Positions 1 to 49,017 of a stretch of DNA of 49,017 nucleotides are shown piece by piece. Below the pieces are notes generated by a model, which saw nothing but the letters and a program-made list of their open reading frames with translations, was not told the origin of the DNA and did no database searches. Origin of the DNA: Candidatus Wirthbacteria bacterium (GTDB taxonomy: Bacteria > Patescibacteriota > CG2-30-54-11); assembly GCA_903889905.1 (NCBI GenBank), contig CAISZI010000012.1:1-49017 (forward strand). The letters run 5' to 3'. The first letter of the stretch is position 1, and each line of letters begins with the position of its first letter. Made by a program: the position numbers and the translations under genes.

Positions 1-201
1 ACGAAGTGGTATTGAATATCATATGTTGCGTTACTAGTACTCTTTTTCATACCCCTACTTTATCACGCTTCTGACCTTGCTTTAAGGTGTCGTATTCATC
101 CCCTGGCTTAAAAGCCAGGGGTTTTCTACGACGCAATAAATTGCAGCAAATTAACATGATGCAAGCCTTAATCCTTCCAATCAAGCCCAATCCTCTATTT
201 T

Positions 202-975
202 ATGGTAAAATTAACAACCATTGATTGGCTTAAAACTTATCGGACAAGGCGGATGGATCAATACAATAATCCCTATTTTGACTTGATCGGTCAGAACCAA
301 GATGAACGCTACTTCGACCTTTTCCCTGAAGGCACACCGCCTGACACCTTTGCCGTCATTCGTGCGCCTTGCTGGCCAGTCACGTCTGAAATAGTACGAG
401 AAGCTGTTGCACAAAACATCCAACCAGATGATCAAGTGGTCGAAGCCGGTTGTGGCTATGGATTGTTGAAAAAAATAGCAGGTGCCAGATACCGCAACTG
501 GCACCAATGTGAAAATGATCCAATACCAGCCATGCGAGCAGCACGCCTCAACCCAGATACTGACAGCCGCCTATTAGACGTAAGGCATTTATCCAGAGCC
601 TTTGGACGTAACTTCGCCGATTGTGTAGTATCCTATAATTTCCTGGACATACTGAGCAAACCCAATCTCGATGCTTCAATAATAGAAATGAGACGGGTTC
701 TTCGCGAAGGCGGGATGCTTCTTCACATTGAAGATCTTTTACCCAACTATCCATTAATATTAAGAAATGTTCCAAGACAACAAATAGCCTTCCCTGGCCA
801 TAATGAATCAGCAGAAGCGGTTGGATTTCAACTCGTAAAACAATCTGAATTACCAGAAGCTAGACTCGATGATCCGCGCCTGGATCTTGCCTGTCGATCC
901 ACATTGATCAACGCATGGCTCAAATTGGCAAATCTTCTTCACCAGCCGAAAAAGAACAAATGGTTGCCGTATTGA
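202..975 (+). CDS. Class I SAM-dependent methyltransferase-like protein (probably the N-terminal part of a frameshifted gene)
   Basis: Motif I VVEAGCGYG, later ADCVVSYNFLD and EMRRVLREGG segments typical of Rossmann-fold methyltransferases; overlaps the next ORF in the -1 frame. Confidence 0.7.
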   Translation: MVKLTTIDWLKTYRTRRMDQYNNPYFDLIGQNQDERYFDLFPEGTPPDTFAVIRAPCWPVTSEIVREAVAQNIQPDDQVVEAGCGYGLLKKIAGARYRNWHQCENDPIPAMRAARLNPDTDSRLLDVRHLSRAFGRNFADCVVSYNFLDILSKPNLDASIIEMRRVLREGGMLLHIEDLLPNYPLILRNVPRQQIAFPGHNESAEAVGFQLVKQSELPEARLDDPRLDLACRSTLINAWLKLANLLHQPKKNKWLPY

Positions 976-1367
976 AACAAGTGTATGTCCGTTATTTGGC
1001 GTCGCCAGCGGATTTTTATCAACAATTTGGCGACGACAACGAACTCAGAGAACTTTTTGAAATGCTGGCTTTATTGGTTGATGCTCTTGGTGTTAATGCG
1101 ACACCAATTTCTGTTGTTGATCTTTTCACTTCCAATATCACGCGTTTACTTGAAGAAAATGGTTTTGATTCAGTTCAGGCCTCACTCCCTTCTCTAACAA
1201 GAACAGTTCCAAGACACAGTTCAATACACAGATACCAACATTATTCATCGCATGTCGGTGGATGGGTCGGATCATCAAAACAGGAACTAATTGATGGTCT
1301 TAACCCCGATGAAGTTACTATCAAAAGCTCTATCCTGGTCATTAAAGCCACTAAAAAAAATTCCTAA
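915..1367 (+). pseudogene. Probable C-terminal continuation of the methyltransferase in the -1 frame
   Basis: Frame is open from 873 and overlaps the upstream ORF, with no clear RBS; ends in a beta-strand-like SILVIKATK as methyltransferase folds often do. Confidence 0.45.
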
Positions 1368-1406
1368 TTCACAATCCTTATCATTGCATTGGTGCAATAA
1401 AAATAC

Positions 1407-1440
1407 CAAAAACCCCCGAACAGGGATTCCTGCTCGGGGG
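1407..1440 (-). terminator. Intrinsic terminator downstream of tRNA-Lys
   Basis: Minus strand CCCCCGAGCAGG-AATC-CCTGTTCGGGGG followed by TTTTT. Confidence 0.75.
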
Positions 1441-1444
1441 CATT

Positions 1445-1516
1445 TGGGCCGCCAGGGGCTCGAACCCTGAACCAATTGCTTAAGAGGCAACTGCTCTACC
1501 ATTGAGCTAGCGACCC
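1445..1516 (-). tRNA. trnK: tRNA-Lys(CTT), CCA not encoded
   Basis: Minus strand GGGTCGCTAGCTCAATGGTAGAGCAGTTGCCTCTTAAGCAATTGGTTCAGGGTTCGAGCCCCTGGCGGCCCA; anticodon loop CTCTTAA, T-loop GTTCGA. Confidence 0.97.
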
Positions 1517-1594
1517 ATGAAGACTTTCTGAAGACTGAGTGGCTGTCGTAGCTACATCCCGCTCTTAAGTCGGGATGAGCTAGCGACCCATGAA
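1503..1594. repeat. 19-bp direct repeat of the tRNA 5' end and leader, with an intervening long hairpin
   Basis: TGAGCTAGCGACCCATGAA at 1503-1521 and 1576-1594; imperfect inverted repeat 1545-1587. Confidence 0.9.
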
Positions 1595-1665
1595 AACGCA
1601 TGCTCTAATTTATCATTGGCCCGGCAAAGGCGCAAGAGAAACGTTGCAGGATGAAAAAACAATAA

Positions 1666-1762
1666 ATCACCCCCTCCCCCTTCACCTAAAGGGGGCACGA
1701 GTAGATCCAATTTCTTGCCTCCCTCCCTTTGTTTAAAGGGAGGGTATTGAGGGAGCATTCCC
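1666..1762. repeat. Bipartite purine/pyrimidine palindromic element (REP-like), copy 1
   Basis: CCCCCTT-CACCT-AAAGGGGG then CCCTCCCTTT-GTTT-AAAGGGAGGG; similar to 39511-39618. Confidence 0.75.
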
Positions 1763-1840
1763 ATTTGACCCGTTTTTGACCCCAAAATGAACCTTTTTTG
1801 TGCCGCTTTTCGAGCTATACTTCCCTCGTAAACAAAAACC

Positions 1841-1869
1841 TTGCCATAGCCGCAGGCCTCGGCTATACT
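1841..1869 (+). promoter_or_regulatory. Sigma70-type promoter upstream of recA
   Basis: TTGCCA-N17-TATACT; the spacer lies within the inverted repeat ATAGCCG-N7-CGGCTAT. Confidence 0.7.
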
Positions 1870-1973
1870 GAAGCCCTTCCGACCCAGCATGGGTCGGATC
1901 AAACACCAAAACACCAAACAAAGACGTTGGTGTTTTATTTAAATCCGTTTATTTACTCGTCAAGGAGAACAGC

Positions 1974-3152
1974 ATGGCAGTTGATCCCAACAAACAGAAA
2001 GCGATTGAACTCGCGATGACGCAAATCGAAAAACAATTTGGCAAAGGCTCAATCATGAAGCTCGGCGACAAAGGCCGTCAGGCCATTGATGTTATTCCCT
2101 CGGGCTGTATCGCATTGGACTTGGCACTTGGCGTGGGTGGCATTCCCCGCGGCCGCATCACCGAAATCTATGGACCCGAATCTTCGGGCAAAACCACCCT
2201 GTGCTCACACATCATTGCCGAAGCCCAGAAATTAGGCGGCATGGCTGCCATTGTCGACGCCGAACACGCGTTTGACCCGGCCTATGCCCGCAACATTGGC
2301 GTCGATGTGGACAACCTGCTTATTTCCCAACCAGACACCGGCGAACAAGCTTTGGAAATCGTCGAAACCCTGGTTCGCAGCGGTGCTGTGGACGTGGTCG
2401 TGGTGGACTCTGTCGCCGCCCTCACCCCCCGCGCTGAAATTGAAGGCGAAATGGGTGACAGCCACATGGGTCTCCAGGCCCGCCTCATGAGCCAGGCTTT
2501 GCGCAAACTCGCTGCCGTGGTTAATCGTACCAATACTTCCCTGATTTTCACCAACCAGATCCGCATGAAAATTGGCGTCATGTTCGGCAACCCCGAAACC
2601 ACCACCGGTGGCCAGGCGCTCAAATTCTACTCCTCCATCCGCATCGACATCCGCCGCAAAGACCGCATTACCAAGGGTGACGAAGTCGTGGGCAATAACG
2701 TCGTGGCCCGCGTGGTCAAGAACAAAGTGGCGCCGCCTTTCCGTTCCGCCGCTTTTGACATCATGTACAACGAAGGCATCAGCCACGCCGGCGAACTCGT
2801 AGACGTGGGTGTCGAGATGGACATCGTCAACAAATCCGGCAGCTGGTACAGCTACAACAACGAAAAAATTGGCCAGGGCAAAGACGCAGCCAAGGATTTC
2901 CTCCGCGCCAATCCCAAAATCGCCCAGCAGATCGATGCCGCCATCCGCGCCAGAGCCATGTCCCTCAGCCCCACCGAAATGGCCGGCCGCAACACCGCCG
3001 ATAGCGAAAACGAAGCCGTGGAATCACCCGACGAAACGCCCAAAGCTCCTGTCAAAGCCGCCGCAAGTGGCGCTGCCCGTCCGCTTGGTTCCGAACCCGC
3101 CAAACCTACCGCACCCCGCAACCAGGACAAGGCCGACGAGGACGTATTCTAA
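1974..3152 (+). CDS. recA: Recombinase RecA with a long low-complexity C-terminal tail
   Basis: Walker [47 protein letters not shown]. Confidence 0.99.
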
Positions 3153-3170
3153 AACAATGATTTTACGCAA

Positions 3171-3202
3171 TTGTAGGGACAGGTCGAGACCTGTCCCTAC
3201 AA
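3171..3202. repeat. GTAG-type REP palindrome
   Basis: Perfect 15-bp arms TTGTAGGGACAGGTC-GA-GACCTGTCCCTACAA. Confidence 0.85.
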
Positions 3203-3205
3203 CCA

Positions 3206-3253
3206 AAAGACGCGATTTCCAGGACGGTCCAGCCCCTGCGAAATCGCGTCTTT
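3206..3253. repeat. Second hairpin after recA (REP-like or terminator)
   Basis: 14-bp arms AAAGACGCGATTTC / GAAATCGCGTCTTT. Confidence 0.7.
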
Positions 3254-3387
3254 GTTGTGTGCAAAGAATACGAATCGTTGTCCGGCTACGTCGCAAATCG
3301 GCTGCTGGTCAGCATCGGTGTTCTCCTGTTTCACCGCCTGTACAATTTGAGTATAATTAGCCCATCTAACTTTGTGAAACATCAACC

Positions 3388-4212
3388 ATGCCCAATCTCT
3401 TTGTTGACCACTTCCGCGCCATGCTGGCTTTGGGTAAACAAACCGTGCTTACCAACCCGCCGCTCACCGACGAAACCGGCGCCACCAATGTCAAAGGCGA
3501 CAAATCAATCGGTATGGATGTCCAAGTTGAAACCATACTGCTCGATTACATCAAACAAAACGACCTGCCTGTTTGCGTCTTTTCCGAGGAAATCGGTACG
3601 GTACAATATCACCCAAGTCCGACCCACCTAATTGTCTTTGACCCGCTCGATGGCAGCACCAATTATAAACTAGGCAAAAATTTTCTACCGCACGGCCTCT
3701 TAATCGCCTGCTACGCAGGGACAAAACCAAAACTCAATAACATCATCGCTGCCGGCGCTATCGAGTACACCACCCATCAGGGCTGGATTTTTGATGGAGC
3801 GCAAACCAAGACGATTAATGGGGAACCAGTCGATTTAAACCATGACTGGATCATCAGCAAATCAACACCTGTTAATTTCGACCTTTATTACCCTGCAGCC
3901 TATCAGGCTTTTGCCCATTTGCCCGGCAAGGTGCATGTTCGCTGGTCAGGCTCAAACGTCGGCAGTCTGACCTACACTCTCTCCGGTGTCTCGGCAGCCA
4001 TGGGTGCGCTGCTGATGCGTCCCGAAGAAATCGGTACCATGGTTGCGCTGATCAAAGGTGCGGGAGGCAAGGCTGTAGACCTCCATGGCAACGACCTGGG
4101 TGAGGAGGAATTCTCGATTGACCGGACTTATGCAATGATTGCCGGGGATAAAACAGTCGTGGACTTTATTGTCAACAATTTATCCACCGGAAGTACTCAG
4201 CATGCCAAATAA
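3388..4212 (+). CDS. Inositol monophosphatase / FBPase-IMPase family phosphatase
   Basis: FSEE and FDPLDGSTNY metal-binding motifs. Confidence 0.88.
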   Translation: MPNLFVDHFRAMLALGKQTVLTNPPLTDETGATNVKGDKSIGMDVQVETILLDYIKQNDLPVCVFSEEIGTVQYHPSPTHLIVFDPLDGSTNYKLGKNFLPHGLLIACYAGTKPKLNNIIAAGAIEYTTHQGWIFDGAQTKTINGEPVDLNHDWIISKSTPVNFDLYYPAAYQAFAHLPGKVHVRWSGSNVGSLTYTLSGVSAAMGALLMRPEEIGTMVALIKGAGGKAVDLHGNDLGEEEFSIDRTYAMIAGDKTVVDFIVNNLSTGSTQHAK

Positions 4213-4753
4213 CCCCGCCCGCGTTGCCATTTTCTGCGGTAGCGGTTGCGCCAAAATCAGGCAACCTTACTACTTCGACATCGCTTACCAAACCGGCAAA
4301 GCGCTGGCCCAGGCTGGTTTTGTCGTCATAACCGGCGCCGGCCCGGGCCTGATGGACGAAGCCCTGCGTGGCGCCCACGAAGCCGGGGGCGAAACGATCG
4401 GCGTGGCCCTCAATATGGATGGCCGCAAGCGGTCCCAATCGGCCGGCACTGTGTTTGCATATGACACGCTCGGCCCGCGCCAGGCCAAAATCATGGAACT
4501 GGCCGACGCCTTTGTCGCGCTGCCAGGCGGGATCGGGACTTTATATGAACTCACTGAAGTGCTAGCCCTGAAGCGTGTCAATGAACTGCCGCATCGCAAA
4601 CCGCTAGTATTACTGGGCGATTATTATCAGCATTTGATCAAAGTGTTTGACGATATGATCACCGAGGGATTTGCGGACGAATCTCTGCAAGAACTGTTCC
4701 ATTTGGCCAAAGAACCAGCTGATGCGGCCACATATATCCAAAAGAATCTCTAA
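4202..4753 (+). CDS. LOG (lysine-decarboxylase-like/SLOG) family nucleotide phosphoribohydrolase
   Basis: TGAGPGLM and PGGIGTLYEL motifs; start placed at the ATG at 4202 overlapping the upstream stop region. Confidence 0.92.
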   Translation: MPNNPARVAIFCGSGCAKIRQPYYFDIAYQTGKALAQAGFVVITGAGPGLMDEALRGAHEAGGETIGVALNMDGRKRSQSAGTVFAYDTLGPRQAKIMELADAFVALPGGIGTLYELTEVLALKRVNELPHRKPLVLLGDYYQHLIKVFDDMITEGFADESLQELFHLAKEPADAATYIQKNL

Positions 4754-4755
4754 CC

Positions 4756-5160
4756 ATGGATCAAGCATTCATCGACAAACTGGCCTTCATTGAAATCCAA
4801 AACCGCCGACTGCTCGTGACCCAAAGCCGTGGCAAAGACGCCTGGTATATTCCCGGCGGTAAACGTGAAAATGGCGAAACCGATGCCGAAGCTTTGGTGC
4901 GAGAAGTCAAAGAAGAATTGAGTGTCGCCATCGACCCAAGCTCGATGCAACGCTATGGCGAGTTCGAAGCCCAGGCACATGGCAAGCCCGAAGGAACCCT
5001 CGTCCGTATGACCTGTTACACCGCCAAATTTACGGGCACGTTAAAGCCCAGTGCGGAAATTGAACAATTGGCTTTCTTCAGCCATAAGGAAAAGAACCAG
5101 TGTTCCTGCGTTGACCACCTGATCTTCGACGACCTCAAAGTCAAAGATCTGATCGATTAA
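4756..5160 (+). CDS. NUDIX hydrolase
   Basis: Nudix box GGKRENGETDAEALVREVKEEL. Confidence 0.95.
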   Translation: MDQAFIDKLAFIEIQNRRLLVTQSRGKDAWYIPGGKRENGETDAEALVREVKEELSVAIDPSSMQRYGEFEAQAHGKPEGTLVRMTCYTAKFTGTLKPSAEIEQLAFFSHKEKNQCSCVDHLIFDDLKVKDLID

Positions 5161-5181
5161 TTTTGTAAATCTGCTACCACC

Positions 5182-5661
5182 ATGTCCCTCTATTCCTACC
5201 TCCTCGACAAAGCCTATACCTACCTCACCCGTCGCGACCAAAGCGAATTGGAGCTGCGCCAGAAACTAGCCAAAGCCATTGCCAAATATCCCGCGCCCGA
5301 TTTGCTCGACCAAACGCCAGACGACGCCATTAACGCCATCATCACTGACCTTAAAACCCAAAACCTGATCAACGACGCCAAGTTCGCCCAGGTTTGGGTC
5401 GAATCCCGCCTCCGCTCCAAACCCAAAGGCAAATACGTGCTCGAACACGAACTGCAGCAAAAAGGCATCAGCAAAAATCTGATTCACGAAGTTCTGGGCG
5501 AGCAGGTCAGTCCCGCAACCGAACTCGAAAGCGCCCGTAAACTGGTTGCCCGCCGCCACAGCAAAACCTACGAACAAAACGCAAGGTTTCTTCAATCCAA
5601 AGGATTTGGTTTTGACATCATCCGCAAGGCACTCAAAGGAGATCCGTTTGAAGAGGGCTAA
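5182..5661 (+). CDS. recX: RecX regulator of RecA
   Basis: RRDQSELELRQKL, LINDAKFA, GKYVLEHELQQKGI, RFLQSKGF; near recA. Confidence 0.9.
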   Translation: MSLYSYLLDKAYTYLTRRDQSELELRQKLAKAIAKYPAPDLLDQTPDDAINAIITDLKTQNLINDAKFAQVWVESRLRSKPKGKYVLEHELQQKGISKNLIHEVLGEQVSPATELESARKLVARRHSKTYEQNARFLQSKGFGFDIIRKALKGDPFEEG

Positions 5662-5698
5662 AACATATCATGCCCAACCCAATTATTGGAATAAACCA

Positions 5699-6466
5699 AT
5701 GCCTACTCAGATTTCCATCACAGCCGTGGTTGAAAATACCTGCTTCCGACATCTGATGCTGGCCTCCCACGGGCAATCCTTGCTGATCGACTATCTGGGG
5801 CATCGCTATCTGTTTGATCTGGGAGAGATCCCCACGGGTTGCCTGTATAACCTGAGCAAACTGGGACTCACGCTCAAGGATATCGAGGCCTTGATCTTCT
5901 CGCACAAACATGACGACCACGTCGGCGCCCTGAATGCGTTGATGCCGCAACTTATGGGTCAACCTGTTTATGTCACGCCCAATTTCATCATCGCCGACCC
6001 GGCCATGGCCAGGCACGATCCGCTCAGTTTTGCCAATGTCAATCAGCTGCAATCCTATGCACAGACCGTTGTCCTGGATCAACCCAAACAACTTCAAGAC
6101 CGTCTGTACCTCACCGGACCCGTGGGCGAGATGCAGGAACAAGCCGTGGTCATTGTTGGTTGCTCGCACCCAACCGTGCCCCAAATGGTGGACGCCGCCA
6201 TTAAGGCGACGGGTAAAAGCAAAATTTACGGGTTAATTGGTGGCATGCATCTCAAAGGTGCCACGGAAGCGGAAATCGATGCTGTCATTCAGTACCTCCA
6301 GGCAACCGATATTGCCTTTGTCGTTCCTTCACATTGCACCAGCGCCAGAGCCGGACTGCGGATGAAAACAGCATTGGGCGACCGGGTCAAGGTGTCGGCA
6401 TCGGGAACTTTTGGCGTGGGCAACACGGTGACACTTTTGCCAGAGCTTAAATTCGATTTTGTGTAG
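5699..6466 (+). CDS. MBL-fold metallo-hydrolase
   Basis: SHKHDDH (HxHxDH), GCSHP, GGMHL, HCT; start moved to the ATG at 5699 to avoid recX overlap. Confidence 0.9.
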   Translation: MPTQISITAVVENTCFRHLMLASHGQSLLIDYLGHRYLFDLGEIPTGCLYNLSKLGLTLKDIEALIFSHKHDDHVGALNALMPQLMGQPVYVTPNFIIADPAMARHDPLSFANVNQLQSYAQTVVLDQPKQLQDRLYLTGPVGEMQEQAVVIVGCSHPTVPQMVDAAIKATGKSKIYGLIGGMHLKGATEAEIDAVIQYLQATDIAFVVPSHCTSARAGLRMKTALGDRVKVSASGTFGVGNTVTLLPELKFDFV

Positions 6467-6492
6467 ACCAGCCGATTCCAGACCAGAACGTG

Positions 6493-6521
6493 TTGACAAT
6501 TTCCCCTTTTGGTTCTAAATT
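6493..6521 (+). promoter_or_regulatory. Sigma70-type promoter of hsp20
   Basis: TTGACA-N17-TAAATT. Confidence 0.75.
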
Positions 6522-6546
6522 AGCACTTGAACGCTTAGAGTGCTAA
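6520..6546 (+). promoter_or_regulatory. CIRCE element (HrcA operator)
   Basis: TTAGCACTT-N9-GAGTGCTAA, one mismatch to TTAGCACTC-N9-GAGTGCTAA, directly upstream of a heat-shock gene. Confidence 0.92.
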
Positions 6547-6578
6547 TTTGTTTAATCAATAACCAAAAGGAAAAAGCC

Positions 6579-7124
6579 ATGGCCATCATCAAATGGACCC
6601 CGCTCAATGAGATGTATTCGCTCAGCAACGCCTTAAATCGCATGTTCGAGGAAAGCATCTGGGGCGGCCCCAACCCAACCCCGCTGATGTCCTCCATGCG
6701 CCAAATGGCAATCGACATAAAGGAAAACAAGAACAACTACGAAGTCAAAACAGCACTTCCGGGCATCAAACCCGAGGATGTCGAGATCCACATCACGGAG
6801 AGCTGTATGCTCTCGATCAAGGCTGAGTCCAAGTCTGAAAAAGAAACCAAGGACGACAACAACTACCTGGTCAAAGAATGCTACAGCGGCTCCTATTTCC
6901 GCCAGGTGCAGCTTCCCCCCAACATCCAGACCGACAAAGTCGAAGCCAACTTCGAACACGGTAACCTGACCATTGTGCTGCCCAAAAAAGCCGAAGCCCT
7001 GCCCAAGAAAATCGCGATCAAGGCAACGGCCAAATCCATCGCTACCGCCAAACCTGTCACAACACCCAAAATTGCCGCAGCCAAAAAAAATCCGGCCAAA
7101 AAAGTAGTCAAAGGGAAAAAATAA
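6579..7124 (+). CDS. Small heat-shock protein Hsp20/alpha-crystallin with Lys/Ala-rich tail
   Basis: ALPGIKPEDVEI, GSYFRQVQLP, ANFEHGNLTIVLPK; start at the ATG at 6579 after AAAAGG. Confidence 0.95.
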   Translation: MAIIKWTPLNEMYSLSNALNRMFEESIWGGPNPTPLMSSMRQMAIDIKENKNNYEVKTALPGIKPEDVEIHITESCMLSIKAESKSEKETKDDNNYLVKECYSGSYFRQVQLPPNIQTDKVEANFEHGNLTIVLPKKAEALPKKIAIKATAKSIATAKPVTTPKIAAAKKNPAKKVVKGKK

Positions 7125-7148
7125 ACCCACTGTCCTCACGTCCATGAG

Positions 7149-7203
7149 CCCTCACCCACTACCTGAAGACAGGTGGTTCACTCTCCCATATAATGGGAGA
7201 GTG
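7149..7203. repeat. CCCTCACCC...CTCTCCC/GGGAGAG-type palindromic element with nested hairpin
   Basis: CACTCTCCCAT-ATA-ATGGGAGAGTG (7179-7203) preceded by CCCTCACCC and ACCTG-AAGA-CAGGT. Confidence 0.6.
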
Positions 7204-7306
7204 TGTTCCGCGTCTGCGTCGGGACAGGTGATGGCCCTTCGTTTCCCAAAAATCCTTCGCTATGCTACAATCCCTGCCTGGAACATTTCTTACTTTTTGA
7301 GGCATT

Positions 7307-7783
7307 ATGAGCAAAGTTGAACAGACCCTTGTGATAGTCAAACCCGATGCACTGCAGCGCGCACTGGTCGGCTCCATCATCCAGCGTTTTGAACAAAAAG
7401 GCCTGAAACTGGTTGCTGTCAAAATGATGAGCCTCGATACCGCGATCCTCGACCGCCACTACGAACACCATGTTGGCAAAGCGTTTTATGCCGGCCTGGT
7501 ACAGTTCATGAGCAGCGCGCCCTGCATTGTCATGATCTGGCAAGGCGTAGAAGCCATTGCCACCGTACGCAAACTCTGTGGCATCACCAAATCACGTGAA
7601 GCCGAAATGGGATCGATCCGCGGCGACTTTGCCATGAGCCAGCAAATGAATTTAATCCATTCTTCCGACTCCATCGCATCCGCCACACGCGAAATGGGTA
7701 TTTTCTTCCCCAGCGAAAGCGAAATCTTCAACTGGAAGAGCCACATCGAAGAAAGTGTTTACGCCGACGACGAAGTCATATAG
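7307..7783 (+). CDS. ndk: Nucleoside-diphosphate kinase
   Basis: TLVIVKPDALQR, GSIRGDFA, NLIHSSD catalytic His. Confidence 0.98.
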   Translation: MSKVEQTLVIVKPDALQRALVGSIIQRFEQKGLKLVAVKMMSLDTAILDRHYEHHVGKAFYAGLVQFMSSAPCIVMIWQGVEAIATVRKLCGITKSREAEMGSIRGDFAMSQQMNLIHSSDSIASATREMGIFFPSESEIFNWKSHIEESVYADDEVI

Positions 7784-7803
7784 CCTATCGTTTATGCCAT
7801 TCA

Positions 7804-7853
7804 AACAAACCCCCACTTTTAATTTTACAAAAGATTAAAACGGGGTTTTTTGT
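7804..7853. terminator. Probable bidirectional terminator between convergent genes
   Basis: CCCC..TTTTAAT / ATTAAAA..GGGG flanked by A- and T-tracts. Confidence 0.55.
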
Positions 7854-8713
7854 TAAGGATTGGTGGTTGAAGTAGCCGGTGGCGCTGAAGTATTGCCCTG
7901 TTGCTCGACCTGAAATTCACCCTTGTCCGTCAGGTATAAATCATAATCAGCACCCACGTCGGGATCAAAAAACCGCATGCTGGGAACAATACTGGCGACG
8001 CCCGGCAGTTTGGCTTCAGCCAAAAATTCATTCCACATGGGCTGGGTAATATCATTGAAATAGTGAAAATCGAGTTGCGCGTTTTTGGCACCCAGGGATG
8101 CACTGGGCCGGACATAACGCTTCCCTCCGAGCAACGGAATGCCGGACTTGAATGTGACCACATCCAGCCGCACGCCCCACTGGTTGCCGTGGACATAAAC
8201 CGTGTCGCTTTCCTTGCCATTGGGTTTGGCATAGGTGAGTGAAATGCGTTCATCATTGTCCAGAAATTCACGGCCACGGATGTGCATGGTCAGAACCAGG
8301 GAGCGACTGCCACTCACCGCGCTGAAATCGCTGATCAAAAACCAGGCCAGCGCGCCCATCAGTGAAACCACAACAATGGCTGGAAAAATGATCAGCCAGT
8401 GGAACCAAAAATAATACAAAAGCCCCAGGCCCAACCCCACAAACAATAGTGAAACATAATCGCCCGCACCGGCTTTGCCGCTAACCACAAACACGCCCAG
8501 CAGTGCTACCAGCGCCAATGCCATGTAAACCCATTTCACCCACGCGCGCGGCTGCCGGACGATAGCTTCACGGCTCACGCGCAAACTGCGATACCAGAAA
8601 TAAATAGCCCCGGCAATCAACCAGCCAGCAAGAGTCAATAAAAACATGACCCAAAAAGAACCAGCGATCAGATAAAGGAGGAATTGCGCATAAACCTGCA
8701 ATACTTTGTCCAT
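7853..8713 (-). CDS. Hypothetical membrane protein (N-terminal TM helices plus soluble C-terminal domain)
   Basis: 286-aa ORF with several hydrophobic segments in the N-terminal half, co-oriented behind dtd. Confidence 0.75.
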   Translation of the reverse strand: MDKVLQVYAQFLLYLIAGSFWVMFLLTLAGWLIAGAIYFWYRSLRVSREAIVRQPRAWVKWVYMALALVALLGVFVVSGKAGAGDYVSLLFVGLGLGLLYYFWFHWLIIFPAIVVVSLMGALAWFLISDFSAVSGSRSLVLTMHIRGREFLDNDERISLTYAKPNGKESDTVYVHGNQWGVRLDVVTFKSGIPLLGGKRYVRPSASLGAKNAQLDFHYFNDITQPMWNEFLAEAKLPGVASIVPSMRFFDPDVGADYDLYLTDKGEFQVEQQGNTSAPPATSTTNP

Positions 8714-8725
8714 GGCTGCCTTTGT

Positions 8726-9172
8726 TTATGAAACGATGGAATCCACCACCAGCGTTACTGGGCCGTCATTACAGAGTTCCACCTGCATCATGGCCTGAAA
8801 CACGCCGGCAGCCACCTTCAAACCCTGCTTTCCCAGTTCGTCGAGAAAAATCTGATACAGGACCTGCGCTTCAGCCGGGCTTGCGGCGTCGGTAAAACTA
8901 GGCCGTCGCCCGCGTCGCACATCGCCATACAGTGTAAATTGCGATACCACCAAAAGTTCTGCCCTGGTATCCAAAGCCGATAAATTCATTTTGTCATTGG
9001 CGTCACCAAAAATACGCAGATGCACGATTTTGTCGACGAGGTACTGAATATCCCGCAGCGTATCGCCAACTTTGATACCCAGAAACAGCACCAGCCCAGG
9101 GCCGACGTCGCCTACAATCTGCCCCTCCACACGAACGGAAGCATGGCTTACCCGCTGCAACACGACGCGCAT
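8726..9172 (-). CDS. dtd: D-aminoacyl-tRNA deacylase
   Basis: MRVVLQRVSHASV, SQFTL, NDGPVT. Confidence 0.98.
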   Translation of the reverse strand: MRVVLQRVSHASVRVEGQIVGDVGPGLVLFLGIKVGDTLRDIQYLVDKIVHLRIFGDANDKMNLSALDTRAELLVVSQFTLYGDVRRGRRPSFTDAASPAEAQVLYQIFLDELGKQGLKVAAGVFQAMMQVELCNDGPVTLVVDSIVS

Positions 9173-9300
9173 GTTTTGTTTTGTACTAATGGAGTAATTG
9201 CTTGCTATTTTAGCGCACTTCAGGCTGGAAAAGCAAAGCGCCTGCTTTCTAAATCAAGCCGGATAAGGTAACATGAAGAGGCTTATTTGGGGATCCTGCT

Positions 9301-10749
9301 ATGGTTGCGCTTGCCCAGCAATTTCTGCAAACACTAGACGAACTACAAAAACTGACTCCCCTGCGCCGTGTGCTGGTGGGTGTTTCCGGCGGACCGGATT
9401 CGGTCTGTCTGCTGCATCTGCTGGTGCATTTACACGATCGCTTTGATCACATTGCCGTGGCCCATCTCAATCACGGGCTGCGCGGACAGGAAAGTGACGA
9501 TGATCAGACTTTTGTGCAGCTTTTTTGTCAGCAGCGTGAACTGCCTTTTTATACCGAAACAGTGGCGATCAAGGAACTGGCGGTACGTCTGCATCGCGGC
9601 ATCGAAGACACGGCCCGCGAGGCCCGCTATACTTTTTTTGCCAACCTCATGGCTACCCACCAACTGGATGCCGTGCTGATTGCCCACACACTCGACGACC
9701 AGGTCGAGACGATCTTGGGTAATTTTATTCGTGGCTCTGGTCTGCATGGACTAGAGGGCATGAAGATGATTTCCGAACTGCGCTTTGGCGATATGCCGGC
9801 GCCGATTCGCGTCGTGCGTCCCCTGCTGGGAATCCGCAAAGCTGATTTGCTGCAATACCTGGAATTGCACCAGGTCGCCTTCCGCATTGATTCCACCAAT
9901 GCCGACACTGATCTCACGCGCAATAAAATCCGCCACCAGATTTTACCCAAACTCATGGAAATCAACCCGGAAGTCCATGCCGCCATTGACCACACCAGCA
10001 CCTTGGCCCGGGAAGTCAACGCCCACAACGAAGCGCAGCTCCAGACCCTGATGAATGCCGAAACCCTGTTCCAAAAAAAATCCGAAATCGAAATGGTACT
10101 GAATAAAAATGAATATCTGAACTTTGCCACAAGCCAAAAAAGAGAACTCTTAAACTCTCTGCTTCGTGAACTCGTGGGGGAAAAAAAAGAAATTACCTAT
10201 GACCACATCGACAACGCCATGCAGTTTATCGAAAGTGGTAAAACCGGAGATGAAATTCACCTCGCCGGTGGCATTCGTCTACATCAGCTTCCCCATGCTT
10301 TTTCACTGTCAACCGAAGATTTCAAGGCCAACCCGATAGCATTACAAACCCTTCCCGAAGACGGCACCATTCGACTTCCGGGTGGCATTCTGCAGTGCCA
10401 TCTGATTCGCGACCCAGGGGAACTCAGTATGATCCGCGGCCTGGTGCAGACCCTTTCCAGCCCCATGCGTGTCTTCATCGACGCTGATCTGGCGGGACTG
10501 CCCCTGCAGGTGCGCTCCTGGGAAAACGGCGACCGCATCATGCCCCTTGGCATGAAAACTGAAAAAAAACTGCAGGACCTGTTTGTCGATGACAAAATCC
10601 CGCGCCATCAACGCCTCGATTTGCCGGTTATCCTCGGACATGATAACCGAATTGTGTGGGTAACGGGGTTAATGATGAGCGAAACCTGTCGCTTGCAAAA
10701 CATGACGCATCAAATTCTGGAACTGTCCTTTACTCCCAAGCTCAACTAA
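9301..10749 (+). CDS. tilS: tRNA(Ile)-lysidine synthetase
   Basis: SGGPDS, AHLNHGLR, AHTLDDQVET, RNKIRH, C-terminal TilS-C domain. Confidence 0.97.
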   Translation: MVALAQQFLQTLDELQKLTPLRRVLVGVSGGPDSVCLLHLLVHLHDRFDHIAVAHLNHGLRGQESDDDQTFVQLFCQQRELPFYTETVAIKELAVRLHRGIEDTAREARYTFFANLMATHQLDAVLIAHTLDDQVETILGNFIRGSGLHGLEGMKMISELRFGDMPAPIRVVRPLLGIRKADLLQYLELHQVAFRIDSTNADTDLTRNKIRHQILPKLMEINPEVHAAIDHTSTLAREVNAHNEAQLQTLMNAETLFQKKSEIEMVLNKNEYLNFATSQKRELLNSLLRELVGEKKEITYDHIDNAMQFIESGKTGDEIHLAGGIRLHQLPHAFSLSTEDFKANPIALQTLPEDGTIRLPGGILQCHLIRDPGELSMIRGLVQTLSSPMRVFIDADLAGLPLQVRSWENGDRIMPLGMKTEKKLQDLFVDDKIPRHQRLDLPVILGHDNRIVWVTGLMMSETCRLQNMTHQILELSFTPKLN

Positions 10750-12116
10750 TGGCCAACAAAACCCAATATATCTGTGACCAGTGCAATTTTCATTCGCCCA
10801 AGTGGCTCGGCCAATGCCCAAGCTGCAATACCTGGAATAGTTTTGTCGAAACCGTGGTCGAAAAACCAACCAAGACCTCCAGCCTCAGCCGCCAGGCGAC
10901 GGCGAAGCCTATGCTGCGGCTCAAGGATATCCCGTCGGTCGAAGCCGACCGGCTCAAATCGCACCTGAGTGAATTCAACCGCGCGCTCGGCGGCGGCATT
11001 GTCCCCGGCTCGGTCAATCTGATCGGCGGCGAACCCGGTATTGGTAAATCCACACTGCTGATGCAAGTCTTTGCCGCGATCCGCGCCTACCCCAAACTTT
11101 ACATTACCGGCGAAGAATCGCTTACCCAGCTCAAACTTCGCGCCGGCCGCCTCGATATTCATGATCCCGACCTGCTTTTTGTCAGCGCTACCGATATCGA
11201 CAGTGCGCTTCAGACCATGGATGAACTGCAGCCGCAGCTGGTAATCATCGACTCGATCCAATCCATGCAAACGCAAGACCTCACCAGTCCCGCCGGAAGT
11301 GTGGCACAGGTCAGAGAATGTACCCAACGACTGATCACCAATGCCAAACAAAACAATGTGGCCGTATTTTTGGTCGGCCATGTCACCAAAGATGGCGAAA
11401 TTGCCGGCCCCAAAGTACTGGAACACATGGTGGACGCCGTGTTTTATCTCGAAGGCGACTCGCTGCACCAGTTCCGCATCCTGCGCTCGAGCAAAAACCG
11501 TTATGGCAATTTGAGTGAAATCGGACTTTTTGAAATGACCGAAAAGGGACTACAGGAACACTCGGCACTGGAATCGCTATTTGTCAGCAACGGGCTGGAA
11601 AAAAGCCCAGGCGCGGTGCGCACCATCACCATGGAAGGCTCAAGGCCACTCCTCATTGAACTGCAAGCGCTGACGGTGCCCTCTGGTTTTGGCTACCCCA
11701 AACGGACCGCAAGCGGCTTCAACCTTAACCGTCTGCAACTCCTGATCGCCGTGCTGATCCGCCGCGCTGGGCTCAAACTCTACGAACAGGACGTCTATGC
11801 CAACATCGTCGGCGGCCTCAAACTCGACGAAACCGCACTCGATTTGCCCATGTGTCTGGCGGTAACAGGCAGTCTGCTGGACCAGGCTTTTCCCACCGAC
11901 ATGGTAGCGATTGGTGAAGTCAGCCTGTCAGGCATGATCCGTCCCATTGGCCAGCTCGAGGCCAGAATCTCGGAAGCGATCAAGTTGGGATTCAAAAAAG
12001 CGTTGGTTCCGGACGCCGGATATGATAAAATTAAACGATATGAGCAGCAGATCGGCCTGGTTCCGGTGCGGTCGTTGTCGAATATCAAGGTGTGGCTCCA
12101 GGATTTAAATTCTTAA
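10749..12116 (+). CDS. radA: DNA repair protein RadA/Sms
   Basis: Zinc finger CDQC...CPSC, GGEPGIGKSTL, KNRYG, Lon-like C-terminus; TAATG coupling to tilS. Confidence 0.98.
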   Translation: MANKTQYICDQCNFHSPKWLGQCPSCNTWNSFVETVVEKPTKTSSLSRQATAKPMLRLKDIPSVEADRLKSHLSEFNRALGGGIVPGSVNLIGGEPGIGKSTLLMQVFAAIRAYPKLYITGEESLTQLKLRAGRLDIHDPDLLFVSATDIDSALQTMDELQPQLVIIDSIQSMQTQDLTSPAGSVAQVRECTQRLITNAKQNNVAVFLVGHVTKDGEIAGPKVLEHMVDAVFYLEGDSLHQFRILRSSKNRYGNLSEIGLFEMTEKGLQEHSALESLFVSNGLEKSPGAVRTITMEGSRPLLIELQALTVPSGFGYPKRTASGFNLNRLQLLIAVLIRRAGLKLYEQDVYANIVGGLKLDETALDLPMCLAVTGSLLDQAFPTDMVAIGEVSLSGMIRPIGQLEARISEAIKLGFKKALVPDAGYDKIKRYEQQIGLVPVRSLSNIKVWLQDLNS

Positions 12117-12127
12117 CAAAACAAAAA

Positions 12128-12739
12128 ATGACACAAAGTCTCCTTCCTGACGGTTCCCCGACCGGGCTTGCCCTCAAAATCGGCATCATGGGCTCCGCCA
12201 GCGGCAACATGACCAAACAACACCTCAGCCGCTCCTACCGCCTGGGTCAAGCCATGGCTGAACACGGCTGTATCTGCATCACCGGCGCCTGTCCTGGCCT
12301 CCCGTACGAAACTGCCAAGGGCGTCAAAAGCAAAGGGGGACTGGTGGTCGGCATCTCGCCCGGCTTAAGCCTGCAGGAACATATTTACAAATACCATTCG
12401 CCCACCAGCTACACCGACGTTCTCATTTTTACCGGCAGTGGTCTAATGGGCCGAGAAATCACCAATATCCGCTCCTGCGACATCGTCGTGATTGTGGGTG
12501 GCCGCTCCGGGACACTGGGTGAATTCTCCATCGCCTATGACGAAGGTAAACTGATTGGCGTTCTCACTGGCACTGGCGGCATTGCCGACTTTTTGACCGA
12601 AATCGAAAAAGTTATCCGCAAGGAAACCGGTTCCACCATCATCTATGACAGCAGTCCCACACGATTACTCAAAAAACTGCTCAAGGAATACTCGGTGCGC
12701 CATTTCAAAAACGCCAGCATTTTTAACGGTAAAATTTAA
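12128..12739 (+). CDS. Second LOG/SLOG-family protein
   Basis: TGACPGLP and GGRSGTLGEF motifs; start placed at the ATG at 12128. Confidence 0.88.
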   Translation: MTQSLLPDGSPTGLALKIGIMGSASGNMTKQHLSRSYRLGQAMAEHGCICITGACPGLPYETAKGVKSKGGLVVGISPGLSLQEHIYKYHSPTSYTDVLIFTGSGLMGREITNIRSCDIVVIVGGRSGTLGEFSIAYDEGKLIGVLTGTGGIADFLTEIEKVIRKETGSTIIYDSSPTRLLKKLLKEYSVRHFKNASIFNGKI

Positions 12740-12750
12740 CAAGGAAAACC

Positions 12751-12996
12751 ATGCAAAATTTTTTATTTTTTCTTATCCTCGGCGCAGTGGGCTTTGTCTG
12801 CATCTGGAAAAGCCGGGAAATTGTCCGCCTTATGGGCCGCAGTGTCTGGGCCGAAGGCAAATTCGGACCTGGCGGAAGTGAAACCATGTGGAAAATCCTG
12901 GGCATCATCCTCATCGTCTTTGGCGTATTCCTGGTTACCGGTATTACCAATGTACTCGTCGCTATCCTGCGTTCCTTTATTCGTCCCGGAAGTTAG
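12751..12996 (+). CDS. Small two-TM membrane protein
   Basis: Two hydrophobic helices flanking AEGKFGPGGSETMWK; AAGGA RBS; fills the operon gap. Confidence 0.75.
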   Translation: MQNFLFFLILGAVGFVCIWKSREIVRLMGRSVWAEGKFGPGGSETMWKILGIILIVFGVFLVTGITNVLVAILRSFIRPGS

Positions 12997-13013
12997 TTTA
13001 ACAAAGGGCATCC

Positions 13014-13937
13014 ATGCTTAATCTGCTCTGGGCTTTGGTTTTCTGGGTCATCGGCGCCTTTCTGGCTTATGCTTTTTTTCAATTCAGTGCCCAATCCCCC
13101 CAAACCAAATACGTCTACGCACTGGCTGCTGGTTTTGGCATGGCCGGTATGACTGCTTTTCCGCTGGGACTGCTGAGCGGCCACTGGGATGTGACCCAAA
13201 GTCTGGTGGCGCTCGTTCTGGGCGCAGGCATTGGCTTTGGGTTGCTGCTCTTGTACCAGGCTGTGACTCACCTCGAAGAACTGCAACAGGACATCTCGAT
13301 CAAACAGACTCAACTGATTGATCTGCAAACACAACTGAGTACCCACAAAAATGAAATCTTCGCTCTGGATGCCTCGGCTTTGTATTTTGGCGACATCGTC
13401 AAATTTCTCAACAACACTTATTCCGCAGCCAGCCTGGTCATCCCGCGGCTGTGCATCAAAATGGTGCAGGAAATGGCACAATCGCCGGCTGCACTGAGCC
13501 ATGCGCAAGGCGAACTTGCAGTCAAAAACCTTGAACGCCTGCAGCATGAATGTGTCTTGCCCTGGGAAATCTTTGAAGACCCGCTCGACGCCCCCAACTA
13601 CCAACTCGCACTACTCGATCTGCTCAAGCAAAAATCCGCCCGCCTCATCAGCGGAGACACGGCAATCACCCGGGAAATCAGTGCCCAGGGCATGAATGTG
13701 GTGGATCTCAACGATGTGGCATTGGCACTCAAGCCCAACCGCTTTGTTGGACAGACGACTAACCTTTTTGTCCGCGAACAGGGCATTGAGAACAAACAGG
13801 GCATTGGTTATCTCCAGGATGGAACCAAAGTCATCGTCGAAGGCGGCGACGTCTTTGCCGGGCGTCAGGTGCACGTCAAATTCATGCAGATCTATGAAAC
13901 TGTGGCCGGCCAGTTGATTCAGGCTGTCATTGAGTAA
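13014..13937 (+). CDS. Membrane PIN/TRAM-domain protein (YacL-like)
   Basis: N-terminal TMs, LDAS PIN start, C-terminal GIENKQGIGYLQDGTKVIVEGG TRAM signature. Confidence 0.88.
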   Translation: MLNLLWALVFWVIGAFLAYAFFQFSAQSPQTKYVYALAAGFGMAGMTAFPLGLLSGHWDVTQSLVALVLGAGIGFGLLLLYQAVTHLEELQQDISIKQTQLIDLQTQLSTHKNEIFALDASALYFGDIVKFLNNTYSAASLVIPRLCIKMVQEMAQSPAALSHAQGELAVKNLERLQHECVLPWEIFEDPLDAPNYQLALLDLLKQKSARLISGDTAITREISAQGMNVVDLNDVALALKPNRFVGQTTNLFVREQGIENKQGIGYLQDGTKVIVEGGDVFAGRQVHVKFMQIYETVAGQLIQAVIE

Positions 13938-13943
13938 CCCCAA

Positions 13944-14636
13944 TTAGAACTTCATATCCGCCCGCAAATATATCTTCTGGTGCTCAAAATCCATCACCGC
14001 CTGCCCGCTGTGCAAAAAATCATCCCCCAGCAGCCCATCAATCGCCTCCGCGTTCTGGCTTTTGAGGGTGTCATTGATCGCACTTAAGTCAATACGTGGC
14101 AAGTCGATGTTGGTAAGATGAATCGTGCCGAGGGTGATGCTGCCGACTTTGACGATTTCGCCGGTATCGGATTTACCGCCCAAACCAACGTATTCACGCT
14201 TGGCGGTAGAAGGCACCACCGGCAAGTTAAACACCTGTGTCGCATCGCGGTCCAACACCGTTTGCGAAGCGCCGGTATCGAGCAGCAGATAAGCGTCCTG
14301 GCCATTGAATTGCAGCTTGATTTCAAAGTAATCAAATTTGCGCACGAGCGGAATTTCCAGATAACCGACGTGCGTCAAAAAGGAAAAATCGCCCACACTT
14401 TGCCAATGGTCCTGCGCCACTTGCGTGGCTTTTGCGGCGATAATCCGTTGTTTTTCAGACTGCTCCAGTGTCAAATTCTGTCGCAATCTGGCAACCTCGA
14501 GCTGCAACGCCGCGAGCGTTCGACTGTGATCCACGACGATGGCGTGCGGCTGTGACGCACCCAGCATGAAACTGCTTGTGGCGACGGCCATCAGGAGCAC
14601 AACCCGTCCAACCAAACGCAAAAACCTTTGGATCAT
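13944..14636 (-). CDS. Secreted or anchored retropepsin-like aspartyl protease
   Basis: LLLDTGASQT and DGLLGDDFL motifs; N-terminal signal or anchor. Confidence 0.88.
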   Translation of the reverse strand: MIQRFLRLVGRVVLLMAVATSSFMLGASQPHAIVVDHSRTLAALQLEVARLRQNLTLEQSEKQRIIAAKATQVAQDHWQSVGDFSFLTHVGYLEIPLVRKFDYFEIKLQFNGQDAYLLLDTGASQTVLDRDATQVFNLPVVPSTAKREYVGLGGKSDTGEIVKVGSITLGTIHLTNIDLPRIDLSAINDTLKSQNAEAIDGLLGDDFLHSGQAVMDFEHQKIYLRADMKF

Positions 14637-15037
14637 CGTCTCCCCTGGATCATGGCCAGGCCAATGCCCATGGCCAAAAACGTCACGACCAAAGCCAGGC
14701 TAACTGATTGCAGCAACAAGCTGACAGCGCTAATCATGTCGGTCTGCCAGTCACCCCTCCGCTGGATAGGCTCGGGTACGCTATCTGTGACATTCTGCTG
14801 ACGCGTTATGGCGTAATAAACACAAAACTGTGCCCGCGCCTGCCGAAAACCAACCACTGCCATGACAACGGGCAGGCAAAGCAGCAAAAAGCCAAGCCAG
14901 TTGGCCCTCAGACAGACCAAGCCAACCCACAATAAAACGGATAGCACCACGCCCATCCATCCCGTCATATACCGCCGACGGCTTTCATGACGGCCAATAT
15001 TGCAGTGCCCCGCTTTGTATGCAGGCGAGATTGCCAT
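14633..15037 (-). CDS. Small membrane protein (GHCNIG...RRR type)
   Basis: Hydrophobic segments; ATGA overlap with the protease gene. Confidence 0.7.
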   Translation of the reverse strand: MAISPAYKAGHCNIGRHESRRRYMTGWMGVVLSVLLWVGLVCLRANWLGFLLLCLPVVMAVVGFRQARAQFCVYYAITRQQNVTDSVPEPIQRRGDWQTDMISAVSLLLQSVSLALVVTFLAMGIGLAMIQGRR

Positions 15038-15122
15038 TTTGCTTGTTCCCCAAAAACAAATCTTCCCATCACCGGTTCACTATATAACGCTGCGGGCTCT
15101 AACTCAACGTCACTAAAACAAC

Positions 15123-15146
15123 AAAACCTCCTGCCGAGGAGGTTTT
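15123..15146. terminator. Bidirectional terminator-like hairpin after the pil cluster
   Basis: AAAACCTCCT-GCCG-AGGAGGTTTT. Confidence 0.75.
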
Positions 15147-15171
15147 GAATTGTCACGTATGCTGCACTCGT

Positions 15172-15450
15172 CTATTGGCTGGCAAACGGGTCACTTTTGC
15201 CGGTGCTTAAATTGTTTTCATCAAAACTGATTTTGTAAAGTTCAAATTTGCTGATCTGCGCCGTAATGTCATTGGCCTGGTTGGTATAATACTGGGGAAT
15301 ACTGCTATCCGGTGTCAACTCGGGACTGGAGGCAAAAAAATACGTGTACCCGGTCCACATGCTGAGGCCCAGGATGCAAAGCAGGGTGAGTCCGATCACG
15401 AGTGTCGTCATAGAGGTGGGAATTTTGAATTTCTTCAGGAAATCGTTCAT
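15172..15450 (-). CDS. Small single-TM protein at the end of the pilMNO operon (PilP position)
   Basis: One TM, ends GKSDPF; ATGA overlap with pilO. Confidence 0.75.
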   Translation of the reverse strand: MNDFLKKFKIPTSMTTLVIGLTLLCILGLSMWTGYTYFFASSPELTPDSSIPQYYTNQANDITAQISKFELYKISFDENNLSTGKSDPFASQ

Positions 15451-16025
15451 AGTGCGGGCCCTCCAGTCGTGGCTTTGGGTGCAGGCGTCATGAAGGCGCG
15501 CCCTTTTAAACTGGCTGTGATCATCACCGCAGAAGCGTCGGCGCTGCTGCTGCCGGAAAGTGAAACCGAGTCAATGTTAATCAGCCGCAGGGATTGTTCA
15601 ATTTTGCTTAGGTAAGCGATGATTTTATCATAACGGCCATTGATGGTGAGGTTAAAATCAATGCTCTGCACTGAACTTCTGGCCGACCCGGATGGCGTCG
15701 GGCTGACCGCCAGGCTATTATCCACCAGGCCATATTCGTCAGCAATCGAGGTAAGTTGAAAAAGAATATCAGGAATCTGTTTGTCCGACGGGAGCGCCGA
15801 CAGGATGAGATTGGCTTTGGACTCGATCTCGCTGTAGTTGCTGTCCAGCACCTGCACTGCCGCAAGTTCCTGGACTTTGGCCTGTAGAGCCACGCGTTTT
15901 TGCTGCTCCAGCGCCTCCTGCATTTTGAGATCGGGAATCAGCATCATGTTGAGATAATACCCAAGGCCGGCCAGGACGACAATCAATCCCCCAACCACCA
16001 GCGGAACGCGACTACTTAGTTTCAT
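15447..16025 (-). CDS. pilO: Type IV pilus alignment protein PilO
   Basis: TM plus coiled coil, ALPSDKQIPDIL, GRYDKIIAYLSKIEQSLRLINI; follows pilM-pilN. Confidence 0.88.
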   Translation of the reverse strand: MKLSSRVPLVVGGLIVVLAGLGYYLNMMLIPDLKMQEALEQQKRVALQAKVQELAAVQVLDSNYSEIESKANLILSALPSDKQIPDILFQLTSIADEYGLVDNSLAVSPTPSGSARSSVQSIDFNLTINGRYDKIIAYLSKIEQSLRLINIDSVSLSGSSSADASAVMITASLKGRAFMTPAPKATTGGPAL

Positions 16026-16746
16026 TGAGTGCCGTATCTTTAAGAACTAGGGTCAGCGTGAAGGAAACGCTTTTTTCGACCTCTTTGGTTTTTTTGGCAT
16101 CGGTCTGCAGATTGACGGAGGCAATCTCAACACTTTTGAACAGATAACGGGCGATCTGAATTTGCGACAATTTGAGCAAATCCGCTTCGGCGGCAGCATT
16201 GTTGACTTTCAGGATCAGATCCGCGTCGGTTTTGTAGGTGGCCACAATTTTGGCCAGGGTATCGCCTTTGTTCACATTTTTGGGGAACGTGGCATAGGCA
16301 CGTTTGAGGGCACTGAGCAGTTTGGCCAGGTCCACCGACGAACTCGCAATCCCGGAAACGGTCATATTGTAGTCGCTGGCGACATTAAGATTGATGAATT
16401 TAACACCCGACTTGGGCAGAGACTGGTTGAGCGAGGTCAGATAACTCGACCAGAGATTTTTCTGCGCAACCACGTCGTTGACCATGGTCAATTTAGTACG
16501 CAGCGTGTTGCTGGCGGTAATCACTTTGGTATAGCTTTGAATTTGACTCTGCTGCTCGGCGATTTGTTTGTCAAGTGTATCGATATTGGCCTGAACAGCC
16601 AGTTTCTGGGAAAAAACAATAGAGATCACAATGCCGAGTCCGAGCGCTGTCAGGGCAAACATGCTGAACGCAATCGAAAGCACCTTGATCAGTTCCTGAC
16701 GCAGCTTGCGTTTCTGGGCCCCGGGAAGGAGGTTGATGTGGATCAT
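16012..16746 (-). CDS. pilN: Type IV pilus alignment protein PilN with inserted LysM-like module
   Basis: INLLP N-terminal motif, TM, coiled coil, WSSYL...LP core; insert VNKGDTLAKIVATYKTDADLILKVN. Confidence 0.88.
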   Translation of the reverse strand: MIHINLLPGAQKRKLRQELIKVLSIAFSMFALTALGLGIVISIVFSQKLAVQANIDTLDKQIAEQQSQIQSYTKVITASNTLRTKLTMVNDVVAQKNLWSSYLTSLNQSLPKSGVKFINLNVASDYNMTVSGIASSSVDLAKLLSALKRAYATFPKNVNKGDTLAKIVATYKTDADLILKVNNAAAEADLLKLSQIQIARYLFKSVEIASVNLQTDAKKTKEVEKSVSFTLTLVLKDTALNETK

Positions 16747-17798
16747 TTTTCTTCCCTCAACGCTAAACCAAGTGCCACAGAAAAGGCCGGAGCCATTTCC
16801 GTCAGCTGCTTGGGGGAAAGCGTCGCCTGGGTCTTGATCGCTTTCCAGGGATTCAGGGTTTCGACCGGCAAATTCAGATTGCGATGAAAATATTCATTGA
16901 TACCCATCAATTTCGCGCCGCGGCCCGTGAGCAATAGTTTTTCCAATTGACGGCCACTTTCCTGCCCCTGATAAAAACGGACGGAACGACGGATTTCATT
17001 CAAAATATTATCCAGAATTGCGGTAAATGACTTGGTCACACTTTCCCGCTGCACTTCATCCAGTTTGTCCAAACCTAATTTCAGCTTCTCCGCTTCGGTT
17101 TCCTGAATGTTGAGCTGCTGCGCGATGTTGGCCGTGATCTGTTTGCCAGCAAAGGGAACATTATGCGTGAGCCGCGGTGTACCTTCGCAACTGATGCTGA
17201 ACACGGAATGCCTGGAGCCAATGTCCAGGATACCAAAGGTACCGCTTGAGACATCCTCCAGTGAGGCTGAACGGTTGTTGGCCACCGTGTCGGTTTCTAT
17301 CGCCAGCGGCCGCAAATTAGCATTTTCCATAATCGTGACAAAACGGTCAATCACCTTAAGCGGTGCCGCTACCAGCAAAGCTTTGACCTTGTCGGTTTTT
17401 TTGGTGGCTGCGTTTTCTTCCAGCACCTGCCAGTCGAGCTGAACTTCGGTGAGGGGAAACGGGACGTAACTTTCCGCTTCAAACTGGATGGCCTGGTGCA
17501 TTTCGTCGTGCGCCATGGCCGGCATGTCAATGATGCGGGTAAAGACTTCGTTTTCGGGCAGGGAAAAAACCACGTTCTCGGTCACCACGCCAACTTCGGA
17601 CATGAGTTGCTTGATCTTTTCGGTGAGCTGTTCATCGGCAATGGGCTTGTCTTTGAGTTCCTGTGGTGTAGGCAGATTGATCGAACCGGCGGCGACCAGT
17701 GTGGGTCGATCTCCGGCACGGCTCAGCTGAATGACGCGGATTTGGGTATCCCCCACATCCACGCCGACAAAGCTGACTGGTTCCAGAACGATACCCAT
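16743..17798 (-). CDS. pilM: Type IV pilus assembly protein PilM (actin-like)
   Basis: GVDVGDTQIRV, QFEAESYVPF, LDIG, LTGRGAKL, VALGLALR. Confidence 0.95.
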   Translation of the reverse strand: MGIVLEPVSFVGVDVGDTQIRVIQLSRAGDRPTLVAAGSINLPTPQELKDKPIADEQLTEKIKQLMSEVGVVTENVVFSLPENEVFTRIIDMPAMAHDEMHQAIQFEAESYVPFPLTEVQLDWQVLEENAATKKTDKVKALLVAAPLKVIDRFVTIMENANLRPLAIETDTVANNRSASLEDVSSGTFGILDIGSRHSVFSISCEGTPRLTHNVPFAGKQITANIAQQLNIQETEAEKLKLGLDKLDEVQRESVTKSFTAILDNILNEIRRSVRFYQGQESGRQLEKLLLTGRGAKLMGINEYFHRNLNLPVETLNPWKAIKTQATLSPKQLTEMAPAFSVALGLALREEK

Positions 17799-17950
17799 GG
17801 TGTACTTTTTGTTTATTGCCTAATCCTCGTCTACGTAATTATATCATTACCGCGCCAGTTTTCAACCAAAAACCAAGTTCCTGTTTTTCGGATCTTTACA
17901 CGTATGCTAAAATAATCATTGTTCTGCTAGTCTTTGCCATTCTGGCGTTG

Positions 17951-19699
17951 ATGAAAACCAAAGTCCACCACTTCCTCCCTGTTTTATTATTGTCGTCACT
18001 GGCGCTGTTGCCGGGGACAATTTTGCCTGTGCGCGCCGACTCCTCCCTGCCACAGCAAACCGTGGCGATCAAAGCCGGCGTGGCTACAACCATCAGCAGT
18101 ATCCAATCGGACCGCAATTACGCCAAAGACAACACAATCAAAGTTGAATCCGTGCCCTCTTCTTCCACCAATCCTTCCAGCACTTCCCTGGCTTTGCTCA
18201 AATTTGACCTCGCTTCGATCCCGGCCGGCGCAACCATCTCAAAAGCGTCGCTCAAACTCTGGGGCCTGAATGCGTCACTCAGCGACGCCGTGGTCATCCA
18301 GGTGAATCAAATCACCCAGGACTGGACAGACAGCATCACCTGGAACACCAATTCCGACATCCAAAGCCACCTCAAAAAGCTCCTTGGCAAATCCCTGAAC
18401 CCAAACGAAAACAACAGCTTCCCCACCGCCATCACGATCGACGACAGCATGACCACGGATGGTATGCTGCTCACCGACCTGGTCAAAGACTGGTACAGCC
18501 AAAAGCAACCCAACCAGGGCTTGTTGCTGGCAATCGGCTCTACTACCAATGCGGACAGCCTCGCCTTTGCCGGCGCGCCAACCAATATTCAGGACACCAG
18601 CTTGGCGCCGACGCTGGTCATCAATTTTGATCCGCCACTTAAACTCAATGCCGACATCAAAACCACCAACATCACCGGGAGTGGCGCAACCATTAGCTGG
18701 ACCTCCAACAAGTCAGCGAATTCCTACATATCCTATGGCGTCTCCACTGCCTATGGTCAAACCAAAGGCCTGGATCCACTGGTCACCTCCCACAGCGTCA
18801 CCCTCGACAATCTGCAGCCCAAAACCACCTATCACTTTGTCGTGAAATCCACCGACGCTACGGAATTCAGCCAGACCTCTGCGGATCAGACTTTTGAGAC
18901 ACCAACCCAGACTGCCACGGCAGCTGGAACCGAGCCTGCCAATACTACCGCCGCGCCCGGTTCCGAAGGTGCCACAACTTCTCAAACCGGAACAGAACAG
19001 GCCACCACCGCAGCAAACCAACCGCAGGCTCCCGCGACCAAAACCAAGACTGCCGCCACACAGACAGCCACCAACAATACCGCCTCAGGCAAGGGCGACC
19101 TCGCACTGGGCGATAACGCACAGTATGCCCCCCAACCGAATGGACTTGATAAGACCAAGGATTTTTTGAGCAAACTTTTACCCATTGCCGGCATCCTGAT
19201 CGCGGTCATTTTTATCTTCCGGCTGACGATTGGCAATTACCTGGGCGCACCCACAGACGATGCCGAAACCGCCCTGCCGCCCGAAGAGCCGCTGCTGACC
19301 ACTGCGCCTTATCCGCCACAACCCAACGGTCCAGAACCCTGGCAACAGACGCAACCGCTCTATCTTGAACCCCTCCCATATTACGTTCCACCGCAAACAA
19401 GCGAATATCCATCCCCACAACCTTGGGTTCCCTGGAATGGTTATGCACCCATGCCGGAAGCTTCAGTGACTTCGACCGTACCAACGGCTGTCACACAAAA
19501 CTATCATCCCGCCAATCCCTATGTTGTGCCTTATGCCACTCCGGAGTCACCCAACCAAGCCTCCGCTCTAGCCTCACGACCCTATTCCCAACCCCCACAA
19601 CCAATGACGACACCTGTCGTGGGGACACCACAAAATAACCTGGCAATGAGACCGACGCGTCCTGCGGGACATGTGCTGGATCTAAAAAAGAAAACCTAA
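17951..19699 (+). CDS. Surface protein: signal peptide, DNRLRE-type domain, FN3-like domain, Thr/Ala linker, TM, Pro/Gln/Tyr-rich tail
   Basis: LLKFDLASIPAGATISKASLKL; ATISWTSNK...HSVTLDNLQPKTTYHFVV; start moved to the ATG at 17951 where a signal peptide begins. Confidence 0.8.
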   Translation: MKTKVHHFLPVLLLSSLALLPGTILPVRADSSLPQQTVAIKAGVATTISSIQSDRNYAKDNTIKVESVPSSSTNPSSTSLALLKFDLASIPAGATISKASLKLWGLNASLSDAVVIQVNQITQDWTDSITWNTNSDIQSHLKKLLGKSLNPNENNSFPTAITIDDSMTTDGMLLTDLVKDWYSQKQPNQGLLLAIGSTTNADSLAFAGAPTNIQDTSLAPTLVINFDPPLKLNADIKTTNITGSGATISWTSNKSANSYISYGVSTAYGQTKGLDPLVTSHSVTLDNLQPKTTYHFVVKSTDATEFSQTSADQTFETPTQTATAAGTEPANTTAAPGSEGATTSQTGTEQATTAANQPQAPATKTKTAATQTATNNTASGKGDLALGDNAQYAPQPNGLDKTKDFLSKLLPIAGILIAVIFIFRLTIGNYLGAPTDDAETALPPEEPLLTTAPYPPQPNGPEPWQQTQPLYLEPLPYYVPPQTSEYPSPQPWVPWNGYAPMPEASVTSTVPTAVTQNYHPANPYVVPYATPESPNQASALASRPYSQPPQPMTTPVVGTPQNNLAMRPTRPAGHVLDLKKKT

Positions 19700-19971
19700 G
19701 CCTTGGCCGGACAGTTGTCACAAACGCCGTTAGCGCAAGCCGCGACGGGCTCCACTTTGGGAGTTACAGCCGGGGTTGTTGTAACTGCAGCGGATTTACG
19801 ATTGTCGGTACTGTAGTACCCACCGCCTTTGAGCACCACACCGGGAATAGACAGCACTTTCTGTACAGCCTTCCCACACTGCGGACAAACAGGCAAAGTC
19901 GTGGCGCTATAGGACTGTTCCTCTTCAAAAACATGATGGCAACTTTTACATTCGAAATCGTAGCGTGGCAT
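19696..19971 (-). CDS. FmdB-family zinc-ribbon protein
   Basis: MPRYDFECKSC...CPQCG...KGGGYYSTD. Confidence 0.92.
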   Translation of the reverse strand: MPRYDFECKSCHHVFEEEQSYSATTLPVCPQCGKAVQKVLSIPGVVLKGGGYYSTDNRKSAAVTTTPAVTPKVEPVAACANGVCDNCPAKA

Positions 19972-20026
19972 GGCTAGAAAACCCTGACAGTAATGAGCAA
20001 AGTCTGGTTGATAGTATACCGCAAAC

Positions 20027-21529
20027 TTAGCGTTTGGTGGAAGTCACCATCTGGCGCAGATCACCGTCTGCAATTGGAGCGATGCCCCCATCAAAGTCCA
20101 AATCCAGCGCCTGCTGGTATTCGTCCTGAGCGCGACTAGCTAGCCCTTTGTGGCGATACACATCACCCAGATTAAGATGTGCGGCAGCCAGGTTGGGATC
20201 GAGCAGCAACGCTTTGTTGATCAGTTGTTCCGCCGCGTCGAACTGACCATCGGCCATCAGCGCCCAGCCATACAAATTCTGCGCTTTGGCCACGGTCGGG
20301 AATTTGTCGGCTGCGGCTTTGGCCGCGGTCACCGCTCGAGCTGTAGATTTTAAATTGTTAATCAAAATATTCACTTCTGAAACACGCACTTCCAGATTGT
20401 CCGGATGCGTTTCAATGGCTTTGGCATAGGCTTTGTCGGCATTGTCAAAGGCCTGATTCTGGGCGCTGGCATAAGCGAGGTGCTGGTAGGTTTCAAACTG
20501 TTTGTCGCCGAGGTCAATGGCCGTGCTGTAACTCAAAATCGCGTCCGCCCATTCGCCAAGCGCCGTGTGAATTTCACCATCAAAATAATACGCCAGAGGA
20601 CTCGGGCTGCTCATTTTCAGACTGACCTCAATTTCCTGTTTGGCGCGCGTCAGATCGGATAACAACAAATAACAATACGCCAAATAATAATGGCCCGCCT
20701 GATAACTGTTGTTATTTTTGACCAGATTCGAGAGCCGGTCCACAGTCATGCTGGGCAGGCCCTGCTCCAGGTATAGTGTGGCAATGGCAATTTCCCGATC
20801 ATTATTGTTGCTGACTGTTTTTAAATTCTGTATGCGCGTTTGTGCGGCTTTGGCTTTGGCTGCGAGCGGCGTGTCCGCAGCGACGTCAATCACGTGCTGC
20901 AATTGCTGCAGTGCCTTGGTCTGATTCTGCTCCCAGATCAGGATGGCATCAAACTGATAGGCCGTAATTTCGTCGGGCTTGATGGCCATGACACGTTCAT
21001 AACTTTTTTTGGCGCCATCAAAATCCCCCAGCCAGATCTGTGCTTCGCCATTGACAAGCAGAATACGCGCTTCCTCGGGTCCTCCTGGCGTGATCAAGGT
21101 AAGGGTTTTGGTGGCAAAGTCCACAGCAGATTTATAACGATGGGAATCCCGATAAATGGTGGCAAGTCGAAACGTCACTTCGGCATTCTGCGGGGCCAGT
21201 TGATACGCGGCCAGCAGTTCCTGTTCGGCGTCGGCCAGCCGGTTTTTGAGCTGGTACAACGCGCCCATACGTAACCAGATACCGGCGTCACTGGGTACTT
21301 TTTGGGACGCTTTTTCATAATACGTAAGCGCCCGGCTGTATTTTTTGGCTGTATACAACTGGTCGCCCGTGGCGATCAATTCAGCCACGCTCATGCGGTT
21401 GATTTTGTCCTGCTCTGCCTGGGCCGGGGTCGATTGCACGCGCCCATAGGTCTGCAACCCCCAGGCCAAAGCCAGCCCGGCGCAGAGGCAAACAATCACA
21501 ACCAGGAGGATTTTGTTGAGTCGGCTCAT
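20027..21529 (-). CDS. Membrane-anchored tetratricopeptide-repeat protein
   Basis: N-terminal TM and repeated TPR-like helices (e.g. AAAHLNLGDVYRHKG). Confidence 0.88.
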   Translation of the reverse strand: MSRLNKILLVVIVCLCAGLALAWGLQTYGRVQSTPAQAEQDKINRMSVAELIATGDQLYTAKKYSRALTYYEKASQKVPSDAGIWLRMGALYQLKNRLADAEQELLAAYQLAPQNAEVTFRLATIYRDSHRYKSAVDFATKTLTLITPGGPEEARILLVNGEAQIWLGDFDGAKKSYERVMAIKPDEITAYQFDAILIWEQNQTKALQQLQHVIDVAADTPLAAKAKAAQTRIQNLKTVSNNNDREIAIATLYLEQGLPSMTVDRLSNLVKNNNSYQAGHYYLAYCYLLLSDLTRAKQEIEVSLKMSSPSPLAYYFDGEIHTALGEWADAILSYSTAIDLGDKQFETYQHLAYASAQNQAFDNADKAYAKAIETHPDNLEVRVSEVNILINNLKSTARAVTAAKAAADKFPTVAKAQNLYGWALMADGQFDAAEQLINKALLLDPNLAAAHLNLGDVYRHKGLASRAQDEYQQALDLDFDGGIAPIADGDLRQMVTSTKR

Positions 21530-24273
21530 AACTTTTTGATCTGTTCCTGCAAAAGCATTTGAAGCTGCTGAAGCTGCTCTAATTTAGCCTGTTCCGCGGC
21601 CACCACCGCCTCAGGTGCACGGCCGGTAAAATTCACATTCCCCAACAACTGCTCTGAGTGTACTCTCCTTTGCTCTACCTCTGTCAACTCCGCCTGCAGT
21701 TTCTGCTTCTGCTGCCCTGCATCTGCGGACTCTTCGTTAAAAAGCAACTCCAGCACAACCGTACCTGCACTGATTTTAATGGCACGATTGGTCTCCACTT
21801 TTGCTTCGGCTGCAACCAGCAGCACGCCCGCAAGGGCAGAAAGATAGGCCGCTTGTGATAACAGGAATTCCCCCAGTACCGCTTCGACTTCCACCACCTT
21901 GACATAAATCTGACCCTTAGCCGTGGCGCCAAGCTGCTGCTTTTTCTCACGCAGCTGACTGATGATCATTTGCAGCGCGCTCACTTTTTGCTGCAGTTTC
22001 GTGCTCGTTTTAATATCAGGCAGTGAACCCAGTTTGGCCGTGATCAGCAGCGGCGAGTGGACAAGATCGGTAGGCATGGTTTGCAGCCGATGGCCAAAGT
22101 GTTCCCAAATCGCCTCGGTCACAAACGGGACAAACGGATGCAGCAGTTTCAAGCTCTGTGCCAGCGTTACCATCAGTACATACTGGGCCCGTGCGACGAC
22201 AACAGGGTCAGCGGAGCGCAAATCCTGCTTGGTAAATTCAATAAACCAGTCACAAAAATCACCCCAGACAAAATCGTACAGCAGCTGTGCCGCATCCCCA
22301 ATCTTGGAAGCCTCCAACCGTTTCTCGACTTTTTTCTGCACCTGCGCCAGTTCACCCAAAATCCACTGCTGCAGGGGTGTAAAATCTTTCCACTCTGGCT
22401 GCACCAATTTCAAGCCAGCGTAAAATGCATCCGGTTTGCTGTCCAGCACAAAACGGCTGGCATTCCAGAGTTTGTTACAAAAGTTGCGATACCCCGCAAT
22501 TTTTTCTTCGTATAACTTGGTATCGTTGCCCGGCGTTTGCCCCACCACCAATGCCAGACGCAACGCATCGGCGCCATATTTTTGGATCATGTCGAGAGGG
22601 TCGATGCTCGTCTCGGGGCTGGATTTACTCATTTTTTTACCGTCGCGCGTGCGCACCAGGCCATGCAGGTAAACCGTCTCAAAGGGAATCTGGCCGACAT
22701 TATAAGTGGTCATCAGGATCATCCGCGCCACCCAGAAAAAAAGGATGTCATAACCGGTTTCCATTACCGTCGTAGGGTGAAACGTTTGGAAATCCGGACT
22801 GCGCTGCAGCAGATCGGTGAGCGACAAGGCAGGATCAGCGGCCAGAGCGGGATCGATCAATGTACTCCAGGTCCAAAGAGCTGAACTAAACCACGTGTCC
22901 AACGTGTCCGGATCCTGTAACCACGCTTCACCCGCAGGGGCATTAACGCCGACAAAAACTTCGCTGCCACGTGTCCAGACCGGGATACGGTGGCCCCACC
23001 AGATTTGGCGGGAAATACACCAGTCGCGCAAATTGTCGATCCAGTGAAAATAGGTTTTATCAAACCGTTTGGGCAAAATGCGGATGTCTCCCTCACGCAC
23101 CACCTGTTGCAGGACCTGTTTCAGGCTCAAACTCTGTCCCGTCCACTTTCCCTGCCACGTGCTGACCGGCTTGTTGACCGCGATAAACCACTGCTCGCGG
23201 ATTTGCGGTTCAATCATGCCCTTGCCGCGATAGCTCACGGCGACTTTGTGCAAATAATGATCATCCACCTTGACCAGTAATCCTTTGGCCTGGAGTTTCT
23301 CGACAATCAGGGGACGCGCGGCCTGAATATCCATGCCGACAAATTCACCAGCGAGCGCCAGCAATTTGCCATCATAGCCAATCACCTGCTGCCCCCGGTC
23401 CAACTGATGGCGTTCAGCCATTTCAAAGTCCACGGCGTCATGCCAGGGCGTGATTGTCATGGCACCGGTACCAAATTCCGGATCCACCGCCGCGTCCTTG
23501 AGCAGCGTCGCCACAATCGGGCCATTGATCCACTCAACCGCAAACGTCTGTCCGTGCTGGTACTGTGCATAGCGGGCATCGTCGGGATGGACCACTACGT
23601 ATTTGTCTCCAAACTTGGTTTCCGGGCGCGCCGTGCCGATCGTGAACGGACCGAATTTGAAGTAATAGAATTTCGCTTTTTCTTCCACGTGCTCAAGCTC
23701 GTCATCCGAGACCGTGGTCTGCATCTTGGGATCCCAGTTCACCAGACGCGGGCCGCGGTAGATGAGTCCGTCGCGGTACATTTTGACAAAAACTTCACGC
23801 ACCACACGGCTGAGGCTGTCCTGCATGGTGTAACTTTCGCGACTCCAGTCGCAACTCGAACCCATCTGCCGCACCTGCTCACGAATCGTGGCACGACTGT
23901 GTTCGATGTAATCGACGATGCGTTCCAGTACTTTTTCCCGGCCCAGGGTTTGGCGCGGGTCCGCGATTTTTTCATTTTTCTGAAGATTGCGAATTACCAG
24001 CGTTTCCGTGGCAATCGCCGCATGGTCAGTGCCAGGCAGCCACAGGGTATTTTTGCCCTTGAGGCGCGCGTACCGCGTCATGATGTCTTCAATCGCCAGC
24101 ATCACGGCGTGGCCCAGATGCAGTTGACCGGTCGCGTTGGGTGGCGGCATGCTGATGCAAAAAGATCCCGCCGTGGTATCGCCACTGGGGGAAAACGCTT
24201 TCGCCTCTTCCCAGCGCCGGTAAATGTCACTTTCCACCTGACCCGCCACATACGCTTTGTCCATCATGACCAT
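21526..24273 (-). CDS. valS: Valine--tRNA ligase
   Basis: PPPNATGQLHLGH, TARPET, DWCISRQIWWGH, KMSKS, C-terminal coiled coil. Confidence 0.98.
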   Translation of the reverse strand: MVMMDKAYVAGQVESDIYRRWEEAKAFSPSGDTTAGSFCISMPPPNATGQLHLGHAVMLAIEDIMTRYARLKGKNTLWLPGTDHAAIATETLVIRNLQKNEKIADPRQTLGREKVLERIVDYIEHSRATIREQVRQMGSSCDWSRESYTMQDSLSRVVREVFVKMYRDGLIYRGPRLVNWDPKMQTTVSDDELEHVEEKAKFYYFKFGPFTIGTARPETKFGDKYVVVHPDDARYAQYQHGQTFAVEWINGPIVATLLKDAAVDPEFGTGAMTITPWHDAVDFEMAERHQLDRGQQVIGYDGKLLALAGEFVGMDIQAARPLIVEKLQAKGLLVKVDDHYLHKVAVSYRGKGMIEPQIREQWFIAVNKPVSTWQGKWTGQSLSLKQVLQQVVREGDIRILPKRFDKTYFHWIDNLRDWCISRQIWWGHRIPVWTRGSEVFVGVNAPAGEAWLQDPDTLDTWFSSALWTWSTLIDPALAADPALSLTDLLQRSPDFQTFHPTTVMETGYDILFFWVARMILMTTYNVGQIPFETVYLHGLVRTRDGKKMSKSSPETSIDPLDMIQKYGADALRLALVVGQTPGNDTKLYEEKIAGYRNFCNKLWNASRFVLDSKPDAFYAGLKLVQPEWKDFTPLQQWILGELAQVQKKVEKRLEASKIGDAAQLLYDFVWGDFCDWFIEFTKQDLRSADPVVVARAQYVLMVTLAQSLKLLHPFVPFVTEAIWEHFGHRLQTMPTDLVHSPLLITAKLGSLPDIKTSTKLQQKVSALQMIISQLREKKQQLGATAKGQIYVKVVEVEAVLGEFLLSQAAYLSALAGVLLVAAEAKVETNRAIKISAGTVVLELLFNEESADAGQQKQKLQAELTEVEQRRVHSEQLLGNVNFTGRAPEAVVAAEQAKLEQLQQLQMLLQEQIKKL

Positions 24274-25164
24274 TTATCCGTTATATCTAAAAAGACTATA
24301 GAGGTAGACGACCAAAACCATGCTCAAAAATGGAAAGGCACTCAAGCTGATCAGCGCTGCAATTTTCTCCCGTTTATATAACGCTACAGCCAGCACAAAG
24401 CAAAGGCCAAAAAGCGCAATCGACCCGGCCCAGACCAGATAAAGCCACTCCCGCTGACCAGTTTGACGCGTCCCTTGTTCGAGGTTATACAGCAGCACCG
24501 CATTGCTCGGCAGCGCCGCGACCACCATAAAAACCATGCCCCCAAACAGCAGCAACGCCAACAGATCCCAGAGCAGCGCGCCCATCATGCGATTGTCCTG
24601 CAGCATGTCCCAGAGCACAGGCAGCACTCGTCGTTCCACTGGAACCGGTGCGGGCAGAGGCTGTTCATTCTCCCCGGGCAGGGCGCGGACTTTGCGGACA
24701 CGGTAGAACGTTGCCAGGAACAACGTCGGATGGGATGGGCTCAAAATCAAGCGCTGGCCACGAAAGGTAAAAGCCATTACTTTTTTGCTGCCCGGGAAAT
24801 AGGTCCAACGCGAAAAACTTTCCTCCGCCTTGGCCTCAAAAGCCAGAATGCCTTTGAGCTGGTGTATGGGATGCAGCTCCTCCAGCGGAAATTCAAATTT
24901 TTTCAACCCCGCGTACACGACAATACTGCGCCCCGTGATGCGGTAACGTAATGTCGAATAGTTAACAATGGCATAGGTAGCATAGACAAGTGTACTCAGC
25001 GTTGCAAAAGTACCCAGCAGATAAAGATAAACAGGCAACCCCTCCGTTGCCCTGTCCATAAACCACAGCAGACATACTGACGCCACGACCAGGACAATCC
25101 ACACGAGCAGCATCAGCACCCAAAGCGAAAGTCGTTTGTTAGTTTTAAAAGGATGGTGAATCAT
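24274..25164 (-). CDS. Membrane protein with bacterial PH-like domain
   Basis: Two N-terminal TMs, YRITGRSIVV...ILSPSHPTLF pattern, C-terminal TMs; coupled to both neighbours. Confidence 0.65.
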   Translation of the reverse strand: MIHHPFKTNKRLSLWVLMLLVWIVLVVASVCLLWFMDRATEGLPVYLYLLGTFATLSTLVYATYAIVNYSTLRYRITGRSIVVYAGLKKFEFPLEELHPIHQLKGILAFEAKAEESFSRWTYFPGSKKVMAFTFRGQRLILSPSHPTLFLATFYRVRKVRALPGENEQPLPAPVPVERRVLPVLWDMLQDNRMMGALLWDLLALLLFGGMVFMVVAALPSNAVLLYNLEQGTRQTGQREWLYLVWAGSIALFGLCFVLAVALYKREKIAALISLSAFPFLSMVLVVYLYSLFRYNG

Positions 25165-26873
25165 ATGCCTTTTTTGGTTACGATATATTGCAGTTTTTTG
25201 CCCCGCAGTAATTTCGTCTGGGCATCAATCGCCGGTAACGCCGAAAACAGAATCCCCATGATCGGCATCAGCATCCACTGCAGATACGTCAGCATGCGAC
25301 GCCAAGGCTGCCATTCTTTGGGTTTGCGTGGCGCCAGCCGCGCGTCCACCAGCAGAAAAACAACAACGATCACCGAAGTCAGGGTCAAAAGCCGCGAAGT
25401 AAACACCGGCAGATTATACCCCATGACAGTTTTGGCAAAAGCATGGTTGAGATAAAAGGGAAGCAGGGTGCCGATCGCCAGAATAACCGGCATGGTCGTC
25501 CAGTTGAAATAATTCGAAATCACATCCCACACACTGCGCACGCGTGACCAGAGTGGGATTTCCGGATGATCCCAGGCTTGCACCATCACAAACGGCACAT
25601 CCGACGCGCCCCACGCCCAACGCCGCATCTGGTCGTACAAACTCTGCAGCGATTTGGCATAACTGCGATCAAAGACCGCGTCCCCAAACACCGGCAAAAA
25701 TAACGGTTCCACGCGCACGCGATGGCCAAAGGCGAAATAAATTTTCCAAAACAAACGGGAATCTTCCTGGATCACATCCACATACCAGTAGCCCGCCTGC
25801 TTGATCGTGGCATACGCCGCGGCATAGCTCGAAAAGTTACGGTTCTGGCGATAATCCAGCTGCCGTGCCATTTGGATCTGAGTGCCCAGCGTGGAGTTGA
25901 TGCGCGAAAACAGGTTAACTTTCCAGATGTTGTTAAAAAACATCGGAATGGTCTGGTAAATATGAAACTTGCGGTCCGGGTCAGTCACGTAATTAAAGGT
26001 GAGGTCCGCAAAATATTCTGGATAGACACGGTAATCCGCATCCAGACTAGTCACTACCAGCTGTTCTTTGGTGATCCCGAGAGAAGCAAAAACATGGGTC
26101 TCAAACCATTTGAGCGCCGAGGTCTGGTTGGAGGATTTTCCGGCAATTTCACCCACGGTAAGTTGATGCACATTAAAATAAAGATTGGGGAGTTTGGTGC
26201 CAACGAGCTTCAAAATGGCTTTACGCACCTCGGCAAATGTTTTGTCCGCCCCTTCCCCGGCAATCAGGATATGCACCCGTTCCAGGTCATAGTTCACATC
26301 CATCAGGTGTTCGAGCGTCGGGATGAGGACGTTCATTCCTTCCTTGTATGTCGGCACGATCACCAGGTGATGGATCTGCATGGGTTTGATCCGCACCGCC
26401 GCTGGCATCTCTGCATAACGCCGCAGACGGACAATTTCGTCCTCGCGGGCAGCCAGTATGCGGAAAGTGTCAGGATGGGCAAAAAACTCCCACAAACGGA
26501 TGGCCCGACGCTGCAGCCTTGACCAGATCAGGCGGCTGTCATAGTTGCTGTGCCGCGTTTGGTACCATGCCCGCTGTTCCTGCAGGAGAGTCTCTAGGTA
26601 TTTGCCCGCACCGCGCTCAAGGCGCAGGCAACGTGCCCACCAGTTGATTTCAGTATCCTTGAGCACATGAAAAAAACAGAGGAGCAGGTTGAACATCTGT
26701 TTGAACGTGCGGAACACCCAGTAAAGCGCATAGACGAGCAAAAAATACGCCACCCAGGTCACGGCCAGGTACGAAAAAACCAGCATGGCAATAAACATCC
26801 CCCAAGTGAGGATGGCTGGAATGCCTTGCAAGTGGCGTTCAATGCGCCGCGATTCTGCCTGTGAAATAGCCAA
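25161..26873 (-). CDS. Membrane glycosyltransferase family 2
   Basis: VPTYKE, LDAD, QEDS, QMRRWAWG (QxxRW) with flanking TMs. Confidence 0.9.
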   Translation of the reverse strand: MAISQAESRRIERHLQGIPAILTWGMFIAMLVFSYLAVTWVAYFLLVYALYWVFRTFKQMFNLLLCFFHVLKDTEINWWARCLRLERGAGKYLETLLQEQRAWYQTRHSNYDSRLIWSRLQRRAIRLWEFFAHPDTFRILAAREDEIVRLRRYAEMPAAVRIKPMQIHHLVIVPTYKEGMNVLIPTLEHLMDVNYDLERVHILIAGEGADKTFAEVRKAILKLVGTKLPNLYFNVHQLTVGEIAGKSSNQTSALKWFETHVFASLGITKEQLVVTSLDADYRVYPEYFADLTFNYVTDPDRKFHIYQTIPMFFNNIWKVNLFSRINSTLGTQIQMARQLDYRQNRNFSSYAAAYATIKQAGYWYVDVIQEDSRLFWKIYFAFGHRVRVEPLFLPVFGDAVFDRSYAKSLQSLYDQMRRWAWGASDVPFVMVQAWDHPEIPLWSRVRSVWDVISNYFNWTTMPVILAIGTLLPFYLNHAFAKTVMGYNLPVFTSRLLTLTSVIVVVFLLVDARLAPRKPKEWQPWRRMLTYLQWMLMPIMGILFSALPAIDAQTKLLRGKKLQYIVTKKGI

Positions 26874-26891
26874 AAGTGTTTGCCAGCAATA

Positions 26892-28421
26892 TTAGGCGAA
26901 AAGGTTGAGTCCGGTCATTTCGGCAGGCTTGTCGACGCCCATCACGGCCAGAATGGTGGGCGCGATGTCTTTCATGCCGCCATTTTGCAACTTGGCCTGT
27001 TGCCACGTTGGGTCATTGCTGATCACCGTCAACTGCACCGGGTCAAAGCCGTGGCTGGGGTCGGGTTCGCCATTGTCATAGAGCATGTGCTCGGCATTGC
27101 CATGATCAGCCATCAGCAAGACGACATAGTCTTCCGCGAGCGCTTTGGTCACAATCTGACCCACACAATCATCGACAACGGCACAAGCTCTGATCACGGC
27201 CGAGAGCACGCCCGAGTGTCCAACCAGGTCGGGATTGGCGTAGTTGACGGCAATAAAATCATACTTGCCGATCTGTTCCAATAATTTTGTTGTAACTCCC
27301 GCCGCGCTCATCTCGGGCTGCAAATCATAAGACAGGACTTTGGGCGAGGGCACCATGATGCGGTCTTCGCCAACATTCGGATCCTCGATCTGGGAGTTAA
27401 AAAACAGGGTGACATGCGCGTATTTTTCGGTTTCGGCAATGCGCAATTGTTTGAGACCATGATCAGACAAAACCTGGCCCAGATTATTGGTCACCTGCTG
27501 CTGTTGAAAAGCGACCGGTAAGGTCCAGTTGGAATCATAACGGCTCATGCAGACATAGTGCACCTTGACCGGATGCTCGAGTTCGGTGGGGCAGTAGTCG
27601 AGCTGGTTGACCATGGCGGTGATCTGGCGGGCACGATCAGAGCGGAAGCTGTACCAGATCAAGGCGTCATTGTCCCGCAGCAGTGCCTTGGGGTCACCAT
27701 TTTCATCGACAATACTGGTGGGTTTGACATAATAGTCGGTTTTTTCGCCACGCGCGTAGGCTGCTTCAATCGCTGCTTTGGCCGTCTTGGCCTTAAAACC
27801 CTTACCTTCCACCATCAAGTCATAGGCTGCTTTGGTCCGGTCCCAGTTTTTGTCGCGGTCCATGCCATAGTAACGGCCGACAACTGAGCCAATTTCACCC
27901 ACGCCGATTTCCTGTATGCGCTTTTCGGTTTCCGCCAGCAGTGGCAGCGCTGAACGCTCTTTCATGTCGCGGCCATCGAGGCAGAGGTGAAGATAAACGC
28001 GGTCAAAATTCTCTCGTTTGCACAGTTCCAGAATAGCCAGCATATGCCGGTAGTCAGCATGTACCCCTTCAGTAGAAAAAAGTCCGCCCAGGTGCAATGA
28101 AGAATTCTGGTCTTTGCAGTAGGCAATTGCCTGCCTCAAGGCTTGATTTTGATAAAACTCGCCATTCTTGATCTGCTGGTTGATGAATTCGTATGGCTGC
28201 CAGACGATTCGGCCCGCGCCAATCGTGAGGTGGCCGACTTCGGAACCGCCCTGCACGCCGTCGGGATTACCAACATCGTTACCCGTGCATTTAATCACGG
28301 CCGTGGGGTAGTGCGAAACGTAATAATTGTGATTTTTGGGATGGGCGAGCTCCACACCATTGCCTTCGTAACTTTTGCCATAGCCCCAACCGTCGCGAAT
28401 GATCAGCATCACTTTTTGCAT
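26892..28421 (-). CDS. gpmI: 2,3-bisphosphoglycerate-independent phosphoglycerate mutase
   Basis: LIIRDGWG, SEVGH, GRYYGMDRD, AETEKYAHVT, NPDLVGH, ADHGN. Confidence 0.98.
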   Translation of the reverse strand: MQKVMLIIRDGWGYGKSYEGNGVELAHPKNHNYYVSHYPTAVIKCTGNDVGNPDGVQGGSEVGHLTIGAGRIVWQPYEFINQQIKNGEFYQNQALRQAIAYCKDQNSSLHLGGLFSTEGVHADYRHMLAILELCKRENFDRVYLHLCLDGRDMKERSALPLLAETEKRIQEIGVGEIGSVVGRYYGMDRDKNWDRTKAAYDLMVEGKGFKAKTAKAAIEAAYARGEKTDYYVKPTSIVDENGDPKALLRDNDALIWYSFRSDRARQITAMVNQLDYCPTELEHPVKVHYVCMSRYDSNWTLPVAFQQQQVTNNLGQVLSDHGLKQLRIAETEKYAHVTLFFNSQIEDPNVGEDRIMVPSPKVLSYDLQPEMSAAGVTTKLLEQIGKYDFIAVNYANPDLVGHSGVLSAVIRACAVVDDCVGQIVTKALAEDYVVLLMADHGNAEHMLYDNGEPDPSHGFDPVQLTVISNDPTWQQAKLQNGGMKDIAPTILAVMGVDKPAEMTGLNLFA

Positions 28422-28641
28422 CTATTTTTACCATTAAAAACAAAATGAGCCTCGACATTATAGCATTGGAGAGAGTGCCTCACCAAGGGCTCAAGCAGAT
28501 TATACACCAATTCAGACAAAGGATGTCTGAATTTAAACTGCTAAATCATTTTTCCATTCTCTTGCCAAGATCAGACAATTAAGAACAGATCTTCTCACAA
28601 AGCTGTCCAACGTGAGTAGCCTCGCAATATTCATCAATTAT

Positions 28642-28650
28642 TGGTATAAT
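28642..28650 (+). promoter_or_regulatory. Extended -10 promoter for the orphan gene
   Basis: TG-G-TATAAT about 35 nt upstream of the ATG, followed by GAGG RBS. Confidence 0.55.
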
Positions 28651-28685
28651 AATCCTCTGATTAAATTCATTGAAGAGGATTAAAG

Positions 28686-30803
28686 ATGGCGACTCCAACA
28701 GACGGTGATAACGACCCAAGAAGCCAGATGGATCAGATCAAGGATGCCAGGGCATTTGTCGATTTGGCGACTTTGCCTAGAGCTGAAGCACTTTATCGCA
28801 CAGAAGAAGAACTAAACAAAGAAGCTATGGCCGCCCGAGTTGTCCATTCGATTGCGGAAACGGTGGACAACCGCGCCATGCAAACGTTGATTTTACTAGA
28901 AGCGGGTTTTAACGCTGCAGAAAGTCAAGATTTTATCAACAACAACGAACCTGCCCATTCTCCAATCTTGGAAAACCTTTCTCCCCAAGAACGAAATGAA
29001 ACGATTCTGCGCGTCAGCCGTATTGCCGTCGCCGAAGTTAGACGAATTATGGCGATGACAGAAGATAATAAAACACAATTATCGCCAGAAGAATTGGCCC
29101 GTATAAATGAATTTTTGCACTCCGTCGACTATCTATTGGATTCAATTTACGTAGAAGCGACCCACGCGGATATCGGCAACGGCATCAGTATGGAAGCCCT
29201 GAAAAACCTCAACAATGACGTCACTCACGCAGAACGTATGGCAGGCGAACCACATCCAGCACAACCAAATTTACGCAAAACACTGCTGGAAGTAGTCGAT
29301 GGTGATCTGGAAAGATTTGATGTTATTGCTGAAGCATCAGGACTGATCCCCGCTCGTATGCGCAATCTGCTTATCTTCAAAGCAGTACCCAAACAAATGG
29401 CGGACGATATGAAACGCTTTCTGGACAAATGGCTCAATCGTCCGGAAATAAATGACATGGCTCTCCAAGTCGCAGCCAAAGGTATTGTTGCCTTACATCA
29501 AATTGGCGCAGATATCGATCTGGCCTATACACTCAAAGGATACTCTCCTAAGGCAATCCCTGAACAAATAGAAGTATTTCAACCTGGAATCCAAGCAGAC
29601 CTTGATCAACTTGTCCCTCACTTTACCGGACTTACAATCGAACAAGCCCACACCGCTCGTTTAACCTGGGTGGACTTACTTCAAGCAAGCCGTCGCCATG
29701 CCGCCGGTCAAGATGGTAATGACAATTACGCCGAACCGATCGAAACAGCCAGTGATGTCTTGGCTAAATTAGCCAAAGCCCAAAAAACTGCTGGAGAACT
29801 CCTGCCATTGCTCAAAGTAATCGGACAAAGTGCAACATTTAGCGCCTCTTCTAGCCCTTATGCAGAAGCCAGAGCCAGCCAAATTGCGATGATTCGTCAA
29901 ACTTCTACAGGGGAGTCAGAACAGACCGTCTTCACACATACAGATCCAGCGGGTATGTCAACGTCTGATTTGACTTTAACGATTGCTCATGAACAGGCTG
30001 CTCATGCCGCAGAAAGCGAAATTCGTAAAAGAATGGTTGCTGCGGGAATTATTAATGCCCATCAAATGCAAGCAGATGCGCCCGAAAGTGAATTCTTTGC
30101 GCAACTTATGGAAACGGCTGTTGCCAAGGCAATCCCTGCTGACGACCGAACAGAAAATGAACAACCACCATTTCCTGGTGAATTAAAGGACCCACAACGA
30201 GGATCGAGCTTATATGACAGCTATGTTGGACCCAGACAGTACGCCTTTGGTTGGGTTAATGTGGATTTACAACGACAAATCGAAGCAAGCATTACATCAA
30301 ACCCAACCCAACAAAAACTTCCACCGTATGCATTAGATGAATTAACTCGCTATGGAAATCGTCATATTAAAACATCTTATTCCTTCATCTTTGCCACATT
30401 GGATATAACAAGTCATGACTTTCAATCGATTCCAGCCAATCTGAATGTGCCAGGCGACGGGTTATTCTATACAGCCATCAAACCAGAGCCAGTAATCAAG
30501 ATGGCTAAAACTGAAGAGACTGCGCCTAACAAAGACACAGAAAACACGACTGGAGAGAAACCAGAAATGCAAGATGAGCAGCCAACCATTGACATCAAAA
30601 CAAGTGCGAATAATTCGCTGACAAACCGTTTTGGCGAAAAATGGGTTGCAAATCCAGAGGGCAGAGCCCTGTATTATGGCCTGATGATGTTTACCGCCGC
30701 CCATCCCGACCAATCCTCTTGGCTTGATTATCTAAACACGACTTCGCCTGACGACGCTCGCGCTGAATTGGCGACCATTGGCATCACCGCTGATCAACTA
30801 TAA
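28686..30803 (+). CDS. 705-aa hypothetical protein, possible distant zincin-like metallopeptidase
   Basis: Long ORF with RBS; TIAHEQAAH followed by ESEFFAQLME. Confidence 0.7.
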   Translation: MATPTDGDNDPRSQMDQIKDARAFVDLATLPRAEALYRTEEELNKEAMAARVVHSIAETVDNRAMQTLILLEAGFNAAESQDFINNNEPAHSPILENLSPQERNETILRVSRIAVAEVRRIMAMTEDNKTQLSPEELARINEFLHSVDYLLDSIYVEATHADIGNGISMEALKNLNNDVTHAERMAGEPHPAQPNLRKTLLEVVDGDLERFDVIAEASGLIPARMRNLLIFKAVPKQMADDMKRFLDKWLNRPEINDMALQVAAKGIVALHQIGADIDLAYTLKGYSPKAIPEQIEVFQPGIQADLDQLVPHFTGLTIEQAHTARLTWVDLLQASRRHAAGQDGNDNYAEPIETASDVLAKLAKAQKTAGELLPLLKVIGQSATFSASSSPYAEARASQIAMIRQTSTGESEQTVFTHTDPAGMSTSDLTLTIAHEQAAHAAESEIRKRMVAAGIINAHQMQADAPESEFFAQLMETAVAKAIPADDRTENEQPPFPGELKDPQRGSSLYDSYVGPRQYAFGWVNVDLQRQIEASITSNPTQQKLPPYALDELTRYGNRHIKTSYSFIFATLDITSHDFQSIPANLNVPGDGLFYTAIKPEPVIKMAKTEETAPNKDTENTTGEKPEMQDEQPTIDIKTSANNSLTNRFGEKWVANPEGRALYYGLMMFTAAHPDQSSWLDYLNTTSPDDARAELATIGITADQL

Positions 30804-30941
30804 AAATTGCCACTAAAATTACCAGGTGTTTGCCCTGTGGGTGAAACGACTGGTTTTATCTTGATTGCGTCTAATCCTTTCCTTAACATCCATGGCCAGT
30901 TGCGCTAAGATGACAGTGTCTCATCTCCAAAAAGCTCATCC

Positions 30942-31154
30942 ATGTCATTCCGCGACCGCTACATGTTCTGGGGCATTATCTTTGTCATTGGCATCGGCGC
31001 CCTGATCGCCTCCTATGCCTATCGCACCATTGCCGACATCGAAGACAACACGGCGGTGATTGAAGAGCGCTCCCAGAATATTGAAGCCATGCAGGCCAAA
31101 TACCAACACAAACTACTCCATCCCGTGCCCGCCACATCCACTCAGACACCGTAA
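30942..31154 (+). CDS. Small single-TM protein
   Basis: One TM followed by a short coiled coil; fills an intergenic gap. Confidence 0.6.
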   Translation: MSFRDRYMFWGIIFVIGIGALIASYAYRTIADIEDNTAVIEERSQNIEAMQAKYQHKLLHPVPATSTQTP

Positions 31155-31241
31155 TTGTTGCCAAACCACAAACTCATTGACCTGCAGCCAATGTTTGCTC
31201 AATAATACGGCTGTCTAGTTCTTCATTAATTGGAGTACCCC

Positions 31242-31829
31242 ATGGCGGATACCGCCCCCAATCCTCAACCTGTGCAAACACCTCCAGCTGGTCCCAATCA
31301 AGCGGGAGAAATGGCCAAAAAAGCCCAGCAGATGTTTATGGCGCTGCCCAAATTCGAGCAACTCGCCTTTGTCGGCGGACTGGTCTATCTGATCGGTAGC
31401 TTTTTACCCGTCTACGCCACCAAAAGTTATGAATACTATGGGATCAAAAGCCCCAGTGTTAGCGTCAACCTGTGGAACCTTGAATTCCTTTATGTCTTGC
31501 TGGCTGTAATTATCATGATCGTGGGTTTAGTCTTGCCCTTTTTGGAAAAATGGATGCCAGCTGTCAAATTGCCCCTTCCCAAACCCATGCTTTACCTCGT
31601 GGCGGGTGTCATCGGCGCGATTGTTCCAATCTTCCGCTGGATCACCATCACTGGCAACAACAACCTCAATATGGGCATTGGTTTTTTCGCCCTGATCGCC
31701 GGTGGCGCTTTGATTGCCGTAGGTGGGTTCCAGTCCGGTGGTGCCAAAATGCTACAGGAACAGATGCAAAAAATGCGTCAGGCTCCACCAGCTGGCCCGA
31801 CTCCTCCTGCTGCCACTCCCAAAGCTTAA
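31242..31829 (+). CDS. Four-TM membrane protein with Pro-rich termini
   Basis: GGAG RBS before the ATG at 31242; hydrophobic helices; terminator follows. Confidence 0.75.
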   Translation: MADTAPNPQPVQTPPAGPNQAGEMAKKAQQMFMALPKFEQLAFVGGLVYLIGSFLPVYATKSYEYYGIKSPSVSVNLWNLEFLYVLLAVIIMIVGLVLPFLEKWMPAVKLPLPKPMLYLVAGVIGAIVPIFRWITITGNNNLNMGIGFFALIAGGALIAVGGFQSGGAKMLQEQMQKMRQAPPAGPTPPAATPKA

Positions 31830-31850
31830 GTTCGACTGTCGTAACCAGTC

Positions 31851-31895
31851 AAGAACACCCGCGGATAGAAATTATCTGCGGGTGTTCTTTTTTTT
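31851..31895. terminator. Bidirectional terminator
   Basis: AAGAACACCCGCGGATA-GAAAT-TATCTGCGGGTGTTCTT followed by a T-tract. Confidence 0.8.
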
Positions 31896-32363
31896 ATTAC
31901 CCGTGGACGGCCACGACGATTTCGATTTTGCTGTTCTGCCTTGCCCAAACTGACTTTTTCGTCGTTTGGCATTGGCCGGTTTTGTGACCTCCCGATAGTG
32001 TTGCAATGATTCATCGTGCTGCTTCATAAAATTTGTCCAGTAGGACTCAATCTGAGTGCGCCAGTCAGGAAACCGGCTAACTAAAGCATTGAGAAAAAAG
32101 TTCGCCGTCGTGACATCAATCTCCAGATATGGATCAAAAACAGTCGATACCACATGTCGCACGCTCAATTCCATCAAAACCTGCTCACTCCCTGGATCTC
32201 CCTCGATGGTCACAACCTGCCTGCCCAAATGTTGATCACCATCCTGACGAACCTTCTGGTTCGCCTTTATATCAGCAATGATTGCATTCACCATTACCTC
32301 AACATTGGCATAAATTGTCCAAATACCTTCACCATCTTCCATTTGATCACCTTTCCAGTACAT
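31872..32363 (-). CDS. Hypothetical protein
   Basis: 163-aa ORF filling the gap, convergent on the terminator; no recognisable motif. Confidence 0.55.
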   Translation of the reverse strand: MYWKGDQMEDGEGIWTIYANVEVMVNAIIADIKANQKVRQDGDQHLGRQVVTIEGDPGSEQVLMELSVRHVVSTVFDPYLEIDVTTANFFLNALVSRFPDWRTQIESYWTNFMKQHDESLQHYREVTKPANAKRRKSQFGQGRTAKSKSSWPSTGNKKKNTRR

Positions 32364-32451
32364 CTAATAATTCCTATTTTATTTGAAAAAGAATACTAAC
32401 ACTGATGTGGGCAATGTCAAAACGCTTCGACCTGACCTGCCAACAAATCTC

Positions 32452-32480
32452 TTGCCAAGAAGAGCCCAAGCAGTTAGGCT
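32452..32480 (+). promoter_or_regulatory. Possible sigma70 promoter of the aldolase gene
   Basis: TTGCCA-N17-TAGGCT. Confidence 0.5.
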
Positions 32481-32519
32481 TAATGCGTTGTTTTGCTTTT
32501 ATTAAAACAAAGGACTTCC

Positions 32520-33596
32520 ATGCCCCTCACCACTGCCCGCATCCGCAAACTGCTTGGTGCTCAGGCTGACGACTTGCTCAGCCACCAGTGCCGCACGATT
32601 AGCAAGGACAAAATCCATCAACCCGGCGCTGATTTTGTCGACCGCGAGTTCGCGCCCTCCAACCGTTCCAACCAGGTGCTGCAAAGCCTGCAATGGATTT
32701 ACAACAATGGTCGCCTCAGCAAAACCGGGTATCTCTCCATTTTGCCGGTGGACCAGGGCATTGAACATTCCGGTGGCGCATCCTTTGCCCCGAACCCCGC
32801 TTACTTTGATCCCGAAAACATCGTCAAGCTCGCCATCGAAGGTGGCTGCAATGCTGTGGCTTCGACCTTTGGTGTGCTGGCAAGCGTGTCACGCAAATAC
32901 GCGCACAAGATTCCCTTCATCGTCAAAATCAACCACAACGAACTACTCACCTTCCCCAACCCCGCCGACGAAATCATGTTCGGCAATATTGAAGACGCCT
33001 TCAACATGGGTGCCAAAGCCGTCGGTGCCACCATCTACTTTGGCTCGCCCGAATCCGACCGCCAGATCCAGGAAGTCAGCGACGCCTTTAGCTTTGCGCA
33101 CGAACTGGGCATGGCGACGGTACTATGGTGCTACCTCCGCAATCCCGCGTTTAAGCAAGACAAAGTCGACTACCACGACGCCGCCGACCTCACCGGCCAG
33201 GCCAATCACCTCGGTGTCACCATCCAGGCCGACATCATCAAGCAAAAACTCCCCACCAAAAACGGCGGCTACAAAGCGCTCAACATGGGCGGTAGTTCCT
33301 ACGGCAAGTTCGACGAACGCATTTACACCAAACTCGCCACCAAACACCCCATCGACATGGTCCGCTATCAGGTTGCCAACTGCTACATGGGCAAAATCGG
33401 CCTGATCAACTCCGGCGGCGCCTCTGGATCCAATGACCTCGAAGAAGCTGTCTACACCGCCGTCGTCAACAAACGCGGTGGCGGCCAGGGCCTGATCTGC
33501 GGTCGCAAAGCCTTCCAGAAACCCATGCAAGACGGCGTCGAACTGATCAACGCGATTCAGGATGTCTATCTGGACAAGAACATCACGGTGGCGTAA
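32520..33596 (+). CDS. fbaB: Class I fructose-bisphosphate aldolase (DhnA/FbaB type)
   Basis: [25 protein letters not shown] (Schiff-base Lys), [10 protein letters not shown]; start at the ATG at 32520. Confidence 0.96.
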
Positions 33597-33600
33597 ATTC

Positions 33601-33647
33601 TACCTCCCCTCTATCCCCTCCTAAATTAGGAGGGGTTAGGGGAGGTA
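33601..33647. repeat. Purine/pyrimidine palindromic element
   Basis: TACCTCCCCT-CTAT-CCCCTCCT-AAATT-AGGAGGGG-TT-AGGGGAGGTA. Confidence 0.8.
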
Positions 33648-33667
33648 TGACCCCGCATTTATTTCCC

Positions 33668-33741
33668 GTAGTGGCAGGCCTCGCGCCTGCCCTCTTTTTT
33701 ATTCGGATGATTAAGAGGGTGGCCACCAGGTCCGCCCCTAC
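33668..33741. repeat. Inverted pair of GTAG-type REPs (REPIN-like doublet)
   Basis: GTAGTGGCAGGCCTCGCGCCTGCCC on plus and GTAGGGGCGGACCTGGTGGCCACCC on minus, facing each other. Confidence 0.7.
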
Positions 33742-33822
33742 AAGATTGGTTTCCCCTTACCCGCACCGCCACAAATTGCTATATTACAGGTGTTCGATTG
33801 GATGAATTAATGGAGAATCCCC

Positions 33823-34668
33823 ATGCCTACCCCAAAAAAAGAAAAATCCATCATCCTTTTCGGCCAGACACAAATCCGGCGGCATTGGGATGACGCCAAG
33901 GAGCAGTGGTATTTCAGTGTTATTGATGTGGTTAGCGTCCTCTCTGGAAGTGACCGTCCCAGAAAATATTGGAACGACCTAAAGAAGAAACTCTCCAATG
34001 AAGGAAGTGAAGTGTCCGATAAAATCGGACAGTTGAAAATGACAGCACCCGATGGCAAACAAAGGGATACCGACGTCGCCGACACTGAAACCATGCTCCG
34101 TATCGTCCAATCCATCCCCTCGCCCAACGCCGAACCGTTCAAGCTCTGGCTCGCGCAGGTGGGTTACGAACGCATCGAAGAAACCGAAGACCCGGAAAAA
34201 GCCATGGATCGGGCTATGCTCACCTATCTCAAAAAAGGCTACAGCGCCGACTGGATCAACCAGCGGCTCAAAAGCATCGAAGTCCGCAAGGAGTTGACTG
34301 ATGAATGGAAAAATCACGACGTCAAGGATAACGAATACGCCATCCTGACCGAGGAAATTACCAAGGCCTGGGCTGGAATGAGTACCAAAGAGTACAGAAA
34401 CTTCAAGGGTCTCAAAAAACAAAACCTTCGCGACCACATGACCAATCTGGAACTGGTGCTCAACATGCTGGCCGAAACCGCCACCACCGAAATCGCCCGC
34501 CAGAATGACGCCCGGGGTTTTGTCCCCAACCGTAAGGCTGCTCGCCAGGGCGGCACGATCGCCGGCAACACCCGTCGCGAGATCGAAGACAAAACCGGCC
34601 AAAAAGTGCTCTCCCGCCAGAATTATTTGCAACTCGATCAAAAAGCAGCCAAGAAGCTTAAACAATAG
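33823..34668 (+). CDS. Bro-N domain protein (BRO family, phage-antirepressor-like)
   Basis: IRRHWDDAKEQWYFSVIDVV, RKYWNDLK, AEPFKLWLAQVG, QNLRDHMTNLEL. Confidence 0.88.
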   Translation: MPTPKKEKSIILFGQTQIRRHWDDAKEQWYFSVIDVVSVLSGSDRPRKYWNDLKKKLSNEGSEVSDKIGQLKMTAPDGKQRDTDVADTETMLRIVQSIPSPNAEPFKLWLAQVGYERIEETEDPEKAMDRAMLTYLKKGYSADWINQRLKSIEVRKELTDEWKNHDVKDNEYAILTEEITKAWAGMSTKEYRNFKGLKKQNLRDHMTNLELVLNMLAETATTEIARQNDARGFVPNRKAARQGGTIAGNTRREIEDKTGQKVLSRQNYLQLDQKAAKKLKQ

Positions 34669-35007
34669 CAAAAGATTCCCATGGCCGCCAAAGCCAGGGA
34701 ACAGTGCATGGAATTGGTGCAATATACTTAGAATTCTTTCCCTCATCAGGATTGCGATGAATTTTCTAACTCTGACCTTAGTCTCAATCTGAAAAACCTT
34801 CTTATTCGCCGCCCGCCGACACTTCCATCGCCATGCTTGATATTATTGCTGCCAGACTTCCCACCCATTCCCGTTTCGTCCGGCTCCACAAACGCTCCCG
34901 GCGTATCCTTTAGGAAGGAACCGCCCTTTTTTGCGCTCAACTATCATCATTGCTTAATAAACTCATCAAGGTTACAATAACAATCCTATTTATTTTCGGA
35001 GCTCACA

Positions 35008-35235
35008 ATGGCCCTGGGGAAAATTCTCGGTTGGGTTATGCTGACCTTTGGATTGTTGAGTTTAATGATTTATGTCAGCATTTGGCTTAAAATTAAAATC
35101 CCTTTTTTTAAATTTTCAAATCTTGAAAATTATGAAAAATCCTTTGGAAAACAAGGCAAGGCTCTCCATTTTTTCCGCTATGTCATTTTTGCTTTAGTTA
35201 TGGGCACACTGATGATACTGGGAATCAGAAAATAA
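35008..35235 (+). CDS. Small two-TM hypothetical protein
   Basis: GGAG RBS, two hydrophobic helices, AT-rich. Confidence 0.6.
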   Translation: MALGKILGWVMLTFGLLSLMIYVSIWLKIKIPFFKFSNLENYEKSFGKQGKALHFFRYVIFALVMGTLMILGIRK

Positions 35236-35244
35236 TGTTCGATC

Positions 35245-35778
35245 TTGGCTTTGAATCCATTGGATTTTGCGATGAAATTTATTTACACCAAAAGCATCAC
35301 CCTGCAAACGGATCTTAGCGCCGACCAGATCCGGGATAAACTTCTCCAGAACCTGGAAACCAAAAGGGTACTCTGGTCGACACCCAAACGCTACGAAGGC
35401 AAGCTGGTCAACAATGCTTTCACCATGCGCCGCTTTATTCGCGGCAAAATCGCCTTCCCGTGGCCCTTTATCGACGGGACAATCCGTGACCAGCGCATCG
35501 AACTAACTTTTCGTTACAATTTCGTCAAAACCAGCCTAAAAGCACTGTTTCTTTTTTGGGGCCTTTTTATGGTGCCACTGCTATTTTGTTTTCTGGCTCA
35601 CATTCCGGTCCTTGGCAGCCCAATCGACGTAATTAGCGTAGTTATTGCAGGACCGCTGCTGATATGGCTGATGCTGCTTGGAGTTTTAGCCCAGGGACGG
35701 GATTATCGTCGCCTCATCACCTGGATTGCTACCGAGAGAAAATTCCTGGTTGATTACTTTGAGGCTACGATCGCCTAA
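35245..35778 (+). CDS. Hypothetical membrane protein, paralog A
   Basis: Aligns by eye with the downstream ORF; start (TTG 35245 or ATG 35272) is uncertain. Confidence 0.75.
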   Translation: MALNPLDFAMKFIYTKSITLQTDLSADQIRDKLLQNLETKRVLWSTPKRYEGKLVNNAFTMRRFIRGKIAFPWPFIDGTIRDQRIELTFRYNFVKTSLKALFLFWGLFMVPLLFCFLAHIPVLGSPIDVISVVIAGPLLIWLMLLGVLAQGRDYRRLITWIATERKFLVDYFEATIA

Positions 35779-35803
35779 TCATTATTCCTACTGAAAGTGT
35801 CGT

Positions 35804-36292
35804 ATGAATCTCCTCGAGCCCAACTATGTCCAACAAATAACAATCGACACCGATCTCACCGCCGATCAAATCCGGGAACGATTGCTTCCGCACTTGGAAA
35901 CCAAAAAATTTCTCTGGGCTTCAAGCAAACGTTATGGCGGCAAACTAGCTGACAATGTTTTTTCCATGCACAAAATCATTAGCACCCGCGGTGGAGGGCC
36001 TTACGCGAACATTGACGGTGTCATCAGTGACAAAAAACTAACAGTAACTTTTCGCTACAACTACGTCAAAGCGTGGTCTCTTTACTTTGTTCTGCTTGCT
36101 ATCCTGACCGTCTTGATGATAGGTAGCTGGATTCCGGGAACCCACTTGGTGGGCGCCCCCGGGACATTACTTTTGTTGATGCTTGTTTTGTTTTTTATCC
36201 CCATTTTTGGTATTGGGACAGAGCATCCTCGCTTAATCAAAAATGTGGCCAAAGACAAGAAGTGTCTAAAAGACTATTTCAATGCTCACTAA
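35804..36292 (+). CDS. Hypothetical membrane protein, paralog B
   Basis: TDLTADQIR, LETKK, KRYGGKL, TFRYNYVK shared with paralog A. Confidence 0.75.
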   Translation: MNLLEPNYVQQITIDTDLTADQIRERLLPHLETKKFLWASSKRYGGKLADNVFSMHKIISTRGGGPYANIDGVISDKKLTVTFRYNYVKAWSLYFVLLAILTVLMIGSWIPGTHLVGAPGTLLLLMLVLFFIPIFGIGTEHPRLIKNVAKDKKCLKDYFNAH

Positions 36293-36296
36293 CCAA

Positions 36297-36959
36297 TTAT
36301 ATTGCAATCGTTTCCAGGATTGGCCTTTTTTCGATCACCTTTGCTTCACTGATCTCCTCCGGCTCAATCCCACACCGCGCAAAAATCTGTCGCTCAATCT
36401 CCAGCCAGTTCTCGAAGTGCCCGGCAAATCGTGCATCGTCGCTGACCGAAATTTTGTGCGCATAACGCACCCGCAAATCCTGCAAGCGTTCTGCCAAGGA
36501 AATCACTCCAAACGGCCCAACGCGCTGATCCGCATACGCAATAATTTTCAGTTCCCAATCGGTACTGGCCAGGATTGATGCGCTTTTGGAAAAGCCCATA
36601 TTGTGCACGATCTCCCGCACCCGTGCCGCGACGCCAATCTCGTCAAGGATTTGATCCGTCGCTGCATGTTCATCGGTACCATACTTCGCTTTGCATTCGA
36701 TTTGCACTTTTTGCCAATACGCCAAACCCTCTGGTTCCAAAACCTCTGGCATGTCACCCAGACGAAACTTGATGACATTGGCCATGTCATGCAACAGGCA
36801 GGCTTGGACGATCGCATCTGTCTCCACGTTGGCATCAAAAGATTCAGCCAGCAATAATCCCACGCCCGCGACACGTAACTGGTGGGTCTGGAGGTTGGGC
36901 AGGAGATGATAACGACGATAAATTTCCAAAATGGATACCACTGTTTCCCCCTCTACCAT
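36297..36959 (-). CDS. HD-domain phosphohydrolase
   Basis: THQLRVA...LLHD...YADQR (H-HD-D); TAATG coupling to the upstream gene. Confidence 0.85.
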   Translation of the reverse strand: MVEGETVVSILEIYRRYHLLPNLQTHQLRVAGVGLLLAESFDANVETDAIVQACLLHDMANVIKFRLGDMPEVLEPEGLAYWQKVQIECKAKYGTDEHAATDQILDEIGVAARVREIVHNMGFSKSASILASTDWELKIIAYADQRVGPFGVISLAERLQDLRVRYAHKISVSDDARFAGHFENWLEIERQIFARCGIEPEEISEAKVIEKRPILETIAI

Positions 36960-38710
36960 TACAATCGATAAAATATTTCCCTCTGATCGGGACTAGCCAT
37001 GGGAGGAGAACCCAGCAAAATTGTTAGTGTCGTTTCCAACTCTTTGCCTTGGTCCGCATAACCAAATCGGTCCAGATAAATACCGGCAAAGCCTTTATCG
37101 CGCAGTGCTTTGATCATGTCAATGGCAGGCAAAGCAGAAACCTGTGCAATCCAGGCATCCGCATCACGCCCCGTCACCGCGCCCGCACTCCAGCGCAATG
37201 TGCGTGAATGCAGATAGGGTCGCAATAAATCATAACTTTGCAGCTGATACAAAACTGGACTTTCTGGAAACACCGCGTACGGCAGCTCAAAAATCATGGA
37301 CTGCGCCGGGACTTGTGCCTCAATGTCACGCACAAATTGTGCGTCGTTGGCGTATGCCGTGTTGATGGAAGGATTTTCCAGGCGTGCGGCGGAAACATTG
37401 GCATAAGAATATGTCTGATCAAAAATTCCACCTGCCAACACCACAACAGCAACCACAAGCGTCACCCATGCTTGTCGACGCCTAAATAGCCGCTGCACCA
37501 CAGCGTCGACGATCACTCCGAAACCCAGCAAAGCGAAAAACCCAATAAAAACACTCAACCGATTGTAGGCGCGAATCATTGGCCCGATCAGCATCGCCAG
37601 CAATGTTCCCAGGCCGCCAATAGTTGCAAACAAAACAGCAAGTAGGGTAAAAATTGAAAGGATTTGCAGCAAAGTGCCTGAAAAATCGTCGTCCCGTTGA
37701 CGCCACCGCCCAAACAAAAGCCAAAGCAGCAGGAACAACAAACCGAGGCTGCCCACCACGCCCAGTGAGGCACTGTCATTTTCAGTAATCAGCGGAAACG
37801 TCCGATTGTAGTGGTCTTTGATTGCAGCGAGCTGTGGTATGCGGTGATTGGTAATGGGCAACACCAGTTGCATAATTTTTAGCCCCAAGGTTTCGGTTTG
37901 TGAAACGTACCGTTCTGAAACTGCCGCATTTTTTTCTTGTTGTGCGGTATAGAGCAAATTGGGAAGCAGTTGCGCGATAATGGCCATCGCCATCAAGCCA
38001 ATCAAACCCACCGCCAGCAACCACGGTTGTAAAGTCTTGGTTCGGCGCCAACCAATGATGCCGGCAGCAAAAAGAAACAGACAAGAAAAAAAGGCGTAAT
38101 AAATGCCTGCACTGGAGGTCAGCAAAACAATGATCAGACAGGCAATCAATCGTTTCGACATCGTTTTGGCAAACTTAAGCTCACCACGCGCAAGCCAATA
38201 AGTAACTAGAAACAACAACGGGATAATAAAGTAGCCGCTCAAAAACAAATGGGCTTCCCCGCGAAAAAAATGATAGGGCAAAAAAGCGAACAAAATCGCC
38301 ATTGTCCCCGCCATCCAGGTCGATAGCTGCAAGCGGCGCATGACAAAAAAAGCACTGACTGCCGCCAGCACAAATGTCAACAAAAAAAACAGATTCATCA
38401 CCAGCACCCAGCTATGACTGAAAATCGCTAGAAATTTGATCAAAACCAGATGCAGGTTGTCGACGGAAAACCAATCGTACAGATTCAAACTGCCCGGCGC
38501 CCCAAGTGACCCATTGTGCAGGTACCAGCCGTGATCAATAATACTTTTGACCGTCGCCGCTGACCAAAGGTTGTCGCTGCCGTATTCCAGGGGAAGCTGC
38601 AAAGCATGCCAGGAAAGCCGCAAGATAACCACCAACAATGCGACAACGACACCAATAAGCACAACATAAGTAACCAAACTCTTTGCCAAAATCTTATCTT
38701 TTGTCGACAA
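36959..38710 (-). CDS. Polytopic membrane protein, probable GT-C-fold glycosyltransferase
   Basis: About 12 TMs, D-containing first loop (YGSDNLW), FLPYHFFR, IRAYNRLS, periplasmic C-terminus; TTG start with AAGGAG RBS. Confidence 0.65.
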   Translation of the reverse strand: MSTKDKILAKSLVTYVVLIGVVVALLVVILRLSWHALQLPLEYGSDNLWSAATVKSIIDHGWYLHNGSLGAPGSLNLYDWFSVDNLHLVLIKFLAIFSHSWVLVMNLFFLLTFVLAAVSAFFVMRRLQLSTWMAGTMAILFAFLPYHFFRGEAHLFLSGYFIIPLLFLVTYWLARGELKFAKTMSKRLIACLIIVLLTSSAGIYYAFFSCLFLFAAGIIGWRRTKTLQPWLLAVGLIGLMAMAIIAQLLPNLLYTAQQEKNAAVSERYVSQTETLGLKIMQLVLPITNHRIPQLAAIKDHYNRTFPLITENDSASLGVVGSLGLLFLLLWLLFGRWRQRDDDFSGTLLQILSIFTLLAVLFATIGGLGTLLAMLIGPMIRAYNRLSVFIGFFALLGFGVIVDAVVQRLFRRRQAWVTLVVAVVVLAGGIFDQTYSYANVSAARLENPSINTAYANDAQFVRDIEAQVPAQSMIFELPYAVFPESPVLYQLQSYDLLRPYLHSRTLRWSAGAVTGRDADAWIAQVSALPAIDMIKALRDKGFAGIYLDRFGYADQGKELETTLTILLGSPPMASPDQREIFYRL

Positions 38711-38821
38711 TCAATCTCCTTGGATTAATTCCCTCAAAAAGATACTCCACTTGGGACATAATAAACAAAAAAGACCAATACGGTAAAAAAATCCGTCTCG
38801 ATCTTTGCCAAAAAAAACGCT

Positions 38822-39463
38822 CTAATTTTCCCGTTTTGCCTGGATTTTCTTTTTGACCTTTTTGACCCGATACAATTCTTCGCGTTCTCGCTCGCTGAGC
38901 ATGAGGTTGATGTAACGAATATCGGATTTGAGCTGTGGTAAAACGACGTTATCCAAAGCATTCACACGACGGCGGGTTTTCTGGATTTCCACGGCCAGAC
39001 GTTTGAGACGAATTTCAACGTCAGCAGCCTGCAAAATGGCCAGCAGCAAAGCCTGAAATTTGTCTGAGACTTCCTCGATACGGCTGCTCACGCTCACCGG
39101 CGAGACACCCTGGGCAATCAGACTGCGCGGCTCGAACAAGCTGGAGACGGTCGGCACCGCGAGTCCCATAATCTTTTCCTGACCAACCTCAATCGTGGTG
39201 TCGCTCTGTACCGCAAAGCTCGCGGACATCAGGTTGAACTTGCCATCGATGGCCTTGGCCAGGACGTGGGCATAGTTGGATTCAGTTGCCACCTGTTCGA
39301 CACGGTCGCGCATTTTGACCACGTCTTTCATGATTTCCATGAAACGCGCGATCAGCACATCGTTCTTCTTTTTCAAAAGATCGCGACCTTGACTGTCGGT
39401 CTGAATCTGGATTTTGCGGGCAATGAGTTCCGTGCGGGTGGCGCGGACGCGGGTAACGGCCAT
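38822..39463 (-). CDS. atpD: V/A-type ATPase subunit D
   Basis: TRTELI...GRDLLKKK, EIQKTRRRVNALD, EREREELYRVK. Confidence 0.96.
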   Translation of the reverse strand: MAVTRVRATRTELIARKIQIQTDSQGRDLLKKKNDVLIARFMEIMKDVVKMRDRVEQVATESNYAHVLAKAIDGKFNLMSASFAVQSDTTIEVGQEKIMGLAVPTVSSLFEPRSLIAQGVSPVSVSSRIEEVSDKFQALLLAILQAADVEIRLKRLAVEIQKTRRRVNALDNVVLPQLKSDIRYINLMLSEREREELYRVKKVKKKIQAKREN

Positions 39464-39469
39464 AAGTCA

Positions 39470-39485
39470 AAATACTAATAACTAA
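39470..39485. repeat. 16-bp sequence also present upstream of subunit A
   Basis: AAATACTAATAACTAA identical at 39470-39485 and 42789-42804. Confidence 0.85.
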
Positions 39486-39510
39486 ATTCTAAGGCCCAAA
39501 CGGGGAGGAA

Positions 39511-39618
39511 AAAATCCCCCTGCTCCCTCCCCTCCAAGGGTGACCCCTTTGGCCTTTACAAGGGGGTCGGATCTTGCCTCTCCCTTTGCTAAAGGGGAAG
39601 GTTGGAGGGAATTCTCCC
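39511..39618. repeat. Bipartite purine/pyrimidine palindromic element, copy 2, in the B-D junction
   Basis: GACCCCTTT..AAGGGGGTC then CTTGCCTCTCCCTTTGCTAAAGGGGAAGGTTGGAGGGAATTC; resembles 1666-1762. Confidence 0.75.
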
Positions 39619-40994
39619 TATTTCCCATAATACTGTTCAATCAGCGCCGGTTTGACTCTCTTGAGCTCTGTCTTGGGCAACATCGAAAGCAGCTTCCAAC
39701 CCACGGCCAGCGTGTCTTCGATGTCGCGGTTCTCATCCATCTGGTTCAGATATTCGTGTTCGAATTTATTGGCAAAATCGAGGTAAAGTTTGTCGGTTTC
39801 GGACAAACCTTCTTCGCCGATGATCGACGACAACTTTTTGAGTTCCACGCCACGCGCATAGAAAGCATAAAGTTGGTCAGCCACGCCACGGTGGTCGGCG
39901 CGCGTCTTGCCTTCGCCAATGCCGAGGTTCATCAGACGCGACAGCGAAGGTAATACGTTGATCGGCGGATTGATACCATTGCGGAAAAGTTCGCGGCTGA
40001 GCACGATCTGGCCTTCAGTGATGTAACCGGTCAGATCCACGATCGGGTGAGTGATGTCGTCGTCCGGCATGGTGAGGATGTCGAGTTGGGTGATGGAGCC
40101 AAGTTTGCCTTTGACGCGGCCGGCACGTTCGTAAAGGGAAGCGAGGTCGGTGTACATATAGCCGGGATAACCACGACGGCCAGGGACTTCTTCACGGGCA
40201 GCGGCAACTTCGCGTAATGTTTCGCAATAGTTGGTCATGTCGGAAAGGATGACGAGCACCTGCTTGTCGAGGTCAAAGGCCAGGTATTCAGCGGCAGTCA
40301 GCGCACAACGCGGGGTCAGGATGCGTTCAACGGAGGGATCGTCGGCCATGTTGAGGAAAAAGACGACTTTTTCAAAGGCACCACTTTCCTCAAAGTCTTT
40401 GCGAAACATTTCGGCTTCACGGAAGCTGAGTCCCATGGCGCCGAAGACGATGACAAAGTCTTCGCCACTTTTGACTTTGGCCTGGCGGATGATTTTGGCT
40501 ACGAGTTCGTTGGCGGGTAATCCAGAACCGGAAAAGATGGGGAGTTTCTGTCCACGCACCAGCGTATTCAGGCCATCAATCGCCGAGATGCCGGTTTGGA
40601 TAAAGTCAGCGGGTTGGTCACGCATGACGGGGTTAAGCGGTGAACCCATGACTTCAAGACGTTTTTGGATGGTGAGTTCCGGGCCATTGTCGATCAGTTC
40701 ACCACGACCGTTGAAGGTACGGCCAATCATTTCGCTGCTCACGGCTAGTTTGGCGACTTCGCCGGTCAGGCGGATTTTGGTGGTGGCAATGTCGAGGCCC
40801 TGCGTGGATTCAAGCACCTGGATCACGGCGAACTTTTCTGTGACCTCCAGGACTTGACCCAAACGTTTGGTGCCATCGGCCAGTTTGATGTGCACGATTT
40901 CGCCAAAACTGGCTTCCTGCAATCCTTCGGCGACCAGAATGGGGCCGGAGATCGACTGAATGGTCTGGAATTCTTTTTGCATCAAACTGTTCAT
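39618..40994 (-). CDS. atpB: V/A-type ATPase subunit B
   Basis: [45 protein letters not shown]. Confidence 0.98.
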
Positions 40995-42757
40995 TGGGCT
41001 CCCTCCAGGGCTGAAATTTGCGTTTTAACTTCGTCTTTGATCTTGTCCAGCACCGCTTTGTCGTGCGGATACGGAACTTCCTTCATGCGCGCCAACTGCT
41101 GTTTGATCGTGAGTGAGCGCAAGGCTTTGAGGCTGACCCCGCGATGCAAAGCTTCTTTGGCACTGCGATAATACTGCAGTAGAGCTTCGAGCATGGTGAG
41201 CTGCTTCGGTAGCGGCGTAAAGGCGTCGATCTCACTAAAAGCAGATTGCTGCAGATAATCTTCCTTGAGCATACGGCAGATTTCGAGGATGAGCTGGTCG
41301 CTCTCGGGCAACGAATCCGGGCCCACGAGTTGCACGATTTCCTGCAACGACTGTTCGGCCTGCAAGAGTCCCATGGCTTCCTGCCGCAAATCTTCGAACA
41401 CCGAGAAATGGTTGCGTTCATACCAGGGTTTCAATACGTTCAGGTAAAGCGAAAAACTCTGTAACCAGTTGATGGACGGAAAATGGCGTTGATAGGCAAG
41501 GTTGCGGTCCAGTGCCCAGAAGGCACCGGAAATGCGCAGACTGTTCTGGGTCATGGGTTCGCTGAAGTCACCGCCGGGAGGAGAAATGGCGCCCACCATC
41601 GAGACGGAACCGATGCGCGCTTCGGCGCCCAGCGATTTGACACGGGCAACGCGTTCGTAAAAGGCGGCAATGCGGGAAGCGAGGTAGGCGGGATAACCTT
41701 CCTCACCGGGCATTTCTTCCATGCGCCCGGAAATCTCACGCAAGGCTTCACCCCAGCGTGAAGTCGAGTCAGCAAAGAGTGCAACGTCATAACCCATGTC
41801 GCGGTAATATTCGGCAATGGTGATTCCCGTGTAGATGGACGCTTCGCGCGCCGCGACCGGCATATTGGAGGTGTTGGCGATGAGCACGGTCCGTTTCATC
41901 AGGGCGTCGCCGGTGCGGGGGTCCTGCAAATGTGGGAATTCGGTCAAAACTTCCGTCATTTCGTTGCCTCGTTCACCACAACCAATATAGACAACCACGT
42001 CGGCGTCCGAATATTTGGCCAGTGCCTGCTGCGTCACGGTCTTGCCCGAACCAAAACCACCGGGAATGATCGAGGCGCCACCTTTGGGCAGTGGGAAAAA
42101 AGTGTCCAGCACGCGTTGACCGGTAATCAGGGGTGTGTCCACGGCAATTTTTTGGTGAAATTTGCGTCCGATACGGATCGGCCAGCGCTGCGCCATGGCA
42201 ATGGTGGCGCCGTCCTCAAGTTCAGCAACCGTGTCACGGACCTTGAAAGAGCCGGATTTGATTTGGGCAAGCGTGCCTTCGGTACCGACCGGCACCATGA
42301 TTTTGTGCAGCACACCTTTGCTTTCGGGTACGGTGCCAATCACGTCGCCGGCCAGGACCTTATCACCGACTTTCATGGTCGCGGTAAATTCCCATTGTTT
42401 TTCCAGATCCAGTGCCGCCACCTGCGTCCCACGCGCGATATAAATACCAGTAGCTTCGGCAATGGTGGTGAGGGGACGTTCAACGCCGTCATAAATCGAA
42501 CCCAGCAGGCCCGGCCCCAGTTCAACTTCAAAGGGACGGCCGCTGTCCACGACCGGTTCCTGCAGGCGGACACCCGAGGTGTCTTCGTAAACCTGAATGG
42601 AAACAGTGTCACCACGCAGGCGAATGATTTCACCCACCAGCTTGAGATGGCCGACAAAAACCACATTGTAAAGCTTGGCAGCATGCAGCCCCTTGGCTTC
42701 GACCACGGGACCGGCAATGCGGGAGATGAATCCTTGCTTAACGTCTGTTTGGGTCAT
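40991..42757 (-). CDS. atpA: V/A-type ATPase catalytic subunit A (no intein)
   Basis: GGFGSGKT Walker [32 protein letters not shown]. Confidence 0.98.
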
Positions 42758-42888
42758 AAGTGATACTTCAGTAAGTTTTATAATTTCTAAATACTAATAA
42801 CTAATCACCAAAAGGAGGGAAACAATATTCACAAGCGTTAATTCAGGCTTCGTTTGACTGTTCGGATTTAGTGCTTAGAATGTTTCGC

Positions 42889-43218
42889 CTATCCTAACTT
42901 CAAATCAAATCCGATCGCCGACCGGATCAGTTTCTGCAGCATGTGCTGCTGGGCAACGCCCATTTTTAATCTCGAGCCCGAGGGGATCAAGATCAAAAGT
43001 GGGGTGACGATCGCAGCGAATTTATTGGTCAGCGCCTCGTCCACAGCTTCGCTGAAATCTTCGGACAGGGCGATCAGGCCAATTTGCTTTTCATCAATGT
43101 ATTTTTTCAGTTCGCGACGGGCATCGTCAAGACTCACCACCGCACAAACCTTGACGCCAGTCAGGCGAAAGCCAATCGCCGTTTCGGGATCCGTAATGAC
43201 CAGGACTTGTTTACGCAT
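42889..43218 (-). CDS. atpF: V/A-type ATPase subunit F
   Basis: VITDPETAIGFRLTGV, IRSAIGFDL; true start is the ATG at 43218 overlapping the subunit C stop. Confidence 0.92.
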   Translation of the reverse strand: MRKQVLVITDPETAIGFRLTGVKVCAVVSLDDARRELKKYIDEKQIGLIALSEDFSEAVDEALTNKFAAIVTPLLILIPSGSRLKMGVAQQHMLQKLIRSAIGFDLKLG

Positions 43219-44266
43219 AGACGAGCTCACTTTCGATACGGGATTTGGGCAGTCCCGATTTGAGGCCGTAGACAAGGATACGCAAATTCGCGCCTTCGTT
43301 GTGTTTGGCGTAGAGGTAAGCGAGCACGATTGCAATCGAGAGCGGATCCTGGCCAAAGAGGGAGATCTGTTCCTGGATGCGCAACTTCTCCAGTCCGCGG
43401 ATCAAACTTTCTAACGAACCATCGACATGCCCCGCGACAAATTCGCCATACGCGCCACGTTTGAGAGCTCCTGCCGCGGCCATCATCGCTTCCTTGAAAC
43501 TGTGCCGATTCAGGTAGTCAGCATAAGGTGTGGACTGACGCTTGGGGAGAGGCAGGAAAAAACTGATTTTCTGCGCCAGTGGCATGGTTTCATGATAGAG
43601 CCGGGCCAGGAGTAATACGTTGACGACATGGATTTCGTTGATCAGCCAGGCGTGCACGATCTCCTGGTCTTCACTGCTCTGCAGCTCGGTTGCAGCACGC
43701 TCGAGTTCGGCATAATAATCGCGGTCCAGTGCAAATTCGAGTGGAAACAGGGAACGGGAACTCTCGTATTGCGGCAGCGCGGCGCGCAAAACTTTGGTAT
43801 AGGGCGAGCGCATACTGCCGAGCATCTCAATCAGCTGGCGTGCATCATGTGTTTTGGCCAGTTCAGCCAGCACACTTTTGTGCAACTTACCCACGGCGTA
43901 CAAATTCTCAACCACAGCGCTGTCCATGACACCGGAATGCTGGGCGCGCAGGATGGTTTTGATATCGCGGATCTCCCATTTACGCAGCCAGACTTCGATC
44001 ATGTGTTTGCCGTCTTCGTCCATCATGTCGCGAATTTGCACAAACTTTTTGAGCACGTTTTTGCGGATACCTTCCTCGACACCCTGGGCGCCGTGGTAAA
44101 GGTGCAAACCCTTTTCGATGTCCGGCCCATACGCAGTTTTGGCCAGGTAACGTGCCACATCGTCGGCATCCTTGCCATCCGCGAGCATGGCCAGATCGGC
44201 GGGCGTAATCAGCTCGCTTTGCATGGCCCGGATGCGGGCATTGATATAAGGGTAATTACTGGACAT
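43211..44266 (-). CDS. atpC: V/A-type ATPase subunit C (d/AC39 family)
   Basis: YPYINARIRAM, LEFALDRDYY, EGANLRILVYG; operon position. Confidence 0.92.
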   Translation of the reverse strand: MSSNYPYINARIRAMQSELITPADLAMLADGKDADDVARYLAKTAYGPDIEKGLHLYHGAQGVEEGIRKNVLKKFVQIRDMMDEDGKHMIEVWLRKWEIRDIKTILRAQHSGVMDSAVVENLYAVGKLHKSVLAELAKTHDARQLIEMLGSMRSPYTKVLRAALPQYESSRSLFPLEFALDRDYYAELERAATELQSSEDQEIVHAWLINEIHVVNVLLLARLYHETMPLAQKISFFLPLPKRQSTPYADYLNRHSFKEAMMAAAGALKRGAYGEFVAGHVDGSLESLIRGLEKLRIQEQISLFGQDPLSIAIVLAYLYAKHNEGANLRILVYGLKSGLPKSRIESELVYA

Positions 44267-44277
44267 AAACAGCCTGT

Positions 44278-44859
44278 TTAACCAAACAAAGTCACGGCAA
44301 TCTGCTCCAGCAGCACGGGTTTGACGCGTTCGAGACGGGCAGCAAAGGTGTTGTCGATGATTACTTTGCCATCGTCCGAGGCATAAATCAGCCCATCTTC
44401 AACGCTTTCGTCAGGGATCACCCTGAGCGCCGGGGCGGTTTTACCAACGAGCAATTTTTGCACTATCCGCTGATCGCCCGGATGCATACGGATCAGACCC
44501 GGCAGGGTGACGACGGTCAACACTTCGCGGCAAAGGTTTTCGATGACCCCACTGCGTTGGCCAGATTGCAGCAGCGCTTTGAGTTCTGCCTGAGCGGCCA
44601 CCAGCACGGCTTCCACCGCCTGCTGCTTCACGTCGACAGCGGAATAGGTCGAGGTTCGGTTGGCCTTGCTCAAGGTACGGGTCGCATCCAGACGCTCGGC
44701 TTCCTGTTGCTCACGCCACCACAGTTGACGATTGGCAGTGACAATTTTTTGCGCGTCCTGGGTGATTTTATCCGCCTCGCGCTGTGCCTGGTGCACCACC
44801 TGTTTGTCTTCATTGGCTCCGGACGTTTGGATCGCCCCTAAGAGCAGATCAAGATTCAT
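44278..44859 (-). CDS. atpE: V/A-type ATPase subunit E
   Basis: N-terminal coiled coil, GLIYASDDGKVIIDNTFAARL; operon position. Confidence 0.9.
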   Translation of the reverse strand: MNLDLLLGAIQTSGANEDKQVVHQAQREADKITQDAQKIVTANRQLWWREQQEAERLDATRTLSKANRTSTYSAVDVKQQAVEAVLVAAQAELKALLQSGQRSGVIENLCREVLTVVTLPGLIRMHPGDQRIVQKLLVGKTAPALRVIPDESVEDGLIYASDDGKVIIDNTFAARLERVKPVLLEQIAVTLFG

Positions 44860-44874
44860 GTTGCCACCTAATGT

Positions 44875-45102
44875 TTAGAGCACGGTAATAATCATGGCTG
44901 CCACCACAAAACCCAGGATGACAATGATTTCAGGCAGGGCCACGAGCACAAGCACCAAGCCAAAAACGTCTTTTTTCTCAGCCACAGCACCGGCTGCAGC
45001 CGCACCGATTTTGGACTGGGCCATGCCTGCGCCCAAACCGGCGATACCAATCGCCAGAGCCGCCCCAATGGCTTTACCGATGACAATCAACGCTGCGTTC
45101 AT
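44875..45102 (-). CDS. atpK: V/A-type ATPase proteolipid subunit K/c (single hairpin)
   Basis: 75 aa, two TMs, AQSKIGAA and ALPEIIVILG with the ion-binding Glu. Confidence 0.95.
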   Translation of the reverse strand: MNAALIVIGKAIGAALAIGIAGLGAGMAQSKIGAAAAGAVAEKKDVFGLVLVLVALPEIIVILGFVVAAMIITVL

Positions 45103-45106
45103 GCCT

Positions 45107-47047
45107 TTACTCCTCTTTTAAATAACCAAATGGACTATAGGGAATACCGCCACCTTCGTGGAATTTACCAAAAAATTCGACTACATTAAGACGGATAGAA
45201 TGGATCGTCGGGCTAAACAGGATAACAACAAAATTCAAGGTGTGCAGCAGCAGTGCCACGATAATGCCCACCACAGGGCTGCCCAAAGCACCCGCAAGCT
45301 GGTTGGCCACATAAGCCAGAACCGCACCGGCAAGCCCCACCGCCATGAGACGGGAATAGGAAAAAATATTGGATATGACGCTGACAATTTCCAGCACGCC
45401 CATGATGCCAGCGCTCCAAATCAGTGCGCCAACGCCAAGCACCGCCAAACCAATCGCTACCAACATGCCCCAGGCAGGCAAAAAATGCAACGCTGCGGCA
45501 GCCGAAAGTCCGATCGCCGCCAGGGCCAGCAACATGCCGACTTTTTCGACCAGATGTTTGACGCCATGGCCGTGCTTGATCAGTTGATACTGGTTAACAA
45601 TACCGAGGACAAAACCAAACACGACATGAAAGGCGCCCACGCCAATGCAGATCAATAAGAGTGGCATCATCATTTTCATGCGGTCAAATGGCCAGGGAAA
45701 ACCAAAGAAATGCCAGAATTCTTCGCCAGCTGGCAATGGAATCCAGTGGAAGCGTGTCGGCAGGTCGCCAAAAAATTCGCCAAACAGAACGCCAAACAGC
45801 AGGGACGAGATACCGCCATAGAGCAGGATGCGGCTCGCCATGTGGCCAACGGCGTTCTTGAGTTTGGATTTAATCAGCAGCGCCAGACCAAGGATAAGCA
45901 AAGCATAGCCAACGTCGCCCACGATCAGGCCAAAGAACAGAGTAAAAAACACACTCACCAGTCCGGTCGGGTCGATCAGGCCATACTGCGGCAGGCTGAA
46001 CATGTCGGTAACAAATTCAAACGGTTTGCTGAAACTGTTATTGCTGAGCTGGATCGGCGGTTCATCGCCATGCTCGATCTCGGTGCGGGCCACAAATACC
46101 TGGCCCTGGAAACGTTTTTCGATGTCATGTTCAAACTTGCCAAACTTCGCGGCCGGCACCCAGCCAATGGTGACAAAGGTGTAATCACTTTCAATCCATT
46201 TTTCCATGGCTGCCATTTGCGTGGTTGCGGCAATCGTCAGCTTGCGTGCCCCGGCCAGTTTGCTGACAAAGGCATGCCCAAGTTTGTTGAGTTCAACTTC
46301 CGCGGTTTTAAGCTCCTGCGGAATGGACTGCAATCTGGCTTCCATCTCCGTCAGTGCCTGCAAAAAAGGCAATTTGGCATAGGTTTCAGGCAGTCTCATT
46401 TCACTTAATTTCTGGTTCGCCAGATGGTCATGCAGCTTGCTTTCAGCAGCAGCCGGATAAGCCAGCACCAGGGCGACGCTTTTGTCGTCCAGGAGCAATT
46501 TGCGGAATTCAAAATCCCCGACGTGTTCTGTCATCCAGGCAAGCAGAATTTCTTCCATGTCGGCATGATGGCTTTCCAGGATTAATCCGCGCACCGCATA
46601 GCCCTGCGGGATCGCCCAGGCGGTCAGTAACCCTTTAAACTGTTTCAAAAAATGGTCGTAAGTGGCCAGCAGCGCTTCGCTTTGTTTCAACACTTCAATG
46701 CGTTGCGATACCGGGGCAATCTCGAGTTCAGCTGGTTCCACAATCGCGACCAGCGCCTTAAGCAGTTCGGCCCCGTGCAGTTCGTGCAAATGTTTGTCGA
46801 TGTGCACGCCATGTTTACGAGTACCCAACACGCTGAGCAATCCACTCAAGCGCAAGGTCAGGTTTTCAAACTGCTCCTTCAGCTCACGCGTGGCCGGTGC
46901 AAGTTCGACTTTTTTAAATCCCGAGGGATAGTTATCACTCTGCAGATCCACAAGATGCAGCAATTGCTCGCGAAAAAGGATGTTCAGCAATTCACTTTGC
47001 AGCGTCTTGGGTGCAGCGATAAGCACTTTTTGCATGGGGACAATCAT
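45107..47047 (-). CDS. atpI: V/A-type ATPase subunit I/a
   Basis: DPTG...FFGLIVGDVGY, FSYSRLMA (essential Arg), RLNVVEFFGKF. Confidence 0.97.
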   Translation of the reverse strand: MIVPMQKVLIAAPKTLQSELLNILFREQLLHLVDLQSDNYPSGFKKVELAPATRELKEQFENLTLRLSGLLSVLGTRKHGVHIDKHLHELHGAELLKALVAIVEPAELEIAPVSQRIEVLKQSEALLATYDHFLKQFKGLLTAWAIPQGYAVRGLILESHHADMEEILLAWMTEHVGDFEFRKLLLDDKSVALVLAYPAAAESKLHDHLANQKLSEMRLPETYAKLPFLQALTEMEARLQSIPQELKTAEVELNKLGHAFVSKLAGARKLTIAATTQMAAMEKWIESDYTFVTIGWVPAAKFGKFEHDIEKRFQGQVFVARTEIEHGDEPPIQLSNNSFSKPFEFVTDMFSLPQYGLIDPTGLVSVFFTLFFGLIVGDVGYALLILGLALLIKSKLKNAVGHMASRILLYGGISSLLFGVLFGEFFGDLPTRFHWIPLPAGEEFWHFFGFPWPFDRMKMMMPLLLICIGVGAFHVVFGFVLGIVNQYQLIKHGHGVKHLVEKVGMLLALAAIGLSAAAALHFLPAWGMLVAIGLAVLGVGALIWSAGIMGVLEIVSVISNIFSYSRLMAVGLAGAVLAYVANQLAGALGSPVVGIIVALLLHTLNFVVILFSPTIHSIRLNVVEFFGKFHEGGGIPYSPFGYLKEE

Positions 47048-47123
47048 GGCAGGACCCTATTTAAAGTGAGTCGCGGTTGGCGTTTAAATGGGGATTTTTA
47101 ATGTTTATTTTTGCCTGCAGTAT

Positions 47124-47444
47124 CTAACTCGCCTGAGGCGGGAGAATTGTCGCAATCACTTCCTTGACGGCCTGATCAAAATGGCGCTTGGACTGTTCCT
47201 GGAGTTGTTCGATTTTGTGCTTGGAACTGATTTCAATGTGTTTCACCTGATCATCAATTTGCGGGTGTGCCGCTTTGGTAACTTCGGGTCGTTTGGCGCT
47301 TTGCCGAACGTCTTCAGCGGATTGGGTCCGGGCATCGGCCAGTGCCTTTTCTGCCTGTTTGTGGGCAGCCTGGTGCGCTTTCACCGTTTGTTTTTCCGTG
47401 CTTAGGATTTGCTCGAGGATGTGTGCTTTCGCCGGTTCTGCCAT
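47124..47444 (-). CDS. atpH: V/A-type ATPase peripheral stalk subunit G/H
   Basis: 106-aa coiled-coil protein, first gene of the operon, GGAG RBS. Confidence 0.8.
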   Translation of the reverse strand: MAEPAKAHILEQILSTEKQTVKAHQAAHKQAEKALADARTQSAEDVRQSAKRPEVTKAAHPQIDDQVKHIEISSKHKIEQLQEQSKRHFDQAVKEVIATILPPQAS

Positions 47445-47480
47445 GGTGACGGTTACTCCAAAAAAATGATCCGCATTGCC

Positions 47481-47509
47481 ATGCTAACGGGAATTTGCAG
47501 GCATGTCAA
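47481..47509 (-). promoter_or_regulatory. Sigma70-type promoter of the ATPase operon
   Basis: Minus strand TTGACA-N17-TAGCAT. Confidence 0.75.
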
Positions 47510-47535
47510 ACCTTGGCAAAAATGAGTTTTGTCGG

Positions 47536-47590
47536 CCAAACAAACAGGCCACTCCTCGCCTGGCTAGAAACCAAAGCGGGAGTGGCCTGT
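47536..47590 (-). terminator. Terminator-like hairpin after the surface-protein gene
   Basis: 12-bp arms ACAGGCCACTCC / GGAGTGGCCTGT, followed on the minus strand by TTGTTT. Confidence 0.6.
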
Positions 47591-47612
47591 GCTGCACCGG
47601 ATTTGGCAAAAG

Positions 47613-49016
47613 CTAGAGGGTATTGTTCCAGAATTCCTGACTATCCAGCAGGGCGGACGAGAGCATCATGCGATCCAGTCCGTTTTGCAAAAGCTGTACC
47701 CAATAATGTTCAGCACTGCTTTCTGCATGCCTTGCCAGGATTTGCTGAAACTGCTCCTGTACGTATTTGGCGTTGAACTCATAGGAATAGAAGAAGTCAT
47801 GAATCATGTCCTGCTTGGTCTTGGCGCCACTGGTAAGCTGGGAGACCCAGTACGCAGCACCCTCTGGATCAGCGGAACGGCCCATGAAATCTTCGTACAT
47901 GGAGTTCACGAACGGCACATTGCCTTGACTGAGATATTCCGACGAATAGGCAAAGGCAGAGATCAAACCGGTTTCACTAAGACCGTTCATCATCCGCCCT
48001 GTCCAGTAATTGAGGCCGCTTTGATCCGCATCCCGATTCATGAATTCGTGATAGATGCCGCGCACAAAATTGCGGTCATATTCTTCCATCTGCAGGAAAT
48101 TGGTGATCAAGACTGTTTTGGTGGTACTGCCATCCAAGAGACGATTGGTCCAATACGTGATGCCTCCGTCTTCGCCAGAACGATTCAAGGCATGCGTATA
48201 TAGCCGCTGCACAAAGCTATGGGTCAAACTCGCCTGAGTGCTGGCAATATTGGCGACAGTTGCGACCGCAGATCCTGTATTACCCGCTGCATCATGGAAC
48301 TGGAAGGTAAAGGTACCATTGCTGCTAAACGAATACGTTAACGCGCCGCCATTGTTGGTCACGGTTACTGCTTCGCTGGGGTGTAAGGTGGCAACAACAT
48401 CGCCAGAAGTGGTGCTGGTGGTGGAATAGCTGACGGTGGCAGTGGGTGCCGTGTTATCCGTATTGAGCTGGCCGACCAGGAAATATCTGGTATTTGGCGT
48501 TGCATCGGCTGCCTTCACACAGAGGAAATCCGTGTGGTCGCCCGCGATCGTGAAGTCGGTGCTGTTGCTAAATGCGGTGCCATAGGTATCGGAAGCATTG
48601 CAGACATTGTCCGCACTGAATCCATAGGCCAAAGATGCGGCATTAAGCAAGGGATCCGTAGCGGTCACGTTAATGGTGTCAAGCTTGACCGGACTCGCTG
48701 CCGTACCATTATTGATGGTAAAAACCGGCGCGGTCGTATCCTGCACAACGACATTGAAGTGCGTTGCCGTCGCTGGATTGCTTGCGACATCAGTTTTGTT
48801 ACAAGTCACCTCCGTCGTTCCCAGGGCAAACACTGTTCCCGATGCGGGCAAACAGGTTGCTGCTGCGGTACTGTCCACATTGTCGGTGGCATTGGGTGCG
48901 GTATAGGTGACTGTGGCTCCAGAAGCAGAAGTCGCTTCTACTGTGACTGTATCGTGAACTGCAATGACCGGGGCGGTCGTGTCATGGACTACAACATTGA
49001 AGTGCGTCGCGATTGC
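47613..49016 (-). CDS. Partial large surface protein with HYR/Ig-like repeats and C-terminal DUF4214-like repeats (5' end beyond window)
   Basis: Frame stays open to the window edge; repeated THFNVVV.DTTAPV; three FV..LY...L.R..D..G..YW...L repeats. Confidence 0.85.
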   Translation of the reverse strand, partial: AIATHFNVVVHDTTAPVIAVHDTVTVEATSASGATVTYTAPNATDNVDSTAAATCLPASGTVFALGTTEVTCNKTDVASNPATATHFNVVVQDTTAPVFTINNGTAASPVKLDTINVTATDPLLNAASLAYGFSADNVCNASDTYGTAFSNSTDFTIAGDHTDFLCVKAADATPNTRYFLVGQLNTDNTAPTATVSYSTTSTTSGDVVATLHPSEAVTVTNNGGALTYSFSSNGTFTFQFHDAAGNTGSAVATVANIASTQASLTHSFVQRLYTHALNRSGEDGGITYWTNRLLDGSTTKTVLITNFLQMEEYDRNFVRGIYHEFMNRDADQSGLNYWTGRMMNGLSETGLISAFAYSSEYLSQGNVPFVNSMYEDFMGRSADPEGAAYWVSQLTSGAKTKQDMIHDFFYSYEFNAKYVQEQFQQILARHAESSAEHYWVQLLQNGLDRMMLSSALLDSQEFWNNTL

Positions 49017-49017
49017 T

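Follow-up and report, generated by a model that had tools for sequence, protein, structure and literature searches.

Evidence for a complete A/V-type rotary ATPase of archaeal-like affiliation in a Wirthbacteria-related, CPR-affiliated lake-water bacterium

In Thermus thermophilus, the genes of the rotary V/A-ATPase follow the order G-I-L-E-C-F-A-B-D, and the enzyme, which contains a c12 ring, synthesises ATP. Nine subunit kinds are found in this system (PDB 6QUM, 5Y5X, 5GAR), and its c subunit is a single hairpin. In the case of the Na+-translocating V-ATPase of Enterococcus hirae (PDB 3VR2, 2BL2), subunit K is duplicated, with 156 amino acids, four helices and one Na+ site. For CPR bacteria, a survey of 33 genomes reported F-type enzymes in 20, no ATP synthase in 10 and A/V-type enzymes in three, for which a Synergistetes-like donor was suggested (Mahendrarajah et al. 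2023, PMC10656485). V-type ATPases were also described in all CPR MAGs from soda lakes (Vavourakis 2018, PMC6146748), and V/A-type ATPases in Paceibacterales and UBA6257 of hyperalkaline springs (PMC11974145). The reported CPR enzymes of this type take the place of the F-type enzyme and do not stand alongside it (PMC6146748; PMC11974145; PMC10656485). In our own scan of genomes, A/V operons turned up in Wolfebacteria, Paceibacterota and Saccharibacteria, and in two further Patescibacteria genomes as well. Thus, when the initial annotation of the locus described here spoke of an uncommon module, this holds for its frequency (three of 33 CPR genomes), but the enzyme class had already been documented in CPR. 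What is new is that the ATPase lineage differs from that of the other CPR examples.

The DNA analysed here is a whole contig record of 49,017 nucleotides (CAISZI010000012.1), in the following referred to as the window. Nine ORFs in the same direction on the minus strand, from 47444 to 38822, make up one set of A/V-type rotary ATPase genes in the order G/H-I-K-E-C-F-A-B-D (Table 1). This is the order of the Thermus operon, and also the subunit kinds are the same nine. Curated Pfam thresholds were passed by eight of the nine products, which NCBIfam labels as V-type subunits I, K, E, C, F, A, B and D. The exception is the first gene, G/H, whose end-to-end matches to V-ATPase_G (E = 0.14) and V-ATPase_G_2 (E = 0.39) stayed below threshold. 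For this gene, a profile was built from the positionally equivalent first genes of the operons L001 (Bacillota MAG Bu80), L081 (JGI), L084 (GCA_040961595.1), L002 (Elusimicrobia UBA5214), L034 (Chloroflexia MAG) and L015. The window's product scored 27 bits against it, while none of 1000 shuffles exceeded 12.8 bits. With this, both partners of the peripheral stalk are present, E by PF01991 and G/H by the positional profile. The complete, co-oriented nine-gene operon and the Thermus/archaeal gene order that had been read from the sequence initially were thus borne out by ORFs, Pfam, NCBIfam and the G/H profile. Altogether, we consider it probable that the contig carries a complete, native and most likely proton-coupled A/V-type (V/A) rotary ATPase of an archaeal-like A-type clade, probably functional, in a Wirthbacteria-related, CPR-affiliated host from lake water.

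Table 1. Positions of the ATPase genes and of the associated non-coding elements in the window
Feature	Position	Strand	Remarks
Sigma-70-like promoter candidate TTGACA-17 nt-TAGCAT	47481..47509	-	168-nt intergenic region upstream of first gene
Subunit G/H, peripheral-stalk partner of E	47124..47444	-	106 aa, predicted coiled coil; first gene
Subunit I (a), stator and ion channel	45107..47047	-	646 aa; PF01496, NF004430 at 345 bits
Subunit K (c, proteolipid)	44875..45102	-	75 aa, single two-helix hairpin; PF00137
Subunit E, peripheral stalk	44278..44859	-	193 aa; PF01991 E = 6e-9 over residues 12-192; NCBIfam V-type subunit E
Subunit C (d), rotor-to-c-ring coupling	43211..44266	-	351 aa; PF01992 E = 1e-56 full length; TIGR02923 AhaC 171 bits
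Subunit F, central stalk	42889..43218	-	109 aa from ATG at 43218; PF01990 E = 5e-14
16-nt word TTAGTTATTAGTATTT, copy 1	42789..42804	-	131-nt F/A gap, 31 nt before atpA ATG
Subunit A, catalytic	40991..42757	-	588 aa; PF00006, PF16886, PF22919, PF02874; NF003220 851 bits (cut-off 470)
Subunit B, non-catalytic	39618..40994	-	458 aa; PF00006, PF22919, PF02874; NF003235 735 bits (cut-off 349)
16-nt word TTAGTTATTAGTATTT, copy 2	39470..39485	-	154-nt B/D gap, 6 nt before atpD ATG
Subunit D, central rotor shaft	38822..39463	-	213 aa; PF01813 E = 6e-46; NF001545 173 bits

At the residue level, the key positions of the enzyme are in place. Subunit A contains the A-specific inserted domain (Xtn, PF16886) and VA_C, and its motifs are the P-loop GGFGSGKT (233-240), GERGNE (261-266) and DSTSRW (330-335). 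A P-loop of the form GxxxxGK[ST] was searched for in subunit B and is absent, as expected for B. Among solved structures, the best relatives of A were those of Pyrococcus horikoshii (759 bits), Thermus (701) and Enterococcus hirae (680), so that the subunit is nearer to the archaeal protein than to that of Thermus. Subunit I consists of an N-terminal soluble and a C-terminal membrane domain, with hydrophobic segments only past residue 356. It aligns end to end with subunit I of Thermus thermophilus (E = 1.5e-36), and its Arg566 (SYSR566) and Arg619 (IR619L) match the two conserved arginines of that protein. In the case of K, the best solved relative was the Thermus c12-ring subunit (6QUM, 8YY1), a single hairpin aligned to residues 11-70. 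In K of the window, helix 1 contains Gln29 and helix 2 the motif LPEII with Glu58, which aligns with the ring glutamate of Thermus within LPE. The catalytic motifs, called intact in the initial annotation, are unbroken in A, and Glu58 of K and the arginines of I are kept as well. For the central rotor, PF01813, PF01990 and PF01992 all exceed gathering scores in D, F and C (d). In the longer ORF of F, the PF01990 match begins only with residue 51, and the start was therefore set to 43218. The F gene shares 8 nt with the end of C, and the B and A genes overlap by 4 nt.

Regarding transcription, the promoter candidate fits 10 of 12 positions, and a GGAG lies about 13 nt upstream of the ATG of the first gene. 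The site proposed initially is thus present, but comparable sites occur across the region at chance frequency (seven versus 6.2 in shuffles, no excess), so that a promoter function is suggested by its position only. Among RNA runs, none was found to contain the region. The exact 16-nt word TTAGTTATTAGTATTT occurs just twice in the window, with a chance expectation of 0.13. The related A-type operons of anaerobic bacteria have neither this word nor the two long intra-operon gaps in which it lies.

The hairpin also bears on the coupling ion. Glu58 of K is followed by Ile, not by Thr or Ser, and the part of helix 2 around it has no further polar residue. The closest operons have PEL at this position, Thermus, L002 and L034 have PET, and the window has PEI. 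Judged by these residues, the absence of the Thr/Ser sodium ligand makes coupling of the K ring to protons likely. The Thermus enzyme has PET yet pumps protons, and the hydroxyl-ligand rule consequently works in one direction only. A Na+-coupled enzyme, as proposed for soda-lake CPR and for the Enterococcus hirae V-ATPase, could draw on Gln29 and Glu58, two known Na+ ligands; we regard it as very unlikely given the Ile and the otherwise non-polar surroundings in helix 2, and because the sample came from lake water and not from an alkaline brine. Assignment to the Na+-translocating NtpK type of Enterococcus hirae was rejected: the A subunit matches and K is homologous, but the ligand set is incomplete (LPEII without hydroxyl, no Thr ligand) and the 75-aa protein is a single hairpin and not a four-helix K.

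Working as a probable proton pump, the complex would be organised as follows. A3B3 would bind ATP and then hydrolyse or make it. The shaft of D, F and C (d) would be fixed to the ring of single-hairpin K subunits, with the E-G stalks and subunit I as the stator, and the ion path would lie between the K residue Glu58 and the arginine pair of subunit I. Because of the glycolytic and fermentative look of the contig, in which fbaB (class I aldolase, 646 bits), gpmI and ndk were confirmed as initially annotated, the ATP-consuming direction seems most likely. Glycolytic ATP would then most likely be spent on maintaining a proton-motive force that supports transport as well as pH homeostasis. The initial annotation had suggested proton export or the harvest of a host-derived gradient. 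An enzyme that is mainly an ATP synthase, driven by a gradient from the cell's own membrane complexes, a host or the environment, is conceivable but somewhat unlikely. With one carboxylate per two helices, as in the Thermus ring, the 75-aa K would result in a high ratio of ions to ATP, which suits synthesis when the driving force is low, and this gearing leaves room for ATP synthesis. Moreover, the closest operon, L084, adjoins pyruvate:ferredoxin oxidoreductase genes, and in related Actinobacteria, Rnf and a V-type ATPase were proposed to act together in synthesis (PMC7325909). On the other side, respiratory, Rnf, hydrogenase and pyrophosphatase genes were looked for in the 49-kb window, that is the whole contig record, and none was found, and the CPR literature treats these ATPases as users of fermentative ATP (PMC6146748).

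To place the operon among its relatives, a concatenated A+B tree, as had been proposed initially, was calculated by neighbour-joining, thus distance-based, on 1019 columns with 200 bootstraps. The window, L001, L081, L084, L002 and L034 formed one clade with 100% bootstrap next to the archaea. The six CPR operons (L028 from Wolfebacteria, L054 from Paceibacterota, L055 and L061 from Saccharibacteria, L064 from UBA2163, and L070) formed a separate clade, without the window, inside the bacterial V-type group. The pairwise comparisons follow the same division. The anaerobic-bacterial A-type operons show full-length matches to I, E, C, F and D, with identities of 58-63% for A, 63-67% for B and 29-34% for I, and for I, E, C and F full-length matches were found in this clade only. 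L081 and L084 have the same gene order as the window and c subunits of 69-73 aa (75 aa in the window), and the c-subunit motif PE[LI] is common to these two, L001 and the window. In contrast, the CPR operons are 52-57% identical in A and match I partially, C at most weakly and partially, and E and F not detectably. Membership in the CPR V/A-ATPase clade was therefore rejected, both by the placement in the other clade and by the accessory subunits.

The A-type clade in which the operon falls is archaeal-like, and its other members come from anaerobic Actinomycetota, Bacillota, Elusimicrobia and Chloroflexia. Named A-subunit matches were also found in Aquicultorales, Subteraquimicrobiales and Coriobacteriia, and among 5.8 billion proteins no relative of the A subunit above 64% identity was found. 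In an A-only tree of 143 sequences, the window was basal to the clade of all 119 best database matches, on a long branch paired with a Chloroflexia sequence; this pairing may be a case of long-branch attraction. The anaerobic-bacterial operons come from hosts that do not resemble CPR, and have MurJ, alanine racemase, PFOR and Liv transporters encoded close by.

The host of the contig was addressed with two markers. The RecA is 80% identical to that of Wirthbacteria CG2_30_54_11 and 82% to that of GCA_964406175.1, and all others among the best 120 matches reach at most 75%; no Peribacter RecA is among these 120. The RecA length of about 392 aa is unusual and common to the window and Wirthbacteria. 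In the case of ValS, the nearest named matches are mostly Peribacteria/Peregrinibacteria at only 53-58% identity, no Wirthbacteria-labelled protein was seen among the top matches, and three Peribacteria-type ValS loci have no gene order in common with the window. Synteny of 10 genes joins the window to its relative L086. The Wirthbacteria lineage has been placed as outgroup or sister of CPR in published trees (PMC6146748). By these protein comparisons, a host that is CPR-affiliated and probably Wirthbacteria-related, rather than Peribacteria, seems approximately right, with one strong marker (RecA) of the two tested. Of the initially proposed Patescibacteria-like host, the CPR affiliation appears to stand, but RecA points to the CPR outgroup or sister and ValS weakly to Peribacteria. 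While Thermus is an aerobic thermophile, this host is a small-genome, uncultured bacterium.

As the nearest A subunits come from non-CPR lineages, an assembly or binning artefact was considered, in which an Actinomycetota, Bacillota or archaeal piece was joined to a CPR-like contig. Coverage is low (word depth about 2-6), which also explains the short per-run contigs, and at the downstream junction no individual unitig reaches across. However, in tetranucleotide composition the operon correlates at 0.92 with the remaining contig, indistinguishable from other segments (0.88-0.96). Operon and flanks were found together in four lake-water metagenome runs at similar low depth. The upstream junction is crossed by one unitig (47423-47708), the downstream junction is tiled by overlapping unitigs, and neither shows loose ends or alternative joints. 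The continuity of reads and coverage across the operon, named as a check in the initial annotation, thus gave no conflict at the junctions in the unitigs of the four runs. Since, in addition, all candidate donors are at most 64% identical, we regard an artefact as extremely improbable.

The operon is thus best treated as native, and its position outside the clade of the other CPR V/A-ATPases indicates that it was acquired, or else kept, independently of those enzymes. This event would be old, because the composition is fully host-like and the A-subunit relatives reach 64% identity at most. One explanation is that Wirthbacteria routinely carry A/V-type ATPases and pass them on vertically; the host would then not be CPR-like in the sense that matters here, and nothing about the operon would be unusual. 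It would fit the grouping of RecA with Wirthbacteria, the CPR outgroup, and not inside CPR, and also the host-like composition. We nevertheless find it unlikely: Wirthbacteria-labelled proteins are absent among the 120 best A-subunit matches (at least about 58% identity), although the RecA of a Wirthbacteria MAG is present by name in the same database. This absence could be explained by incompleteness of the MAG.

A further and quite doubtful proposal is that Wirthbacteria, as the immediate CPR outgroup, vertically inherited a deep-branching archaeal-like A-type enzyme, used instead of an F-type ATP synthase. For the start of CPR, a Chloroflexota-like F-type enzyme was inferred by Mahendrarajah et al. 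(PMC10656485). If the proposal were true, the bioenergetic starting point of CPR would not simply have been such an enzyme; alternatively, at least two independent ATPase replacements would have taken place on the CPR stem.

Nine consecutive open reading frames on the minus strand, running from 47444 to 38822, are arranged in the order G/H-I-K-E-C-F-A-B-D. Six of the eight junctions inside this operon overlap or are spaced by at most 76 nt, the remaining two being gaps of 131 nt (between F and A) and 154 nt (between B and D). Eight of the nine reading frames exceeded the Pfam gathering scores and NCBIfam returned the matching V-type subunit names. In the case of the first reading frame, an end-to-end but sub-threshold match to both V-ATPase_G models of Pfam was obtained; neither Pfam nor NCBIfam gave a significant match and a sequence search of the PDB gave noise only. 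A custom profile was built from the first genes at the equivalent position in six related operons. Because this profile scored the reading frame at 27 bits, compared to 12.8 bits for the best of 1000 shuffles, it was assigned as the G/H stalk subunit. Altogether this bears out the nine co-oriented A/V-type ATPase genes described in the initial annotation.

The catalytic motifs were likewise found intact, as had been claimed: subunit A carries the P-loop GGFGSGKT (residues 233-240), GERGNE (261-266) and DSTSRW. Subunit B has no P-loop, which is expected of this subunit in A/V enzymes. Residues 1 to 645 of subunit I align with subunit I of Thermus thermophilus and its arginines are kept (SYSR566 and IR619L, with SHIR and PIRL as the Thermus counterparts). 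Subunit K is a single hairpin with conserved Gln29 and Glu58; among solved structures the Thermus ring subunit is its best match. With these motifs and alignments intact, the complex would be complete on paper, and the operon reads as a standard A/V-type ATPase.

Features of the window, with coordinates where available
Feature	Coordinates	Strand	Size	Match or content
Subunit G/H (first ORF)		minus	106 aa	custom profile
Subunit I		minus	646 aa	V_ATPase_I (Pfam)
Subunit K		minus	75 aa	ATP-synt_C (Pfam)
Subunit E		minus	193 aa	vATP-synt_E (Pfam)
Subunit C		minus	351 aa	vATP-synt_AC39 (Pfam)
Subunit F	ATG at 43218	minus	109 aa	ATP-synt_F (Pfam)
Subunit A		minus	588 aa	ATP-synt_ab, A-specific Xtn domain, VA_C (Pfam)
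Subunit B		minus	458 aa	Pfam, above gathering score
Subunit D		minus	213 aa	ATP-synt_D (Pfam)
Promoter candidate	47509..47481	minus		TTGACA-17-TAGCAT
F-A gap, before atpA	42758-42888	minus	131 nt	TTAGTTATTAGTATTT at 42789-42804
B-D gap, before atpD	39464-39617	minus	154 nt	TTAGTTATTAGTATTT at 39470-39485
Antisense promoter-like site, F-A gap	42854-42881	plus		TTGACT-16-TAGAAT, 10/12
RecA	1974-3152		392 aa	
Block collinear with JGI contig L086	15447-25164 (L086: 2090-18946)			22-76% protein identity; class I aldolase, 570-aa glycosyltransferase-like protein, 296-aa protein, ValS, TPR protein, DNRLRE/CBM96 protein, PilM-PilN-PilO, NDK, TilS

The operon was checked for being an assembly artefact. 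The strand-symmetric tetranucleotide correlation between the operon and the rest of the contig is 0.92, compared to 0.88-0.96 for other 8.6-kb segments, and the GC content is 0.53 versus 0.51. Four metagenome runs from lake water, all of one study, contain the region, and unitigs built independently from these are 99-100% identical to it. At the upstream junction one unitig (47423-47708) begins within the first gene and extends into the adjoining DUF4214 gene, and at the downstream junction overlapping unitigs (38532-38761 and 38744-38960) tile across, with no loose ends or alternative joints there in the unitigs. Depth is alike over operon and flanks, at about 2-6. An assembly chimera is judged unlikely, although so low a coverage falls short of formal proof.

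Three other stretches of the contig deserve mention. Where the contig ends, upstream of the DUF4214 gene (48724-49017), unitigs of three runs show joints going back 243 nt as well as a cluster of SNPs at 48787-48850. These features point to a tandem repeat of 243 nt or to a variable region of a surface protein, and such repetition or variability probably explains why the assembly stops. In one metagenome run, X2, depth falls to zero over 35000-37800 (2.8 kb, holding two unannotated ORFs, an HD-domain gene and part of a 583-aa membrane protein), with the operon itself at about 1.5-3; this is either a low-coverage dropout or strain-level variation adjoining the operon. Both GC content (0.46-0.48) and tetranucleotide correlation (0.877) reach their minimum for the contig in 28000-36600, a segment with a 705-aa protein and several ORFs, all lacking a family match, as well as a Bro-N domain protein (33823-34668). 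The segment may represent phage-derived or mobile DNA, with the class I aldolase gene interrupting it.

To place the host, the other genes of the contig, which is the whole 49,017-base record, were considered. These encode RecA, RecX, RadA, TilS, ValS, PilMNO, NDK, GpmI, a class I fructose-bisphosphate aldolase, Hsp20, LOG-family proteins and many products without family match; the aldolase, GpmI and NDK named in the initial annotation are all present. The best ValS matches reach just 53-58% identity and the named ones are mostly Peribacteria or Peregrinibacteria. Peribacteria, considered as host on account of these matches, were put aside as less likely, since the window shares no gene order with three Peribacteria-type ValS loci and RecA points elsewhere. 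RecA is 80% identical to that of Candidatus Wirthbacteria bacterium CG2_30_54_11 and 82% to that of a second MAG (GCA_964406175.1) with the same RecA-RecX-DnaA neighbourhood, and every match beyond these two is at 75% or below. The Wirthbacteria RecA proteins measure 393 and 391 aa, close to that of the window. With RecA as the deciding one of the two markers, the sequences point to a poorly sampled Wirthbacteria-like lineage. As a side observation, the RecA of the window extends at the C-terminus about 40 aa beyond the usual length, and this tail is itself divergent.

A JGI contig, L086, with a ValS identity of 57%, matches the window in a collinear run of at least 10 genes, which marks it as a second, distant member of the lineage. 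Another contig of the same sample, L094, encodes a RecA of 71% identity adjoining pyruvate formate-lyase and its activase. Wirthbacteria appear as the CPR outgroup in published trees (PMC6146748) and are counted as a CPR phylum by other authors (PMC8651080). In either case ‘CPR-like’ is a fair description of the host, although the evidence stops short of the Patescibacteria in the strict sense.

In 5.8 billion clustered proteins, none exceeds 64% identity to subunit A of the operon, the named best matches coming from Aquicultorales, Subteraquimicrobiales, Coriobacteriia, other Actinomycetota, Bacillota and Methanomicrobiales. At two of the best matches the operons show the identical nine-gene order, with c subunits of 69-73 aa. 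GTDB species genomes were scanned by a few peptide patterns, which gave 80 loci as a biased sample rather than a census, including six from CPR (Wolfebacteria, Paceibacterota, two Saccharibacteria, UBA2163 and a marine Patescibacteria MAG). A concatenated A+B tree was calculated by neighbour-joining (45 taxa, 1019 columns, 200 bootstraps). Here, at 100% bootstrap, the clade of the window also contains a Bacillota MAG, a JGI operon, GCA_040961595.1, an Elusimicrobia MAG and a Chloroflexia MAG, and it adjoins archaeal A-type sequences. The six CPR operons cluster together in a separate clade that falls within the bacterial V-type group. Full-length matches to subunits I, E, C and F were confined to the A+B clade of the window. 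In a tree of subunit A with its best 119 database matches, the window is basal to the clade containing these and stands beside the Chloroflexia sequence. Judged by these trees, the operon and the CPR examples on record fall into different ATPase clades. The event that gave rise to this is old and independent of the other CPR cases, with no candidate donor above 64% identity. Recent horizontal transfer, or a genomic island, was ruled out by the host-like composition and the absence of a near-identical donor.

Of the 33 CPR genomes surveyed by Mahendrarajah et al. (2023), 20 carried an F-type enzyme, 10 lacked any and 3 had the A/V-type, for which horizontal transfer was given as the source (PMC10656485). 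In the soda-lake CPR MAGs of Vavourakis et al. (2018), V-type ATPases were present throughout (PMC6146748), and a 2025 study (PMC11974145) described them in hyperalkaline Paceibacterales and UBA6257. It is therefore no surprise to find an A/V-type operon in a CPR-affiliated genome. The earlier description as an uncommon module holds insofar as CPR mostly carry F-type or no enzyme, but the A/V-type in a minority of them is already documented.

The enzyme is built like those of Thermus and the archaea. Through D, F and C(d), ATP turnover in A3B3 would drive rotation of the K ring against subunit I, which E-G stalks would hold in place. At the ion site of K the window reads LPEII, the closest operons PEL, and Thermus and more distant relatives PET. 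As the hydroxyl ligand beside the glutamate is missing, Na+ binding is unlikely, and we infer that protons would be the coupling ion. A ring of single-hairpin K subunits, with one carboxylate per two helices, would give a high ion-to-ATP ratio, favouring synthesis at low driving force and limiting the gradient that could be built by pumping. The 49-kb window holds glycolytic genes and no primary ion pump. Together with the pyruvate formate-lyase of the relative, this makes ATP-driven proton export to energise transport the likeliest role, depending on genes outside the 49 kb. Such a role has been proposed earlier for other CPR (PMC6146748).

Regarding expression, the site of the proposed own promoter is present, within the 168-nt intergenic region upstream of the first gene. 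Such sites occur 7 times in the region compared to 6.2 in shuffles, so that position alone favours this candidate. Both long gaps carry an exact copy of the 16-nt word TTAGTTATTAGTATTT close before the next start codon, the only two in the window (0.13 expected), and the word is absent from 91 fetched loci. The closest operons examined, L081 (JGI) and L084 (GCA_040961595.1), have merely 9-30 nt at these junctions. Predicted RNA folding of the F-A and B-D gaps was no better than in shuffles (z = -0.9 and -0.2); the B-D gap additionally contains long G-runs and C-runs. Ahead of atpA and atpD the word may indicate an internal promoter or serve as a signal in processing or translation. The antisense promoter-like site in the F-A gap is probably due to chance.

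In conclusion, the observation behind the initial annotation was confirmed and its interpretation supported in part. Nothing changes in how A/V-type enzymes are understood to work, and their presence in CPR generally was already published. The contig is of use to studies of Wirthbacteria diversity, with ValS at no more than 58% and subunit A at no more than 64% identity in 5.8 billion proteins. The operon shows that A/V-type ATPases reached CPR-affiliated lineages on more than one occasion and from distinct sources, and it adds a data point on membrane energisation in bacteria from the base of the CPR that are reduced and probably fermentative.
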